From a bacterium (lineage in GTDB: Bacteria > Krumholzibacteriota > Krumholzibacteriia > LZORAL124-64-63): DNA of 58,309 bases. The position numbers and the translations under genes were made by a program. Shown piece by piece: positions 1-58,309 of this stretch. The notes beneath the pieces were generated by a model. It ran no database searches and was not told where the DNA came from. It was given only the letters and a program-made list of their open reading frames with translations. The stretch covers positions 1 through 58,309 of the forward strand of contig JANOEP010000032.1 in assembly GCA_031441465.1 (NCBI GenBank), given 5' to 3'. How positions within the stretch are numbered: the stretch's first letter is position 1; every line of letters starts with the position of its first letter.

Positions 1-339
1 GTGCGCCAGTCCCGGCCAGAGGTCCTCGTTGCCGAAGACCATGAGCACCAGGCCGCGGGCCACGTGGGCGGCATGGACGCGGTGTTCCCCGTCGAGCAGG
101 AAGGCCGAGGCGTCGGGCGCGGCGTCGGCGCCCAGCACGCCGGCCGCGGCCAGTGCGGCCCGCAGACGGGCCACGGCGGCCTCCGGCAGTCCCTGCGGGG
201 CTTCGCCCACGTGCAGCACGAGGCGACCCTGCCCGTCCACGAGCGCCACCCCGCGCACACCCGTGCGCGCGAGCAGGGCGACCGCGGCCGAGTACAGCAG
301 GGTAAAGGCGTCGTCGCGGGTTCGGGTCGGGGCCGTCAC
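1..339 (-). CDS. Roadblock/LC7 (MglB-like) protein, 3' end outside window
   Basis: Not in the ORF track. GGAGG RBS then GTG at 339, open to the window edge: MTAPTRTRDDAFTLLYSAAVALLARTGVRGVALVDGQGRLVLHVG... The 'VALVDxxGRLV' pattern is roadblock-like, and recR-mglB order is known from Myxococcus. Confidence 0.55.
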   Translation of the reverse strand, partial: MTAPTRTRDDAFTLLYSAAVALLARTGVRGVALVDGQGRLVLHVGEAPQGLPEAAVARLRAALAAAGVLGADAAPDASAFLLDGEHRVHAAHVARGLVLMVFGNEDLWPGLAH

Positions 340-434
340 GTCCTACCTCCGGGTACGGGAACGGCGGCGGGTCGCCAACGACCGGCCGCAGGACCGCTGC
401 CCGTGGTATCGGCTGTGGGGGAAAGGGGTTGAGT

Positions 435-1085
435 TCAAAAATCCCTGCGGTACTGGAAGGCCCGGCACAGGGTCGCCTCGTCGGTGTAGGCCAGCGCGCC
501 GCCCACGGGGATGCCCGTGGCGAGGCGGCTGAGCCGCAGGTCGCGCCCGCTGAACATCCGCTGGATGTAGAGGGAGGTGGCCTCGCCTTCGACGCTCGCG
601 TCGAGGGCCAGGATCATCTCGCCGATCCCGTCCTGCTCCACGCGTGCGGCCAATCTGGTGAACGGCAGGTCCTCGGCCCGCACGCCGTCCAGGGGCGAAA
701 GCAGGCGGCCGAGCACGAAGTAACGGCCACGGTAGAAGCCGGCCTTCTCGAAGGGCAGGATGTCCACGGGCGAGGCGACCACGCAGAGCTGGTGCGGCTC
801 GCGCGACGGGGACGTGCAGATGGCGCAGGGGTCGGCCTCGGTGATGGCGCCGCAGCGCCCGCAGTGGCGGACGTTGGCGCGGGCTTCGGCGAGCGCCTCG
901 GCCAGCTCGTGGGGCGTCTCGGCGCCGTCGCGCAGCAGATCCAGGGCGATGCGGGTGGCCGACTTGCGCCCGAGGCCCGGCAAGCGGCTCAAGGCGCGGA
1001 CCAGCCTCTCCAGCGAGGGCGACTGGAACTCGCCGCCTTCGCGTGCCAAGGCGGTGTGCCGGATGGCGGGCGCGGTGCGGTCCAT
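435..1085 (-). CDS. recR: Recombination mediator RecR
   Basis: LPGLGRKSATRIA HhH motif, C4 zinc finger CGRC...CAIC, Toprim LSPLDG/EGEAT; dnaX-ybaB-recR synteny. Confidence 0.97.
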   Translation of the reverse strand: MDRTAPAIRHTALAREGGEFQSPSLERLVRALSRLPGLGRKSATRIALDLLRDGAETPHELAEALAEARANVRHCGRCGAITEADPCAICTSPSREPHQLCVVASPVDILPFEKAGFYRGRYFVLGRLLSPLDGVRAEDLPFTRLAARVEQDGIGEMILALDASVEGEATSLYIQRMFSGRDLRLSRLATGIPVGGALAYTDEATLCRAFQYRRDF

Positions 1086-1088
1086 GGC

Positions 1089-1394
1089 CTACATCCCCGG
1101 CAGCTTCAGGCCGCCGGTCAGGGCGCCCATCTCCTTCTCGACCATCTCGTCGATGCGGCGCACCGCCTCGTTGACCGCGCTCACGACCAGGTCCTGGAGG
1201 AACTCCACATCCTGCGGATCGACGGTCTCGGGCCGGATGGTCAGCGAGACGAGCTGGTGGCGGCCGTTCATCACGGCGACGACCTGGCCCCCGGCGACCT
1301 CGGCCGCAACCTCGCGCAGGGCGAGCTGCTCCTGTGTCTCCTGCATCTGCTTCTGCATCTGCTGGGCCTGCTTCATCAGGGCGCGCATGTCCAT
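1089..1394 (-). CDS. ybaB: YbaB/EbfC nucleoid-associated protein
   Basis: MDMRALMKQAQQMQ...DVEFLQDLVVSAVNEA...LTGGLKLPGM; AGGAG RBS upstream. Confidence 0.96.
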   Translation of the reverse strand: MDMRALMKQAQQMQKQMQETQEQLALREVAAEVAGGQVVAVMNGRHQLVSLTIRPETVDPQDVEFLQDLVVSAVNEAVRRIDEMVEKEMGALTGGLKLPGM

Positions 1395-1432
1395 GGTATC
1401 TCCTCGCGCCGGCGCGCGGCCGGGCGTCTTGG

Positions 1433-3241
1433 TCAGTCCTCGCGCTTGGCGGCTCCGCCCCGGTCGGGCGCGGTGTGCCAGCTGTCGCGATCCGCTTCGG
1501 GCACGACTTCGGCGTCGAGCCGCCGCACCAGGTTGTCCAGGGCCGCATCGCCGCCGCAGGCGCGTTGCAGCGCTTCGTGCTCGGTGGGCGCCACGCTGCG
1601 GCGCAGCTCCTCGCGGTGCTCGCGTCGGGTCGAATCGGCGCCCGAGACCAGGTTCAGGACGATGTCGCGGCCGAGCAGTTCCCGCGCGAGTTCCTGCAGG
1701 CGCGGCAGGTCCTTCTGGATCAGCTGCAGCTGGAACTGCTTCTCCACGGGGAAGGACAGCACGATGCGCCCGTCCTCTTCGGCCGGGATGCCTTCCATGA
1801 TGCAGGAACCGAGCGCCGGCTGGCGGCCCAGCAACGTCTCGATGAACGCCGTCCAGCCGTCGACGGTGGTGGCGGCGGCGACCGTCGCCGCGTCGCGGAC
1901 CTGGGAGGCGCCGTGATCCCGCACCGCCGCCTGGTCGCGGGGGACGACCGTCGCCGTCGCGGCGCCCGGATCGCGCTCGGCGCTCCGGCCCCGCGGCTCC
2001 ACGCGCGCGGCCTGCACGGCGGACGGTTTGGCGGCGGGGGCCGGCCGTCCCGCGCCGGCGACGCGTCCGGCATCCCGGCCGCCGCCGCCGCCGGTCAGCG
2101 GATTTCCGGTCAGGGCTTCCAGGCGGCGCACGAGATCCGACAGCACGACCCGCGACTCCAGCAGGACCAGCTCGACGAGCAGGGCCTCGAGCAGCACCCG
2201 GGGCTGGCCGCTGCGGTGGATGCGCTCGAAACCGCGGCTGGCGCGGTCGAGCAGGGCCAGCAGATCCTGGGGCGCGAAGTGCTCGGCTTGCCGGCGCAGG
2301 ATCTCGATCTGATCCTCGGGCAGGCTGATGCCCGCCGCGAGCGCGGGGTCGATGCGCAGCAGCAGCAGGTTGCGGAAGTTGTCGACCAGGCTGTGCGCGA
2401 AGTCGTCGAGGCTCTGCCCGCCGGCGGCCACGCTGTCGGCCAGGCGCAGCGCGCGGCCGGGATCCCGCGCCATGACCGCCTCGTTCAATTCGATCGCCAC
2501 CTCGCAGCGCACCAGCCCGAACAGGTCCACCACGGCCTGCTCGTCGATCCGCTCGGGGCACGCGGCCAGGACCTGGTCCAGGATGCTCAGGGCGTCGCGC
2601 ATGGACCCTTCGGCCTGCGCCACGACCAGCCGCAGGGCGCCGGGCTCGAGCTGGACGCCTTCCTCGGCCGCGATCGCGGTCAGGCGCGCGGACAGCTCGT
2701 CGCGCGACAGCAGGCGGAAATCGAAACGCTGGCAGCGCGAGAGGATCGTGCGCGGGATCTTGACGGGCTCGGTCGTCGCGAAGAAGAAGAAGACGCGGGC
2801 CGGCGGCTCTTCGAGGATCTTCAACAGCGCGTTGAAGGCCCCCTTCGAGAGCATGTGGACCTCGTCGATGATGAAGACCCGGCTCGCCCCGGGGCTGGGC
2901 GTGTACTGGGCCATGTCGCGCAGTTCGCGGACGTTGTCCACACCGGTGTGGCTGGCGGCGTCGATCTCCAGCACGTCCAGCGACGAGCCGGCGGCGACCG
3001 CCGTGCAGGCCTCGCAGGCCCCGCACGGCTCGTCCTTGACGCCGGCGGTGCAGTTCAGGGCCTTCGCCAGCAGGCGGGCCACGGTGGTCTTGCCGCAACC
3101 GCGGGGGCCGGAGAACAGGTAGGCGTGGGCGAGCTTGTCGCGGCGCAACGCCGCGCGCAGCGTGCGCGTGACGTGTTCCTGGCCCACCATCGCTTCGAAG
3201 GTCGCGGGGCGGTATTTGCGGGCCAGCGCGTGGTAGGACAT
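1433..3241 (-). CDS. dnaX: DNA polymerase III subunit gamma/tau
   Basis: MSYHALARKYRP, Walker A GPRGCGKTT, IDEVHML, SRC motif. Confidence 0.97.
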   Translation of the reverse strand: MSYHALARKYRPATFEAMVGQEHVTRTLRAALRRDKLAHAYLFSGPRGCGKTTVARLLAKALNCTAGVKDEPCGACEACTAVAAGSSLDVLEIDAASHTGVDNVRELRDMAQYTPSPGASRVFIIDEVHMLSKGAFNALLKILEEPPARVFFFFATTEPVKIPRTILSRCQRFDFRLLSRDELSARLTAIAAEEGVQLEPGALRLVVAQAEGSMRDALSILDQVLAACPERIDEQAVVDLFGLVRCEVAIELNEAVMARDPGRALRLADSVAAGGQSLDDFAHSLVDNFRNLLLLRIDPALAAGISLPEDQIEILRRQAEHFAPQDLLALLDRASRGFERIHRSGQPRVLLEALLVELVLLESRVVLSDLVRRLEALTGNPLTGGGGGRDAGRVAGAGRPAPAAKPSAVQAARVEPRGRSAERDPGAATATVVPRDQAAVRDHGASQVRDAATVAAATTVDGWTAFIETLLGRQPALGSCIMEGIPAEEDGRIVLSFPVEKQFQLQLIQKDLPRLQELARELLGRDIVLNLVSGADSTRREHREELRRSVAPTEHEALQRACGGDAALDNLVRRLDAEVVPEADRDSWHTAPDRGGAAKRED

Positions 3242-3274
3242 GGCACCTTCGTGGAGAAGGATATGTCGGGGGAA

Positions 3275-3377
3275 GGTGGGCCAGGCTGGCGGCGCACACG
3301 ACAGCTTCCGCGTACCGCTGCTACTTTCCAGTCCTGACGGGGTTAGCTCACCGGCGTCGCACCGGGCCTGGCCCATC
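3275..3377 (-). ncRNA. ffs: Signal recognition particle RNA (small, 4.5S type)
   Basis: Minus strand has CCGTCAGG-ACT-GGAA-AGT-AGCAGCGG (helix 8 core with GGAA tetraloop), closed by terminal stem TGGGCCAGGC/GCCTGGCCCA; classic position upstream of dnaX. Confidence 0.92.
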
Positions 3378-3425
3378 GAGTCGATCGGGGTTCCTTCCCC
3401 AGTGATCCGAGACCGTGAGAAAAGG

Positions 3426-3501
3426 TGGTGGAGATGATCGGGTTCGAACCGACGACCCCTACGTTGCGAACGTAGTGCTCTCCCAGCTGAGCTACATCCC
3501 C
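3426..3501 (-). tRNA. tRNA-Ala(CGC)
   Basis: Cloverleaf, anticodon arm CTACG-TT CGC AA-CGTAG, G3:U70 pair, encoded CCA. Confidence 0.97.
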
Positions 3502-3562
3502 ACCCAATTTGTGATCCCGTAGCCGGCGCTCGTCGCGCCGTCGAACGTCTTCGCGGCGATCA

Positions 3563-3652
3563 TGGCGGAGAGGCAGGGATTCGAACCCTGGGAACACTTG
3601 CGTGTTCAACGGTTTTCGAGACCGCCCCGTTCAACCGCTCCGGCACCTCTCC
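3563..3652 (-). tRNA. tRNA-Ser(CGA)
   Basis: Anticodon loop CT CGA AA, long variable arm, G73 and CCA. Confidence 0.97.
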
Positions 3653-3668
3653 GCCTCGACCGCGATCA

Positions 3669-3756
3669 TGGCGGAGAGTCAGGGATTCGAACCCTGGGTA
3701 CCTTGCGGTACACACGATTTCCAGTCGTGCCGATTCGACCGCTCTCGCAACTCTCC
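3669..3756 (-). tRNA. tRNA-Ser(GGA)
   Basis: Anticodon loop CT GGA AA, long variable arm, G73 and CCA. Confidence 0.97.
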
Positions 3757-3777
3757 GCTCGATTCAATGCGGCGGGC

Positions 3778-3806
3778 AATATAGCACGGACCAGGACTGA
3801 AATCAA
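3778..3806 (-). promoter_or_regulatory. sigma70 promoter of the tRNA-Ser/Ser/Ala-ffs-dnaX unit
   Basis: TTGATT-N17-TATATT just upstream of tRNA-Ser(GGA). Confidence 0.65.
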
Positions 3807-3836
3807 CTCGCGCCCCGGCACCGGATTCCCGGTTTT

Positions 3837-4328
3837 TCAGCCCTGCGCGCCGTCACGGACACGCAACCGCCGGAAGAAATCCCGCAGCAGGTCCGCGCAC
3901 TCAGCTTCGAGCACGCCGCCGAGAACGTCGAAAGCGAGCCGGTAGGGGTTGGTCTCCAACAGGCGCGCCGTCGAGACGAGGGCCCCGGCCCGGGGATCGG
4001 TCGCCCCGTAGACGATCCACCGTGGTCGCCCGAGCAGGACGGCGCCGGCGCACATCGTGCACGGCTCGAGCGTCGTGTAGAGCGTGCATTCGTCCAGTCG
4101 CCAGTCGCCCAGCGCCGCCGCGGCGGCTCCGAGCGCCAGGATTTCCGCATGGGCCGTCGGGTCCTTGAGCACCTCGACCTGGTTGCGGCCGCGGCCGATG
4201 ATCCGGTCCTGGTGCACGACGACCGCCCCCACGGGCACGTCCCCGGCCTCGCCGGCGGCGCGGGCCTCGGCCAGGGCAAGACGCATCCAGCGCTCGTGGC
4301 TGCTGAAAGGGCCGGAGTCCAGATCCAT
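3837..4328 (-). CDS. tadA: tRNA adenosine(34) deaminase
   Basis: DVPVGAV, DPTAHAE, TLEPCTMCAGA motifs. Confidence 0.93.
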   Translation of the reverse strand: MDLDSGPFSSHERWMRLALAEARAAGEAGDVPVGAVVVHQDRIIGRGRNQVEVLKDPTAHAEILALGAAAAALGDWRLDECTLYTTLEPCTMCAGAVLLGRPRWIVYGATDPRAGALVSTARLLETNPYRLAFDVLGGVLEAECADLLRDFFRRLRVRDGAQG

Positions 4329-4396
4329 CTGTCTTGATCCCCGCCTCTGCGTGCGAGCCGTCAGAAAGCGACCCGCCGGCGGCGGGTCCAACGTCG

Positions 4397-4473
4397 TGGC
4401 GCGCCCAGGAGGATTCGAACCCCCAACCTTCTAATCCGTAGTCAGATGCTCTATCCAATTGAGCTATGGGCGC
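4397..4473 (-). tRNA. tRNA-Arg(ACG), copy 1
   Basis: 77-nt cloverleaf, loop CT ACG GA, ends GCCA. Confidence 0.97.
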
Positions 4474-4482
4474 GACGGCGGC

Positions 4483-4511
4483 AATATACCATTCCTTCCG
4501 AACCCGGGCAA
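4483..4511 (-). promoter_or_regulatory. sigma70 promoter of tRNA-Arg-tadA
   Basis: TTGCCC-N17-TATATT with an extended TG. Confidence 0.65.
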
Positions 4512-4599
4512 GACGACCCGAAGCGCGCCAAGCCGCCGGAGCACTCCACATTTTCTCCATGATATTTATTTGACAGGACCGGGGAGCGGTCGCACGTTC

Positions 4600-4626
4600 G
4601 TGTTACGTATAACACATTCGTAATAC
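4600..4626. promoter_or_regulatory. Putative NikR operator
   Basis: GTGTTAC-N13-GTAATAC inverted repeat 17 nt before the first gene of an operon that ends in nikR; TTGACA at 4570-4575. Confidence 0.75.
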
Positions 4627-4643
4627 TTTGAAAGGGACCCACC

Positions 4644-5096
4644 ATGAACCGCCTCCATCTTAAAACCGTCATCCTGACCGCGCTGCTGCTGACCGTCACG
4701 TACCTGCCCGCCGGCGTCGAGGCCCACGGCCTCGACCATGCCGTCACCACCGATCGCGCCGTGATCGTGACGATGACCCACGACGACGGCACACCCTTCT
4801 CCTTCGAGTCCTGCGAGATCACGCCGCCCGCACAGGGCACCCCTTGGCAGGTCGGCCGCACCGACCGGCTCGGCCGCATCGCGTTCCTGCCGGACCGCCC
4901 TGGAGACTGGAACGTGCGCGTCGTGTCCGAGGACGGCCACGGCGCCGACCTGACGGTGTCGATTGACACCGGGCTGCTGCCCGGCGGCGGGCCGTCGGCC
5001 GGCCCGTCCCGCTTCGCCAAGATCCTGACCGGAGTGTCCGTCCTGTTCGGCGCCTTCGGCGCGGCGTCCCTCTACGTCTCCAGGAGGAAGTCGTGA
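4644..5096 (+). CDS. Nickel ECF transporter accessory protein (NikL/CbiL-like), exported with C-terminal TM helix
   Basis: Signal peptide ending VEA|HG, GRTDRLGRIAFLPD, DGHG motif, C-terminal hydrophobic helix; operon context. Confidence 0.75.
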   Translation: MNRLHLKTVILTALLLTVTYLPAGVEAHGLDHAVTTDRAVIVTMTHDDGTPFSFESCEITPPAQGTPWQVGRTDRLGRIAFLPDRPGDWNVRVVSEDGHGADLTVSIDTGLLPGGGPSAGPSRFAKILTGVSVLFGAFGAASLYVSRRKS

Positions 5097-5364
5097 GCCG
5101 CCCCCGCGCCGCCTGGCCGGCCTACGTCAAGCTCGATCAACCGACGTTTGGGACCTTCACGCCGAATGCGACAGCGAAAGGGAACGCAGTACCTTCATGA
5201 TGTCCGGCCTCGGACACGGCCTGCGCCTCACCCGCGGCACCACGAGCCTGGGACTGGGCTGGAAGGCGCCGGTCTGGACCGACCTCAACGAGGACGCCCT
5301 GCAGCAGGGCGCCGAGGGCAAGGAACAGGGCCGGCTGATCGCGACCCTGTCCTGCCTGTTCTGA
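5093..5364 (+). pseudogene. Probable remnant of an outer-membrane barrel/transporter gene
   Basis: Two short offset frames (5093-5200 and 5197-5364). The second has coding-like codon usage and ends WTDLNEDALQQGAEGKEQGRLIATLSCLF*, a beta-strand with terminal Phe. No signal peptide, far too short for a barrel. Confidence 0.45.
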
Positions 5365-5386
5365 TCGCCGGCGAACAGGAGCGGCC

Positions 5387-6055
5387 ATGCACGTGCCCGA
5401 CGGATTCCTGGGACCCCAGACCTACCTGCCCGCCTACGGCGTCGCCGGCGTGATGTGGGCGGCCGGGCTGCGGCGCCTGCGCGCCGATCTCGACGCGGCG
5501 ACCCTGCCTCGCCTCGCGGTGGTCACCGCGGCGGCCTTCGTGCTGATGATGATCACCGTGCCGCTGCCGGGCGGCACGACGGTCCATGTCGCGGGCATCG
5601 GCATGCTCGCGGTCCTGTTCGGCGTCTGGAACGCCTTCCTGTCCCTGTCGCTGGTCTTCCTGCTGCAGGCGCTGCTGTTCGGGGACGGCGGCGTGACGGC
5701 GCTGCCTGTCAACGCCCTGGCGATGGGACTCGTCGGCAGCCTGGCCGCGGTCGGCGCGTACCGACTGTTGCGACGGGTGAATCGCGACGCCGCCCTGTTC
5801 GCCGCGGGCTGGTCCGGCACCGTGGCCGCCGCGCTGGTCGTCGCCGGTGTGCTCGGACTGCAGCCCCAGCTCTCCCGGGCACCCGACGGGTCGCCGCTGT
5901 TCTTCCCCTTCGGCTGGAAGACCACGCTGCCGGCCGTGGTCATCCCGCACCTGGTGGTCGGCGTGGCGGACGGCGTCCTCGCTCTGCTGGCCGGGCGCTT
6001 CCTGGCGCCGCGATCCGCACCCGCGCGATCTGCTGAGCGACCGGGGACGCCGTGA
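5387..6055 (+). CDS. nikM: ECF nickel/cobalt transporter S component (NikM/CbiM)
   Basis: N-terminal MHVPDG metal-binding motif, GGTTVH, QALLFGDGG. Confidence 0.9.
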   Translation: MHVPDGFLGPQTYLPAYGVAGVMWAAGLRRLRADLDAATLPRLAVVTAAAFVLMMITVPLPGGTTVHVAGIGMLAVLFGVWNAFLSLSLVFLLQALLFGDGGVTALPVNALAMGLVGSLAAVGAYRLLRRVNRDAALFAAGWSGTVAAALVVAGVLGLQPQLSRAPDGSPLFFPFGWKTTLPAVVIPHLVVGVADGVLALLAGRFLAPRSAPARSAERPGTP

Positions 6056-6609
6056 GGGACCGCCTGCTGCTGCTGCTCTACCTGGGCGCGATCGTGGCCG
6101 CGACGTTCGTGCACGATCCCGCCCGGCTCGCCGCCGCGCTGGCCGTGGTCCTGCTCGTGTCCGGCACACGGGCGCCAAGGGTGCTGGGCCGGGCGCTGCG
6201 CGCCGCGGCCCCTTTCGCCGCGGCGGTTTCGCTGGGCTGGCTGGCGGCCGCGTGGTGGGAACAGCGCCCGGCCGGCGCCGCGCTGCTGCGGCTGAACCTG
6301 CGCGTGCTGCTGATGACCTGCTTGACCTTCGCGCTGGCCGCCCGTATCGATCTGCAACGGGCGCTGGGCTTCTCGCGCACGTTGCGCTTCGCGCTGGTGC
6401 TGACCGTCAGCCAGGTGCTGACCTTCCGGCGGCTCTACGCGGACTTCCGCCTGGCCCTGCGCTGCCGCTCGCCGCGGCGCGCCTCGACGGTCACGGAATT
6501 GCGCCACGGCGCGGCGGCCGGCGCCTGGTTCCTGCGGCGCGCCGAGCACGACGCCGCCGAGATCGCCCAAGCCCTGGACGCACGGGGGTTCTTCCTTGAT
6601 CAGCGTTGA
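6052..6609 (+). CDS. ECF transporter T component (NikQ/CbiQ-like, short)
   Basis: Hydrophobic, LRCR and ALDARGF coupling motifs, overlaps both neighbours. Confidence 0.8.
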   Translation: MRDRLLLLLYLGAIVAATFVHDPARLAAALAVVLLVSGTRAPRVLGRALRAAAPFAAAVSLGWLAAAWWEQRPAGAALLRLNLRVLLMTCLTFALAARIDLQRALGFSRTLRFALVLTVSQVLTFRRLYADFRLALRCRSPRRASTVTELRHGAAAGAWFLRRAEHDAAEIAQALDARGFFLDQR

Positions 6610-7369
6610 ACGGTTGGGCCACGCCTACGACGGCGCCGAGACCCTGCGCGACGTCTCGTTCCGCCTCGGGGTCGGCGAGAAGGTCGTGCTGCTCGGCTGC
6701 AACGGCTGCGGGAAGTCGACGCTGCTGAAGATCCTCGCCGGTCTCGTGCACCCTTCAGCCGGCGAGTACAGCTACGACGGCCGCCCGGTCGATCCCGCGG
6801 CCCTGCGCGACCCGTCGTTCCGCCGCCGTTTCCGCGCCGAGGTCGGCCTGCTCTTCCAGCACACCGACGCCATGCTCTTCAACCCGACCGTCCGCGACGA
6901 GATCGCCTTCGGACCGCGCCAGCACGGGCTGGCCGACGCGGACGCGCGGGTCGCGCGCTGGTCGGCGGCCCTGGGCGTCGCGGCTCTGCTCGACCGCGCG
7001 CCGTGGACGCTCAGCGCGGGCCAAAAGCAGCTGGTCTGCCTGGCGTCCCTGCTCGTGCTCGAGCCGCGGCTGCTGCTGCTGGACGAGCCCACCGCCGCAC
7101 TGGACCCCCGCTCGACCGGTTGGCTGGTGGACTTCCTGCAGGACCTCGGCCAGACTCTGCTGGTGACCACGCACAACCTGTCGCTGGCGCCGGAGCTGGG
7201 TTCGCGCTGCCTCGTGCTGGGCGAAGACCACACGCTGCTGCACGACGGCGGGATGGACGACCTGGCCGGCGACCTGGACCTGCTGCGCCGCGCGAACCTC
7301 GTGCACGGGCACCGCCACCATCACGGCGGCCACGAGCACCGGCACGACCACACCCACGACTGGGACTGA
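6596..7369 (+). CDS. nikO: ECF transporter ATPase (NikO/CbiO) with His-rich tail
   Basis: GCNGCGKST, LSAGQ, LLLLDEPT; C-terminus HGHRHHHGGHEHRHDHTHDWD. Confidence 0.9.
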   Translation: MISVERLGHAYDGAETLRDVSFRLGVGEKVVLLGCNGCGKSTLLKILAGLVHPSAGEYSYDGRPVDPAALRDPSFRRRFRAEVGLLFQHTDAMLFNPTVRDEIAFGPRQHGLADADARVARWSAALGVAALLDRAPWTLSAGQKQLVCLASLLVLEPRLLLLDEPTAALDPRSTGWLVDFLQDLGQTLLVTTHNLSLAPELGSRCLVLGEDHTLLHDGGMDDLAGDLDLLRRANLVHGHRHHHGGHEHRHDHTHDWD

Positions 7370-7372
7370 ACC

Positions 7373-7792
7373 ATGACCAGCAACGAGACCATCCGCTTCT
7401 CGGTGTCGCTGCCCGCGACGCTGCTCGCGGAACTGGATCGGCGCATCGTCGGCCGCGGCTACGAGTCGCGCTCGGAGTTCGTGCGCGACCTGATCCGCGC
7501 CCGCCTGGTCGAGGAAGCGTGGGCCGGCGCCGACAGCGAGGTGCACGGTGCCCTCACCATCGTCTACGACCACCACCGCCGCGGCCTCACCGACAAGCTC
7601 CACAAGATCCAGCACAACCGGTTCGTGCACATCCTCTGCACGCAGCACGTGCACCTGGACCACGACCACTGCCTCGAGACCATCGTGCTGCGCGGCACGC
7701 CGGGCGAGATCGAACGCATGGCGCTGGAGATCGGCGGACTCAAGGGCGTGAGCTTCGCGGAGCTGGCACGCACGGCCGTCGTCGAGGACTGA
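7373..7792 (+). CDS. nikR: Nickel-responsive regulator NikR
   Basis: RFSVSL ribbon, SRSEFVRDLIR, YDHH, HVHLDHDHCLE. Confidence 0.96.
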   Translation: MTSNETIRFSVSLPATLLAELDRRIVGRGYESRSEFVRDLIRARLVEEAWAGADSEVHGALTIVYDHHRRGLTDKLHKIQHNRFVHILCTQHVHLDHDHCLETIVLRGTPGEIERMALEIGGLKGVSFAELARTAVVED

Positions 7793-7816
7793 CGCCGTGG
7801 AGGGACGTGGACGGAC

Positions 7817-7850
7817 GAAGGCCCCGCCGCTTCAGTGCGACGGGGCCTTC
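7817..7850. terminator. Hairpin between convergent nikR and tRNA-Arg
   Basis: GAAGGCCCCG...CGGGGCCTTC inverted repeat. Confidence 0.6.
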
Positions 7851-7854
7851 GAGG

Positions 7855-7931
7855 TGGTACGCCCAGGAGGATTCGAACCCCCAACCTTCTAATCCGTAGT
7901 CAGACGCTCTATCCAATTGAGCTATGGGCGC
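7855..7931 (-). tRNA. tRNA-Arg(ACG), copy 2
   Basis: 77 nt; differs from copy 1 at three positions; ends ACCA. Confidence 0.97.
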
Positions 7932-7944
7932 GCCAACAGGGGTC

Positions 7945-8032
<88 letters not shown>

Positions 8033-8044
8033 CGCCTGTGATCC

Positions 8045-8131
8045 TGGCGGAGGGCGGGGGATTCGAACCCCCAGGGGATCGCTCCCGGCGGTTTTCAAGA
8101 CCGCTGCCTTACCAGTTAGGACTAGCCCTCC
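8045..8131 (-). tRNA. tRNA-Ser(TGA)
   Basis: Loop CT TGA AA, long variable arm, G73 and CCA. Confidence 0.95.
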
Positions 8132-8208
8132 GGCTGCCGTGCCATCCACAAGACGTCCGGCGCCGGGGCCCGCCCCGACGGCAGCGCCCTGAGGCGCCGC
8201 GGACCAGG

Positions 8209-8237
8209 ACGTTACGACCTCCCCCCCGGTTTGTCAA
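8209..8237 (-). promoter_or_regulatory. sigma70 promoter of tRNA-Ser/Ser/Arg
   Basis: TTGACA-N17-TAACGT. Confidence 0.7.
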
Positions 8238-8243
8238 GGAGCC

Positions 8244-9743
8244 CTAGCGCCAGACGGCCTGGCGTCCCGAGTTCGCGAGATCCAGGTTCACCGCGGGCCC
8301 GGAAGCGCGGCCGGTCAGCCGCAGGCCGAGCGCGATGCGGCCGTCGTCGCCCTTCAGTAGGTCGGCGAACGGCGTCATCGAACCGAGTTCGGGCCGGAAG
8401 CCGGCCGGCAGCTTCACGACGAGCGCCAGGTCGAGCGGCCCCGCAAGGTCGAGCCAGCCCCGCCCCCGCCAGTCGGTGTCGGGTCCCTCGAGCTTCAGGT
8501 CGTCGGCCGAAAGCCGGCCGCCGCGCAAGACGAGGTTGCAGGTCAGGGTGCGGTAGCGGATGTCCTGCAGGTCGCGCCGTTCTCCCAGGTAGGAGACGAC
8601 GTCGGTCAGCCAGTCCTGCGCGTGCACGACGCCGTCGCGCGACTTGACGGCCGCCTCGATCTGCAGGACCGCGGGCGCCGAACCGGACGGGCCGACCGCG
8701 AAGCTGCCCCGCGCCTCGGCGTCGGCCGTCCCGTCGACGTACCCCGTCGCGCCGGGCGCGAGCACCCGCAGCAGTTCCGCGAGTGCGACATCCGCGCAAC
8801 TCGCCTCGAAACTGCACTGCGGCGCGGCGCGATCCAGATCGGAAACGGTGAGGCGGCCGGTGACGCGGCCGTCGCCGATCCCGACGTCGGCCTCGCGCAC
8901 GTCGAGCCGGCCGGCCTGCAGGTCGGCCGCCGCCTTGACGGTCCAGGGTTCGTCGCTCCCGGCAAAACTCACGGCCAGTTCCGACACTTCCGCGCGGCCG
9001 GTCAGGCCGGGAGCGAGATCCCGGAACCTCAGCGGCGCCGGCAGCGGCCACGGCCAGTCGAAGCGGCCCTCGGCTGCCACCTTCCCGCCCGCCAGGCCCG
9101 CCACCGGCGTGACGCCCAGGACCGGGCGCCGCGGCAGGGCCGCGAACAAGGCCGCCGGATCGCACTCCCGCAGGCGCCACTCCCCGCGCAGGCGGTCGGG
9201 TGCCGGCCAACCCGCCAACTCCACGTCGGCGGAGACGGCGACCCCGCTCCAGAGCGCGTCGTCCACATGGACGCGCAGCAGTCCGGTCAGCGGGGCGAGG
9301 GTCGCCGCAGCCGCCTGCACGCGGAACGTCCGATCACCGCCGACACCGGCAGCCGCCGCGACCCACTCGAGGCGTGGCTGGTCGAGCTTCACCTCGCGCA
9401 GCGCGGCGCGCCCGTGCCGCAGTTCACGCCAGTCCGGGTGCGCCGTCACGGATTTCACCACCAGCGTCCAGGCGGCGAGACCCGCGGCATCCACCCCCGC
9501 GGCATCCAAGTCGGCGCCGGTCCCGCGCGCCGCCACGCCGGACAGCACGATCCTCGGCGTGGGCCAGAGATCGACCCGCGCACCGCCGACGGTCACCTCG
9601 GCGCCCGTCCGCGCGCGCAGGTCATCGAGCGCCGCCATGACGAACCGGTCGACCGGCAGCAGGTAACGCACGGCCAACGTCAGCGTTGTCAGCAAGACCG
9701 CCACGACGACCAGGACCATGAGCCAACGGCGGGACCGTTTCAT
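8244..9743 (-). CDS. AsmA-family envelope protein
   Basis: N-terminal TM anchor, LREVKLDQPRL, C-terminal GRGWLDLAGPLDL...LTGRASGPAV; ATGA overlap with mnmA. Confidence 0.8.
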   Translation of the reverse strand: MKRSRRWLMVLVVVAVLLTTLTLAVRYLLPVDRFVMAALDDLRARTGAEVTVGGARVDLWPTPRIVLSGVAARGTGADLDAAGVDAAGLAAWTLVVKSVTAHPDWRELRHGRAALREVKLDQPRLEWVAAAAGVGGDRTFRVQAAAATLAPLTGLLRVHVDDALWSGVAVSADVELAGWPAPDRLRGEWRLRECDPAALFAALPRRPVLGVTPVAGLAGGKVAAEGRFDWPWPLPAPLRFRDLAPGLTGRAEVSELAVSFAGSDEPWTVKAAADLQAGRLDVREADVGIGDGRVTGRLTVSDLDRAAPQCSFEASCADVALAELLRVLAPGATGYVDGTADAEARGSFAVGPSGSAPAVLQIEAAVKSRDGVVHAQDWLTDVVSYLGERRDLQDIRYRTLTCNLVLRGGRLSADDLKLEGPDTDWRGRGWLDLAGPLDLALVVKLPAGFRPELGSMTPFADLLKGDDGRIALGLRLTGRASGPAVNLDLANSGRQAVWR

Positions 9744-10897
9744 GCGACGACCTCTCCCCCGGCCGGGTCGGTGCCGACGATGTGGCCGCCGCCGCAGACG
9801 CGGTCCCCCCGGTAGAGCACCAGGAACTGGCCCGGGGCCACGCCCTCGGCCGCGACGTCCAACTCGACCTCGAACAGCGCGCCGCGGCGCGACCACGACC
9901 TGACCGGGGCGCCGGCGTGGCGGTGCCGCAGCTGGACCGTCCACGGGCCGCCGTCCGACGGGCCGCGATCCGCCACACCGGCCAGGTCCGCGAACCCGTC
10001 GCAACGCACGCGGGCGACTCTCAGCGCGTCGCGCGGTCCCACCACCACGCGGTTGCGCTCCTTCTCGAGCGCGACGACGAACAGGGGCTCGGCGTCGGCG
10101 ATGCCCAACCCGCGTCGCTGCCCCACGGTGTAGAGCGCGAGACCGCGGTGGCGTCCCAGGACCCGGCCGTCCCGGTAGACGATCTCACCGCCGGCACCCG
10201 TGTCCCGGCCCTGGAACAGGAACGAGCGATCGTCGTCCGGCACGAAGCAGATCTCCTGGCTGTCGGGGCGCGCCGCCGCCTCGAGTCCCAGCGCGGCCGC
10301 GGCCGCCCGCACGTCGGCCTTGGACGACCAGCCCAACGGGAACACGCAGCGCCCCAGCAGGCCGCGGTCCAGCCGGTGCAGGAAGTAGGACTGGTCCTTG
10401 TCGGGATCCAGGGCGCGGTGCAGGCAAGGCCCGTCGGGACCGGCCAGGGCCCGGGCGTAGTGGCCGGTCGCGACGAAGTCGAGGCCCAGCTCGTCGGCCA
10501 GATGCGTCAACTGCGGGAAACGGACGGTGGAGTTGCAGCCCACGCAGGGATTCGGCGTGCGGCCGGCGAGGTACTCGTCCACGAAGGGCTCGATCACCCG
10601 CGTGAGGAACGTCGGCTCCACGCCGCTGACCCAGTGGCGCACGCCCCGGGAGGCGGCGGTGCGTCGCGCGGCGTCGATGGCGTCGAGGGAGCAGCACGAG
10701 CGGTTGCCTTCCCCGCCGAATTCCCCGCCGCTGGTGCAGAAGTTCTTCAGGGTGACCGCGTGCACCTCGCAACCGAGGTGCTGCAGCAGGGCGAGCGCCA
10801 CGCTGCTGTCCACGCCGCCGCTCAAGCCGAGCAGGACACCGCAGCCGTGCGGCAGCGCGGCGCGCAGGGCGTCGGCGACGGGCAGGGGAAAGTTCAT
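9740..10897 (-). CDS. mnmA: tRNA 2-thiouridine(34) synthase MnmA
   Basis: SGGVDSS, GRTPNPCVGCN, ATGHYAR, KDQSYFL, DSQEICF, YTVGQRRGLG. Confidence 0.97.
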   Translation of the reverse strand: MNFPLPVADALRAALPHGCGVLLGLSGGVDSSVALALLQHLGCEVHAVTLKNFCTSGGEFGGEGNRSCCSLDAIDAARRTAASRGVRHWVSGVEPTFLTRVIEPFVDEYLAGRTPNPCVGCNSTVRFPQLTHLADELGLDFVATGHYARALAGPDGPCLHRALDPDKDQSYFLHRLDRGLLGRCVFPLGWSSKADVRAAAAALGLEAAARPDSQEICFVPDDDRSFLFQGRDTGAGGEIVYRDGRVLGRHRGLALYTVGQRRGLGIADAEPLFVVALEKERNRVVVGPRDALRVARVRCDGFADLAGVADRGPSDGGPWTVQLRHRHAGAPVRSWSRRGALFEVELDVAAEGVAPGQFLVLYRGDRVCGGGHIVGTDPAGGEVVA

Positions 10898-10928
10898 CGC
10901 ACTCCGGCGGGCCGATCGGCTGGTCGGG

Positions 10929-11717
10929 TCAGGAATGGGAAGGCTCCGCGAGCCCCGCGGGGACTTCGGCCTTCATCAGGTCCTGGATCACTTTGATGTT
11001 CTCGCGCGAACGCGAGCCGATGTCGCCGTCCCGGTCGTACTTGGCGGCGGCCTCCCACTCGCGGATGGCCTCGCGGTACATTTTCGATTCGGCGAACATG
11101 ATCGCCAGATTGTAGTGCGCCAGGGAACTGCGGGGGTTGAGGGCCAGCACCGCGTTGAACTGCTCGATCGCTTCGGCGTACTGGTGGCGGCGGAAGTTCA
11201 GGGAGCCGAGGTTGCAGCGGGCCTTCTCGTCGTCGGGCCGCAGCCTGATGGCGTGCTTGTAGCACTCGCGCGCCGAGGTCACCGCGTTGCGGGCGATGGC
11301 GTCGCGCCCCTCGGCCACGTCGTCCCAGATCAGGCCGGCGTTCACCAGCGGCTCGACGAACAGGGTGTCCAGCGCCGAGGCCCGTTGGAAATAGACGAGC
11401 GCGGAGTCCAGCGTGGCGTTGCGCCCGGTCGGCGAGTTCGGGCCCGGAGAGGGAGCGTCGGGGGCGGCCGCGGCCTGGTAGGCCAGGTTGCCGAGTTCGT
11501 ACCAGGCGATGGGGGCCGGGACCGTGCCGTCGGCCAACGCACGGCGCAGCGCCTCGTCCTGCTGATCGGCGGGCAACCCGCGGAACGGGGCCAGGGCCGT
11601 CTCCAAGCCGCCAGCGGCCGTCTTGCCCCGGCAGCCGCCCACGAGCAGCGGGAGAGCGGCCACCAACAGCAGGCCGCATGCCACACAACGGATGTCCGAT
11701 CGGATGCCGTGCCTCAA
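10929..11717 (-). CDS. TPR-repeat protein, probable lipoprotein
   Basis: LLVGGC lipobox-like site; TPR units such as WYELGNLAY, ARCNLGSLNF, AHYNLAIMF. Start uncertain. Confidence 0.8.
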   Translation of the reverse strand: MRHGIRSDIRCVACGLLLVAALPLLVGGCRGKTAAGGLETALAPFRGLPADQQDEALRRALADGTVPAPIAWYELGNLAYQAAAAPDAPSPGPNSPTGRNATLDSALVYFQRASALDTLFVEPLVNAGLIWDDVAEGRDAIARNAVTSARECYKHAIRLRPDDEKARCNLGSLNFRRHQYAEAIEQFNAVLALNPRSSLAHYNLAIMFAESKMYREAIREWEAAAKYDRDGDIGSRSRENIKVIQDLMKAEVPAGLAEPSHS

Positions 11718-11769
11718 GTCCGTTCCCCTCCTGTTGGGATGCTCGCCCTCGGGGGCGACTCCCCTGATC

Positions 11770-13014
11770 CTACCACCATCGCTCCAGACCCGCCAGCGAG
11801 ACCGTCAAGCGCCAGGTGCGGTCGGCCAGGCCGTTCTCCACGCGATCGCCCGTCCAACCGTAGGACAGGGCGACGTCCAGATGGCCGCTCTGATCACGGA
11901 ACGTCAGGCCCGTGCCGGCCGCGATCCTGGTCTCCATCACGTCGGCGCCGCCGACCCGATAGGGCCAGCACTGGCGCGAGACCCCCAGGCGCAGCGGCAG
12001 GTTGCGCCAGCCGCCGCGGCGGCGCCACTGCTCGACGCGTTCCACGCCGGCGCTCCAGCGCCAGGCGTCGACCATCTCGGCCGCCCAGGTCGCGTTGCCC
12101 TCGAAACCGCCGAAGGGCTGGGACTCGAACTCGCACCCGGCGCGCCAGCGGCCGTGCACGGGCATCTGGGCGCCCAGGGTCCAGGTCGCCGGCAGCCTGA
12201 CCTCGTACGCCTGGGTCCGCGAACCCGGCAGACCGAGCATGTCCCGGGTGCGGGTCATGTTCCAGTCGTGTCCCGGCGTGACCGAGGCGCCAAGGCTCAA
12301 CTCGCGCCACGGCCTGGCCAGGACCGACCACGTCGTCGACAGGCCGTTGATGTCGTCGGTGAGGACCTCCGAGACGGCCACGTACGGCGAGTCGCCGCTG
12401 CCGTCCGGGGTGCCCAGATCGTCGCGGAGGCGCTCCCGCACGACGCCGCGCACCAGGTTCAGGGTGGCGCCGAGCGAAAGCCGGTCGTTCACGCGGTAGG
12501 CGCCGCCGAGCGGCACTTCGAACTGCGTGCCCTCGCGCACCAGCGTCTCGGTCCCGTGGAAGAGCACCGGATCGCCCAACGGGTCGGCGGGATCGGGCAA
12601 CCACGTCTCCAGCGGGGTCACGGTCGTGTACTGGGTGCCTCGCAGGGCGCGGAACCCGGCCGTCACGACGGCGCGCCCGCCGTCGAGCGGCAGGCCGAGT
12701 CGCACGCTCGGCGTGGTGACGCGGCTGGAGTTGCGGCTGGCCGTCGCCGTCTCGCTGGCGGTCAGCGCCGCGAAACCGCAGACCGAGATGGCGACGTGGC
12801 GCAGCCCGGGCAGCCCGGCGACGTTGTGGAACGAAGGCGACAAGGTGTCGCTCTCGGCGACGCCCCAGCCGCCGCGGCCCTCGATCCTCGCGTCGCTGAC
12901 GCGGATGTCCTGGCCGATGTTCGTCAACGCGAAGGGGCTCTGCGCCGGGGCCGCCGCGGCGCCCAGCAACAGGGTCAGGGCGGCGACGGCCGCGACGCGC
13001 GCGCAGGCGCTCAT
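11770..13014 (-). CDS. FadL/OmpP1-like outer-membrane beta-barrel protein
   Basis: Signal peptide; mature N-terminus QSPF...IG...ARIEGRGG...NVAGL resembles the FadL-type hatch; alternating strands; C-terminus LERWW. Confidence 0.7.
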   Translation of the reverse strand: MSACARVAAVAALTLLLGAAAAPAQSPFALTNIGQDIRVSDARIEGRGGWGVAESDTLSPSFHNVAGLPGLRHVAISVCGFAALTASETATASRNSSRVTTPSVRLGLPLDGGRAVVTAGFRALRGTQYTTVTPLETWLPDPADPLGDPVLFHGTETLVREGTQFEVPLGGAYRVNDRLSLGATLNLVRGVVRERLRDDLGTPDGSGDSPYVAVSEVLTDDINGLSTTWSVLARPWRELSLGASVTPGHDWNMTRTRDMLGLPGSRTQAYEVRLPATWTLGAQMPVHGRWRAGCEFESQPFGGFEGNATWAAEMVDAWRWSAGVERVEQWRRRGGWRNLPLRLGVSRQCWPYRVGGADVMETRIAAGTGLTFRDQSGHLDVALSYGWTGDRVENGLADRTWRLTVSLAGLERWW

Positions 13015-14387
13015 GACCCACCTCCGCTGAACGGCGTGAAGGTGATTTCGAAGTGGGGCTTCTGCGCGGCGTACCCCGTACCCAGGAAGAGCATCCGGCC
13101 GAAGTAGAAGTCCGGCGAGTAGTTCCCGCTGATCGCGAAGCCGCCGAAATCCTCGCCGGCGGTCAGCAGCAGTACCGTGTCCGGCGCGAGGGCGCCGTTG
13201 CGCGCGCGCTGCAGGGTCCCGGTGACGTCGAACCCGACCCAGGTCTCCTCGTCGAAGATCATCTGGCCGATGTCGACCACGAGGTTGCCGGCGGACGTGA
13301 CGGCGGCCGCTTCGATCTCCTGGATGGTGACCGTGTCGCGGCCCGCGAGCAGGGACAGCGGCACCTCGTGCAGGACGAGCGATTCCACCGGGCCGAAGCT
13401 GTTCGCGTCGATCGCGAGCCGCAGCACGGCGCGGTTGATCAGGATGTCGTCCGGGAGGTCGGCCAGATCGGGGAAGAAGTAGGGGTAGCGCCGCAGGTGC
13501 GTCTGGACCTCGATCCCGGCCGCGAGGTCCGCGGGGGGCGCCGCGAGCGCGTGGAAGGTCGAGACGTCGACGTCCGGCTCGAAGACGAACGCGGTGTCGA
13601 GTTCCGCGGCCGGATTCCTGTACGCGACCGTCAGCACGGGGCCGACCGTCGTGCCGGCGCCGACCAGGTCGATCTCCTGGTAACCCGCCGTCGTCATGTC
13701 GACGGCGGCGTACCCGACCAGCCCGGGCTGCGAACCCGCACCCTCGCGGATCAGCAGGCCGTTCATGCCGGAAGTCATCCACAACAGGAACTGCTCGACG
13801 GGCAGGTCCAGGAACACCGACGCGCCGGAGCCCTCCTGCGAGGCGATCTGCGCGGCCAGCGCCGGCTCGGGACCGGGATAGAGGGCGACGTCGAGGGGTG
13901 CGGCCAGCGTGTGGGTCTCGAACACCTTCAGCGGGTTCTGCGGCAGCAGCGGGTGCACCTCGTCCAGCAGCGAATCGGGGACGGCGGCGTAGGCTTCGGT
14001 GCGGAAGAGCCGCAGCTTCACGCTGGTGACGGTCGTCTCGTCGATGACGACGCCCGCGGGAAGGCTGTCCGGCAGCGTGCTCACGTCGTAGTGCGCGAGG
14101 ATCGAGGAGGCGTCGGCGCCCTGGATCCCGAAGTAGAGCAGCTCGTTGTGGTCGTAGGACAGCGCTTCGTCCTTGACGGCCACTCTGCCGCTCACCGCCA
14201 GGGTCTCGACGAACACCGTCTGCTGCGTGTTGAGCTGCAGTTCGCCCGGCAGGGCCGTGCCGACGGGGTTCGCCTCGTCGCTCGTGCAGCCGGCCAGGGC
14301 GGCGATCAGGATGGAGGCGGCGATCCTGGTACAAGCCGTGAACGCCGTGAGCCGCGGCGGCGCCGCCCGCGGTGGGAGCTGGGACAT
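13011..14387 (-). CDS. Large lipoprotein (DUF4270-like)
   Basis: LAGC lipobox followed by TSDEANPVG; INRAVLRL and KPHFEITFT segments resemble DUF4270. Confidence 0.65.
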   Translation of the reverse strand: MSQLPPRAAPPRLTAFTACTRIAASILIAALAGCTSDEANPVGTALPGELQLNTQQTVFVETLAVSGRVAVKDEALSYDHNELLYFGIQGADASSILAHYDVSTLPDSLPAGVVIDETTVTSVKLRLFRTEAYAAVPDSLLDEVHPLLPQNPLKVFETHTLAAPLDVALYPGPEPALAAQIASQEGSGASVFLDLPVEQFLLWMTSGMNGLLIREGAGSQPGLVGYAAVDMTTAGYQEIDLVGAGTTVGPVLTVAYRNPAAELDTAFVFEPDVDVSTFHALAAPPADLAAGIEVQTHLRRYPYFFPDLADLPDDILINRAVLRLAIDANSFGPVESLVLHEVPLSLLAGRDTVTIQEIEAAAVTSAGNLVVDIGQMIFDEETWVGFDVTGTLQRARNGALAPDTVLLLTAGEDFGGFAISGNYSPDFYFGRMLFLGTGYAAQKPHFEITFTPFSGGGS

Positions 14388-14458
14388 GCGGTCTCCTTCA
14401 CTGGTCCGGGACGCCGGCTTGGCGGGCCGGCGCATTCTAGGTCTCGGGCCGGGAGGCG

Positions 14459-14887
14459 TCAAGGCGCGCTCCCGGAATCGGCGGTCTCGACGCGCGCGGA
14501 CAGGCTCACGCGCGCGTAGCCGCTGTCCTTGATGAGGTCGATCAGGTGCACCACGCGCCCGTGCTGGCTGTTGGTGTCGGCGCGCAGGACGATGCGGTCG
14601 TCGCCGGATTCGGCCATCCGCGCCCGCAGGGCCGCGACGAGGTCCGCCTCGTCGATCGGCGCGCGGTCCAGGTACAGGGCTCCCTGCTCGGTCAGGGTGA
14701 GCACGGACGGGCCCTGATCGGCGGCGCCGGCGCTGGTCGAGCTGGGCAGGTCGAGCTGGATGGCCGGCTGCTGCACGTTGAACGTCGAGGTGACCGTCAC
14801 GAAGATCAGCATCAGGAACATGACGTCGACCAGCGGCGTCACGTTGATGAACAGGCTGTTGCTCTTGCGCGGCGGGGCGAACTGCAT
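14459..14887 (-). CDS. exbD: ExbD/TolR biopolymer transporter
   Basis: INVTPLVDVMFLMLIF, IVLRAD. Confidence 0.92.
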   Translation of the reverse strand: MQFAPPRKSNSLFINVTPLVDVMFLMLIFVTVTSTFNVQQPAIQLDLPSSTSAGAADQGPSVLTLTEQGALYLDRAPIDEADLVAALRARMAESGDDRIVLRADTNSQHGRVVHLIDLIKDSGYARVSLSARVETADSGSAP

Positions 14888-14889
14888 GG

Positions 14890-15522
14890 TCAGCTCCCGT
14901 CCGGCGTCGCGGCGCGCAGGCGCCGGTCGCGCAAGGTGTCCAGGATCTGCGCGGCGTACTGCTCGAGTTCGAAGATGATCCCGTCGGCGCGACCGCGCAG
15001 CCAGTGGAACCCGACCAGCGCCGGGATGCCGATCACCAGGCCGGCGGCCGTGGTGATCATGGCCTCGGAGATGCCGCCCGACAGCATGGCGGCGTCGCCG
15101 AGGCCCTGCGTCCTGACGTCCCCGAACAGGCGGATCAGACCGGAAACCGTCCCGAGCAGCCCCAGCAGCGGCGCCACCGCCGCCACCACCTCCAGGATGT
15201 TGAGGTGGCGCGAGATGCGGACGGCCTCCTGCCGGCCGGCTTCCTGCAGGACGTCGCGCACGATCTGCCAGTCGTGGTCGGCGTGGTCGAGCCCGACCTT
15301 GACGACGGCGGCGAAGGGCCCCGGGTTGCGGGCCAGGATGGCCCGGGCCACGACGAAGTCGTCCGCGGCGTGCAGGGTCGCGACCGCGCCCGCGACCTCC
15401 GGCAGCAGGATCCGGCTGCGGCGCAGCGCGAAGTACCGCTCGATGAACGCGGTCAGCGCGATCAGGGAGCACAGGCCGAGCGGGATCATCGTGAGGTTGC
15501 CGGCGCGGATCAGTTCCCACAT
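14890..15522 (-). CDS. exbB: ExbB/TolQ/MotA proton channel
   Basis: APLLGLLGTV, GISEAMITTAAGL. Confidence 0.92.
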   Translation of the reverse strand: MWELIRAGNLTMIPLGLCSLIALTAFIERYFALRRSRILLPEVAGAVATLHAADDFVVARAILARNPGPFAAVVKVGLDHADHDWQIVRDVLQEAGRQEAVRISRHLNILEVVAAVAPLLGLLGTVSGLIRLFGDVRTQGLGDAAMLSGGISEAMITTAAGLVIGIPALVGFHWLRGRADGIIFELEQYAAQILDTLRDRRLRAATPDGS

Positions 15523-15571
15523 GTCCTGTCCAATCCTTCTCTGAAGTCGCGCAGGGAAGTGCCGCCGCGGA

Positions 15572-16654
15572 TCAGCGGCGCGGCCCGGCGGGCGGGAGTT
15601 CTTCCTGCGCAGAGTAATGGAGCTTCACGGTCAAGACAAGTTCGGGGTCCGGGAAGTGGCCCGGCAGCGGTTGCAGCGGCGCCGTTGCGCGCAAGGCCGC
15701 CACGCTCGCCTGGTGCAGGGACTCGTGGCCCTGCTTCTCCACCACTACCATGGCACTGACCGCGCCGTCGGGCTGGATCACGAGTTCCACGACCGTCCAA
15801 CCGTCGATCACCCCGAGGTGGTAGGCGTAGGGCGGGATCCAGTTGGGCAGGAAGTCCCGCTTGAAGGTCTCCAGCCACGGCGCGAAATCCCACTCGACAG
15901 TGCTCAACTGAAAGTCCCCGAAGCGGATCTGGTTCCCGCCGGCGGGGCTGAACTCCTCCTGCCGATAGTCGAAACCGAGGTCGCCCGGCTGACGGACGAG
16001 ATCGTCCAGGATCGAGACCGGAGCTGCCTCGGGCACCTGCACGAGACCAGGCGCGGCGGGCTGGCCGCCTTCACCCCGGCGGGCGTGTTGCGTCAGGTCG
16101 GCGTCGCCGCCGCTGGCGGTGGTCCCACCTGGGGCTTGCGGCAGTTCCCGCCCGAGGCGCTCCCGCTCGCCTTCGGCGTCGCGATCGCCTTCGGCCTGAC
16201 CGCTGCCACCCTCGGGGGCCGCCGGGGCCGACGCGATCGCCGGTTCGCTGCCGCCCCCACCCCCACCCGGGACGATCGCCACCTGCGGGAATTCACCGAC
16301 CCGCGCCGCACCCGGGGACGACCCCGGATCGCCGCCGGGGATCAGGTCCGCCGCGAGGCTGTTGCGCAGCGCCAGGAAGTCGGGATTCTCCGGCGGCGAC
16401 TCGGCCTGCTGGCGTTCCGGCACGCTCGTGTACGCGGTCGGCAGTTTCACGACGGGCAGGAACGCCGTGGCCGGCTCCGGATCCAGCGTCACCTCGACGG
16501 TCTCGTCGCGGGGACGGGGTACGGCCGGCTTCGAATCGGACGCGAACGGGTTGGTATGCCAGGTGACGGCCAGCAGGAGCGCATGCAGCGACAGCGCGGC
16601 CAGGAAGGCCAGGAATGTGGGACGGCGCTCGCGCACGGTTCTCCTTGACGTCAC
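15572..16654 (-). CDS. TonB-family energy transducer
   Basis: TM helix with SxxxH (ALSLHALL), Pro/Gly-rich linker, TonB C-terminal domain. Start uncertain. Confidence 0.8.
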   Translation of the reverse strand: MTSRRTVRERRPTFLAFLAALSLHALLLAVTWHTNPFASDSKPAVPRPRDETVEVTLDPEPATAFLPVVKLPTAYTSVPERQQAESPPENPDFLALRNSLAADLIPGGDPGSSPGAARVGEFPQVAIVPGGGGGGSEPAIASAPAAPEGGSGQAEGDRDAEGERERLGRELPQAPGGTTASGGDADLTQHARRGEGGQPAAPGLVQVPEAAPVSILDDLVRQPGDLGFDYRQEEFSPAGGNQIRFGDFQLSTVEWDFAPWLETFKRDFLPNWIPPYAYHLGVIDGWTVVELVIQPDGAVSAMVVVEKQGHESLHQASVAALRATAPLQPLPGHFPDPELVLTVKLHYSAQEELPPAGPRR

Positions 16655-16719
16655 CGGATGCGGTGAGGATCGTGGGATGCCTCGAGACCGGCTGCGCTCA
16701 TCCCGCTGAAGGGTCTACC

Positions 16720-17730
16720 ATGCACCGACCCGGTTCACAAGACAACCGTCCAGCCGAGGCCGAGCGGATCGTCCGCGCGGTGGCGGCGCTGCGGCGACGG
16801 TATCCGGACCGTTTCGAACCTGACGTGCCGCTGAGTTCCGTCACGACCCTGCGCATCGGCGGTCCCGCGCTCGGTCTCGCCTGGCTGCGAAACAGCGGGG
16901 ACGCCCGGCGGTTCCTGGAAAACACCCGCGAGGCGGAAATCCCCGCCGTCTGTCTGGGCGGCGGCAGCAACGTCCTGGCCGACGATCGCGGTTTTTGCGG
17001 GTTGGTCGGTGTCATGTCCGCCGACGCCCTGGAAATTCGCGGCGACACCGTCCGGGCGGGTGCGGGTATCCCGCTCGACCAGCTGATCGACGCGAGCTTG
17101 CGGGCGGGCTTGACGGGCCTGGAGTTCGCCTCCGGCATTCCGGGCAGCCTGGGGGGGGCCCTGGTCGGCAACGCCGGCTGCTACGGCCACGAGATCGGCG
17201 AGTTCTTGCGTGAGGCCACCGTCCTGCGGGAGGACGGGCGCGTCGAGGCGGTCGGCCCCGAAGAATTCGCCTTCGCCTACCGGCAGACAGCCTTCAAGGA
17301 GAGCCGGGACCTCATCCTCGAGGCCGTGCTGGCGCTGAAGCGGGAAGATGTGGGCGCCGCTCTCGTCGAGCGCGCCGACCACCTCGCGTCCCGGCGCGAA
17401 AAGCACCCCGTCGACCTCCCCTGCGCCGGCAGCTGGTTCAAGAACCTGCCACCCGTCGAACCCGGCGGCTGGCGGCGACCCGCCGGGGCGCTGCTGGAGT
17501 CCGTCGGGGCGAAGCAGATGCGGTTCGGCGACGCCGGCGTCTTCGCGGGACACGCCAACATCATCGTCAACCTGGGCTGCGCCCGCAGCGACGACGTCCT
17601 GGCCCTGGCCGCGGCGATGAGGGCGGCCGTCCACGACCGGTACGGGATCCGGCTCGAGGCCGAAGTCCGTCACCTACCCTGGCTTGCGGAACCGGACCGG
17701 CCGGGGAATCCCTGGGCCTTTCGGGGTTGA
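16720..17730 (+). CDS. murB: UDP-N-acetylenolpyruvoylglucosamine reductase
   Basis: TTLRIGGPA, GGGSNVL, GIPGSLGGALVGNAG, AGSWFKN, HANIIVN. Confidence 0.95.
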   Translation: MHRPGSQDNRPAEAERIVRAVAALRRRYPDRFEPDVPLSSVTTLRIGGPALGLAWLRNSGDARRFLENTREAEIPAVCLGGGSNVLADDRGFCGLVGVMSADALEIRGDTVRAGAGIPLDQLIDASLRAGLTGLEFASGIPGSLGGALVGNAGCYGHEIGEFLREATVLREDGRVEAVGPEEFAFAYRQTAFKESRDLILEAVLALKREDVGAALVERADHLASRREKHPVDLPCAGSWFKNLPPVEPGGWRRPAGALLESVGAKQMRFGDAGVFAGHANIIVNLGCARSDDVLALAAAMRAAVHDRYGIRLEAEVRHLPWLAEPDRPGNPWAFRG

Positions 17731-17796
17731 CACCGGCCCGGCAAGATCCGACATTCACACTCACGGAAGCGCATCGCAACGGGACAGGAGCTGACC

Positions 17797-18714
17797 ATGC
17801 ATCAGAAACTGTTGGCCCTCGTTTTTTGCCTGCTGGCGTTCGCCGTCGCGGATGCCGGGGCGCAGGAGCAAGCGGCCGGCGAACGGTCCTACAACCTGCG
17901 CCATACCTCCCTCGAGGAGCAGCAGGCGGCCGAGGTCGCGGAAGAGATCCAGCAGGTCGAGTACGAGCCGATCATCAACGAGCGCACGCTCGAGGCCACG
18001 GTCACGCTGGGCTTCTGGGTGCTCGACAAGACCCTGTTGGAGCACGACAACATCATCTACAAATACACCGACGAGGACACCTACTACGGCGATGTCGCCA
18101 TCAAGGGGCAGTCGGCCTTCAATCCCCAGCTGCGTTTGAACTACAACCTCTACCCGTGGTTCTCGCTGGAGCCGATCTTCGGCGTTTCGGTGTCGGAGTA
18201 CACGGCCACGGTCGGGCACCCGCAGTCGCTTTCCAACCAGGCGATCGGCGGCGGGGCGGCCTTGGAGGACGTGGAAGGCATCGGCGAGTACGATGCCGAG
18301 AACCGCTCGATCATCACCTTGAGCACGGGCCTGAACGCGGTCTTCTATCCCCACGACTACGGGAATTTCGCCAAGGGACGCTGGCACCCCTACGTGCAGG
18401 GCGGCTTCACGCGCACTTGGCTCAGCATCAACTCCGACTACACGGGTGACAGCGCCAACGCCTGGGACCTCAACGGCGGCGGCGGCATCAGGCTCGTCGC
18501 GGACAAGCTCATCAGCATCCGCTTCGAGGTCCTCTTCCACCACATGACTTTGGATTTCGAGCCGAAAGATTCGTTCCGCGTGCTGGATGAGGGCGAGACC
18601 AGGATCCCCGTCTACGAGTACATCGAAGGCAGCGGCCCCCAGCGGGTGACCGACTTCGCCTCGCAGACCCTCAACACGATGAGCTGGGCCCTGGGCTTCA
18701 CGGCCAATTTCTAG
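17797..18714 (+). CDS. Outer-membrane beta-barrel protein (OmpA/OmpW-like strand pattern)
   Basis: Signal peptide, WHPYVQGG, GGGIRL, terminal ALGFTANF; AGGAG RBS; TTGACA-N17-GACATT at 17727-17755. Confidence 0.8.
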   Translation: MHQKLLALVFCLLAFAVADAGAQEQAAGERSYNLRHTSLEEQQAAEVAEEIQQVEYEPIINERTLEATVTLGFWVLDKTLLEHDNIIYKYTDEDTYYGDVAIKGQSAFNPQLRLNYNLYPWFSLEPIFGVSVSEYTATVGHPQSLSNQAIGGGAALEDVEGIGEYDAENRSIITLSTGLNAVFYPHDYGNFAKGRWHPYVQGGFTRTWLSINSDYTGDSANAWDLNGGGGIRLVADKLISIRFEVLFHHMTLDFEPKDSFRVLDEGETRIPVYEYIEGSGPQRVTDFASQTLNTMSWALGFTANF

Positions 18715-18737
18715 GTCCCGCCGTCGCGCGTCGGCAA

Positions 18738-18763
18738 GAGGGCGGCCCCCGCGGGCCGCCCTC
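18738..18763. terminator. Hairpin between convergent genes
   Basis: GAGGGCGGCCC-N4-GGGCCGCCCTC. Confidence 0.65.
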
Positions 18764-18788
18764 CTCTCGTTGTCCTTGGACCGGCCCG

Positions 18789-20300
18789 TCAGATGAACGA
18801 GGCGAGCTGTTCACGCCGGTAGGAGAGCGCCTCGACCACGTCGTCGCGATTCGCGAGGGACCGCCCGCCGAGCGCGGCCAGGGTGCGCGCGACACCGGCG
18901 CACCGCATCAACGAACGCACGGTCAACCCCAACGAACCGCCGGCCGTCTCCAGCATGGACGCCGCAGGGGCATCCATCAGGCTGCGCGCCTCCGCGAGCG
19001 AGACGGGCCGCGCCCGGGAACGGCCTGCCAGGCGCGCGTTGCCCGCCTCGGCTGCCGCGGCCGCCTGATCCCAGATCCGGCGCGGGTCCCCGACCCCGTC
19101 GCCGCGCAGGGGGTCCTCGGGCTCCTCCAGTTCGGCGAAGAGATCGATGCGGTCGAGCAAGGGTCCCGACAACCGGCTGCGGTGGGCCGACCGCAGGCGT
19201 TCCGAACAGAGGCACGGCCGTCTCCGGCTGCCGTACCAGCCGCAGCGGCAGGGGTTCATCGCCGCGAGGAGCTGGATGTCCGCCGGCCAGAACTTGACCC
19301 CGGCGCCGCGGGCGACGGCCACCCGCCCTTCCTCCAGCGGCTCTCGCAACGCATCCAGGACTCCGGGCATGAATTCCGACAACTCGTCCAGGAACAGGAT
19401 GCCGCGGTGCGCCAGCGTGACCTCGCCGGGTCGCAGCGACGCACCGCCACCGAGCAACCCCGCGCGGGTCGCGGTGTGGTGGGGAGTCCGGAACGGACGG
19501 TGCAGGTCCAGCCCCGGTGACGACAGCAGCCCGGCGGCCCCGTGGATGCGGGCGACCTCGAGCGATTCCGCCCTGGAAAGCGCGGGTTGCAAGGCCCCCA
19601 CGACGCGCGAGAGCTGCGTCTTGCCCGTGCCCGGCGGTCCCACCAGCAACAGGTCGTGGCGCCCCGCTGCGGCCAGGACGGCCAACCGGCGGGCTCGGGC
19701 GGGCGCACGGGCCAGGAACGCCAACAGGGATGGGGGCGGGGTCCGCTCAGACGATGGCGCCGGCGCAGGTGCGATCTTCTCGAGTCGCCCCCTCCCCGCG
19801 CGCCAATGCGCCACTTCGGCCAGCGTCCCCGCCGCCAGGATCGTCACGTCCGGCACCAGGGCCGCCTCCCAGGCCTGGTCGCGGGGAACGACGAACAGGC
19901 GTCGCCCCGCCGCGGTGGCCGCCGTCACGATCGCGAGCAATCCCCTGACCGGGCGCAGGGCCCCGTCCAGGGACAACTCCCCCAGCAGCACCGCCTCGCC
20001 GCGCGGGCCGGGGTCGGCGCGTTCCGTCACGCCGCAGACCCCCACCGCGATGGCCAGGTCCACAGACGGCCCCTTCTTTTCGACGTCCGCCGGCGCGAGG
20101 TTCACCACGACCCGGCCCTTGGGCCAGGCCAAACCGCTGTTGCGCAGGGCCGACAGGACGCGCTCCCGGCTTTCACGCACGGCGGTGGACGGCAAGCCGA
20201 CGAGTTGGAAGGAGGGCAGTCCACGCCCGGCATCCACCTCCACGACCACCTCGAACCCGTCGATGCCGTCGAGCGAACCACTGCGGATACGTTGGATCAT
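18789..20300 (-). CDS. comM: YifB/ComM Mg-chelatase-like AAA+ ATPase
   Basis: LVGLP..AVRESRERV, GPPGTGKT, RPFRTPHH, PGEVTLAHRGILFLDE, SGPLLDRID. Confidence 0.92.
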   Translation of the reverse strand: MIQRIRSGSLDGIDGFEVVVEVDAGRGLPSFQLVGLPSTAVRESRERVLSALRNSGLAWPKGRVVVNLAPADVEKKGPSVDLAIAVGVCGVTERADPGPRGEAVLLGELSLDGALRPVRGLLAIVTAATAAGRRLFVVPRDQAWEAALVPDVTILAAGTLAEVAHWRAGRGRLEKIAPAPAPSSERTPPPSLLAFLARAPARARRLAVLAAAGRHDLLLVGPPGTGKTQLSRVVGALQPALSRAESLEVARIHGAAGLLSSPGLDLHRPFRTPHHTATRAGLLGGGASLRPGEVTLAHRGILFLDELSEFMPGVLDALREPLEEGRVAVARGAGVKFWPADIQLLAAMNPCRCGWYGSRRRPCLCSERLRSAHRSRLSGPLLDRIDLFAELEEPEDPLRGDGVGDPRRIWDQAAAAAEAGNARLAGRSRARPVSLAEARSLMDAPAASMLETAGGSLGLTVRSLMRCAGVARTLAALGGRSLANRDDVVEALSYRREQLASFI

Positions 20301-20461
20301 GGCGCCCCCCCCCCCCGCTGCGCCCCAGCGAGAAGCGGGCCGGCGCGGCCGTGCGGCGCGGGCCGCCACGACAACCAAGGCGGGACGCGGCCGGAGGCGC
20401 CGGCGGCGGCGGGCTCACCGGACGGGACGGCGCCCACCACGGTCGACACCGGCAGGCAGAA

Positions 20462-20491
20462 GAAGAGCCCGGAGTTTCCCCCGGGCTCTTC
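20462..20491 (-). terminator. Intrinsic terminator after the secreted-protein pair
   Basis: GAAGAGCCCGG-N8-CCGGGCTCTTC with pyrimidine tail on the minus strand. Confidence 0.65.
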
Positions 20492-20527
20492 CCGCATCAT
20501 GCTTCGTGGACTCCGGGCAGGCCGGAT

Positions 20528-21235
20528 CTAACGGAACAGGCTCTTGACCTGTCCCCAGCTGGCGTCCTCGTTGGGCGTGGGGTCGTAAGGGAAGATGACC
20601 TTCACGCCGAAGAGGTGGTGGTAGCCGGCGGGGACCGTGAAGAACGGGAACCAGGGCTCGGCGATGCCGGTGCCGGCGAAGGTCCAGTCGATCAGAGGGT
20701 AGTCCATCCCGACCAGCGTGCCCAGCTCACTGCCGCCGTTCATGTCGCAGGTGCCGATGCCGGCGCCCGAGTACTGGCCGAACCCGAAGGGATCGTTCAG
20801 GTCCATCGTCCAACCGTTGTCCACGGCGGCCTGCAACAGCATCGTGCCGTCGGTGAACGTGGCCGGGGTCGCGTAGTTGGCCGCCGTGCCGCCGACGATG
20901 GCGTTCTGATAGATCCGCAGGACACCCCCGTTGAACACGTAGTTCTTCGTCTGGGCGGTCCCGTTGAACACGTAGCTGTCGACGACCATGCCGGTGATGG
21001 CCACGGTGTACTGGTTGTTGGCGAAATCCAAGGGGATCGGGGTGGGCATGCTGACCGGCGGATTGGCGATCCCGTAGACGGTCATCACGGCACCGACCTG
21101 GCCGGTGCCGGGTGCGTACTTCGCGTAGCCTTCGAAAGTGAACTCGACCTGCCCCAGAGCGGGGACGGCCGCGCACAGGGCCAAAGCCAGGATCAGCCCG
21201 ATCATCCGGCTCCGGGTCAACTGCATTTTCTTCAT
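20528..21235 (-). CDS. Secreted beta-rich protein with C-terminal SWGQVKSLFR motif
   Basis: Sec signal peptide (VPALG|Q), strong RBS, conserved C-terminal motif. Confidence 0.9.
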   Translation of the reverse strand: MKKMQLTRSRMIGLILALALCAAVPALGQVEFTFEGYAKYAPGTGQVGAVMTVYGIANPPVSMPTPIPLDFANNQYTVAITGMVVDSYVFNGTAQTKNYVFNGGVLRIYQNAIVGGTAANYATPATFTDGTMLLQAAVDNGWTMDLNDPFGFGQYSGAGIGTCDMNGGSELGTLVGMDYPLIDWTFAGTGIAEPWFPFFTVPAGYHHLFGVKVIFPYDPTPNEDASWGQVKSLFR

Positions 21236-21254
21236 GGCGCCCTCCTTCCGCTCG

Positions 21255-21950
21255 TTAACGGTACAAGTTCTTGACCCCGCCCCAAGACATGCTCTCGGTC
21301 GGGATCGTGCCGTCGTAGTAGATGTGGCCGTCGGTCTCCATGTCGTAGCCGTCGGGGATCGTGGCGTCGTTGAGCACGGTGCCCGCGAGCGTCAGACCGT
21401 TGGGATTCTGGAGTTCCTGGCCCAGCTCGGTGAAGTGGGTCCCGAGTTCGAACGTCAGCATCCCGACGTAGCTGCCGATGCCCGTAGTCGGGTTGTAGGT
21501 CAGCGAGAAGTTGCTGAAGACGCCGTGCAGGTACACGTCGCCGTCGCTGAAGGTGGCCATCGCCAGCGGGTCCGGGGGCGACACGCCGTAGTTCGGCAGC
21601 GTGTAACCGCCCGACAGGAACGCCTGCGCGTAGATGTCGATGGTGCCGCCAGTGTAGTAGATCCGGAAGCTGCCGTTGCCGAGATCCGCGGCCCCACCGG
21701 ACAACAGGTTGCCGATGACCCAGGTGTACTCGTAGTCAGCGGTGCTCCAGGTCAGCGGAGCGCTGATGTTGTCGACGAAGCCGACACCTGCCAGCACGTC
21801 GCCGGCGTTGCTCGGCGGGAAGCCGACCACGCCGGGATCGTTGTCCGACTCGAAGAGGTACCCGATGGTGTCCATGACATCGCTTTGGGCCCAGGCCGAC
21901 CCGGCGATGCACGCCAACACCAACACTCCCATCACCAACAGTTTCTTCAT
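21255..21950 (-). CDS. Secreted beta-rich protein with C-terminal SWGGVKNLYR motif (distant paralog of the adjacent gene)
   Basis: MKKLLV...AWA|Q signal; GGTIDIY and ATFSDG match GGVLRIY and ATFTDG of the neighbour. Confidence 0.9.
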   Translation of the reverse strand: MKKLLVMGVLVLACIAGSAWAQSDVMDTIGYLFESDNDPGVVGFPPSNAGDVLAGVGFVDNISAPLTWSTADYEYTWVIGNLLSGGAADLGNGSFRIYYTGGTIDIYAQAFLSGGYTLPNYGVSPPDPLAMATFSDGDVYLHGVFSNFSLTYNPTTGIGSYVGMLTFELGTHFTELGQELQNPNGLTLAGTVLNDATIPDGYDMETDGHIYYDGTIPTESMSWGGVKNLYR

Positions 21951-22213
21951 GGTGTCCCCCGATTCGTCTGCGGCTGCATGGTGCGGCCTTGATGATACGG
22001 ACGATCCTATTGGACTGCGCTCGATCAGTACGATCTCCCGGCGCCGTTCAGATTGAACGGCACCGTCGTACCGGGGCGTTGCGAGCACCGAATCATCGCG
22101 ACTCCGAGGAACCGCGACCCCTCCACTGTACAACCAACATCCTGCGGTATGCAATGACCGAATAGAAATAAATGCCGTCATCCCGCACATAATAATGACC
22201 ATTGTTCATAAAT

Positions 22214-22240
22214 ACGGAGACTCCGACAAGGAGTCTCCGT
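22214..22240 (-). terminator. Perfect 11-bp hairpin downstream of the histone gene
   Basis: ACGGAGACTCC-GACAA-GGAGTCTCCGT followed by an AT-rich tract on the minus strand. Confidence 0.6.
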
Positions 22241-22289
22241 GAAATCGGACTGAAATCGTGCCGTTGCAGTCCCTGGGGACTCCCGCCGG

Positions 22290-22451
22290 CTACAGATCCT
22301 GGGGCCGGACCGTCTTGCGGCCGTTGGCGATCGCACGCTGCTCGGCCTTCTTGATCAGTTCGTTGACCTTGGCGTCGAGGGCGTCGTAGAACTCGCCGGA
22401 AACGTTGCACTGCGTGACGGCTTCCTTCGTCTTGCTCTTGCTGATGATCAT
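22290..22451 (-). CDS. Bacterial histone-fold protein (DUF1931-like, 53 aa)
   Basis: MIISKSKTKEAVTQCNVSGEFYDALDAKVNELIKKAEQRAIANGRKTVRPQDL: long alpha2 helix, RKTV loop, RxTxxxxD clamp, truncated alpha3. Confidence 0.9.
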   Translation of the reverse strand: MIISKSKTKEAVTQCNVSGEFYDALDAKVNELIKKAEQRAIANGRKTVRPQDL

Positions 22452-22710
22452 GGTGGCCTCGATTCTCCTGAAGGGTGAAACCTCGGGCGACGGCGTCGCC
22501 CGGCGAAGGGATCGCATCGGGCAAGGTGGGATCTTGGCGAATCCGACCGGCGGTGTCAACGGGATTCGCCTCTCCGCATCCTCCGCGTCCAGGGCGGGAA
22601 GCGGCGGCATGGGGCGGGAACGCGGCACACAATGCCCTCGACAGTCGCGGGCGTCAAGGCTAAGTTTCGCCGACCAGCGCCGCCGCGACACGCACCCGCC
22701 AGGAGGAGCC

Positions 22711-24096
22711 ATGACCCCCGACAGCCGGCCCGCAGCGCGCCTCGACGAGTACCTGCGCGCCCACCGCGACCGCCACGTGTCGCAGCTCTGCGACTGGCTG
22801 CGCATCCCCAGCGTCAGTTCGCAGTCCGACCACGACGCGGACACGCGCCGCGCCGCGGCGTTCATCGCCGACGAGTTGCGCGGCCTCGGCCTGCACGTCG
22901 AGGTGATCGCCACCGGAGGCCATCCGCTGGTCTACGCCGAGACCGACCAGCGCGCCGACCGGCGCACCCTGCTCTTCTACGGCCACTACGACGTTCAGCC
23001 GACCGACCCCCTCGAGCAGTGGATCTCCCCCCCCTTCGAACCCGCGGTCCGCGACGGCATCATCTACGCGCGCGGCGCCAGCGACGACAAGGGGCAGCTC
23101 TACACCCACGTCAAGGCGTTGGAGGCCTGGCTCGCCACGGACGAACCGCTGCCGGTGAACGTGAAGTTCATCATCGAGGGCGAAGAGGAGTGCGGCGGCC
23201 CGGCCGTCTACCGTTATGTCGAACAGCACGCCGACAAGTTGGCCTGCGACGCGGTGGTGATCAGCGACACCAGCCTCTACGACGAGAAGACCCCGGCGAT
23301 CTGCTACAGCCTGCGCGGGCTGAGCTTCATGCAGATCGACGTCGCGGGCCCCCGCGCCGACCTCCACTCCGGCAGCTTCGGCGGCGTGGTGCAAAACCCC
23401 GGCAACGCCCTGGCGGCCATCGTCGCGGGTCTCAAGGACCGCGACGGCCGCGTGCTGATCCCCGGCTTCTACGACGCCGTGCGGGAACTCGACGATCAGG
23501 AGCGCCGCGCCTTCGCCTCACTGGGCTTCACCGACGAGGTCCTGCTGCGCGACACCGGCTCGCCGTCGCCCTGCGGCGAACGGGGCTACACCACGCTCGA
23601 GCGCATGTGGGCGCGCCCGACCTGCGACGTCAACGGCATGTGGAGCGGCTACCAGGGCGAGGGCGCCAAGACCATCATCCCGGCGCAAGCCGGCGCGAAG
23701 GTCAGCATGCGGCTGGTGCCCGACCAGGACCCCGCGGAGATCGCCCGTCTTTTCGAGCGGCACGTGAAATCGACCGCGCCCGAGGGCGTCGACGTCAAGG
23801 TCACCTACCTCCACGGCGCGGCGCCGGTGATGGTGCCGCGCGCATCGGCGATGATGAGCGCGGGTGCCCGCGCCATGGCCCGCGGCTTCGGCCGCGAACC
23901 CGTGTTCATCCGCGAGGGCGGCTCGATCCCCATCGTGGGAACATTCCAGGCGTGCCTGAAGTCGCCCGTGCTGCTGCTGGGCTACGGCCTGCCGAACGAC
24001 AACATCCACTCCCCGAACGAGAAGTTTCACCTCGAGAACTTCTTCAACGGCATCGCCACCACCGTGGCCCTGTTCAGCGAAGCCGCCGGGGCCTGA
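22711..24096 (+). CDS. M20-family dipeptidase
   Basis: YGHYDVQP, ARGASDDKGQ, EGEEE, DLHSG, GGSIP, HSPNE. Confidence 0.94.
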   Translation: MTPDSRPAARLDEYLRAHRDRHVSQLCDWLRIPSVSSQSDHDADTRRAAAFIADELRGLGLHVEVIATGGHPLVYAETDQRADRRTLLFYGHYDVQPTDPLEQWISPPFEPAVRDGIIYARGASDDKGQLYTHVKALEAWLATDEPLPVNVKFIIEGEEECGGPAVYRYVEQHADKLACDAVVISDTSLYDEKTPAICYSLRGLSFMQIDVAGPRADLHSGSFGGVVQNPGNALAAIVAGLKDRDGRVLIPGFYDAVRELDDQERRAFASLGFTDEVLLRDTGSPSPCGERGYTTLERMWARPTCDVNGMWSGYQGEGAKTIIPAQAGAKVSMRLVPDQDPAEIARLFERHVKSTAPEGVDVKVTYLHGAAPVMVPRASAMMSAGARAMARGFGREPVFIREGGSIPIVGTFQACLKSPVLLLGYGLPNDNIHSPNEKFHLENFFNGIATTVALFSEAAGA

Positions 24097-24112
24097 TCAC
24101 GCCCCCACGACG

Positions 24113-24142
24113 ACGGGGCGCCCCCGCGAGGGCGCCCCGTTT
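24113..24142 (+). terminator. Intrinsic terminator after the dipeptidase gene
   Basis: ACGGGGCGCCC-N6-GGGCGCCCCGT-TT. Confidence 0.65.
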
Positions 24143-24169
24143 GACAGTTCCGGGCCCAGCGTGTAGCTT
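24141..24169 (+). promoter_or_regulatory. sigma70 promoter of tRNA-Glu
   Basis: TTGACA-N17-TAGCTT. Confidence 0.75.
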
Positions 24170-24182
24170 TTGCGCCCCGGAC

Positions 24183-24257
24183 GTCCCCTTCGTCTAGTGG
24201 TTAGGACACCGCCCTTTCACGGCGGCAGCACGGGTTCGAGCCCCGTAGGGGACGCCA
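24183..24257 (+). tRNA. tRNA-Glu(TTC)
   Basis: Cloverleaf, loop CT TTC AC, CCA. Confidence 0.97.
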
Positions 24258-24265
24258 GCACCTCT

Positions 24266-24715
24266 TCAAGCGTTCGCGACCAGGATTCCCCCCAGCACCA
24301 CCAGCGCCGCCCCGGCGAGCAGTTTCGCCAGCTGGACGTCGCGCCACTCGGCGTAGACGACCAGGGCCAGCAGCACGACCACCAGCGTGTTCATGTTGTA
24401 CAGGGGCGCCAGTTTCGACAGGGGCGCGCCGAAGCGGGTCAAGGCGATCAGGACCAGGGCCATCCCCAGCCCCCAACTCACGCCCACGCCGCCGGCCAGC
24501 AGGCCCGCGCGCCACGACGAGGCGTTGTCGAAGCGGGCGACCACGAACGCGACCCCGACCAGCGCCACGCCCGCGCCGGTGCAGAGCAGGTAGGGTCCGA
24601 CGCCGGCGCCGGCGCGGCCGGCCGCCTTCTGCAGGATCCCCGTCACGCCGAACAGCAGGGCCGGCAGCAGGCCGCCGACCAGCAGGCCCTTCCAAGTTGG
24701 TGGCATGCCGTTCAT
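24266..24715 (-). CDS. Single-domain EamA/DMT-like membrane protein
   Basis: Five hydrophobic segments, SKLAPLYNMNTLVVV; overlaps upstream stop (ATGA). Confidence 0.75.
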   Translation of the reverse strand: MNGMPPTWKGLLVGGLLPALLFGVTGILQKAAGRAGAGVGPYLLCTGAGVALVGVAFVVARFDNASSWRAGLLAGGVGVSWGLGMALVLIALTRFGAPLSKLAPLYNMNTLVVVLLALVVYAEWRDVQLAKLLAGAALVVLGGILVANA

Positions 24716-26145
24716 CGCAGCAGGACGAGCTTCGTCGTGGCCGTCCCCGATGCCGAATCCAGCCGGGCCAGGTAGGATCCCGACGGCAACGCGCGTCCAT
24801 CGTCGTCGCGCCCGTCCCAGGTGAGGGCGTGCCGCCCGGCGGGCCGTTCCCCGTCGGCGAGCACCGCCGCCAACCGGCCGTCGAGGGCGTGGATCACGAT
24901 GCGCACGCGGGACGGGCGGTCCAGGGTGAAGCTGAGCGTCGTGCGCGGGTTGAACGGGTTGGGGCTGCACGCCAGGCTCATGGCCACCGCCGGCATCGAC
25001 CCCACGCCGGTGCCGCCCGCGCGTCGGGCGATCGCGATGCCGCTGCGGTAATCCTCCAGGGAATACCGGAAGGCCACGTCGCCGGCGGCGTTCACGCCGT
25101 GGCGTCCGAGTTCCAGCGAAGAGACCGTCGAGCCGAACAGCGAGTCCCCCCGCGCGATCACGCGATTCGCCACCGGGTCCGGTCCGTCGAAGATCCCCAT
25201 CGTCCAGTCGGTGAGGCTGGCTTGGAAGACGAGACGTCCCTGAACATCGAGGCCCAGCGCATAGAACGCATCGAACCCGGTCTGGTCGTTGTGCACCGCC
25301 ACGGTCGGCGGGCCGCCGTCGCCGGTGCAGATGCCCGCGACCCACTCGCTGAGCTGGACATGGTAGGCGACCAGGCCCGCGGCGTTGACCGCCAGGCCGT
25401 CCCGGTAGTCGTAGTAGCCCTCGCCGTTGCGCGAGGAGATGAGCGTCACGGAGGCGCCGTCGCAGCGCAGGATGCGCTGGTCGTTGTCGTCGTCGGAAGT
25501 GCGGACCGCGACACGACCGCCGGCCGCGACCGCGGCTTCGGTGGTGAAGCTGGCGACGGAACCGCCGTTGTCCATGACGGCCGACAGCGTCGGCGCCGAG
25601 CCGGCCCACAGCGTCTGCACCTGCGCGGCCCAATCCCAGGTGAACAGCGCGCAGGAGCCGTCGCCGGCCATGACCGGGTTGCACCAGTCCAGCCAGGGAC
25701 CCGTGCCGCCGAATTCCCCGGTCATCGCCGTGCGGGCGCCGTGGTCGTCGAGGTAGGCGACGCCGGTGTAGGTCCAGCTCACGGGATCGTAGGTGTAGGC
25801 GCGGAAGGCGACACGGCCCAGGTCGTCGAGCATCGGGTCGTTCACCAGACGGAAGGAACCGACGCCGTCGAAGCTGACGAACGGCGTGCTGTCGGCGATG
25901 GCCACCGTGTGCGGGCCGTTCGCGTCGAGGCGGACGATCGCCTGGTGACCGTCCAGCAGTTGCGTGCAGAAGACCGTTTCGCCCGCGGCGTTGATCGCCG
26001 GCGCGCTCCAATCGGCGTAGGGCGGCGAGGCCGGTGGCAGATCAGTGAAGATCCAGTCCGCGGCGACGGCCGGCAGGGTGAAGAAAACGATGGCGGCCGC
26101 AGCGGCGAGGCCGGCGCGGAGCGGCCGTGCAATCAGAGATGACAT
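24712..26145 (-). CDS. Secreted NxxGxxAF-repeat protein with C-terminal FlgD-Ig (T9SS-CTD-like) domain
   Basis: Signal peptide; repeats INAAGETVF, LDDLGRVAF, VNAAGLVAY, VNAAGDVAF; tail PNPFNPRT...WDGRDDDGRALPSGSYL...KLVLLR. Confidence 0.88.
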   Translation of the reverse strand: MSSLIARPLRAGLAAAAAIVFFTLPAVAADWIFTDLPPASPPYADWSAPAINAAGETVFCTQLLDGHQAIVRLDANGPHTVAIADSTPFVSFDGVGSFRLVNDPMLDDLGRVAFRAYTYDPVSWTYTGVAYLDDHGARTAMTGEFGGTGPWLDWCNPVMAGDGSCALFTWDWAAQVQTLWAGSAPTLSAVMDNGGSVASFTTEAAVAAGGRVAVRTSDDDNDQRILRCDGASVTLISSRNGEGYYDYRDGLAVNAAGLVAYHVQLSEWVAGICTGDGGPPTVAVHNDQTGFDAFYALGLDVQGRLVFQASLTDWTMGIFDGPDPVANRVIARGDSLFGSTVSSLELGRHGVNAAGDVAFRYSLEDYRSGIAIARRAGGTGVGSMPAVAMSLACSPNPFNPRTTLSFTLDRPSRVRIVIHALDGRLAAVLADGERPAGRHALTWDGRDDDGRALPSGSYLARLDSASGTATTKLVLLR

Positions 26146-26281
26146 GGTCTACCCCCCAGGATCCGGGTCGATCACCGTCGACCGGCGTCGACCGGCGCCG
26201 GCGTCACGGACGGTGCGTCTCGAACGGACACGGACAGGGCCGCCTCCCCCGGGGAGACGGCCCGCGAACAGGGCAAACGGT

Positions 26282-26917
26282 TCACCGGTACATGCTCTTG
26301 ACGGCGCTCCAGGTCGCGTCGTCGTTGGCGACGGCCTGGCAGTTGCTCGCGTGCACGCCCAGGAAGCCGAACGAGTCGACGGCGTTGCAGACCCACGACG
26401 GGGACGGCGTGAAGGCGTTGTTGGTCACGGTGTCGCCGCAGCAGACGTCGACGCCGCGCACTAGGGTGTGGTTGACCGTCGTGCAGGGTTCGAGACCCCA
26501 GAACGTTCCGGGATCGAAGCCCACCTGGCCGATGCAGTCGACGACCGCGCCGTTGAGCTTCAGGACAACCGCGTCGTCGCCGTTGAAGTTCACGACGCCG
26601 CCGTTGACCAGCAGATCCGACTGCGACGTGATCGGCGTGCCGGCGAGCGAGTGGCCGATGACGAACACGTCGCCGTTGTGCAGGGTGCCGCTGAGGGTCG
26701 CCGTCGAGGTCGGCGTCGTCGCGCCGTTGGCGTACAGCTCGACCGTCACCAGGGCCAGGTTCACGTCCGCTTCGGTGGCGTTGTAGATCTCCAGGGCCTT
26801 GTTGTTGCTGGTGCCCTCGATGTACTCGGAGAAGTAGAGGCAGGTGGATTGCGCGGCGGCCGCGCCGGCGAGGCCGAGCAGCAGGGCGGCGGTCAGGGCG
26901 ATCTTGAGCGAGCGCAT
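26282..26917 (-). CDS. Secreted lamin-tail-domain protein with C-terminal TWSAVKSMYR motif
   Basis: Signal peptide; YFSEYIEGTSNNKALEIYN and FNGDDAVVL (LTD as in ExeM-type N-termini). Confidence 0.9.
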   Translation of the reverse strand: MRSLKIALTAALLLGLAGAAAAQSTCLYFSEYIEGTSNNKALEIYNATEADVNLALVTVELYANGATTPTSTATLSGTLHNGDVFVIGHSLAGTPITSQSDLLVNGGVVNFNGDDAVVLKLNGAVVDCIGQVGFDPGTFWGLEPCTTVNHTLVRGVDVCCGDTVTNNAFTPSPSWVCNAVDSFGFLGVHASNCQAVANDDATWSAVKSMYR

Positions 26918-27072
26918 GGTGTGGTTCCTCCCGGGGGCGATGGGACGTTCGGGTTGGGGCGTGAGGGGGCCGGTCCGGGTGGGCCTTCCGCGCATCGTCC
27001 CGCAACCTCACGCTTCGTCAATTCTAGCAGACCGGGACCGGACGGGTTCGAAAAACCTGAAGCTCCGGTGTC

Positions 27073-27104
27073 AAAAAGAGGGCCGCCCGTGCGGGGCGGC
27101 CCTC
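27073..27104 (-). terminator. Intrinsic terminator
   Basis: GAGGGCCGCCC stem followed by T5 on the minus strand. Confidence 0.8.
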
Positions 27105-27125
27105 CGTCACACGCAGGACACGATC

Positions 27126-27818
27126 TTAGCGGTAGATCGCCTTGATCGAACTCCAGCTCTGGTCCTCGTTGCCGACGGCGAGGCAGTCGGCGTTGCGCGG
27201 CGAGCCGCTGTACAACGGAGCCGGCGTGCCGATCGTGAAGTCCGACAGGTTGCTGTCGGTATCGATCATGCCGCCGCCATTGCGAAAAGCGGCCAGGATG
27301 GTCGATAGCGCCGCCACATTCGTGCCCTCGGGGCAGTTGGCCGTGCCGTAGGAAACCTTGTCGACCAGCGTGCCTGGAATTTCCGAACCGCAAGCCACAC
27401 TGGCGTTGAGAGCGTTGAACAGACCGACCTTGCCGTTGGAGCCGCTCATGCTGCAATTCGTGCTCGTAAGATCGAAATAGGGCAGCGTGCCACCGGTCGT
27501 ACCCAGTGCACCCAGAGCGACCAGGAAATACGAGCAGGGGGGGATGAACGTGTCGGCGGGGATCGTGAAGTAGTTACCCGTCGAGCTGCCCCAGAGGCCG
27601 GTGGCCGAACCGTACTCGATCACCCAGTTGCCGATGTTCACGGTCGCGCCACTGGCGTTGAAGAGTTCGACGTAATCCTTGGTGTAGGTCGGTGTTCCAC
27701 TCGTGGCGCCGCCGCCGCCGTACACCTGGCTGATCCGCACATCGGGCGAAATGGCAAGGGCCGGAACGGCCAGCACGACAAGAGCGAGCACGAGCAAGTT
27801 CGTCAGCATCCGATTCAT
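27126..27818 (-). CDS. Secreted lamin-tail-domain protein with C-terminal SWSSIKAIYR motif
   Basis: Signal peptide; VRISQVYGGGG, DYVELFN, DTDSNLSDF. Confidence 0.9.
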   Translation of the reverse strand: MNRMLTNLLVLALVVLAVPALAISPDVRISQVYGGGGATSGTPTYTKDYVELFNASGATVNIGNWVIEYGSATGLWGSSTGNYFTIPADTFIPPCSYFLVALGALGTTGGTLPYFDLTSTNCSMSGSNGKVGLFNALNASVACGSEIPGTLVDKVSYGTANCPEGTNVAALSTILAAFRNGGGMIDTDSNLSDFTIGTPAPLYSGSPRNADCLAVGNEDQSWSSIKAIYR

Positions 27819-28029
27819 GGGGAGCCTCCTGGGCGTTTGTGGTGAACGGACGGGTTAGAACAGCACCGTCGACCCGTCCTGCAATTCCCCTTTGATGCGA
27901 TCTATTGTACCGCAGTCGGCGCCTTATGGAAAGTTAAAATTCAATGATCTCGTGCAATATTCACCTTTCTTGGCAGGTTCATCGGTATTTCCCATGGGCA
28001 TTCCCCGGCACGATGATATCTTGCCCGCC

Positions 28030-28941
28030 ATGAAGAGCGACGACGGGCAACGGACGGGAATCTGCTACGGCCTGGCTGCTTTCGGCTGGTGGGGCTTCGT
28101 GCCGCTTTATTTCAAGGCGGTGTCGGGCGTTGCGCCCGTGGAGGTTCTGGCCCATCGGGTCTTGTGGTCGCTGCTGCTGCTGGCGACGCTGCTGGCGCTG
28201 CGCGGCCGCATCTCTTTGTTGGGAAAACTGTTACGTGACCGGCGCACGCTGGCGGTGCTGGCCTTGACCACGCTGCTGATCGCCGCGAACTGGCTGGTGT
28301 TCATCTGGGCGGTCGCCAACGACCGCGTCCTGCAGGCCAGTTTCGGCTATTTCGTCACGCCGTTGCTGAACGTGCTGCTGGGCGTGATCGTCCTGCGCGA
28401 ACGCCTGCGCCGGCTCCAGGCCGCGGCGGTGCTGCTGGCCGGGCTCGGGGTGCTGTGGCTGTCGGTGCGCCTGGGTGGACTGCCCCTGGTCTCGCTGGCC
28501 CTGGCCGGCAGTTTCAGTCTCTACGGTTTGCTGCGCAAGCTGATCCGGCCCGACGGGACGCTGGGGTTGGCCGCCGAAACCCTGTTGCTGGCGCCGGCGG
28601 CCCTGGCGTGGCTCCTACTGCGCGAGCAGGGCGCGGGCACGGCCTTCCTCCACGGCGGCGCCGGCACCGCCTGGCTGCTGGCGGCGGGCGGGATCGTGAC
28701 AGCCCTGCCCCTGATCTGGTTCGCCGAGGCGGCGCGCCGCCTGCGCTACGCCACGGTCGGCTTCCTGCAATACCTTTCCCCGACCCTGCAATTCCTGCTG
28801 GCCGTCGTCCTGTTTCACGAGCCCTTCACCGCCTCCCACGCCGTCGCCTTCGGGCTGATCTGGGCCGCTCTGGGTCTGTATTCCTGGGATGCGCTCCGCC
28901 ACGGCGAACCCCGACCGGCCTCGATCGTCAACACTCGTTAA
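28030..28941 (+). CDS. rarD: EamA-family transporter RarD
   Basis: WWGFVPLYFK, EVLAHRVLWS, ASFGYFVTPL, GFLQYLSPTLQF. Confidence 0.93.
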   Translation: MKSDDGQRTGICYGLAAFGWWGFVPLYFKAVSGVAPVEVLAHRVLWSLLLLATLLALRGRISLLGKLLRDRRTLAVLALTTLLIAANWLVFIWAVANDRVLQASFGYFVTPLLNVLLGVIVLRERLRRLQAAAVLLAGLGVLWLSVRLGGLPLVSLALAGSFSLYGLLRKLIRPDGTLGLAAETLLLAPAALAWLLLREQGAGTAFLHGGAGTAWLLAAGGIVTALPLIWFAEAARRLRYATVGFLQYLSPTLQFLLAVVLFHEPFTASHAVAFGLIWAALGLYSWDALRHGEPRPASIVNTR

Positions 28942-29015
28942 CTAATTTCTGGAACTCCCTAAGCTTCGGTATGCTTATAGCAGGGCCCCTGGCAACCACA
29001 CACCCGGAGGTCGAC

Positions 29016-29381
29016 ATGCGACACTTGTTCCTAGTTCCCTGCTTGGCCCTGACCCTGCTGGCCGTGGCCGATGCCGGCGCCACCAGCGGTCGCAAGAACG
29101 CTTGGCTCAACGCCTACCCCGACGCCTGCACGACGCTGCGCAGCGCCTGCAGCGCCTGCACCCTGTGCCACATCCCCGGTTCGGATCCGGACGTCGACAA
29201 CTTGGATAGCTACGGCGCCGACTACACCACGAACTGGCCGAACTACGGCGCCCTGGATTCCGACAACGACAGCGTGAGCAACGCCCAGGAGATCCTCGAC
29301 TGCACGTTCCCGAACGACCCGGAATCCCTGGTCCCGAACGAGGCCGGCAGCTGGGGCGCCGTCAAGAGCCTCTACCGCTGA
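29016..29381 (+). CDS. Small secreted CxxCH protein with DSDND loop and C-terminal SWGAVKSLYR motif
   Basis: GGAGG RBS, signal peptide, CTLCH, LDSDNDSVSNAQE. Confidence 0.85.
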   Translation: MRHLFLVPCLALTLLAVADAGATSGRKNAWLNAYPDACTTLRSACSACTLCHIPGSDPDVDNLDSYGADYTTNWPNYGALDSDNDSVSNAQEILDCTFPNDPESLVPNEAGSWGAVKSLYR

Positions 29382-29553
29382 CTTCCCCGGGGGAGGGCCG
29401 GCGCCCTCCCCCGCACTCCCTGCCTCGTTGGACCGGAACCATGGAGCCGCGCCTTTGGGAGTTGGCCGCGGCGGGTTCGTCTGTGCTATAGTTTCCGGGT
29501 TCCCTCGCGGCGACGCGCCGCCGACCGACCCGCAAACCACCAGGAAGACCAGC

Positions 29554-30666
29554 ATGACCGACGACCTCCGGACCGATGACCTCCTGCCCGACGACGCCCC
29601 CGAGAACGGCGACGAATTCGCCCGCCTGCTCGCCGACAGCGAACGGCGGACCCAGGACCAGACCCCCGAGCCCAAGACCGGCGACCAGCTCACGGGCAAG
29701 CTCGTCCAGATCGGCGACGAGGAGTGCTTCGTCGATTACGGCGGACGCAGCGAGTTGCCCATCAGCACCGTCGACCTGCAGGACGCCGAAGGCCAACTCA
29801 GGTTCGCCGTCGGCGACACCATCACGGCCTACGTGGTCGGCAAGGGCGACGAGCAGCGCCTCGCGTTGAAGCAGAAGGCGCAGGGCAAGGACACGCGCTT
29901 CCTCGAGGACGCGCTGCAGAGCGGCGTGCCGCTGACCGGCGCCGTGAAGGAGACCAACAAGGGCGGCTTCGTGGTCGACCTCGGCGGCCATCGCGCCTTC
30001 TGCCCCATCTCCCAGATCGACGACCAGTTCGTCAACGATCCTCCGGCATGGGTGGGCCGCAGCCTCGAGTTCCGCGTCATCGAGTTCGCCGACGGCGGCC
30101 GCCGGCTGGTGGTTTCCCGGCGGGCGCTGCTGCAGGAAGAGAAGGCGCGCCGCGGCAAGGAAACGCGCAAGACGCTCGCCGTCGGCGACGTGCGCGACGG
30201 CAAGGTCGTCCGCCTGATGCCCTACGGCGCCTTCATCGACATCGGCGGGGTCGAGGGCCTGGTCCACGTCTCGGAGATCAGCCACCACCGCATCGCGGAT
30301 CCCACCGAGGTCCTCCAGGAAGGCCAGACGGTCACCGTCAAGGTCACCGACCTGCAGAACATCGGCGAGGGCAAGACCGAGCGGGTCAGCCTGTCCATCA
30401 AGGCGCTCGATGGCGATCCCTGGCTGGAAGTCGCGGAGAAGCTGAAGCTGGGCGAGTGGGTCTCCGGCGTGGTGACCGGCATGGCGGACTTCGGCGCCTT
30501 CGTGGAATTGCTGCCGGGGGTCCGCGGGCTGGTGCACGTCTCGGCGCTCTCGCAGGAGCGGGTGCAGCACCCGAGCGACGTCGTGCGTGAGGGGCAGGAA
30601 GTGCAGGTCCGCATCGTGGAAGTCGACGTGCAGCGCAAGCGGATCTCGCTGTCGCTGGTCGGTTGA
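29554..30666 (+). CDS. S1 RNA-binding domain protein (four S1 repeats, RpsA-like)
   Basis: RAFCPISQID, YGAFIDIGGVEGLVHVSEIS, FGAFVELLPGVRGLVHVS. Confidence 0.92.
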   Translation: MTDDLRTDDLLPDDAPENGDEFARLLADSERRTQDQTPEPKTGDQLTGKLVQIGDEECFVDYGGRSELPISTVDLQDAEGQLRFAVGDTITAYVVGKGDEQRLALKQKAQGKDTRFLEDALQSGVPLTGAVKETNKGGFVVDLGGHRAFCPISQIDDQFVNDPPAWVGRSLEFRVIEFADGGRRLVVSRRALLQEEKARRGKETRKTLAVGDVRDGKVVRLMPYGAFIDIGGVEGLVHVSEISHHRIADPTEVLQEGQTVTVKVTDLQNIGEGKTERVSLSIKALDGDPWLEVAEKLKLGEWVSGVVTGMADFGAFVELLPGVRGLVHVSALSQERVQHPSDVVREGQEVQVRIVEVDVQRKRISLSLVG

Positions 30667-30708
30667 CCGGTCCGTCGCGCGAAGCGGCGGAGGTTCCGGG
30701 GGGACGGC

Positions 30709-31875
30709 TCAGGCCGTCCCCTTTTCCTTGCGGATGGCGGTGATCGCCTCGGCCAGACGGTCGGCGGCGTGGTCGACCTCTGCGGCCGTCGTGCCGCGGC
30801 CCAGGCTCAGCCGGATGGAGCTGCGGGCTCGGTCGGGGTCCAGGCCGATCGCGAGCAGCGCCGCCGGCGGCTTCCCCTCGCCGCTGGTGCAGGCCGCGCC
30901 GGCCGAGAAGGCCAGCGTCGGCACGGCGCGCATCAGCGAACCGGCGGGCACGCCGGGGATCAGCAGATTCAGGCAGCCCGGCAAGCGCGCGCGGGCGTCG
31001 CCGTTCAGGACGAGGTCGCCGATCCGGTCGGCCAGGCGCGCGTACAGGCGGGCGCCCAGTTCGCGCAGCCGCACGGCGTCCCCGTCGTGCCGCGCGAGCG
31101 CCAGGCGGCAAGCCACGCCCATACCCACCACAGCCGGCACGTTGAGTGTCCCGGCGCGCAAACCGTGTTCCTGACCGCCGCCGGTCAGTTGCGGTTTCAA
31201 GTCCACCCGGGGATCGCGGGACCTCACGATCAGGGCGCCGGCGCCCTTCGGGCCGTAGATCTTGTGGGCCGAAAGCGAGAGCAGGCCGAGGCCGTCGGTG
31301 CGGAAATCGAGCGGCACCTTGCCGGCGGCCTGGGCGGCGTCGACGTGACAGACGACTCCCCGCTCGCGGCAGGCCGCGGCGATCTGCGGCCAGGGCTGCA
31401 GGGTCCCGATCTCGTTCTGGGCGGCGTTGACCGTGACCAGCCGCGTGTCATCGGTCAGGGCGGCGGCGACCGCGTCGGCGCGGACCAGGCCGTCCGGCCC
31501 GCAAGGCACGCGCACGACCTGCCAGCCGCGCGCCGCGAGGTCGTCGAGAGTGCGGTCGACCGAGGAGTGCTCGAGGGTGGTGGAGACGATGCGCCCCATC
31601 TGCGGCCACCGGTCCGCCGTGCCGCGCAGCGCGAGGTTGTTGGCTTCGGTGGCCCCGCTGGTGAACACCACCTCGCGCGGTTCGCTGCCCACCAGGGCGG
31701 CAACGTCCGCACGGGCGCTCTCGGCCAGGGCGTTGGCCGACCAGCCGAAGGCGTGCGTCCCGCTCGAGGCGTTGCCGAAATGGTCCCGCATGGCCTCGGT
31801 CACCGCGGCGAGGACCGCGGGGTCCACGGGCGTGGACGCCAGATGGTCCAGGTAGATCGGCGTCCTGATCGGCAT
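30709..31875 (-). CDS. iscS: Cysteine desulfurase (IscS/NifS group I)
   Basis: FTSGATEANN, HVDAAQ, SAHKIYGPKG, SAGAAC; adjacent to nadA. Confidence 0.9.
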   Translation of the reverse strand: MPIRTPIYLDHLASTPVDPAVLAAVTEAMRDHFGNASSGTHAFGWSANALAESARADVAALVGSEPREVVFTSGATEANNLALRGTADRWPQMGRIVSTTLEHSSVDRTLDDLAARGWQVVRVPCGPDGLVRADAVAAALTDDTRLVTVNAAQNEIGTLQPWPQIAAACRERGVVCHVDAAQAAGKVPLDFRTDGLGLLSLSAHKIYGPKGAGALIVRSRDPRVDLKPQLTGGGQEHGLRAGTLNVPAVVGMGVACRLALARHDGDAVRLRELGARLYARLADRIGDLVLNGDARARLPGCLNLLIPGVPAGSLMRAVPTLAFSAGAACTSGEGKPPAALLAIGLDPDRARSSIRLSLGRGTTAAEVDHAADRLAEAITAIRKEKGTA

Positions 31876-31886
31876 CGTGACTCCCG

Positions 31887-32843
<957 letters not shown>

Positions 32844-32919
32844 GGCCGGGGTCCTTCCTGATGGCGTCCAGGGTCTTGCGGCCATAGTCGCCACAGGCGC
32901 CCGGCTGGGCAAGTCCTTA

Positions 32920-32948
32920 TGGACAACCCCCCCCCGGATGCTTAATAT
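32920..32948 (+). promoter_or_regulatory. Putative sigma70 promoter with a C9 tract in the spacer
   Basis: TGGACA-N17-TAATAT upstream of the lipoprotein gene. Confidence 0.5.
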
Positions 32949-33036
32949 TCATGAGCCGCCGGGCCGTCGGCGAGCGGATCGCGACGGCTTGCCCGGCGTC
33001 CATCACCCCACATCAGCCTCGAGGGACCGAAGCGAC

Positions 33037-34194
33037 ATGACACAAGGAACTTCGAGCGATCGTTGCGGCGCCGCGGTGCCCCGGTCGACGGTGACTTTCC
33101 GCGTCCTGGTCGCGCTGGCCGCCCTGTTGTTGGCGTGCCTGGCGTTCATCGGTTGCGGTGAAGACGACCCGCCGACCGTCAACCAGTCCCCCTTCCCCGA
33201 GCCCGCCCCCGCCTTCCGGCTGATGTCGGTCTGGGGCACGGGCCCGCTGGACGTGTTCGCCGTGGGCCAGCCGGGGGTCATCCTCCACTACGACGGCGAT
33301 TGGACGCTGGACACGGTACCGGACACGACCCTCACCGCGGTGTGGGGCGCCTCGTCCAGCGACGTCTACGCCTGCGGCCACAACGGCGCGATCTGGCACT
33401 TCGACGGCGCCGGCTGGAGCCGCCAGAACAGCGGCACCGGTCAGGACCTCTTCGACATCGGTCGCGGCCCTTACGGCGACGTCTTCGCCGTCGGCAAGAA
33501 CGGCACAGTCCTGCGCCGCAGCGGCGCCGGCTGGGCGCCGGAAGAGAACCGGGCCTACCGCTACGCCCTGACCGGCGTCCCGATCGACACGCTCATCTTC
33601 AATCTGGACTGGGACACCGTCACGCGCATCACGCCGTTCGCCATCGGCGGCGACCGGGCCAACGTGATCATGGAGAACGAGCAGGAAGGTTTCGACCACC
33701 GCTGGCTCTGGGGCAACTTCGAGGATCCCCTGTACAACCTGATCAGCGCGGCCAACGCCAGCGACGTGCTCAACGACAATTTCATGGCCAGCGAATCGGG
33801 CAAGCTCTTCTACCTCTCGGAGAACCTGGACGGGGTCAGGGAGTGGAAGCTGCTGCGCCGACCCAACGGCATCCAGGCCTTCCCCTCGACCTACCCCGAG
33901 AGCATCTCCGGGCTCTGGCTCGACACCGCCGCCGGCACCCTCTACCTCACGACGCCGTACGGCAAGGTGTCCACGATCTCGCGCAACGGCGCCCTGACGA
34001 GCACCGTCCTGGCCACCACCGGCTGGTTCACGGACATCTGGGGCTCCTCGGGCGCGGACATCTTCGTCACGGGCTACAACGGCGCCCTCTATCATTTCGA
34101 CGGCAACAATTGGACCCGCATGACCGTACCCGAGCCGCAGGACGCCGGCAAGGCCCTGCCCCTGACCGACGAGACCGGCAGGTCCGTCTACTGA
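33037..34194 (+). CDS. Beta-propeller lipoprotein (WGxxxxDVFAVG repeats)
   Basis: FIGC lipobox; repeats VWGTGPLDVFAVG, VWGASSSDVYACG, IWGSSGADIFVTG. Confidence 0.82.
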   Translation: MTQGTSSDRCGAAVPRSTVTFRVLVALAALLLACLAFIGCGEDDPPTVNQSPFPEPAPAFRLMSVWGTGPLDVFAVGQPGVILHYDGDWTLDTVPDTTLTAVWGASSSDVYACGHNGAIWHFDGAGWSRQNSGTGQDLFDIGRGPYGDVFAVGKNGTVLRRSGAGWAPEENRAYRYALTGVPIDTLIFNLDWDTVTRITPFAIGGDRANVIMENEQEGFDHRWLWGNFEDPLYNLISAANASDVLNDNFMASESGKLFYLSENLDGVREWKLLRRPNGIQAFPSTYPESISGLWLDTAAGTLYLTTPYGKVSTISRNGALTSTVLATTGWFTDIWGSSGADIFVTGYNGALYHFDGNNWTRMTVPEPQDAGKALPLTDETGRSVY

Positions 34195-34265
34195 CCCGCC
34201 AACACCACGCGCCCGGCCGCCGGACGGCGGCCGGGCCGCCCTTGACCCGACCCTGGAGGTAACCC

Positions 34266-36188
34266 ATGCACCGGACGGTTCGCCGGCTGACAGCGTTCGT
34301 CTCCGTCACGCTGGCCCTGCTCGCGCTCGCCCTGCCCGCCCTGGCCTACGACCCCGATCCCGCAACGCCGCGCAGCGAGATTCCCCAGCAGTACCAGTGG
34401 CGTTACGACCACGTCTTCCCGTCGGTCGCCGCCTGGGAGCAGGAACTGGCGGCGGTCGAGGCGCTGGTGCCGACGCTCGGCGAGTTCGAGGGCCACCTCG
34501 GCGAATCGGCCGACAGCCTGTACGGCGCCCTGAAGACGACCGAAGACTTCGTGCAGCGGCTCTACAAGCTCTACGCCTACACCCAGTTGCGCCTGGACCC
34601 CGAATTGTCCGACGCCGGGAACCAGCAGATGCAGGGCAAGGTCGGCTTCCTGTTCCAGGAGTTCGGCAGCGTCGTCTCCTACATGGAGCCCGAGATCCTC
34701 GAGGTCGACCAGGCGGTCATCAACGGCTACATCGCCGCGAAGCCCGAGCTGAAGATCTACCAGTTCTACTTCGACAACATGTTCCGCATGAAGCAGTACT
34801 CCCTGAGCAAGGCCGAGGAGCGCGTGCTGTCGATGGCCGGCCAGGTCCGCGGCGCGTCGGCCGAGGTCAGCGAGAAACTGCGCGACATCGACCTGAAGTT
34901 CCCGCCGGTCGTCCGCGAGGACGGTTCGATGGAACCGCTGACCCTCGCCGGCTGGGGCCGGGCCCGCTCGAGCGAGTCCTACAACGTGCGCCGCCAGGCC
35001 ACGGACGTCTTCTTCACGACCTTCCGCCAGTACGAGAACACGCTGGCGGCGACCCTCGACGGCGTCGTGAAGTCGCACCTGTTGACCAAGGAACTGCGCG
35101 GCTACGACAGCTGCCTCGAGGCGGCGCTCAAGGGCGACAACATCAGCACCGCCACCTACCGGATGCTGATCGACACGATCAACGCCAACCTCGCGCGCAC
35201 CATGCACCGGTACGTGGACCTGCGCCGCAAGGTCATGGGCATCGAGGGGCCGCTCACCTTCCCGAACCTCTACAACCCCATGCTCGAGGACGTCGAGGTC
35301 AACTACACCTACGAGGAGGGACGCGCCCTGATGCTGAAGGGTCTCGCTCCGCTGGGCAAGGAGTACGTCGGACTGCTGGCCACGGGCACCGACCCCGCCA
35401 ACGGCTGGATCGACATCTTCCCCAACCAGTCCAAGCGCACGGGCGCCTACAGCACCGGCATCGTCGCCCGCGACATCCACCCCTTCGTGTTGCACAACTT
35501 CGACAACACGCTCGACGCGGTCTTCACCACCGCCCACGAGTACGGCCACGCGCTGCACTCCTACTACTCCAGCAAGTACCAGCCGCCGGTGTACTCCGAC
35601 TACACGACCTTCCTGGCCGAGGTCGCCTCGACCTGCAACGAGGAAGTGCTGCTTAGCTACATGCTGAAGCAGGAGAAGGACCCCGAGCGCACCCTGATGC
35701 TGCTGAACGAGCGCCTCGAGAAGATCCGCCTGACCGTCTTCCGCCAGACGCTCTTCGCCGAGTTCGAGCTGCGCTACCACGAGTACGCCGAAGGCGACGA
35801 AACCCTGACCGCCGACTACCTCAACGGCCTGTACAAGGAGCTGATCCAGAAGTACTACGGCCCCAACTACGAGATGGGTCCGAACGACGAGGTGGAGTGG
35901 GCCTTCATCCCCCACTTCAACTACAACTTCTACGTCTTCTCCTACGCCACCGGCCTGACCAGCGGCATCTCCCTGGCCCAGCAGATCATGGCCAAGGGCG
36001 AGCCCGCCGCCACGCGCTACATCGACGGCATGCTCAAGGGCGGCTCCAGCGCCCCCCCGTTGACGCTGCTGAAGAACGCGGGCGTGGATCTCGAAACCCC
36101 GGCGCCGATCCTGACGATGCTCGATCTCTTCGAGAAGACCATCGCCGACTTCGACGCCCTCTGGACGAAGACCTACGCCGTGAAGTAG
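34266..36188 (+). CDS. pepF: Oligoendopeptidase F (M3B) with signal peptide
   Basis: KRTGAYS, TTAHEYGHALHS, FLAEVASTCNE, FRQTLFAEFE, WAFIPHF. Confidence 0.95.
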   Translation: MHRTVRRLTAFVSVTLALLALALPALAYDPDPATPRSEIPQQYQWRYDHVFPSVAAWEQELAAVEALVPTLGEFEGHLGESADSLYGALKTTEDFVQRLYKLYAYTQLRLDPELSDAGNQQMQGKVGFLFQEFGSVVSYMEPEILEVDQAVINGYIAAKPELKIYQFYFDNMFRMKQYSLSKAEERVLSMAGQVRGASAEVSEKLRDIDLKFPPVVREDGSMEPLTLAGWGRARSSESYNVRRQATDVFFTTFRQYENTLAATLDGVVKSHLLTKELRGYDSCLEAALKGDNISTATYRMLIDTINANLARTMHRYVDLRRKVMGIEGPLTFPNLYNPMLEDVEVNYTYEEGRALMLKGLAPLGKEYVGLLATGTDPANGWIDIFPNQSKRTGAYSTGIVARDIHPFVLHNFDNTLDAVFTTAHEYGHALHSYYSSKYQPPVYSDYTTFLAEVASTCNEEVLLSYMLKQEKDPERTLMLLNERLEKIRLTVFRQTLFAEFELRYHEYAEGDETLTADYLNGLYKELIQKYYGPNYEMGPNDEVEWAFIPHFNYNFYVFSYATGLTSGISLAQQIMAKGEPAATRYIDGMLKGGSSAPPLTLLKNAGVDLETPAPILTMLDLFEKTIADFDALWTKTYAVK

Positions 36189-36212
36189 GCCCGTCGTCCG
36201 GGATGGGAACAG

Positions 36213-36247
36213 CAGGGGCCCCGCCGGCGGCGGGGCCCCTGTCGTTT
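36213..36247. terminator. Hairpin between convergent pepF and tRNA-Lys
   Basis: CAGGGGCCCCGCC-GGC-GGCGGGGCCCCTG. Confidence 0.7.
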
Positions 36248-36265
36248 CGGCGCGGGTGCGCGGGA

Positions 36266-36341
36266 TGGTAGGCCGCCCTGGACTCGAACCAGGTACCACC
36301 TGATTAAAAGTCAGGTGCTCTGCCAGATGAGCTAGCGGCCC
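36266..36341 (-). tRNA. tRNA-Lys(TTT)
   Basis: Loop CT TTT AA, CCA. Confidence 0.97.
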
Positions 36342-36381
36342 GTCGGGAAGCGGGCGGGCGGCGCGCAGGCCGCCCGGCCGG

Positions 36382-36410
36382 AAGATAGCGGAACCCCGCA
36401 GGAGTGTCAA
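36382..36410 (-). promoter_or_regulatory. sigma70 promoter of tRNA-Lys
   Basis: TTGACA-N17-TATCTT. Confidence 0.75.
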
Positions 36411-36427
36411 AGCGCACGGACGTGTGG

Positions 36428-37837
<1,410 letters not shown>

Positions 37838-38266
37838 CTAACGGCCGGTGAACATGGCCTTCAACTCGCCCCAGGTCTTCTCGTCGAGGATGCCGGCCGA
37901 ACAGCCCGGCTCGCCCGGGTTGCTGGATTCCGCGAGCACGCCTCCGTCGGGATGGCCGTTGCCGTCGCTGTCCCCCACTTCTGAACCGTTGGTGCACCCG
38001 TCCTCGTCGGAATCCAGGCTGGCCAGCGTGGCGTTCCAGAGGAAGAAGTTGTCGCGAAAATCCTGGCCGAAGGAGTTCAGAGCCGAGCTGGTGGACGTGG
38101 GGGCCGACTCGACGTGGCAATTCAGGCAGGCGAACGGCGCACTGACCGGCAACTGACCCATCATCGTTTCGGTCGCCGAAGCGACCGACACGGATAGGAT
38201 CAACAGCACGACAACGCTGGAGCCGATCGATAGCTTACGCTCCACGGGCCTCCCATCTGCCATCAT
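37838..38266 (-). CDS. Small exported CxxCH / temptin-like protein with variant C-terminal TWGELKAMFTGR motif
   Basis: Hydrophobic N-region ending ASA, CLNCH, LNSFGQDF..W..L..LDSDEDGCTNGSE. Start uncertain. Confidence 0.8.
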   Translation of the reverse strand: MMADGRPVERKLSIGSSVVVLLILSVSVASATETMMGQLPVSAPFACLNCHVESAPTSTSSALNSFGQDFRDNFFLWNATLASLDSDEDGCTNGSEVGDSDGNGHPDGGVLAESSNPGEPGCSAGILDEKTWGELKAMFTGR

Positions 38267-38328
38267 GATAACACCCGGCGGCGAAGCCTGTCAACGCCCA
38301 GCCAGGCGTCCGGTTCCCATTCCGGGGT

Positions 38329-38913
38329 TCAGTCCGGCACGGCCAGCATCGCCCCGAACCAGGACAGGATCTCGTCGCGTCCCAGCGCCCCGGCGGCCGA
38401 CGTCGGGAAAAACGGCGTCGCCGGGTCGAGTTCCAGGGTCGTCGCGATGTCGCGGAACCTCTCCGGCAGCTTGGTCTTGCCCAGCTTGTCGATCTTGGTC
38501 ACGGCGATCGCGAACGGCACCCCCGCCTCGCGCAGCCAGTCCGTCATGCGGCGGTCCTCTTCGGTGGGGCGGTGCCGGACGTCCAGCAGCTGCAGGACGG
38601 CCAAGGGCCGGTCCCCGGCGAACAGGTAGGCCCGCATCAGGCGCAGCCATTCCTCCCGGAGGTCCCGGCCGACCTTGGCGAAGCCGTAGCCGGGCAAGTC
38701 CACCAGGTAGTAGGTGTCTTCGACCAGGAAATAGTTCAATAAACGGGTTTTTCCCGGCTTGCCGCTGATCTTGGCCATGGCCTTGCGGGCCAGGACGTGG
38801 TTGATCAGGGACGATTTCCCGCAGTTGCTGCGCCCGACGAAGGCGAACTCCTGCAGGACGCGCTCCGGCCGCAGGGCCAGGTTGGGGGCGCTGGTGATGA
38901 ATTCCACATGCAA
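38329..38913 (-). CDS. engB: Ribosome biogenesis GTPase EngB/YihA/YsxC
   Basis: GRSNCGKSSLIN, PGKT, DLPGYG, TKIDK. Confidence 0.95.
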   Translation of the reverse strand: MHVEFITSAPNLALRPERVLQEFAFVGRSNCGKSSLINHVLARKAMAKISGKPGKTRLLNYFLVEDTYYLVDLPGYGFAKVGRDLREEWLRLMRAYLFAGDRPLAVLQLLDVRHRPTEEDRRMTDWLREAGVPFAIAVTKIDKLGKTKLPERFRDIATTLELDPATPFFPTSAAGALGRDEILSWFGAMLAVPD

Positions 38914-38934
38914 CGTCGCGCCCCCGGTCCCGGT

Positions 38935-41346
<2,412 letters not shown>

Positions 41347-41454
41347 GTCTCTCCTGGCTGCGGCTACGGGACGCGGCGGCTACGGGACGCGGCGGCGGGG
41401 GGCGAAGCGGCGCGCGGCCGCCTGCGCCGCCCCTCTGGTCGGATCCTGGTTCGG

Positions 41455-42717
<1,263 letters not shown>

Positions 42718-42755
42718 GGTGCCTCCTGCACGCGGGTCCCGCGGGCCGTCGAGCC

Positions 42756-43352
42756 TCAGTCCTTGACGATCTCGGCGCGCTTCTCGATCACCTTGTCGAC
42801 CAGCCCGTAGTCGCGGGCCTCGCCGGCGGACATGAAGAAGTCGCGGTCGCTGTCGCGGGTGATCCGCTCGACGGACTGCCCGGTGTGCTTGGACATCAGA
42901 CCGTAGAGGAGGTCCTTCATGTAGAGGATCTCCTTCGCGTAGATCTCGATCATGCTGGCCTGGCCCTGGCTGCCGCCCAGGGGCTGGTGGATCATCATGC
43001 GCGAGTTGACCAGCGCCGAGCGCTTGCCCGCCGCGCCGGCGGCCAGCAGCACGGCGCCCATGCTGGCGGCCTGGCCCATGCAGATCGTGGCCACGTCGTT
43101 GGAAATGTACTGCATCGTGTCGTAGATCGCCAAACCGGCGGAGATGCTGCCGCCGGGGCTGTTGACGTACAGGAAGATGTCGCGCTCGGGATCCTCCGCC
43201 TGCAGGAATAGCAGCTGGGCGATGATCACGTTGGCGACGTTGTCGTCGATCGCCGTGCCCAGGAAGATGATTCGGTCCTTGAGCAGCCGCGAGTAGATGT
43301 CGTAGGACCGCTCGCCCTGGCTGGTCTGTTCAACGACGTAGGGGATCAGCAT
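42756..43352 (-). CDS. clpP: ClpP protease
   Basis: [28 protein letters not shown]. Confidence 0.98.
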
Positions 43353-43400
43353 CTCGTTGCCTCCGTATGGGTTCCGTCCCTGCCGGCCGCGGCGGCCGGC

Positions 43401-44702
43401 TCAGTCCCGGCGATAGTCGGCCCGCGAGCGCAGGAAGTCGAACGCCTTCTGCTCCGCGAGGTCCTGCGCGATCCGCTCGTCCTCGTGGTGCTGCTTCACG
43501 TAGGCCAGGTAGTCGTCGGCGGGGAAGCCGTTCTCGGCGGCGATGGCGGCGATCCGCGCCTCGACCTCCGGCGGCGTCACCGTGATCTCCTCCTGGCGGC
43601 GGACGGCCTCGAGGACCAGTATCGCCTTCAGCGAGCGCTCGGCCCAGCTGCGTCCGGACTCGCGGTAGCGCTGCTCGTCCTGCTCGGTGACCGGGCGCCC
43701 GAGGTACGCGCTGCGCTGCTTCATCTCGTTCACGCCGGCGGCGAGGTACTCCTCGACCAGGCTCGGCGGCGGGTCGACGGGGTTGCGCTCGATCAGCAGG
43801 TCGACGATCCGCTCTCGCTCGAGCTGCTCGACCCGCTTGGTCTCTTCGGCCAGCAGCTCGTCGCGCAGGGCGAGCCGCAGTTCGAGCAGGGTCTGCCCCT
43901 CCTTCATCGCGGCGGCGAAGGCGTCGTCGAGTTCGGGCAGGCGGCGGGCCTGGACGTCCTTGACCGTCACGAGGTAGGCGACCGTGCGCCCGCGCACGCG
44001 CTCGTTGCCGTAGTCCGCGGGGTAGGTGACCGTCACGCGGCGCTCGTCGCCGGCCGCGGCACCGGTCAGTTCGGTGTCGAATTCCGCGAAGTTGCCCTCG
44101 GCCCCGAGTTCGAACACGTAGTCCTGGACCGGCCCGGCGGGGTCGGGCTCCCCGTCCTGCGCCTGCGGGACGATGTCGGTTTTCAGGCGGTCGCCCGGGG
44201 CGGCGGTCCGGTCGACATGTTCCCAGACGGCGCGGCCCTCGCGCAGGCCGTCCAGGGCCTCGTCCACGGCGCCGTCGGCCAGCTTGGCCTCGGTCTTGAC
44301 CAGCGGCAGTTCGAGGTAGTCGCGGGCGACGACGTCGGGCCGCACTTCGACGCTCAGCTCCAGGCGAACCGGACCCTGGTCCTCGAGCTTGAGATCGGTG
44401 AGTTCGGGGTCGGCGACCGGCACCAGCTTGTGTTCCAGCACGGCGGCCCGGTAGGCCTTCGGCAGCACCTGCTCGACGGTCTCCATCCGGACTTCGCCGC
44501 CGAGGTCCTTCTCGACCATGGCCAGGGGCACCTTGCCCTTGCGGAATCCGGGGCGGGCGTGGCTGCGGCGGGCGGCGCCCAGGTTGCGGGCGTACTCGCC
44601 GTCGAACCAGGTCCGGTCGACTTCCACGCCGATGACGCGCTTCCAGGACTCGGGCGCCTGGACCGAGAGGGTGAACGGGCTCGCAGCGGTGTCGGTGGTC
44701 AT
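43401..44702 (-). CDS. tig: Trigger factor
   Basis: PGFRKGKVP ribosome-binding loop, FKBP-like domain; tRNA-Leu-tig-clpP synteny. Confidence 0.95.
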   Translation of the reverse strand: MTTDTAASPFTLSVQAPESWKRVIGVEVDRTWFDGEYARNLGAARRSHARPGFRKGKVPLAMVEKDLGGEVRMETVEQVLPKAYRAAVLEHKLVPVADPELTDLKLEDQGPVRLELSVEVRPDVVARDYLELPLVKTEAKLADGAVDEALDGLREGRAVWEHVDRTAAPGDRLKTDIVPQAQDGEPDPAGPVQDYVFELGAEGNFAEFDTELTGAAAGDERRVTVTYPADYGNERVRGRTVAYLVTVKDVQARRLPELDDAFAAAMKEGQTLLELRLALRDELLAEETKRVEQLERERIVDLLIERNPVDPPPSLVEEYLAAGVNEMKQRSAYLGRPVTEQDEQRYRESGRSWAERSLKAILVLEAVRRQEEITVTPPEVEARIAAIAAENGFPADDYLAYVKQHHEDERIAQDLAEQKAFDFLRSRADYRRD

Positions 44703-44757
44703 GTCGATCGTCCTTCGGTCGGCGTGCGGGGCCGTCGCGGTCGCGCACGTGCGTTGC

Positions 44758-44840
44758 TGGTGCGAGAGGGGGGACTCGAACCCCCACGGTTTCCCACAGG
44801 AACCTAAATCCTGCGCGTCTGCCAGTTCCGCCACTCTCGC
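44758..44840 (-). tRNA. tRNA-Leu(TAG)
   Basis: Loop TT TAG GT, variable arm, A73 and CCA. Confidence 0.96.
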
Positions 44841-44926
44841 CAGAACCAGGTAGGGCAAGCCCCGGCCGGATCGCCGCTTGCGGAGCCGTCGCGCCAGGGA
44901 TTGGAAGCTATTGCAGGATCGGGGCC

Positions 44927-44955
44927 AATATAGCCCGCCCCCCGGGGGGGGTCAA
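44927..44955 (-). promoter_or_regulatory. sigma70 promoter of tRNA-Leu-tig
   Basis: TTGACC-N17-TATATT. Confidence 0.7.
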
Positions 44956-44980
44956 GGCATCCCGAAATTGCCGGCCCGCC

Positions 44981-46312
<1,332 letters not shown>

Positions 46313-46460
46313 TTCCGGGGTGCCGGGCAGGTGCGGGACGGAGTCGATCACGGCAAACGCTCCAGGCCGGGGTGGGTTCCGTGGCCGAGACAGTTTGTCG
46401 CCAAATAGACATAATGTCAAGTCGCGGGGACGTTGTGTCGCCGGGCCAGGGTGACTGCGG

Positions 46461-47771
46461 CTACAAGCCGAAGATACGCGCAAAGATACCGCATTGACGC
46501 GCGGCCTGTTCCAGACCTTCCCGGTATTCCGGAGCGGCCACGGCGATCAGGGCCCGCGCCCGCTCGGCCAGGTCCCGGCCGTGCAGGTGGGCGACCCCGT
46601 GCTCGGTCACCACGTAGTGCACGTCGGCCCGCGTGGTGACCACGCCCGCACCCTCGCTCAGCACCGGGACGATGCGCGAGACCGCGCCGCCGCGGGCGGT
46701 CGCCGGCAGGGCCGTGATGGGCTTGCCGCCGCGGCTCATGGCGGCGCCCCGCATGAAGTCGACCTGGCCGCCGAAGCCGGAGTAGATCTGGGTGCCGCGC
46801 GAATCGGCGCAGACCTGGCCGGTGAGGTCGATCTGCAGGGCGGAATTGATGGCGACCATGCGGTCGTTGCGCGCGATGTTGAAGGGGTTGTTGACGTAGT
46901 CGGTCGGGTGCAGCTCGATCTGGGCGTTGTCGTGGACGTGGTCGTAGAGGTGGCGGCTGCCCAGCACGAAGCCCGCGACGACCTTGCCGGGGTGGAAGGT
47001 CTTGCGGTCGCCGGTGACGATGCCGCCGTCGATGAGGTCGAGCAGCCCGTCGGAGAACATCTCGGAATGGACGCCCAGGTCCCGCTTGCCGCGCAGGCAG
47101 TGCAGGACCGCCGCCGACAGGCCGCCGATGCCCATCTGCAGGCAGTCGCCGTCCTCGACCAGTCCCGCCACGTGGCTGCCGATGCTCTCCTGCACGGCGT
47201 CCATGGGGATGGTCGGGAAGACGTCGAGCGGGCGGTCCACCTCGACGCAGGCGTCGAGCTTCGAGACGTGGATGAAGCTGTCGCCGAGCGTGCGCGGCAT
47301 CTGACGGTTCACCTCGGCCACGATGCGGCCGGCGGCCAGGGCGGCGGGCTTGGTGATGCCCACTTCGATGCCGAAGCTGCAGAAGCCGTGCTCGTCCGGC
47401 GGCGAGACCTGCACCAGCGCGATGTCGGGCCGGTGACGGCCGCGCAGCAGGTCGGGCACTTCGTGCAGGTGCACCGGGATGTAGCCGGCGCGGCCGCAGT
47501 TCACGGCCTCGCGCACGTTGGGTCCCACGAACATGGCCGTGCAGCGGAAGCTGTCCTGCATGCCGGGCTGCGCGTAGCGGGCCTCCCCCGCCGTCAGGAT
47601 GTGCAGGATCTCGACGTTGCGCAGTTCGCCCGCGCGGGCCACGAGCGCCTCGACCAGCGCGTGCGGCACGGCGCAGCCGGCGCCCAGGTAGACGCGCTGC
47701 CCCGAGGCGATCGCGGCCACGGCGGCGGCGGCGTCGGTCCGTTTCTGCCGGTACTGCTCCATCCAGCTCAC
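46461..47771 (-). CDS. Acetyl-CoA hydrolase / 4-hydroxybutyrate CoA-transferase family
   Basis: LQMGIG, LGVHSEMFSD, GFGGQVDF, YVVTEHG. GTG start overlaps the upstream stop; alternative ATG at 47762. Confidence 0.93.
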   Translation of the reverse strand: MSWMEQYRQKRTDAAAAVAAIASGQRVYLGAGCAVPHALVEALVARAGELRNVEILHILTAGEARYAQPGMQDSFRCTAMFVGPNVREAVNCGRAGYIPVHLHEVPDLLRGRHRPDIALVQVSPPDEHGFCSFGIEVGITKPAALAAGRIVAEVNRQMPRTLGDSFIHVSKLDACVEVDRPLDVFPTIPMDAVQESIGSHVAGLVEDGDCLQMGIGGLSAAVLHCLRGKRDLGVHSEMFSDGLLDLIDGGIVTGDRKTFHPGKVVAGFVLGSRHLYDHVHDNAQIELHPTDYVNNPFNIARNDRMVAINSALQIDLTGQVCADSRGTQIYSGFGGQVDFMRGAAMSRGGKPITALPATARGGAVSRIVPVLSEGAGVVTTRADVHYVVTEHGVAHLHGRDLAERARALIAVAAPEYREGLEQAARQCGIFARIFGL

Positions 47772-48889
47772 GACTTCCCTCCGGTCCGGCGGCCCTCGAC
47801 GGGCAGCCCGTGCGCCTCGGCCACGCGCGGGTCGACGACCCGGCCGCCGATCAGGCCGACGCCCCGCCCCAGCGCGGGATCCGCCGCCATGGCCGCCGCC
47901 AGGCCGTCGGCGGCGATGAGCGCCACGGTGCCCAGCAGGGCGTTGCCCAGGGCGTAGGTCGCGGTGCGCGCCACCAGGCTCGGCGTGTTGGGGGCGCAGA
48001 AGTGGGTCACGCCGTCCACCACGTAGACGGGATCGCTCAGGCGCGTGGGACGGCTCGCGGCGAAGCAGCCGCCCTGGTCGATGGCCAGGTCGATCACGAC
48101 GCTGCCGTCGCGGACCCGGTCCTCGAGCTGGCGGTCGACGAGCACCGGGGCGCGGCCGCCGGGCGAGCGCACGGCGCCGACGACCACGTCGGCGAAGCGC
48201 AGCACCTTGGCGAGCGTGTACTCGTTCGCGGGGTAGGTGGTGACCCGGCCCTCGAAGCGCCAGTGCAGGTCGTGCAGCAGTTCGAGATCGACGTCGAGCA
48301 GGGTCACGCGCGCCCCGCAGCCCAGCAAGGCGCGGGCGGCGTTGCGGCCCGCGATGCCGCCGCCCAGCACGACCGCCTCGGCCGGCGGCACGCCGGCCAG
48401 GCCGCCCAGCAGGATCCCGTTGCCGCCGTGGTCGGACTGCAGGTAGCGGGCGGCCAGCTGCGGCACGATGCGCCCGGCGATGCGCGACATGCTGGCCAGC
48501 ACCGGCGCCGAGCCGTCGTCGCGGGAGATCGCCGCGGTGTCGACCGCGCTGCAACCGCCTTGGCGCAGCGCGCCGAGCAGTCCGGGCTCGCAGGCGGGCA
48601 GCATCAGGAAGCCCAGGACAGTCTGGCCCTCGGTCAGCCAGTCCGCCTCGGCCGCCGTGGGCGCCTGCACCTTGACCAGCAGGCCGGCGCGCCGGTACAC
48701 CTCCTCGGTGTCGCCGGCGATGCGCCCCCCCACCTTGCGGTATTCCTCGTCGGGGAACCCGCTGCCGACACCGGCGTCGCGCTCCACCAGCACGTCGTGG
48801 CCCTGGCACGCCAGGGTCAACACCGCCGCCGGCGCCAGGCCGACGCGCTTCTCGTCCGGGGCCAGCTCCCGGGGCACACCGATGATCAT
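47768..48889 (-). CDS. Alanine dehydrogenase-like protein (active site diverged)
   Basis: MIIGVPRE, MSRIAGR, GILLGG, GGGIAG, DLAIDQGGCF. Confidence 0.85.
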   Translation of the reverse strand: MIIGVPRELAPDEKRVGLAPAAVLTLACQGHDVLVERDAGVGSGFPDEEYRKVGGRIAGDTEEVYRRAGLLVKVQAPTAAEADWLTEGQTVLGFLMLPACEPGLLGALRQGGCSAVDTAAISRDDGSAPVLASMSRIAGRIVPQLAARYLQSDHGGNGILLGGLAGVPPAEAVVLGGGIAGRNAARALLGCGARVTLLDVDLELLHDLHWRFEGRVTTYPANEYTLAKVLRFADVVVGAVRSPGGRAPVLVDRQLEDRVRDGSVVIDLAIDQGGCFAASRPTRLSDPVYVVDGVTHFCAPNTPSLVARTATYALGNALLGTVALIAADGLAAAMAADPALGRGVGLIGGRVVDPRVAEAHGLPVEGRRTGGKS

Positions 48890-48962
48890 CGCTCCGCCTT
48901 TCGCAACGGCGCCGCCCCCGCAGAGCCGGGGGCGGCGTCGGGAGAACCGCCCGCGGCGCCGG

Positions 48963-50374
<1,412 letters not shown>

Positions 50375-50378
<4 letters not shown>

Positions 50379-51436
50379 GACCGGCCTCCTTCCAGGATCT
50401 TCCCGTATTCGGCCAGCAGTTCCTCGGAACCCGGCACCATGCCGCCGCAGCGCCCGTAGAAGTGCACCGGCGCGCGGCCCTCGACGGCCAGCCGCACGTC
50501 CTCGACCATCTGGCCGGTGCTGAGTTCCGCCGACAGGAAGCGCACGTCGCGCTGCGCGAGTTCGGCGATCCGCGCGCTCGGGAAAGGCCAGAGCGTGATC
50601 GGCCGCAGCAGCCCGACCTTCAGGCCGCGCGCGCGCGCCTGGTCCACGGTCGAGTAGACGATGCGCGAGACGATGCCGAAGGCGACGACGATCAGCTCGG
50701 CGTCCTCGACCTGGTACTCCTCGTACCGCACCTCGTCCTGCGCGATGCGCTTGTACTTGGCGTCGAGCTTGAGATTGTGGCGCTCGAGATCCGCGGACTC
50801 GAGGAAGATCGAGCTGATGAGGTTGCGGTGGGTGGCGGCGTCGCCGCGCACGCACCACGAGGTGTGGTCGAAGGGCACCGGCCGGGCCGCGGGCACCGTC
50901 ACCGGCTCCATCATCTGGCCGGTGAAACCGTCGGCCACGATGCAGACCGGGTTGCGGTACTTGTCGGCGAGTTCGAAGGCCAGGATGGTCAGGTCGCACA
51001 TCTCCTGGGCGCAGTTGGGCGCCAGGGCGAGCAGGCGGTAGTTGCCGTGGCCGCCGCCCTTGGTGACCTGGAAGTAGTCGCCCTGTTCGGGGGCGATGTT
51101 GCCCAGGCCGGGGCCGCCGCGCATGACGTTCACGACCACGCAGGGCAACTCGGCGCCGGCGATGTAGCTCAGGCCCTCCTGTTTCAGCGAGAACCCCGGG
51201 CTCGACGAGGCGGTCATGGTGCGGATGCCCATCCCCGCGGTGCCGTAGACCATGTTGATGGCCGCGACCTCGCTCTCGGCCTGGATGAAGGTGCCGCCCA
51301 GGGCCGGAAAATGCAGGGATGCGGCGTGGGCGATCTCGCTGGCGGGGGTGATCGGGTAGCCGTAGTAGGCCCGGCAACCGGCCTGCAGGGCGCCGACGAC
51401 GATCGCGTCGTTCCCCTTCATGAACTTTCTGGACAT
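50375..51436 (-). CDS. vorB: 2-oxoacid:ferredoxin oxidoreductase alpha subunit (VorB-like)
   Basis: [34 protein letters not shown]. Confidence 0.92.
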
Positions 51437-51459
51437 CGTCCGCCTCCCGCGGGTGGGGT

Positions 51460-51690
51460 TCAGGGCTTGACGACCTTGATCGCCGCCGGTTCGGGGCACG
51501 CGTAGAAGCACAGGGCGCAACCGGTGCAGTCCCGTCCCAGATAGTAAGCCGGGTGGTAGCTGGATCCGTTCAGCTTCTCGCTGATGTCGATGACGCCCTT
51601 GGGGCAGACGCCGATGCAGAGCTTGCAGCCCTTGCACAGTTCGGCGTCGATCTCGATGAAGGGGGCTGTCGCCTGGACGGAGTCGTTCAT
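51460..51690 (-). CDS. 2x[4Fe-4S] ferredoxin / delta subunit
   Basis: [12 protein letters not shown] and [12 protein letters not shown]. Confidence 0.93.
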
Positions 51691-51846
51691 CTTCGCCTCC
51701 TCGAAGGGACCGGGGGGGGCTAGTCCAGCCGCAACATAGTCACCGGGGCGGCGATGCGGAAGAACTGTTTGCCGTTTGGCAGGGGGGCGCGAGCGATGCC
51801 GGGGGCGTCCCGGGGACCGGGTCCGAGGGACCCGGCCCCCCGCGGA

Positions 51847-52632
51847 TCAGCGGTCCCGGAACTCCGGTTTGCGCTTCTGCAGGAAGGCCTGGCAACCCTC
51901 GCGCGCGTCGTCGAGGGAGCCGACGACGCCGAAGAGCGCCGCCTCGAGCCGGCAACCCTCGTCCAGGCCCATGTTGGCCCCCTCGCCCACCGCCTTCAGG
52001 GCGTAGCGGACGGTCGCGGCCGAGCGGCCCGCGATCGAGGCGGCGGCGGCGCGGGCGGCCTTCATCAGGTCGTCGCCTGGCACGACACGGTTGACCAGGC
52101 CGATGCGCATGGCTTCCTCCGCGTCGATCATCCCGCCCGAGAGGATCATCTCCATGGCGTGCCCCCGCCCCACCAGGCGCGGCAACCGTTGCGTGCCGCC
52201 GTAGCCGGGGATCAGGCCGAGGGTGATCTCGGGCAGCCCGAGCTTGGCGTTCGACGCCGCGTAGCGGAACGTGCAGCACAGGGCCAGCTCGCAACCGCCG
52301 CCCAGCGCAAAGCCGTTGACGGCCGCGATCACTGGCTTGCCGAGGTGCTCGAGGCTCCACATCAGGGACTGCCCCCGCTCGGCCAATTGTTCCAACGCCG
52401 GTCCGGAGGCGGCGACCAGTTCGCCGATGTCGGCGCCGGCGACGAAGGCCTTCGGGCCCGCGCCGGTCAGGATCACCACCCGGACCCGCTCGTCCCGCCG
52501 CAGCTCGCCGAAGCAGGCCCGAAGCTCCTCGATCACCTGCGCGTTGAGCGCGTTCATCTTCTCCGGCCGATTGATGGTCACGACAGCCACGCCGCCGTCG
52601 TCGATTTCGAGCAACAGGGTCTCGTAGGACAT
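51847..52632 (-). CDS. Enoyl-CoA hydratase (crotonase)
   Basis: AFVAGADI, ALGGGCEL, PE...GLIPGYGGTQRL. Confidence 0.94.
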   Translation of the reverse strand: MSYETLLLEIDDGGVAVVTINRPEKMNALNAQVIEELRACFGELRRDERVRVVILTGAGPKAFVAGADIGELVAASGPALEQLAERGQSLMWSLEHLGKPVIAAVNGFALGGGCELALCCTFRYAASNAKLGLPEITLGLIPGYGGTQRLPRLVGRGHAMEMILSGGMIDAEEAMRIGLVNRVVPGDDLMKAARAAAASIAGRSAATVRYALKAVGEGANMGLDEGCRLEAALFGVVGSLDDAREGCQAFLQKRKPEFRDR

Positions 52633-52838
52633 GGTCTCTCCTCGGTTGGGTCGGCGAGCGCGCCGATGCTTCATCCCCGCATGATAGCAGACGGCGCCGC
52701 TCCCCGAAACGCCCGGGTTCCGGCCGCGCCGGCAGCGCGCCGGCCATCTTCAGGGTTTCGCAGGTTGACCGCAATGGCGGTCCTGGGGTACGCTCCGCCG
52801 TCGGTTTCCTCGCCGCCACCATCCACGGGGGACGCGCC

Positions 52839-54389
52839 ATGTCCGAGAGTTCCGCCGATCGGTTGAGGCAGCTGCACGAACTGCGCGCGCAGGCGCAGCT
52901 CGGCGGCGGCCAGGACAAGATCGACCGCATCCACGCCAAGGGCCGGCTGACCGCGCGCGAGCGCGTCCACCTGCTGCTGGACGAGGGGTCGTTCCTGGAG
53001 ACCGGGGTCTTCGTCACCCACCGCGAACCCTCGCTGGCCGACCAGCTCCCGGTCGGGGACGGCATGATCACCGGCTCGGGCCGCATCGACGGCCGCCAGG
53101 TCTACGTGTTCGCCCAGGATTTCACCGTCTTCGGCGGCTCGATGAGCGAGTCCAACGCGCTGAAGGTCTGCCGGTTGATGGACCAGGCGCTGGAGAACGG
53201 GTGCCCGTTGATCGGCCTGAACGACTCCGGGGGCGCCCGCATCCAGGAAGGCGTCAAGTCGCTGGCCGGCTACGCCGAGATCTTCTGGCGCAACACCATG
53301 GCCTCGGGCGTGGTGCCGCAGATCTCGGCCATCATGGGCCCCTGCGCCGGCGGCGCGGTCTACTCGCCGGCGATCACCGACTTCACGCTGATGGTGGACA
53401 AGACCAGCTACATGTTCGTCACCGGTCCCAACGTCATCAAGATGGTGACCAACGAGGACGTGACCAGCGAGGAGCTGGGCGGCGCCGCCACCCACACCTC
53501 GCGCAGCGGCGTGGCGCACCTGATGGCGGCCAGCGACCAGGACTGCCTGCTGATGACGCGCCGCCTGCTGGGCTTCCTGCCCCAGAACAACCTCGAGGAG
53601 CCGCCGCGCCGCACGCCCGCCGACCTCCCCGGGCGCCGCGAGGAGCGGCTCAACTCGCTGTTGCCGGACGACCCCCGCAAGCCCTACGACATGCGCGAGG
53701 TGATCGAGCTGGTGGTCGACGACGGCGACTTCCTGGAGATCCAGCCGCGCTACGCGGCGAACATCATCTGCGGGTTCGCGCGCCTGGACGGGCAGCCGGT
53801 CGGCATCGTCGCCAACCAGCCGAAGGTCCAGGCCGGCGTCCTGGACATCGACGCCTCGCTGAAGGCCGCCCGCTTCATCCGCACCTGCGACTGCTTCAAC
53901 GTGCCGCTGGTGACCCTCGAGGACGTGCCCGGGTTCCTGCCCGGCACCGACCAGGAGTTCGGCGGCATCATCAAGCACGGGGCCAAGCTGCTGTACGCCT
54001 ACTGCGAGGCCACGGTGCCCAAGCTGACGGTCATCACCCGCAAGGCCTACGGCGGCGCCTACGACGTGATGAGCAGCAAGCACATCCGTGCCGACTGGAA
54101 CGTGGCCTGGCCGGCCGCCGAACTGGCCGTGATGGGTCCCGAAGGCGCGGTCAACGTCCTGCACCGCGAGCGGCTCGCCCAGGCCGCCGACCCCGACGCG
54201 CTGCGGCGCGAACTGGTCGCGGAGTACGAGCTGCGCTTCGCGAACCCCTACATCGCGGCGGGGCTGGGCTACCTCGACGACGTCATCGAGCCGCGCGACA
54301 CGCGCCCGCTGCTGATCGCGGCGCTGCAGACCCTGCGCAACAAGAAGCAGCTGTTGCCCCCCAAGAAGCACGGGAACATCCCCCTGTAG
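52839..54389 (+). CDS. pccB: Propionyl-CoA carboxylase beta / acyl-CoA carboxyltransferase
   Basis: DSGGARIQEG, GPCAGGAVYSPA, RKAYGGAY, KKHGNIPL. Confidence 0.93.
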   Translation: MSESSADRLRQLHELRAQAQLGGGQDKIDRIHAKGRLTARERVHLLLDEGSFLETGVFVTHREPSLADQLPVGDGMITGSGRIDGRQVYVFAQDFTVFGGSMSESNALKVCRLMDQALENGCPLIGLNDSGGARIQEGVKSLAGYAEIFWRNTMASGVVPQISAIMGPCAGGAVYSPAITDFTLMVDKTSYMFVTGPNVIKMVTNEDVTSEELGGAATHTSRSGVAHLMAASDQDCLLMTRRLLGFLPQNNLEEPPRRTPADLPGRREERLNSLLPDDPRKPYDMREVIELVVDDGDFLEIQPRYAANIICGFARLDGQPVGIVANQPKVQAGVLDIDASLKAARFIRTCDCFNVPLVTLEDVPGFLPGTDQEFGGIIKHGAKLLYAYCEATVPKLTVITRKAYGGAYDVMSSKHIRADWNVAWPAAELAVMGPEGAVNVLHRERLAQAADPDALRRELVAEYELRFANPYIAAGLGYLDDVIEPRDTRPLLIAALQTLRNKKQLLPPKKHGNIPL

Positions 54390-54397
54390 GAGGCGCC

Positions 54398-55927
54398 GTG
54401 GGCCGCACGAAGATCACTAAGGTCCTGGTGGCCAACCGCGGCGAGATCGCCGTGCGGATCATCCAGGGCCTGCGCGAGATGGGGATCCGCGCGGTGGCCG
54501 TCCACTCCGACGCCGACCGCACGGCCCTGCACGTGATGACCGCCGACGAGTCCTACCCCATCGGCCCGGCGCCCGCGTCCGAGAGCTACCTGCGGGGCGA
54601 CAAGCTGATCGCGACCGCGCTGGCCTGCGGCGCCGACGCCGTGCACCCCGGCTACGGGTTCCTGTCCGAGAACGCCGCCTTCGCCCGGGCCTGCGGGCAG
54701 GCCGGCCTGATCTTCATCGGGCCGCGGCCCGAGACCATCGAGTTGATGGGCAACAAGCTGGCGGCCCGCCGCCGGATGATCGACAGCGGCGTGCCGGTGA
54801 TCCCGGGCACCGAGACCGCCCTGCGCGATTCCGCGGCCGCGGCCGAAGCCGCCCGCGCGATCGGCTACCCGGTGCTGCTGAAGGCGGCGGCCGGCGGCGG
54901 CGGCAAGGGCATGCGCGTGGTGCGCGGGGAGGCCGACCTCGCGGCCGCGCTGCGGCGCACGATGGGCGAGGCGCAGAGCGCCTTCGGCGACGACGCGGTG
55001 TTCCTCGAGCGCTACGTGGAGGACCCCAAGCACATCGAGGTGCAGGTGCTGGGCGACGGCCAGGGCGGCGCCGTCCACCTCTTCGAACGGGAGTGCTCCG
55101 TCCAGCGCCGCCACCAGAAGGTCATCGAGGAGTCGCCGTCCCCGAGCCTGACCCCGGACCTGCGCGAGCGCATCTGCGAGGCGGCGGTGCGGACGGCGGC
55201 CGCGGTCGACTACCTCGGGGCCGGCACCGTGGAGTTCATCCTGTCGCCGCAGCGCGAGTTCTTCTTCCTGGAGATGAACACCCGCCTGCAGGTGGAGCAC
55301 CCGATCACCGAGATGGTGACCGGCACCGACCTGGTGCGCGCCCAGATCCGCATCGCCCGCGGCCAGGGCCTGCCCTACCGCCAGGAAGACCTGCGCCAGC
55401 ACGGCTGGGCGATCGAGTTCCGGATCTACGCCGAGGACCCGGCCCGCAACTTCATGCCCGCCATCGGGCGCATCAGCTCGCACATCACCCCGACGGGACC
55501 CGGCGTGCGCGTCGACAGCGGGATCTACGAGGGCTTCGACGTGCCCGTCCACTACGACCCGCTGCTGGCGAAGCTGGTGGTCTGGGGCGAGGACCGCGCG
55601 CAGGCGATCGCCCGCGGGCGACGCGCCCTGCAGGAATTCACGCTGCACGGTCCCGGCCACAACATCCCGTTCCACCTGTGGGCGCTGGAGAGGCCGAAGT
55701 TCCTGGACGGCACCTACACGACGAACTTCATCGACGAACGCTTCGATCCCGCCGAGTTCCAGGACCCGCTGCCGGACGACGACCGGGCCGCGTTGTTGAC
55801 CGCGGCCGCCCTGTACGAGGCGCGGCGCCGCGAGCTGACGGCGCATCCGGCCGGGGAATCCGGCACGGCCGCCGGCGGCGACAACTGGCGCCGCAGCGCG
55901 CTGCGGGCCATGACCAACCATCGCTAG
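54398..55927 (+). CDS. Biotin carboxylase subunit
   Basis: VLVANRGEIA, HPGYGFLSEN, GGGGKGMR, RECSVQRRHQK, EMNTRLQVEH. Confidence 0.95.
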   Translation: MGRTKITKVLVANRGEIAVRIIQGLREMGIRAVAVHSDADRTALHVMTADESYPIGPAPASESYLRGDKLIATALACGADAVHPGYGFLSENAAFARACGQAGLIFIGPRPETIELMGNKLAARRRMIDSGVPVIPGTETALRDSAAAAEAARAIGYPVLLKAAAGGGGKGMRVVRGEADLAAALRRTMGEAQSAFGDDAVFLERYVEDPKHIEVQVLGDGQGGAVHLFERECSVQRRHQKVIEESPSPSLTPDLRERICEAAVRTAAAVDYLGAGTVEFILSPQREFFFLEMNTRLQVEHPITEMVTGTDLVRAQIRIARGQGLPYRQEDLRQHGWAIEFRIYAEDPARNFMPAIGRISSHITPTGPGVRVDSGIYEGFDVPVHYDPLLAKLVVWGEDRAQAIARGRRALQEFTLHGPGHNIPFHLWALERPKFLDGTYTTNFIDERFDPAEFQDPLPDDDRAALLTAAALYEARRRELTAHPAGESGTAAGGDNWRRSALRAMTNHR

Positions 55928-55937
55928 GGGTGCGGCC

Positions 55938-56483
55938 GTGTGGATGAAGAAGCGCTACGTCTTGAGGCACGGCGGCGAGCAGTTCACCGCCGTGGTCGCG
56001 CGCGACGGCGACGGCCGCCTCGCGGTGCAGATCGACGACGGCGAGCTGCGCGAGGTCGACGCCTGCTTCGTCCAGAACGGGCGCGCGCTGAGCCTGCGCG
56101 TCGACGGCCGCATGCACCTGATCGACATCTCGCCGCGCGGCGGGCGCGACGGGCACGGCGCGCTGGAGGCCACGGTCAACGGCCGCTACCTCGAACTGAC
56201 GGTGATGGACGAATTGGACGCGCTGGCGCTGGCCTCGGTGGCCGAGGTCGCCGGCAGCGGCACGGTCCGCGCCGAGATCCCCGGCCTGGTCGTGGCGCTG
56301 CAGGCGGCGGTCGGGCAGCGGGTCGCCCCGGGCGAGGCGCTGCTGGTGCTCGAGGCCATGAAGATGCAGAACGAGATCGCGGCGCCCGTGGCCGGGACGA
56401 TCGCCGAGGTGGCGGTCCGCGTCGGCCAGTCGGTCAACGCGGGCGACGTGCTGCTGGTGATCGAGCCGGAGGTGGGCGGCTAG
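55938..56483 (+). CDS. Biotin carboxyl carrier protein
   Basis: EAMKM biotinylation motif. Confidence 0.93.
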   Translation: MWMKKRYVLRHGGEQFTAVVARDGDGRLAVQIDDGELREVDACFVQNGRALSLRVDGRMHLIDISPRGGRDGHGALEATVNGRYLELTVMDELDALALASVAEVAGSGTVRAEIPGLVVALQAAVGQRVAPGEALLVLEAMKMQNEIAAPVAGTIAEVAVRVGQSVNAGDVLLVIEPEVGG

Positions 56484-57610
56484 GCGCCTTCCCCGGTCAG
56501 GTTCTCGGGATTCAGCCCCGCCAGTTCCGGCAGGACGAAACGCCCGTCCCGGCGCACCGTCACGCCGTCGAAGAGGATCTCCCCCCCGCCCCACGCCGGC
56601 GTCTGGATGCAGACGAGGTCCCAGTGCACGGCGCTGTGGTTGCCGTTGTCGGTGGCCGCGTAGGCCTGCCCGGGCGTCAGGTGGAAGGACCCGCCGATCT
56701 TCTCGTCGAAGAGCGTGTCCAGCAGGGGCGCGGTGATGTGCGGGTTGACGCCCAGGGCGAACTCGCCGAAGAAGCGGGCGCCCTCGTCGGTGTCCAGGAT
56801 CTCGTTCAGCTTCGCGACGTCGCCGTCGCACGTCGCCTCGACGATCTTCCCGGCACGGCAGACGAAGCGCACGTTGCGGAACAGCGAGCCGCTGCGCATG
56901 GTCGCGGTGTTGTAGGCGATCGTGCCCTCGACCGAGTCGCGCACCGGGCAGGAGTAGACCTCGCCGTCGGGCACGTTGCGGTGGCCGTCGCACTTGACGG
57001 CGCCGATCCCCTTGAGGCTGAAGCGCAGGTCGGTGCCCGGGCCGCGGATCTCCACGCGGTCGGTGCGGCACAGCAGGTCGTGCAGGGGGTCCATGGCGGC
57101 GGACATCCGCGCATAGTCGAGGCCGCAGACGCGGAAATAGAAGTCCTCGAAGGCCTCGGTCGGCTGCTCGGCCGCGATGGCCATGCTCGGGTTCGGGTAG
57201 CGCAGCACGACCCACTTCTTCTCGTTGACGCGCACCGAGTGCACCTCGTCCCAGTAGGCCTGCGCGTACCAGCGGGCCCGCTCGGGGTCGACGTCCTTGT
57301 GGTCGAAGGGGTTGCTGCTGCCGCGGATCGCGATGTAGCAGTCGGCGTCCTGCATGATGCGCTTGTGGAAGGCCGCCCAGCGCTCGAACTGCGCCTGCGA
57401 GGCGCGGCGCACGAAGGGCCGCGAGACGTCCTCGTCGTTGTAGTACCAGAACGGGACACCGCCCACCTCGGTGACGGCGCGGATGATCTCGCGCCCGAGG
57501 TCGAGCGTCTCGACCCCCTTCAGCTCGAGGTAGACGACCTCGCCGGGCTGGACGCGGACGCTGTAGTGGACGAGCTGTTCGGCGAGCTTGGCGTGACGGG
57601 GATCCTTCAT
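56480..57610 (-). CDS. M29-family aminopeptidase (AmpS/AmpT/PepS)
   Basis: NVPDGEV, GEFALG, LFDEKIGGSFH, SAVHWD. Confidence 0.94.
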   Translation of the reverse strand: MKDPRHAKLAEQLVHYSVRVQPGEVVYLELKGVETLDLGREIIRAVTEVGGVPFWYYNDEDVSRPFVRRASQAQFERWAAFHKRIMQDADCYIAIRGSSNPFDHKDVDPERARWYAQAYWDEVHSVRVNEKKWVVLRYPNPSMAIAAEQPTEAFEDFYFRVCGLDYARMSAAMDPLHDLLCRTDRVEIRGPGTDLRFSLKGIGAVKCDGHRNVPDGEVYSCPVRDSVEGTIAYNTATMRSGSLFRNVRFVCRAGKIVEATCDGDVAKLNEILDTDEGARFFGEFALGVNPHITAPLLDTLFDEKIGGSFHLTPGQAYAATDNGNHSAVHWDLVCIQTPAWGGGEILFDGVTVRRDGRFVLPELAGLNPENLTGEGA

Positions 57611-57741
57611 GTCGCTGCTTTCCTCCCGGCGTGGGGTTGCGGTCACGATAAGGCCCCGGCGGGGCGGCGTCGAGCCGGAATCCCGGTTTACAGGCCGGCG
57701 CCGGCGGCTATCTTGGAACCGTCATCCACTCGGGAGGCGAC

Positions 57742-58191
57742 ATGGACCACCGCGGTTTCACCCCGCCCGCCGGCATGGCCGGCCGCGTCGACCACATCGG
57801 CATCGCCGTCACGGACCTCGATGCGGGTATCCGGCTCTACAGCGGTCTGCTGGGACTCGAGCTGATCGCCGTGGAGGAGGTGCCCCGCGAGAAGCTGAAA
57901 GTCGCCCTGTTGAAGCTGGACCGCGCGGGCGGCCCGACGTGCGTCGAACTGCTGCAGCCGCTCGATCCCGACAGCAACGTCGGCCGCTTCCTGGAAAAGA
58001 GGGGACCCGGCCTGCACCACGTCGCGTTCGCGGCGCAGGACATGAACGCGGCCCTGGCCGGCTGCCGCGCGGCCGGCCTGCGCCTGCTCAGCGAGGAGCC
58101 GCTGCCGGGCGCCCACGGCAAGCAGGTGGTCTTCCTGCACCCCAAGGACACGGGCGGAGTTCTCATCGAGATTTGCAGCCGGCTCCCTTGA
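57742..58191 (+). CDS. mce: Methylmalonyl-CoA epimerase
   Basis: DHIGIAV, ELLQP, GPGLHHVAF, FLHPKDTGGVLIE; near pcc genes. Confidence 0.92.
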   Translation: MDHRGFTPPAGMAGRVDHIGIAVTDLDAGIRLYSGLLGLELIAVEEVPREKLKVALLKLDRAGGPTCVELLQPLDPDSNVGRFLEKRGPGLHHVAFAAQDMNAALAGCRAAGLRLLSEEPLPGAHGKQVVFLHPKDTGGVLIEICSRLP

Positions 58192-58309
58192 GCGACATGT
58201 GCTTCCCATCGTGACAGGGGTGTCTGGAGGCCTCCAGCGCCAGGGGGGCGCAGGAGGCCGGAAGCCAAACGCTCCGGGCACACGAGGTGCCCCGAGCGCC
58301 TCCCCAGTC

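What the first reader, a model, noticed from the sequence alone, without database searches (positions are those of the whole stretch)
22290..22451. Stand-alone bacterial histone
Seen: 53-aa basic protein hidden at the end of a longer ORF, with NVSGEFYDAL...KAEQRAIANGRKTVRPQDL, its own RBS and a downstream hairpin. Established: this matches the short alpha3-truncated prokaryotic histones (DUF1931 / face-to-face type, related to Bdellovibrio and Leptospira histones), which only a minority of bacteria have. Inference: histone-based chromatin in this lineage, alongside YbaB.
Basis: partly seen in the sequence, partly recalled or inferred. Interest (0 to 1): 0.7.

Follow-up and report, generated by a model that had tools for sequence, protein, structure and literature searches.

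The report
Face-to-face bacterial histone gene, Krumholzibacteriota
This small gene is real and encodes a bacterial histone of the already described ring-forming "face-to-face" type, here in an uncultured Krumholzibacteriota bacterium that also keeps the usual bacterial DNA-packaging proteins, so it is a correct catch of a new member of a known family.

Summary
Window 22290-22451, minus strand, is a 53-codon gene. It has its own ribosome-binding site and an 11-bp terminator hairpin, and it lies at the end of a spurious 207-codon frame. The protein is an alpha3-truncated histone of the face-to-face (FtF) type. Its best solved relative is HTkC of Thermococcus (profile E 1.1e-18), then Leptospira HLp and Bdellovibrio HBb. 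The AlphaFold2 model (pLDDT 90.9) superposes on these three with TM 0.84-0.93. It carries the FtF tetramer residues R39 and N43, the R45/T47/D52 motif and K9. A four-copy model places the dimer-dimer contact on these residues (0.91; best control 0.00), though this may reflect solved relatives. The gene is single-copy, under purifying selection, and was found in 131 of 201 genomes of the phylum sample (79 of 86 in its own family). HU/IHF genes occur in all 201, and YbaB lies in this window, so the histone adds to the usual nucleoid proteins. A conserved promoter-like block precedes the gene in 60 of 60 relatives. DNA binding, tetramer formation and abundance are inferred. No paper found links histones to this phylum, but databases already label relatives DUF1931 or histone. 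Verdict: new member of a known kind, modest interest.

The parts
22290..22451 (-). Histone gene: 53 codons plus TAG stop. The model gives alpha1 at residues 5-11, loop L1 at 12-18, alpha2 at 19-42, and loop L2 plus the truncated alpha3 at 43-53.
   Evidence: sequence; PDB relatives; model and fold search; purifying selection.
22457..22469 (-). Shine-Dalgarno region: AGGAG at 22469-22465 and GAGG at 22460-22457, 13 and 5 nt before the ATG.
   Evidence: Relatives have GGAGG 7 nt before an ATG three codons further upstream, giving the 56-aa form. The window's genus has lost that ATG and starts at the internal ATG.
22629..22668 (-). Conserved promoter-like block: GAAACTTAGC, then CTTGACG (-35-like, 22657-22652), a 17-nt spacer containing TGTCGAG, then CATTGT (-10-like, 22634-22629).
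   Evidence: The motif TTGAC[AG]-N17-[CG]AT[CT]GT is present in 60 of 60 related loci with at least 200 nt upstream. Consensus. The full block occurs once in the 3.49-Mb genome. The tool's own sigma-70 scan did not flag it (0 sites). Its function as a promoter is inferred.
22531..22559 (-). Second promoter-like site, seen in all 7 rows of the window's genus, with a similar TTGACA site in L015 and in 3 of 61 loci: TTGACA-N17-CAAGAT. It lies inside an inverted repeat, GGCGAATCC (22570-22562) and GGATTCGCC (22544-22536).
   Evidence: Folded as a hairpin in leaders of same-genus loci L020 and L023. Weak evidence, inference only.
22206..22240 (-). Terminator-like hairpin: 11-bp stem, 5-nt loop, -20.8 kcal/mol, followed by ATTTATGA.
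   Evidence: Conserved in the genus with a compensatory stem change. Not listed by the scan, because the T-run is too short.

Best explanation
The gene encodes a face-to-face (FtF) alpha3-truncated histone. Two chains form a head-to-tail histone-fold dimer. Two dimers then close into a ring-shaped tetramer through the end of alpha2, loop L2 and the C-terminus (R39, N43, R45, C-terminal L53). DNA is bound without sequence preference through lysines and serine of alpha1 (K5, S6, K7, K9) and the L1/L2 loops (G19, K46, T47), and is wrapped around the ring, as shown for Leptospira HLp (about 60 bp) and Thermococcus HTkC.

The gene is transcribed as a single unit from its own conserved promoter, through a leader of roughly 70-170 nt, to its own terminator. 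In this bacterium it acts as one nucleoid-associated protein next to HU/IHF and YbaB.

Shown here: the gene, its conservation, the fold prediction and the motifs. Inferred: the tetramer in solution, DNA wrapping, abundance and a role in chromatin.
For: Sequence relatives. A single-sequence search of PDB gives HTkC 9F2C at E 3.9e-8, HBb at 2.4e-3 and HLp at 0.017. The family profile gives HTkC 1.1e-18, HLp 3.9e-14, HBb about 7e-12 and HmvA 4.6e-6.

Fold. The AlphaFold2 model has mean pLDDT 90.9, with helices at 5-11 and 19-42 and no long alpha3. The nine best Foldseek rows are HTkC, HBb and HLp chains (TM by query 0.84-0.93, 34-43% identity), and the next rows are other histone-fold proteins.

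Motifs. In the 68-sequence alignment N43, T47 and D52 are invariant, and K9, R39, R45 and L53 are kept in at least 90%. By the HMMER alignments, R39 corresponds to HTkC R45, whose R45A mutant is a dimer (preprint 10.64898/2025.12.06.692711, section 5), and to HLp R49. N43 corresponds to HLp N53, R45 to R55 and D52 to D62 (RD clamp). S6, K7 and K9 correspond to the HLp DNA contacts S14, K15 and K17, and G19 and T47 to G29 and T57 (PMC12701072 sections 7 and 9).

Tetramer. The four-copy ESMFold2 model scores 0.91 against a best of 3 controls of 0.00. That mark was reached by 20 of 30 proteins solved as pairs of one chain and by 1 of 23 solved as single chains. The runs agree in at least 98% of contacts and the partner pLDDT is at least 93. 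The dimer-dimer contacts are residues 38-39, 42-43, 45, 49 and 51-52.

Conservation. One copy in the genome. Found in 131 of 201 genomes of the phylum sample, 84 of 125 good-quality ones, and 79 of 86 in the gene's own family. pN/pS is 0.26.

Expression signals. RBS, conserved promoter block in 60 of 60 loci, and terminator. In four RNA-library runs from four studies, contigs at least 90% alike cover the gene, for example 22287-22570 with 7 differences and 22389-22539 with 1.
Against: No curated family threshold is met: DUF1931 20.7 bits against 21.8, CBFD_NFYB_HMF 15.4 against 21.4, NCBIfam archaea_histone 14.6 against 50.

Foldseek found 0 matches at E <= 0.001; the best is 1.1e-3 for this short query.

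The tetramer pass may be recall of the solved FtF tetramers 9F2C and 9QT0. The job also used four copies and my own alignment, unlike the calibration.

The equivalent of HLp K21 is T13 here.

The tool's scans flagged neither a sigma-70 promoter nor this terminator.

The RNA evidence consists of contigs of relatives in libraries chosen for holding part of this stretch. It cannot show the level, the strand or even transcription.

HU/IHF genes are present in all 201 genomes sampled, so the histone need not be a major chromatin component.

There are no binding, oligomer or abundance data for any member of this clade.
Confidence: 0.75

Rival explanations
1. It is an HBb-like 'bacterial dimer' histone. 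It stays a dimer and bends DNA, or coats it end-on, rather than wrapping it around a tetramer.
For: HBb chains superpose as well as the FtF chains (TM 0.84-0.90), and the profile E-value to HBb is about 7e-12. The oligomeric state was not measured. The tetramer prediction can be recall of solved relatives.
Against: HBb-type histones lack the R and N of the FtF interface (PMC11390915 passage). In the alignment, HBb has S and D at those positions. Here R39 is kept in at least 90% and N43 is invariant in 68 sequences. HTkC and HLp score better than HBb. The predicted dimer-dimer contacts fall on exactly these residues.
Confidence: 0.12
2. It has a histone fold but is not a general chromatin protein. 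It could be a specific regulator or a protein-protein adaptor, in the way NF-Y or TAF-like histone folds have other roles.
For: Schwab 2024 warns that not all prokaryotic histone-fold proteins need be genome organisers. HU/IHF and YbaB are all present. The gene has a gene-specific conserved upstream block with an imperfect inverted repeat, which suggests regulation.
Against: The DNA-contact and RD-clamp residues of HLp and HTkC are conserved. There is no extra domain and no conserved partner gene beyond the genus. The studied FtF members are abundant, and are essential or important for growth.
Confidence: 0.1
3. The real product is longer: the 207-aa frame, or the 75-aa form that starts at MRSLRR and was called on two related contigs.
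For: Gene callers produced 75-aa forms (P0002, P0003). The frame is open up to 22913.
Against: Most relatives are 53 or 56 aa: 22 and 101 of the 268 proteins held. The Shine-Dalgarno sequence sits directly before the 53/56-aa start. The upstream stretch is not alignable as protein outside the genus and contains indels. The 207-aa frame overlaps the M20 peptidase gene on the other strand.
Confidence: 0.03

Closest known systems
HTkC, FtF histone of Thermococcus kodakarensis (PDB 9F2C; PMC11390915; preprint 10.64898/2025.12.06.692711)
   Same: Best sequence match (E 3.9e-8 single sequence, 1.1e-18 profile; 42-43% identity; TM 0.85-0.87). Singlet alpha3-truncated fold. The interface arginine is shared (R39 = R45), as are the RKT...D motif and a C-terminus directly after the motif.
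   Different: HTkC is archaeal, thermostable and coexists with nucleosomal histones, whereas this protein coexists with HU/IHF and YbaB. HTkC has a 4-residue longer L1 and E instead of N at the position of N43.
HLp, FtF histone of Leptospira perolatii (PDB 9QT0-9QT2; PMC12701072), and its L. interrogans relative
   Same: A bacterial FtF tetramer. R49, N53, R55 and D62 correspond to R39, N43, R45 and D52. The DNA contacts S14, K15, K17, G29 and T57 are kept. TM 0.91-0.93.
   Different: 37% identity, and weaker in sequence searches than HTkC. Leptospira lacks HU and Dps, whereas this genome has three HU/IHF genes. HLp K21 is T13 here. HLp has a longer N-terminus.
HBb / Bd0055 of Bdellovibrio bacteriovorus (PDB 8FVX, 8CMP, 9EZZ; PMC10627809)
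   Same: A short bacterial singlet histone with truncated alpha3 and the RKTV motif. TM 0.84-0.90.
   Different: HBb is a dimer that bends DNA and lacks the interface R and N (S and D in the alignment). This protein has both.
DUF1931 (PF09123) pseudodimeric histones, such as Aquifex AQ328
   Same: Distant histone-fold similarity. Databases use this name for relatives of this gene.
   Different: DUF1931 proteins have two fused folds, form a separate cluster and lack the usual DNA-binding residues. Here the hit is below threshold and covers only 34 of 138 positions.

Membership tests
Alpha3-truncated prokaryotic histones (Schwab 2024) | Histone fold with a short alpha2 and an alpha3 of only 3-4 residues | tested here: met
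   The model has helices at 5-11 and 19-42, and the chain ends 11 residues after alpha2. The top structural matches are HTkC, HBb and HLp.
Alpha3-truncated prokaryotic histones (Schwab 2024) | RxTxxxxD motif (RD clamp) in loop L2 | tested here: met
   R45-K-T47-V-R-P-Q-D52. T47 and D52 are invariant and R45 is kept in at least 90% of 68 sequences.
Face-to-face (FtF) histones | Interface residues R48 and N52 of the FtF logo (HTkC R45; HLp R49 and N53) | tested here: met
   R39 (at least 90%) and N43 (invariant), placed by the HMMER alignments to 9F2C and 9QT0. The 2-residue offset between the HLp chain and native numbering is my inference.
Face-to-face (FtF) histones | Confidently predicted closed tetramer (interface error below 10 A in Schwab 2024) | tested here: met
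   Four copies score 0.91 against a best control of 0.00. Dimer-dimer contacts with expected error under 8 A are at 38-39, 42-43, 45, 49 and 51-52. This may be recall of 9F2C and 9QT0.
Face-to-face (FtF) histones | Conserved lysine on alpha1 (K16 of the logo; K11 in D4GZE0) | tested here: met
   K9 is kept in at least 90% of sequences. The same 2-residue offset that maps R39, N43, R45, T47 and D52 onto D4GZE0 R41, N45, R47, T49 and D54 places K9 at K11. That offset is inferred, not aligned.
Face-to-face (FtF) histones | Tetramer in solution and DNA wrapping | not testable with these tools
   Needs SEC-MALS, EMSA, TPM and MNase assays on purified protein.
Bacterial dimer histones (HBb type) | Absence of the FtF interface R and N, and no confident oligomer above a dimer | tested here: not met
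   R39 and N43 are present, and a tetramer is predicted.
DUF1931 (PF09123) | Score above the Pfam gathering threshold over a pseudodimeric (two-fold) domain | tested here: not met
   20.7 bits against 21.8, on profile positions 20-53 of 138. Of the 68 relatives, 36 match at E <= 0.01 with a best E of 7.9e-5.
Nucleosomal archaeal histones (PF00808 / NF043032) | Score above threshold, and a full alpha3 helix | tested here: not met
   15.4 bits against 21.4 and 14.6 against 50. No alpha3 helix in the model.

The most novel reading that the evidence does not exclude
Krumholzibacteriota would be a further bacterial phylum with histone-containing chromatin. In this reading an FtF histone is a vertically inherited core nucleoid protein in most families, working together with HU/IHF rather than replacing it as in Leptospira. 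Its dosage would be set by a gene-specific, near-invariant promoter/operator block (CTTGACA-N8-TGTCGAG-GCGATTGTG) and a long leader.
Probability: 0.35. Interest if true: 0.5.

Novelty: new member of a known kind. Interest (0 to 1): 0.3.

Why it matters
Bacterial histones were characterised only from 2023 to 2025, in Bdellovibrio and Leptospira. Published surveys name Spirochaetota, Planctomycetota, Bdellovibrionota and Myxococcota as the main FtF-bearing bacterial phyla.

This gene shows an FtF histone kept under purifying selection across most families sampled in another, wholly uncultured phylum. There it sits next to a full HU/IHF and YbaB set. That gives a natural case for asking how a wrapping histone and bending nucleoid proteins share one bacterial chromosome.

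The conserved upstream block offers a handle on how histone expression is controlled. The protein itself is small and easy to test in vitro.

Tried and rejected
1. Profile-based locus search with alignment A1 failed because the alignment has no stretch conserved enough. I repeated it with the single protein.

2. A tree of 47 rows (window, 12 Krumholzibacteriota loci, 10 loci from other taxa, 24 unnamed representatives) is mostly unresolved: 28 of 43 inner branches are open and the bootstrap had not settled. The Krumholzibacteriota rows group at 85/95 together with one MAG labelled Planctomycetaceae and two unnamed proteins. No sister group is supported, so nothing can be said about an archaeal or bacterial origin.

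3. Gene neighbourhood. The M20 peptidase and the two exported-protein genes are shared only within the genus. One weaker match to the second exported protein (45% identity over 100 residues) appears in L015; the other four loci of other genera had none, so I see no operon partner. Two of my four query translations in that script were out of frame, so this rests on DNA-level conservation and is rough.

4. The Rfam search of 22100-22750 gave 0 matches.

5. RNAalifold on the first 45 nt of 24 predicted leaders gave 0 consensus pairs. The 5' stem-loops seen in single folds are therefore not supported as a conserved structure.

6. A regulon search for the upstream block in the window's genome found the full block only at this gene.

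7. RNA runs. Depth from contigs cannot rank genes, so no claim about expression level is made.

8. Searches of this scan's earlier notes by sequence and by place returned nothing.

9. Literature. No paper in the library holds both 'Krumholzibacteri' and 'histone'. The term is absent from the readable supplements of PMC11390915 (the main supplementary PDF was too large and one PDF had no text) and of PMC12701072. In PMC10627809 it occurs once, in the list of genomes screened and not in the histone table (files 6, 7 and 9 were not searched).

Full report
**The gene.** On the minus strand of window 22290-22451 there is an ATG-to-TAG frame of 53 codons. It is the tail of a mechanical 207-codon ORF that starts at a GTG at 22913. 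That longer frame is not credible. It overlaps the divergently transcribed M20 peptidase gene at 22711-24096 (Peptidase_M20 E 2.3e-34). Relatives are almost all 53 or 56 aa: 22 and 101 of the 268 proteins held. The stretch upstream of the ATG is alignable only within the genus and contains indels.

AGGAG lies 13 nt and GAGG 5 nt before the ATG. In most other genera a GGAGG serves an ATG three codons further upstream (MAD/E-M/L-IISK, 56 aa). In some of them the codon matching our ATG is CTG. So the window's genus lost the upstream ATG and uses the internal one.

Forty-nine nt after the stop there is an 11-bp hairpin (22240-22214, -20.8 kcal/mol) followed by ATTTATGA. The consensus scan did not list it because the T-run falls one short. 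All six same-genus loci keep it, with a compensatory A:T to G:C change in the stem and a longer T-run.

Across the window plus 60 related loci, variable columns by codon position are 18, 16 and 51 of 53, and mean pN/pS is 0.26. L022, which has a 1-nt deletion, was left out of that count. The gene is real and selected as a protein.

**What the protein is.** It is 5.9 kDa with pI 9.3. Curated libraries give only sub-threshold hits: DUF1931 at 20.7 bits against 21.8, on 34 of 138 positions; CBFD_NFYB_HMF at 15.4 against 21.4; NCBIfam archaea_histone at 14.6 against 50. No library here holds a model of the FtF family.

Against solved structures the single sequence finds HTkC of Thermococcus kodakarensis (9F2C, E 3.9e-8), then HBb of Bdellovibrio (2.4e-3), HLp of Leptospira perolatii (0.017) and HmvA (0.14). 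A profile of 68 relatives gives 1.1e-18, about 7e-12, 3.9e-14 and 4.6e-6 for the same four.

AlphaFold2 with that alignment gives mean pLDDT 90.9, helices at 5-11 and 19-42, and no long third helix. Foldseek against PDB returns no row at E <= 0.001; the best is 1.1e-3 for this short query. Its nine best rows are HTkC, HBb and HLp chains (TM 0.84-0.93, 34-43% identity), and the next rows are other histone-fold proteins.

**Which kind of histone.** Schwab et al. 2024 (PMC11390915, passages read) split alpha3-truncated histones into several categories. FtF histones are defined by a predicted closed tetramer, with conserved R48 and N52 at the dimer-dimer contact, the RxTxxxxD motif and a lysine on alpha1. 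'Bacterial dimers' such as HBb lack that R and N.

In my 68-sequence alignment N43, T47 and D52 are invariant, and K9, R39, R45 and L53 are kept in at least 90%. By the HMMER alignments, R39 is HTkC R45. The R45A mutant of HTkC is a dimer, and the arginine salt-bridges the C-terminal carboxylate of the opposing dimer (preprint 10.64898/2025.12.06.692711, abstract and section 5). R39, N43 and R45 are HLp R49, N53 and R55, the hydrogen-bond network of the HLp tetramer, and D52 is the RD-clamp D62 (PMC12701072, section 7). HBb has S and D at the two interface positions.

A four-copy ESMFold2 job scored 0.91 against a best of 3 controls of 0.00. That mark was reached by 20 of 30 proteins solved as pairs of one chain and by 1 of 23 solved as single chains. 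The runs agreed in at least 98% of contacts and the partner pLDDT was at least 93. The scored chain touched one chain over the whole handshake dimer and a second chain only through residues 38-39, 42-43, 45, 49 and 51-52. That is the FtF interface. Because like tetramers are solved, the pass shows likeness and may be recall. The job also differed from the calibration in using four copies and my own alignment.

The HLp residues that contact DNA (A13, S14, K15, K17, K21, T27, G29, T56, T57; section 9) correspond here to K5, S6, K7, K9, T13, V17, G19, K46 and T47. Five are identical, two gain a positive charge, and K21 is lost. This mapping assumes a 2-residue offset between PDB-chain and native HLp numbering. 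I inferred that offset from the R49/N53/R55/D62 matches.

**Organism and distribution.** The window's genome is a 3.49-Mb, 74-contig assembly, 96.8% complete, with one copy of the gene. Named relatives are mostly 'Candidatus Krumholzibacteriia/-ota' MAGs. Some carry other submitter labels such as Fibrobacteraceae, Gemmatimonas, Latescibacterota or 'bacterium'. A locus of the same GTDB family as the window is a record named Ca. Krumholzibacteriota.

In a sample of 201 genomes of the phylum, the protein query matches 131. Among good-quality genomes the figure is 84 of 125. By family: f1 (the window's own) 79/86, f3 6/7, f5 19/23, f6 8/9, f8 11/12, f4 7/42 (weak matches only), f2 0/12, f7 0/8, f9 0/1. 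No match in an incomplete genome does not show absence.

Outside the phylum, the nearest loci found with the back-translated peptide patterns of this one protein (a search for close relatives only) are a 'Planctomycetaceae' MAG (66%), two genes of the haloarchaeon Halegenticoccus soli (58-60%), DPANN and Asgard archaea, and a Bacteriovoracaceae MAG (48%). A tree cannot resolve their order.

In the clustered protein library, 255 representatives match at E <= 1e-3. Of the 150 best, 27 are doublets.

**Other nucleoid proteins.** The genome has three HU/IHF-family genes and YbaB at window 1107-1376. HU/IHF is found in 201 of 201 genomes of the phylum sample, typically with three matches. Unlike Leptospira, which lacks HU and Dps (PMC12701072 section 6), this lineage adds a histone to the ordinary set.

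**Expression signals.** All 60 related loci with at least 200 nt upstream (of 61 examined) carry TTGAC[AG]-N17-[CG]AT[CT]GT 107-234 nt before the start. The 60-locus consensus is aAAacTAc.CTTGACa-N8-TGTCGAGGCGATTGTG. In the window it lies at 22629-22668.

The block reads as a sigma-70-like -35 and -10 with a weak -10, and the tool's own scan did not flag it. The 'spacer' half TGTCGAG is as conserved as the -35 and is an imperfect inverted repeat of CTTGACA, which could be an operator. The strict motif occurs 3 times in the genome (0.64 expected), and the full block occurs only here.

If transcription starts about 7 nt after the -10, leaders are 72-199 nt with a median of 135; in the window the leader would be about 170 nt. 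No Rfam family and no consensus structure was found in the leader.

Four RNA-library runs from four studies hold contigs at least 90% alike over the gene. This is compatible with transcription in relatives but cannot show it or its level.

**How it most likely works, and comparison with what is known.** The protein probably forms a ring-shaped tetramer of two histone-fold dimers that wraps DNA non-specifically. HLp wraps about 60 bp and reorganises the E. coli nucleoid (abstract). [quoted passage not shown] The fold, motifs and predicted interface are shown here. The oligomer, binding and abundance are inferred.

The family, its structure and its bacterial occurrence are published, and databases already call relatives 'DUF1931' or 'histone H3/H4'. 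I found no paper that links histones to this phylum. The one Krumholzibacterium genome in Hocher 2023 appears only in the list of genomes screened. The main supplement of Schwab 2024, which has the phylum plots, could not be opened.

Earlier follow-ups in this scan reached the same kind of verdict for FtF histones in other phyla. Those are leads, not evidence.

**Verdict.** A correct observation and a largely correct interpretation. This is a new member of a known kind, of modest interest.

Noticed in passing
window 22629-22668 (-); loci L019-L079: A block AAAacTA-N2-CTTGACa-N8-TGTCGAGGCGATTGTG is present upstream of the histone gene in 60 of 60 related loci. In the window's genome the full block occurs only here. 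The halves CTTGACA and TGTCGAG form an imperfect inverted repeat, so the block could be an operator as well as a promoter.
   Followed up: partly
phylum sample, G001-G200: Family f2, where the histone was not found (0 of 12 genomes), shows 3-6 (mostly 5) HU/IHF-family matches per genome. Family f1, which carries the histone, typically shows 3. This might be a trade-off in nucleoid proteins, but kin are not independent and it was not tested.
   Followed up: no
proteins P0123, P0124, P0128 and others: 27 of the 150 best representatives are 97-175 aa (most 114-130) with two histone stretches. Each half of the three whose sequences were read (P0123, P0124, P0128) has its own N-[GNS]-R-K-T motif. 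These are tandem (pseudodimeric) relatives of this FtF-like singlet. Their organisms are unknown.
   Followed up: no
G016, G018, G042, G056, G067, G099, G135 (family f6): These genomes have a second, weaker histone match (41-47% identity) in frames of 110-220 aa. It may be a paralogue or a doublet.
   Followed up: no
L010 / L022 (same-genus genome G137): A 1-nt deletion near the 3' end of the histone gene replaces RPQDL-stop with RPRICS... in an 83%-complete MAG. It is probably an assembly error.
   Followed up: no
window 20528-21235 (-) and 21255-21950 (-): Two adjacent paralogous genes for proteins with signal-peptide-like N-termini and no Pfam family lie downstream of the histone gene. They are conserved within the genus.
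   Followed up: partly
window 22536-22570 (-): In the window's genus the leader holds an inverted repeat, GGCGAATCC...GGATTCGCC, that encloses a second TTGACA-N17-CAAGAT site.
   Followed up: partly
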